A DNA stretch of 7,774 bases from Amoeboradix gromovi X-113 (Eukaryota > Fungi > Sanchytriomycota). Both the position numbers and the translations under genes were made by a program. This document shows, one piece after another, positions 1 through 7,774 of this stretch (the first letter of the stretch is position 1; every line of letters starts with the position of its first letter). The notes beneath the pieces were generated by a model. That model did not search any database, was not told the origin of the DNA, and saw only the letters and a program-made list of their open reading frames with translations. The stretch lies in contig JADGIF010000488.1 of NCBI GenBank assembly GCA_018985225.1, positions 1 through 7,774 on the forward strand, given 5' to 3'.

Positions 1-110
1 AATGAGAGAATCTTGGTATAACAGATGAAGATCTTTAATTAATGATAGCATTTCCTCCGTATGGAGCACCTTTAAAAACGAGTTAGTCTAGTTTTTATAT
101 TTGGTGTCCC
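1..110. mobile_element. End of a second copy of the Sola-like DNA transposon family, extending left out of the window
   Basis: The reverse complement of 81-110 nearly matches the terminus at 5379-5409. Recognisable recombinase similarity ends here and the frame stops at a TAG inside the repeat. Confidence 0.65.
81..110 (-). repeat. Terminal inverted repeat, copy 1 (minus strand GGGACACCAAATATAAAAACTAGACTAACT)
   Basis: Differs from 5379-5409 by one substitution and one 1-bp indel in the A run. Confidence 0.88.
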
Positions 111-623
111 CAATCAGCATGTCAGCATACTCCAATCGTAATGGTGGCACATGGAAATAAAGGGGATTAAACTATCACTTTTTGCAGTTGAAGCATCTGC
201 TCAATCGAGGAACCACACGCTTTCAAATTTATATAATTTTGTATTTCACGATTCAATATTTCCCTAAAACACTCCCAAGTTCCAAGTTAGCCAGTTTTCT
301 TTCATGACATCCGTCATTTCCTGTTTATCATCATGCTCTACTCTTTTATCGTTAAGTCCTTCAATGGTCCTCAAATAGGCTGACTTAGCTGTTTCGGTCA
401 ATACAAATGGTTTATCTTTTATTTCTTTTCCATGCAACGGTAAAAGTCCAATATAATAATTTCTTCGAGTTGTTTCTTTTAGTGTGTCACCAGTAGTACC
501 TTTTCGTCTATCTATAAAAACTCTCACGTCATCTGGATTATTAATATCCACATCTGCATTCTTTAACCTCCTATAAATGCCAAGATACTGTTTTATTGAA
601 GATTTCTCTTGATTGTTTCCCAT
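111..623 (-). pseudogene. Tyrosine recombinase/integrase-like pseudogene (Polinton-like virus, virophage or NCLDV type), truncated by transposon insertion
   Basis: ORF 264-623 (SSIKQYL...TTRRNYY...KENWLTW) continues if one copy of a 7-bp duplication (275-288) is removed, giving WECFREILNREIQNYINLKACGSSIEQMLQLQKVIV*S. After a +1 shift in the G4 run at 162-165 it reads LYFHVPPLRLEYADMLI. The order ENW..W, then LY..xPPxR.(D/E)Y..M, resembles the region around the first catalytic Arg of these viral YR proteins. Confidence 0.65.
275..288. repeat. 7-bp tandem duplication CCAAGTT-CCAAGTT causing a frameshift
   Basis: Directly visible at 275-281 and 282-288. Removing one unit restores the frame. Confidence 0.85.
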
Positions 624-1362
624 TAGCTATATAAAACAAAAAAAACTAGTTATAGTTTCCCACACATCTAGAATATGGTCTCTCACTAAAAAACTTATAG
701 AACAATGGACTTTACTCGGGATATTTTCTAACAATCTATTTTGTATTCAAGTGAGATATCTTATGGTTACTATCGAGTTCTTTAAGTTATAAAAACTATT
801 TATTTTATTTTAGCAATTTGTACACCGTTTCCTGTAGTTCATGTAGTATGCAGATGGATGGATATTTTGATAGTTTCTCTTTTATTTTGTGCCATTAATT
901 GTTATTCCTTTATCGTACCCGGGTGGTAATCCGAAAACTGCAAGGATCTCTGTAATCAACAACTAATTTAATCGCATAACACAAATATATACTGGGTTAT
1001 CACACTGGTATTGTCATTTCAGTTAATATTTTAGGGACCCAATTACGATCTTTACCCTATCATACTGCTAATTGTATTTCTTTAAGATATTTTATCAGAC
1101 ATTATCCTCATATTCTGGAATCACCATATCGGAAAACACTGTTCAGCATTGACAAAATATTTCTAAAAAAAGTGACCGAAATTATTCAAATTTTTGATAC
1201 TCGAAAATCTGAAATTTTTACAAATTGTTTTTGAGTCTAAAAAAATAACTTCAAAGCCTCTCCATTTTCTTTCTAGAAATTAGAATAAACAGGTAATGCA
1301 GGAATCCAAGGCCTAGTAATAGGATTCGAGGTCTTCAAATACCACTGCCGGTTCACAACGGA

Positions 1363-1845
1363 ATGATAATCATTTTACTAATTATGGCAAGCTGTCTACC
1401 CATGTCTGGCCGATTCCTCCAGAAAAAACCCCGTGGTGGAGCTCCAAATTTACAAAGCTCCACAAGAACTGCTCCGCAGGAATCTTTATCAGCTTTTCGG
1501 AATTTTGAGCAAAATAGGCAGGGCTTGCTTGATAGGACAACTGCATTAGGTGCAGAGACAAAAATATTTAACAATGAGAGGCTATCTGGTCCCAATAATG
1601 ATCCCTTTGGTCACTCGCTTAAATGGGCAGGATTGAACGAGAAAATTAGTGCACACAGAAATAGTTGGGAATATTGGCTTAAATCAGAACTGCTGCCTCA
1701 GCATCATGCCGAAGTTCATCCAGTTGCTTTAGATCAACTGAAATCGCTAAAAGATATCCAAAGTCTTCATTCTAGTCATCCAGATATGCCAATAATATCC
1801 AGGACTATTAATAACCATGTCGCACTACATTACAGTCAGAAGTGA
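1363..1845 (+). CDS. Hypothetical small secreted protein, 160 aa
   Basis: ATG-initiated uninterrupted ORF with a hydrophobic N-terminus (MIIILLIMASC/LP) resembling a signal peptide. AATAAA follows at 1888-1893. No recognisable domain. Confidence 0.6.
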   Translation: MIIILLIMASCLPMSGRFLQKKPRGGAPNLQSSTRTAPQESLSAFRNFEQNRQGLLDRTTALGAETKIFNNERLSGPNNDPFGHSLKWAGLNEKISAHRNSWEYWLKSELLPQHHAEVHPVALDQLKSLKDIQSLHSSHPDMPIISRTINNHVALHYSQK

Positions 1846-1887
1846 TTTGCTAGTCGTAAAGAGATGGGGTAATATGAGCAAAATAGA

Positions 1888-1904
1888 AATAAACAACGTT
1901 TATT
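1888..1904. terminator. Back-to-back polyadenylation signals AATAAA-caacg-TTTATT for two convergent genes
   Basis: AATAAA on + at 1888-1893 and on - at 1899-1904, within the 67-bp gap between the two stop codons. Confidence 0.5.
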
Positions 1905-1912
1905 ATACAATT

Positions 1913-3025
1913 CTATAATTTTGAACCTACTATGTCATCCCATTCTGAGTCACCCAATTTCTGTTTTACTTCGCTTAATAGCCGAGGTATAATTCCAATC
2001 CCATTGTAAACCATTCCTGTATAAATCTGAACTGCATTGCATCCCATTTCGGCCAGCTCTATTATCTGATCACTGGTGGTAATACCACCACATCCTATAA
2101 TCTGCAGTTCTTTAGACTTGATTTCATTCTTCAATTCATTGCAGAACCTTCCCAAGGTGCTCTTCATGATAGGGTACAATGGTTTACCACTTAGACCTCC
2201 TGTTTCTTTAGCAAATTCACCGTCAACAGGCTTTTGAATTGTGGTATTGCTAATTATTAAACCTTTGATGAAACTATACTGCTTGACCACGCTGCAAATA
2301 TCAGATATGTCTTCGTCATGAAGATCCGGCGCTACTTTTAATAAAACCGGTTTAGATGCATGTGACTTTAAATCCTTAAAAAGCTGATTTAATTGTCTTT
2401 TACCTTGCAAGGCACGTAAGCCTGGTGTATTTGGACTACTAATATTAATCACCAAATAATCCGCATATTTGGAAAAGGTATCCATACCTTGGATATAATC
2501 ATCACTAGCAGATTCCTGAGGATATTTATTTTTACCAAGATTGACACCAAAGAGTTTCGTTTCTGGTAATTTGATACATTTTATCCTTGACTCTACGATA
2601 TCGTGGCCATCTGAATTAAATCCATATCTGTTAATTACCGCTTCTTCGTTTACAATACGAAAAACTCGAGGTTTCTCGTTACCTTCTTGTGGACAAGGCG
2701 TTATACTACCAATCTCAATTATGCCGAACCCAAGGTTTGCCAGATTGGTGATTGATTCACCATTTTTTGAGTATCCGGCAGCTATTCCTATGGGGCTATC
2801 CAACCTTTTGCCCAGTAGAGTACATGGGATGGTAGTGCTGGCGCGGTGCAGTTGAAAAATGGAAGATAATCGCAAAGACCATACATGGGCATCCTCTGGG
2901 TCAATCTGACGAAGGGCCCGTCCAATAAGATCATGGATGCGAGCGTTTGGATGTTTGGAATAGTCATAAAGTAAATAAATAGAAAGCAAAGTAGCAGTCC
3001 ATTTGAGTGGTGATTGGAACTGCAT
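1913..3025 (-). CDS. URA9: Dihydroorotate dehydrogenase (quinone), class 2, mitochondrial type, 370 aa, intronless
   Basis: Motifs DPEDAH, PIGIAAG, EIGSITP.PQEGN..PRVFR, INRYGFNS.GH, GVNLGKNK, VINISSPNTPGLR (catalytic Ser), KVAPDL, SNTT, GGLSGKPL, GGI and VQIYT, plus an N-terminal transmembrane segment. The first in-frame ATG is at 3025; the ORF-track start at 3055 is a TTG. Confidence 0.97.
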   Translation of the reverse strand: MQFQSPLKWTATLLSIYLLYDYSKHPNARIHDLIGRALRQIDPEDAHVWSLRLSSIFQLHRASTTIPCTLLGKRLDSPIGIAAGYSKNGESITNLANLGFGIIEIGSITPCPQEGNEKPRVFRIVNEEAVINRYGFNSDGHDIVESRIKCIKLPETKLFGVNLGKNKYPQESASDDYIQGMDTFSKYADYLVINISSPNTPGLRALQGKRQLNQLFKDLKSHASKPVLLKVAPDLHDEDISDICSVVKQYSFIKGLIISNTTIQKPVDGEFAKETGGLSGKPLYPIMKSTLGRFCNELKNEIKSKELQIIGCGGITTSDQIIELAEMGCNAVQIYTGMVYNGIGIIPRLLSEVKQKLGDSEWDDIVGSKL

Positions 3026-3111
3026 GTGTTTCAGAATAGGGAACCGAATAAACAATGTAGGCTTATAAAAATAGAGTTAAAATAAGAAATTTTGCGAGAT
3101 TCTGCAGCGAC

Positions 3112-3134
3112 AAAAAATAATGTAAGAAGCAAAA
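3112..3134 (-). terminator. RNA polymerase III terminator T-runs downstream of the tRNA
   Basis: T4 immediately 3' of the tRNA (3131-3134) and T6 at 3112-3117 on the minus strand. Confidence 0.55.
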
Positions 3135-3215
3135 TGACAGAAGTGAGGTTCGAACTCACGCCTCTTGCGAGACCAGAGCCTAAATCTGGCGCCTTAACCA
3201 CTCGGCCATCCTGCC
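3135..3215 (-). tRNA. tRNA-Leu, anticodon TAG, no intron, no encoded CCA
   Basis: Minus strand GGCAGGATGGCCGAGTGGTTAAGGCGCCAGATTTAGGCTCTGGTCTCGCAAGAGGCGTGAGTTCGAACCTCACTTCTGTCA. Acceptor stem GGCAGGA/TTCTGTC, anticodon arm CCAGA-TTTAGGC-TCTGG, long variable arm, TTCGAAC T-loop. Confidence 0.97.
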
Positions 3216-4573
3216 ATAAAGGCTAGGTTTTAATTTATAATATAATTCGCGTTTATGCGGCAGTTTAAGTAACCCACTCTGTTATTTTGCATTTGGTGCT
3301 AAAAATTTTAAGACTCGCTGTGTTTCAAAACTTAAGACCCGAGGCTAGATTTTTCAGTTAATTCACGAAAAATCCATTTTTAGTACATGTTTACATTGTG
3401 GGTGATGCCCACTCATTATCCTCAAAAAGCGTCATTTGACTACTTCTGCTGAGAAATCACAGAATCTTCATCCTAACTAGCCAATAAGTCTTTACTGAAT
3501 TAGATAAAAAAGTATCTCTGTTGAACTATAAATTTTATTAATATTCATCTTCTTACGCCACTGCGCTTACATAAAGCAGGCCATAGGGAGCTAGTACAAA
3601 CATCGAACTCAAAAATAAAACGCATTTTAATATCCAAAGCTGCTAATGTAAGTGCATGGTTCCTTTAGCACAATCATCACTAAGTTTTCGGGATTTTCTC
3701 TTTCCGTATCGCAAAAGTATAAAAAGATTTAAAAGCTCTAATGTCAGGTTCCCATGGATCATCTTTTTTCAGCTAATGGTAAATGACTCATTCTTAGTTC
3801 TTCTTTCGCTTATCTGTGTAAATTCATCCCATGGAAGTGACTCGTCTTTTCCTATGTTACGCCACTAGAAGTGTTGGTCTCCAAAAACATTAGAATTTCA
3901 TAGAGAATGCTTTAGCTAATCTGTTACAATGCCTGCTTATGCTTCTACTGCTCTGATGCGGGTTAAGGATGCATATACTTCAAGTACATGCTAATCGTTG
4001 CCATAGGTTCTATTTAATTGTAAAAGACCACTTGAAATTTTTCTGGTGGATGTGAAGTTCTAAGACTAAGTACTGGCCGGTAGTTCGAGAGCATAATTTT
4101 GTTCCCTGGAGTATACTTTCGCAAATAGGATGATATCTCTTACGGGCGATGTGGAAATACGCAATAACTCTCGAATCCCTAGTATAAGGTACAGTGATCT
4201 GTTTCCTGATGACGAGGCATCAATCAATTTACTTTAAAAGACCGGTTCTATATCACCCTTTCATATCTGTAAATTTGACATATTCTGGTTGTGGTAATTA
4301 GGATACATTTGTCTTGAATGAAAAGATAGATTATCGAGTCTTAACGCGATTGCTAACATCTAAAAGAGAAGGTATTGAATACAACTAATGTAATCACAAA
4401 AATAATTTATTCAATACAATCGATATTTGCTTGTATACAACCTTATTTGGACCGTGTTAATTGCTCATATTAATTTTTGGAGTCTATTAAAGGATAAGGG
4501 TGGTCAAAATTTGACAAGCGTATTTGCAGCAATATCCTCTTTCAGTTTTTCAAAGTCTCTCCAAACACGGAAA

Positions 4574-5065
4574 ATGAATGTCCAATCTGTTCATGTTCCA
4601 GCTCATGTAGTATTGCAAATACAGCATAACATCACTGCGCATATTATAGGATATTGTAAGGATGAAGTGGCTTACGTAACTCAGATTTGTCCCACGGTAC
4701 CACCAAATCAAAATACGGCATCTTCCCAATTTCAGCAAGTATATCTAAGTTATTTGTCAACATCGCATGCATATGGAATCCCCATAGGATGGACACTAAA
4801 AGGAGAGCTATTTCCCCAAACTAGAAACTTTCACAAGCAACTGAATCAGGCGTTATTTGGAGCAATATTAATCCAGTACGTGAACCGTAGATTGGTGGCA
4901 TTTAATGGGGAGTTTGAGGAAATTAATTTGGTAGTCGAAAGTAATCCATTACTCACTTCATATATTTTACAAAATGACAACGCCATGCTCTCTTACTCAA
5001 ATGCGGATAATGATGAGGATATTTTGAAAGCCCTAAAGAAACCCATAAATGGAGAGACTCTATGA
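4574..5065 (+). CDS. Divergent, shortened MPN-domain protein, most similar to translation initiation factor eIF3 subunit H, 163 aa
   Basis: Segments align by eye with eIF3h: VQSVHVPAHVVLQI ~ VKQVQIDGLVVLKI, IIG...AYVTQICP ~ LLG...LEITNCFP, QFQQVYLSYL ~ QYQMEMMRSL, IGW ~ VGW, FEEINLVVESNPLL ~ FEEVPIVIKNSHLI and EDILKALKKP ~ EDLSKLFKP. The first ATG is at 4574; the ORF-track start at 4427 is a TTG. Confidence 0.68.
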   Translation: MNVQSVHVPAHVVLQIQHNITAHIIGYCKDEVAYVTQICPTVPPNQNTASSQFQQVYLSYLSTSHAYGIPIGWTLKGELFPQTRNFHKQLNQALFGAILIQYVNRRLVAFNGEFEEINLVVESNPLLTSYILQNDNAMLSYSNADNDEDILKALKKPINGETL

Positions 5066-5378
5066 AAAAAACATATAACTTAGTAAATCTCTTCTATTGC
5101 AGCACAGAGTCTTCTTTAACTATAAGTCTACAAGTAATATTCAAGACTATGGACCGAAGACTTTTCCCAAGCTGCAAGTTCTTTTAGTCAAAACGTAAAA
5201 AGTATTGCAAGCTGAAGTATCATGAATAACGAAGTGTCGTATTTGGCAACACAGGTGCTACAATAGTGCAATTTAAGGTCTTGTTAAAGAAATTGCCAAT
5301 TATAGATGGCAGCGTCGACTTTGACCCGTTTAATTAGCTTGATTCATTATGATAATAGTAGCCATCATGATTACATAA

Positions 5379-5409
5379 GGGACACCAAGTATAAAAAACT
5401 AGACTAACT
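5379..5409 (+). repeat. Terminal inverted repeat, copy 2 (GGGACACCAAGTATAAAAAACTAGACTAACT)
   Basis: Inverted near-identity to 81-110. Lies just beyond the 3' end of the transposase pseudogene. Confidence 0.88.
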
Positions 5410-5569
5410 GCACCCAGCCAATCAAATCAAGACATTTTATTTATTCGAATATAAAAAATAGATCAGCTCATTGGACCAATGAAATCGAGTATTTTCACTA
5501 ATTCAAATATAAAAACTAAATCAAATCATTTGACCAATCACGCTTTTTGAATCAAAAATAGTTTATCAA

Positions 5570-7422
5570 TTATAAACCCCGAGAGGTGGTGGTTGGTTCA
5601 TCAACAAGATAAACAAGTTTCATATAAAATAGGCTTAAATGAAAATCAATTTATTTAAAAGTCTCTTGAAACTTGCCAATGGCTGAAATGTCTATGAAGA
5701 TCAAATCTAATTTAGATCGGTAGTCTTTGAAGCGACGACTTGGGAATACTTTACATTCATTGGTGACAGACGACGTCTCAACAAGACTTTTCACTTGATC
5801 CAAATTAAAGATATTTTCTCTTGCAAATTTCTTTTTGATATGACCAAAGCCACTATCAGGACTAAATTTGGTGTGACCCTTCATCATAAATTTAAATTCA
5901 ATGGTATTACATTTTTGGAGTAGGCACATCCAACTGAGTGATTTAATAATGGTGTTGTTCTTGTTTTGACCAACACAATTGTCTGCATGTAAAATCAAAT
6001 TCATACGTTGTTCTTTTGGTAAGCAGTAAATGTAATCTAATAGCAAGGTTGCTACATTATTACTAGCCTTTTTGCACTGGTCTTCTCTGTAAATGTAATT
6101 CATTTGACAATGATGTGTCTCATTGTGGATGCCAAACAAATTGACATTTAATAAACTTAGAAAATACAAGTCACTTGGTTGGTCGTGTAATTGTGGCAAA
6201 CTCAGATTCTGACTATAGTCAAATGAAATGTGTGCAAAGTTGTCACGAAGGTGATCATTATTCTAGTCAAGTCTTGCTAATTTTTCTTGCTGTAAATGCT
6301 CCTGAAACGCGGTTGTTAATTCTAAAGTAGCACTTTCTGATAGATCTTGTACATTTAGTTGCTCACGAAATACTGGTCAAGTATCACAGATATCTGTCTT
6401 TCCAGACTTTATTTTAATATTACCACAAAGCTTAAAATTTTTTCTGAATGTTTCTACATTGATATTCAAGGTACTATCGTCACGTGAGTAAATGCCATGT
6501 AATTTGACAATGGTCAGATCAGCTGGTAACCACAAGATGTTTGTGTCACGTACACGTCTGGTTCGATCGCTACGCGTGTACATTCTACCAGGTCTTGGTT
6601 CACCATTTTCATTTGCAAATGTTTTGGTCCAACTGATAATACTTTCTTTCTCTTCAAATGTAAATGCGTGCAAGAATACCTTGTGCTATGAGTCTGTCAA
6701 ATGGGGCCTGTTATGACCCTGTAAGAAGTCTGAGACACAAAGTCCTGTCTGCGAATCATAATGTCTGGGACAGAGGATTGTACAGGAACAGCGAACCAAT
6801 CAAGTACCATAGGGGCAAGCACGGTATGCAAGTTATGGGTATGAATAGGCGACAAATCTTTAGTAAACAATCTATTTATTATGAGCATTGACTTTAGTAA
6901 CAAAAACATCTTGCAAGCAAATAAGGATAAGGACCAAGGATTAGGTCCGGCCTCAGTAAATACTTTACACCTTGTCTATGCTGCCATGAATTCTTTTGGT
7001 CCACTTTACTTCCATGCTACTAATAATATTTTGCAATCATTTTTTTGATTGGAGATGGACACCAATTTACCAATTGGAAAAACGTAATACTCAAACACTT
7101 TTCCTCTTGCGTGTTGTTCTTTTTGACAAGACACAAGTATTCCTTTCAATAGTAATTCTTGTTCGTGTTTTCCCATTGGCTGAAATTTGTTTTTGAATGT
7201 TGTCAAATCTTCTGGCGAAACGTGATTGATGCATCTCTTTGTACAACAAACAATGGTACTACAATCTTGCAGCCACAGCTGTATATCAAAGGTTTCTTAC
7301 TCAATGTCTTCTTGTTCATTGTGTTGTTGAGATTCTTCTTCTTCATTGTAATTGACAACTAAATCACCATTTGCATCAAATCTAAACAATGAATCTTGTG
7401 AATGAAATGGATTCTGTGACAT
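5570..7422 (-). pseudogene. Sola-like DDD transposase pseudogene
   Basis: ATG at 7422 gives MSQNPF...EDIE*ETFD...VCCTKRC...EQELLLKGIL...FEYYVFPIGK. After a break, one frame runs from ~6685 to 5651: HAFTFEEK...GEPRPGR...LWLPADLT...KTDICDT*...HL...ARLD*...HISFDYSQNLSLP...QPSDLYF...FGI...LILHADNCVGQNKN...GHTKFSPDSGFGHIKK. In-frame stops are at 7297-7299, 6377-6379 and 6263-6265. The C-terminus is degenerate (QPPPLGV near 5575-5597). Candidate catalytic aspartates are in SFDY, ADNC and SPDS. Confidence 0.85.
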
Positions 7423-7443
7423 TTAAAAATAAGAATTGATCTC

Positions 7444-7590
7444 TATTTATAGTAAAAACCGAGTATGCAATTGGTTTGTAACCAATAAATTACCTTTACA
7501 CCAGCGTGAAATTGAATCCAATAGAATGACTTGTGATTGCAATTAAATTCTTTATAGCAATAGAATCAATACGCTACCAATCAGATCTTT
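7444..7590 (-). promoter_or_regulatory. Putative transposase promoter: TATA box plus CCAAT-box cluster
   Basis: TATAAATA on the minus strand at 7444-7451, 22 bp upstream of the ATG at 7422. CCAAT/ATTGG motifs at 7470, 7482, 7518 and 7577. Confidence 0.45.
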
Positions 7591-7774
7591 ACATTGAATT
7601 TCATGTCTTTTTATCGAATCAGGTTAAAGGGATACTTCTATGAATAGAAATGTAAAACTGATGAGTCTCATTTTTCTCTAGTGAGTAGTGCCATTGATGT
7701 TCATGGTGCAAAATCAATTTCAAACGTTGAATTGCTTGCTGGTTCGTTTGATATCAGCCTCCAGAACACAGATT

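What the first reader, a model, noticed from the sequence alone, without database searches (positions are those of the whole stretch)
111..623. Relic of a virus-type tyrosine recombinase embedded among host genes
Seen: the 119-aa ORF extends through a 7-bp duplication, one stop and a +1 slip to ...KENWLTWECFREIL...VIV(L)SLYFHVPPLRLEYADM. Knowledge: an N-terminal helical region followed by ENW..W and LY..xPPxR.(D/E)Y recalls YR integrases of Polinton-like viruses, virophages and some large DNA viruses. Inference: this marks an endogenous viral element or a poorly described YR transposon family in a fungus-like genome. No capsid or polymerase gene is recognisable upstream (624-1360), so it may be a stand-alone YR element or an element edge.
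Basis: partly seen in the sequence, partly recalled or inferred. Interest (0 to 1): 0.75.

Follow-up and report, generated by a model that had tools for sequence, protein, structure and literature searches.

The report
Dead viral-type integrase gene in eukaryote
This is the broken front half of a gene for a DNA-inserting enzyme of the type carried by small DNA viruses of microbial eukaryotes, cut off by a jumping gene; it is likely a leftover of such a virus, or possibly of an undescribed mobile element, in the host chromosome.

Summary
Observation confirmed. Window 623-112 (minus strand) holds three colinear pieces that match residues 1-~170 of intact 298-318 aa metagenomic proteins (about 51% identity). 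It is broken by a 7-bp duplication, a stop and a second frameshift, and cut at 111/110 by a transposon end. The intact relatives fold as tyrosine recombinases (XerD/XerA/Cre, Z 10-11). Their profile matches virophage and Polinton-like-virus (PLV) integrases over the full length (99.9%, E 8e-37), not Crypton or Starship domains. The relic keeps only the first catalytic Arg, so it is dead as a recombinase. It belongs to a separate long-branch subclade, seen only in metagenome assemblies and one protist assembly. Clade-specific scans found it in neither IMG/VR nor prokaryote genomes. No other viral gene lies in the window. Whether the parent was a capsid-bearing virus (about 55%) or a stand-alone recombinase transposon (about 30%) is unresolved, because the C-terminal half and most neighbours of intact copies could not be fetched. 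'Fungus-like' was not tested. Endogenous PLV and virophage remains are well known, so this is a new member of a known kind.

The parts
279..623 (-). Recombinase piece 1: N-terminal helical core-binding domain up to the NW motif (the 119-aa ORF runs on out of frame to a stop at 266-264)
   Evidence: 51% to P0008 1-114; nearest clusters Preplasmiviricota 0.98, core-binding/Phage_int_SAM clusters 0.92-0.97; recognition score just under the tool's threshold
275..288 (-). 7-bp tandem duplication causing the first frameshift
   Evidence: sequence
170..280 (-). Recombinase piece 2: first helices of the catalytic domain
   Evidence: 41-49% over 37 aa
163..169 (-). Second lesion: in-frame TAA (169-167) and a frameshift
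   Evidence: sequence
112..162 (-). Recombinase piece 3 with PPLR; first catalytic Arg codon at 138-136
   Evidence: R160 of P0008 invariant in alignment A5
1..110 (.). End of a very abundant terminal-inverted-repeat element that cuts the gene; its last 30 bp match the end of the DUF7869 element at 5379
   Evidence: 29 of 31 columns match; summed contig depth 72,504 over 1-260 against 22-37 nearby; 36 contigs leave at 110 into other flanks
624..1296 (.). AT-rich (31% GC) upstream region with no ORF of 90 aa or more; holds the unlocated upstream boundary of the element

Best explanation
The stretch is the frameshifted, transposon-truncated N-terminal half of a virophage/PLV-type tyrosine recombinase gene, likely left at the edge of a small DNA virus that integrated into this eukaryote's chromosome. 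Shown: family assignment, lesions, truncation and loss of all catalytic residues but the first Arg. Inferred from tyrosine-recombinase chemistry: the intact enzyme would bind attachment sites beside its own gene, cut with its C-terminal Tyr and recombine a circular element into host DNA without a target-site duplication. Inferred: the gene pointed inwards from the element's end, so host genes follow within about 0.7 kb upstream, and any capsid, ATPase or replicase genes would lie beyond the interrupting transposon, left of the window. The relic cannot recombine. At most it would yield a 119-aa DNA-binding fragment, for which there is no expression evidence.
For: Model of P0008 (pLDDT 68): the top 8 structural matches are tyrosine recombinases (XerD Z 10.7, rmsd 4.7, 156 aligned; Cre Z 10.2, rmsd 6.6, 239 aligned). 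Foldseek PDB top rows are XerA, integrases and Cre, best E 2e-3. In the viral library 14 matches reach E 1e-3 or better, and the named ones are giant-virus and virophage proteins (best E 3.5e-10). The ESM Atlas's nearest clusters are Preplasmiviricota at 0.98. The clade profile against 24 virophage/PLV recombinases gives probability 99.94%, E 8e-37 over 281 columns. 79 of 88 distant loci carry a capsid or packaging-ATPase cluster, including 35 in the cluster whose representative hits Sputnik_MCP at E 1.6e-76. Yutin 2015 (PMC4642659, passages) places PLV recombinase genes near the ends of integrated elements and reports one disrupted by a retrotransposon.
Against: All relatives with viral context are only 22-33% identical, and 80 of the 88 came from a virus-only collection, so their context is selected. 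The relic's own clade sits on a long branch apart from them. Clade-specific scans of IMG/VR found no member (one search gave one chance hit), although these use only 2-6 short patterns. No second viral gene lies in the window. The one intact close relative with a visible flank (L010) has 636 nt upstream without an ORF of 90 aa, against 3 of 80 distant loci with gaps of 630 nt or more (median 81 nt). GC does not stand out from the host (35% against 39% for DHODH).
Confidence: 0.55

Rival explanations
1. A stand-alone, capsid-less DNA transposon that carries only this virus-derived recombinase and moves through an excised circle, as Cryptons are thought to, but from a different recombinase lineage.
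For: ORF-free upstream flank in both loci where it is visible (window; L010). Protist assembly B1 has 3 or more matches on 1.2-1.9 kb contigs, two of which end at the same codon, as expected of a repeat. The clade includes split or truncated forms (P0003+P0010, P0012+P0015, P0009) beside intact near-copies. It was absent from the IMG/VR and prokaryote scans and from phage and plasmid records.
Against: No element ends were identified, and the window and L010 upstream regions share no sequence. No further copy at 80% DNA identity or more was seen in the run (4 records laid on 105-1400). An empty flank is equally expected at a virus terminus or attachment site. Endogenous viruses are also multi-copy and decay.
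Confidence: 0.3
2. A fragment of an endogenous giant virus (Nucleocytoviricota), which also carry recombinases of this type.
For: Most named top matches in the viral structure library are giant-virus proteins (Hokovirus, Aureococcus virus, Tetraselmis virus 1). Some distant relatives lie beside VLTF3 and PCNA genes (L008, L009). P0004 lies on a 45.7-kb contig.
Against: Sequence-feature neighbours are Preplasmiviricota clusters, no giant-virus gene was recognised in the window, and host DHODH and tRNA-Leu lie within 1.3-2.6 kb.
Confidence: 0.1
3. A cellular gene, a prokaryotic contaminant or an assembly chimera.
For: The fold is shared with bacterial Xer and integrase proteins.
Against: No relative in the two scans of GTDB genomes, in phages or in plasmids. 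Contigs of the run tile 87-3604 with overlaps from the relic into DHODH. The gene is broken here and patchily distributed.
Confidence: 0.05

Closest known systems
OLV11-like tyrosine recombinases of PLVs and Organic Lake-group virophages (Yutin et al. 2015, PMC4642659)
   Same: About 300-320 aa; helical N-domain with a TxRNY-type motif, then LY..P.R.DY, YKT/FKT, S(S/T)MLR, MGH and a terminal Tyr in the same order. Full-length profile match to 24 virophage/PLV recombinases. The RED1_13 'Yrec(OLV11)' entry in the paper's supplement shows the same motif order by eye.
   Different: Only 22-33% identity; a separate long-branch clade (SH-aLRT 100, quick tree); no capsid context seen for any member; the copy here is a pseudogene.
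Endogenous PLVs and virophages of protists and chytrid fungi (PMC10120064; PMC12220804; bioRxiv 10.64898/2026.06.19.733378)
   Same: Virus-type recombinase inside a eukaryotic chromosome, hit by a nested transposon.
   Different: Those are recognised by capsid and ATPase genes and terminal repeats; none is visible in this window.
Crypton transposons (PMC3212892; Glomhoppers, PMC13465315)
   Same: Recombinase-only eukaryotic DNA elements; this is what the stand-alone reading would work like.
   Different: No DUF3504, GCR1_C or NDC10_II Pfam match in 7 clade members; Ndc10 scores Z 5.7 against 10.7 for XerD; no intron seen in the intact members.
Phaeovirus tyrosine recombinase (PMC13236599)
   Same: Eukaryotic DNA-virus integrase placed near the end of the integrated element.
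   Different: Belongs to giant viruses and was filtered at over 400 aa in that paper; not compared directly here.

Membership tests
Tyrosine recombinase superfamily | Core-binding plus catalytic domain fold | tested here: met
   Tested on the intact relative P0008. The relic's own single-sequence model was unusable (pLDDT 43) and was not searched.
Tyrosine recombinase superfamily | Catalytic R-K-(H)xxR-H/W-Y residues | tested here: met
   P0008 R160, K194, R270 and Y307 are invariant in alignment A5. H298 is present but is Gln in P0016/P0017, and the His of HxxR is Ser/Thr in clade and viral rows alike. The relic itself retains only the first Arg.
Tyrosine recombinase superfamily | Recombination activity | not testable with these tools
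   Needs an assay of an intact relative.
OLV11-like recombinases | Full-length similarity to virophage/PLV recombinases | tested here: met
   hhalign 99.94%, E 8e-37. OLV11 itself was not aligned; the paper's pptx supplement could not be read.
Endogenous PLV/virophage | Major and minor capsid genes and A32-type ATPase in the element | tested here: inconclusive
   None in the window, but the side where they would lie is outside it and no genome was held.
Endogenous PLV/virophage | Terminal repeats or attachment sites | tested here: inconclusive
   No convincing repeat in 624-1360; no similarity to the L010 upstream flank.
Crypton (A/F) | DUF3504 or GCR1_C domain | tested here: not met
   0 of 7 members hit these families at E up to 10 (HMMER filters drop most matches above about 0.1).
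Crypton (A/F) | 4-6 bp terminal direct repeats around a recombinase-only element | not testable with these tools
   No complete element was available.
Starship | DUF3435 captain recombinase | tested here: not met
   0 of 7 members.
DIRS/Ngaro-type YR retrotransposon | Linked reverse transcriptase/RNase H | tested here: inconclusive
   No such Pfam hit among the 9 window ORFs scanned; downstream side not visible.
Sola2 (interrupting element) | Short TIRs and 4-bp AT-rich target duplication (PMC3627910 passage) | tested here: inconclusive
   Shared 30-bp end; flanks ATTG and ATAA; DUF7869 at E 2.6e-17. Only one end of each copy is visible, and the Sola label for DUF7869 is recalled, not from a call.

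The most novel reading that the evidence does not exclude
The relic marks an undescribed family of capsid-less eukaryotic DNA transposons whose only enzyme is a recombinase taken from virophages/PLVs: a Crypton-like lifestyle reached independently from a viral integrase and spread as multi-copy elements in microbial eukaryote genomes.
Probability: 0.25. Interest if true: 0.7.

Novelty: new member of a known kind. Interest (0 to 1): 0.38.

Why it matters
As an endogenous-virus remnant it adds one host and one divergent integrase subclade to a well-documented phenomenon, which is of modest value. The subclade escapes Pfam, PHROGs and NCBIfam, so it is a usable marker for elements that standard annotation misses. 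If the intact members prove to be recombinase-only elements, they would be a further independent origin of eukaryotic tyrosine-recombinase transposons and a direct virus-to-transposon transition.

Tried and rejected
No genome was held for the window. The genome index answered once (1 of 20 aligned genomes matched) and was busy six times, so the host assembly, the C-terminal half and further flanks in B1 were not reached; the B1 locus was not held by the genome search. The word-index search for longer relatives of the 119-aa ORF found none among 109 candidates. L001 is a chance match to the end of a phage portal-like ORF (label by eye) and was dropped. P0005 (7917 aa, 22 short stretches) was set aside unexamined as a repeat match. 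A sequence search of PDB with alignment A2 gave nothing below E 0.1. The single-sequence fold of the relic failed. No RNA holder was listed, which says nothing on expression. A reassigned stop codon was rejected: DHODH reads 387 codons open in the standard code and ends in TAG. An assembly-error origin of the lesions was rejected. Depth 36.8 over the relic against 22 next door was not used as a copy number. One locus (recombinase under 200 aa) was left out of the tree; the tree is the quick search, unrooted, with the relic filling 49% of columns. The capsid labels 'MCP534/567/414' are my guesses and had no Pfam hit. Five look-ups in earlier findings were blank. Literature searches (listings only) showed no paper on a stand-alone OLV11-type transposon, which is weak evidence because most subscription journals are not covered.

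Full report
Observation. The window's minus strand carries a 119-aa ORF from 623 to a TAG at 266-264. A tandem 7-bp duplication at 288-275 shifts the frame. The homologous reading continues at 280-170, meets a TAA at 169-167 and a second frameshift, and resumes at 162-112. At 110 begins the end of a repeated element whose last 30 bp match the end of a decayed DUF7869-encoding element at 5379.

Relatives. A full HMMER search of 1.84 billion representatives with the 119-aa ORF gave 5 hits: itself, three real relatives at 40-45% (P0002-P0004) and one repeat protein that I dropped. Further searches and cluster look-ups extended the set to intact proteins of 298-318 aa (P0002, P0004, P0006, P0007, P0008, P0014, P0016, P0017) and several pieces. 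All but the window's own ORF come from ENA or Logan assemblies and carry no names. They align to the three window pieces in order (sum E 1e-39). Read through with X at the breaks, the relic is 169 aa, 51-52% identical to P0008 and P0016, and 30% identical to the best viral-contig protein (E 2e-8).

Protein family. Pfam, PHROGs and NCBIfam do not recognise the clade. A model of P0008 (pLDDT 68) ranks eight tyrosine recombinases first among 48,161 chains (Z 8.9-10.7). Z values of this size are only moderately above background, but Foldseek gives the same family (best E 2e-3) and the viral library gives giant-virus and virophage proteins (E down to 3.5e-10). R160, K194, R270 and Y307 of P0008 are invariant across clade and viral rows. 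The clade profile aligns end to end with 24 virophage/PLV recombinases (99.94%). Yutin et al. 2015 (PMC4642659; six passages and two supplement passages seen, pptx file unreadable) named this type OLV11-like and predicted it integrates circular genomes. Crypton and Starship domains were not found in 7 of 7 members. The relic ends 8 codons after the first Arg and lacks Lys, the second Arg, His and Tyr, so it cannot be an active recombinase.

Context of relatives. A broad pattern scan returned 103 IMG/VR stretches, of which the best 80 were kept; 8 more loci came from JGI metagenomes. All match at 22-33%. Of these 88 loci, 79 carry a capsid or ATPase cluster. Pfam confirms the virophage major and minor capsid representatives strongly, the ATPases weakly as Pox_A32 (E 2e-4 and 6e-5), and three other presumed capsid clusters not at all. 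This context is biased, since 80 loci come from a virus collection. In a quick unrooted tree of 98 rows the relic and 8 close relatives form one group (SH-aLRT 100) on a long branch. Clade-specific scans found no member in IMG/VR, GTDB, phages or plasmids. One of 20 aligned assemblies, a fragmented protist genome, holds 3 or more matches at 57-68% on short contigs. Its intact-looking copy has 636 nt upstream without an ORF of 90 aa, whereas only 3 of 80 distant loci have such a gap.

The locus. Upstream lie about 0.7 kb without a long ORF, an unassigned 182-codon frame, an intronless mitochondrial-type DHODH and tRNA-Leu. None of 1331 non-recombinase ORFs from the related loci matches the window beyond chance (38 hits at E below 0.05, best 0.003). 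One run holds the stretch. Its contig over 87-713 agrees with the window, so the lesions are real, which matters because Bellas et al. 2023 (PMC10120064, passages) warn that stops in endogenous viral genes can be assembly errors. Two versions of 684-832 differing by 5 substitutions and 1 indel merge into that single contig: two alleles or a local duplication. No more divergent copy at 80% or more was laid.

Interpretation. The family assignment and the dead state are secure (about 0.95). The nature of the parent element is not. The prior favours a virus, because nearly all relatives with known context are viral, and integrated PLVs keep this gene near an end (PMC4642659), which would explain an empty upstream flank with host genes close by. 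Recombinase-bearing endogenous PLVs are common in cryptophytes (PMC12220804, passages), and PLV ATPases are reported in chytrid genomes (bioRxiv 10.64898/2026.06.19.733378, passages). Against this, the relic's own clade was never seen beside a viral gene, was not found among free-virus contigs, and looks multi-copy and partly decayed in eukaryote-type assemblies. That fits a recombinase-only transposon working like a Crypton (PMC3212892, PMC13465315; passages) but equally fits an endogenous virus family. I put virus edge at 0.55, stand-alone element at 0.30, giant-virus fragment at 0.10 and other at 0.05. The recombination mechanism is inferred from established tyrosine-recombinase chemistry and was not tested.

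Limits. No host genome was held, the C-terminal half and the long contigs of intact relatives were not seen, and the host lineage was not determined. Other papers were seen as passages only (PMC13236599, PMC5751038, PMC3627910, bioRxiv 10.64898/2026.10.13.758929). bioRxiv supplements were closed and may list related recombinases.

Verdict. Real, correctly identified, and a new member of a known kind, with an open and testable chance of being a new transposon family. Interest 0.38.

Noticed in passing
window 1-110 and 5379-7296: Two elements share a 30-bp end (GGGACACC...). The right one carries decayed transposase-like frames on the minus strand (DUF7869 at 5654-6262). The left end is enormously abundant in the run's contigs, suggesting a non-autonomous partner. 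Sola-like by recall only.
   Followed up: partly
proteins P0003+P0010, P0012+P0015, P0017: Two copies 94-96% identical share a split at the same place between core-binding and catalytic domains with no other lesion, while P0017, which is 99-100% identical to one of them, is unsplit. This could be recombination among copies, an assembly effect or a functional split/frameshift.
   Followed up: partly
window 1913-3076 (-): Intronless class 2 (quinone) dihydroorotate dehydrogenase, listed under the eukaryote source as a 370-aa protein.
   Followed up: partly
window 3135-3215 (-): tRNA-Leu (TAG anticodon).
   Followed up: yes
window 1297-1845 (+): 182-codon frame with no Pfam, NCBIfam or viral-locus match; host or element origin unknown.
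   Followed up: partly
window 4406-5065 (+): 219-codon frame with no Pfam or NCBIfam hit; by eye it recalls an MPN/eIF3h-like protein (recalled, untested).
   Followed up: partly
window 684-832: Two versions (5 substitutions, 1 indel) at about 20x and 22x depth flank a single 37x contig over the relic: alleles or a local duplication.
   Followed up: partly
window 5418-5533: Two 58-nt tandem copies (76% identical) just inside the transposon end.
   Followed up: no
L008:405-2180 and L009:1992-3340: Virophage-type recombinase next to VLTF3-like and PCNA genes on metagenome contigs.
   Followed up: no
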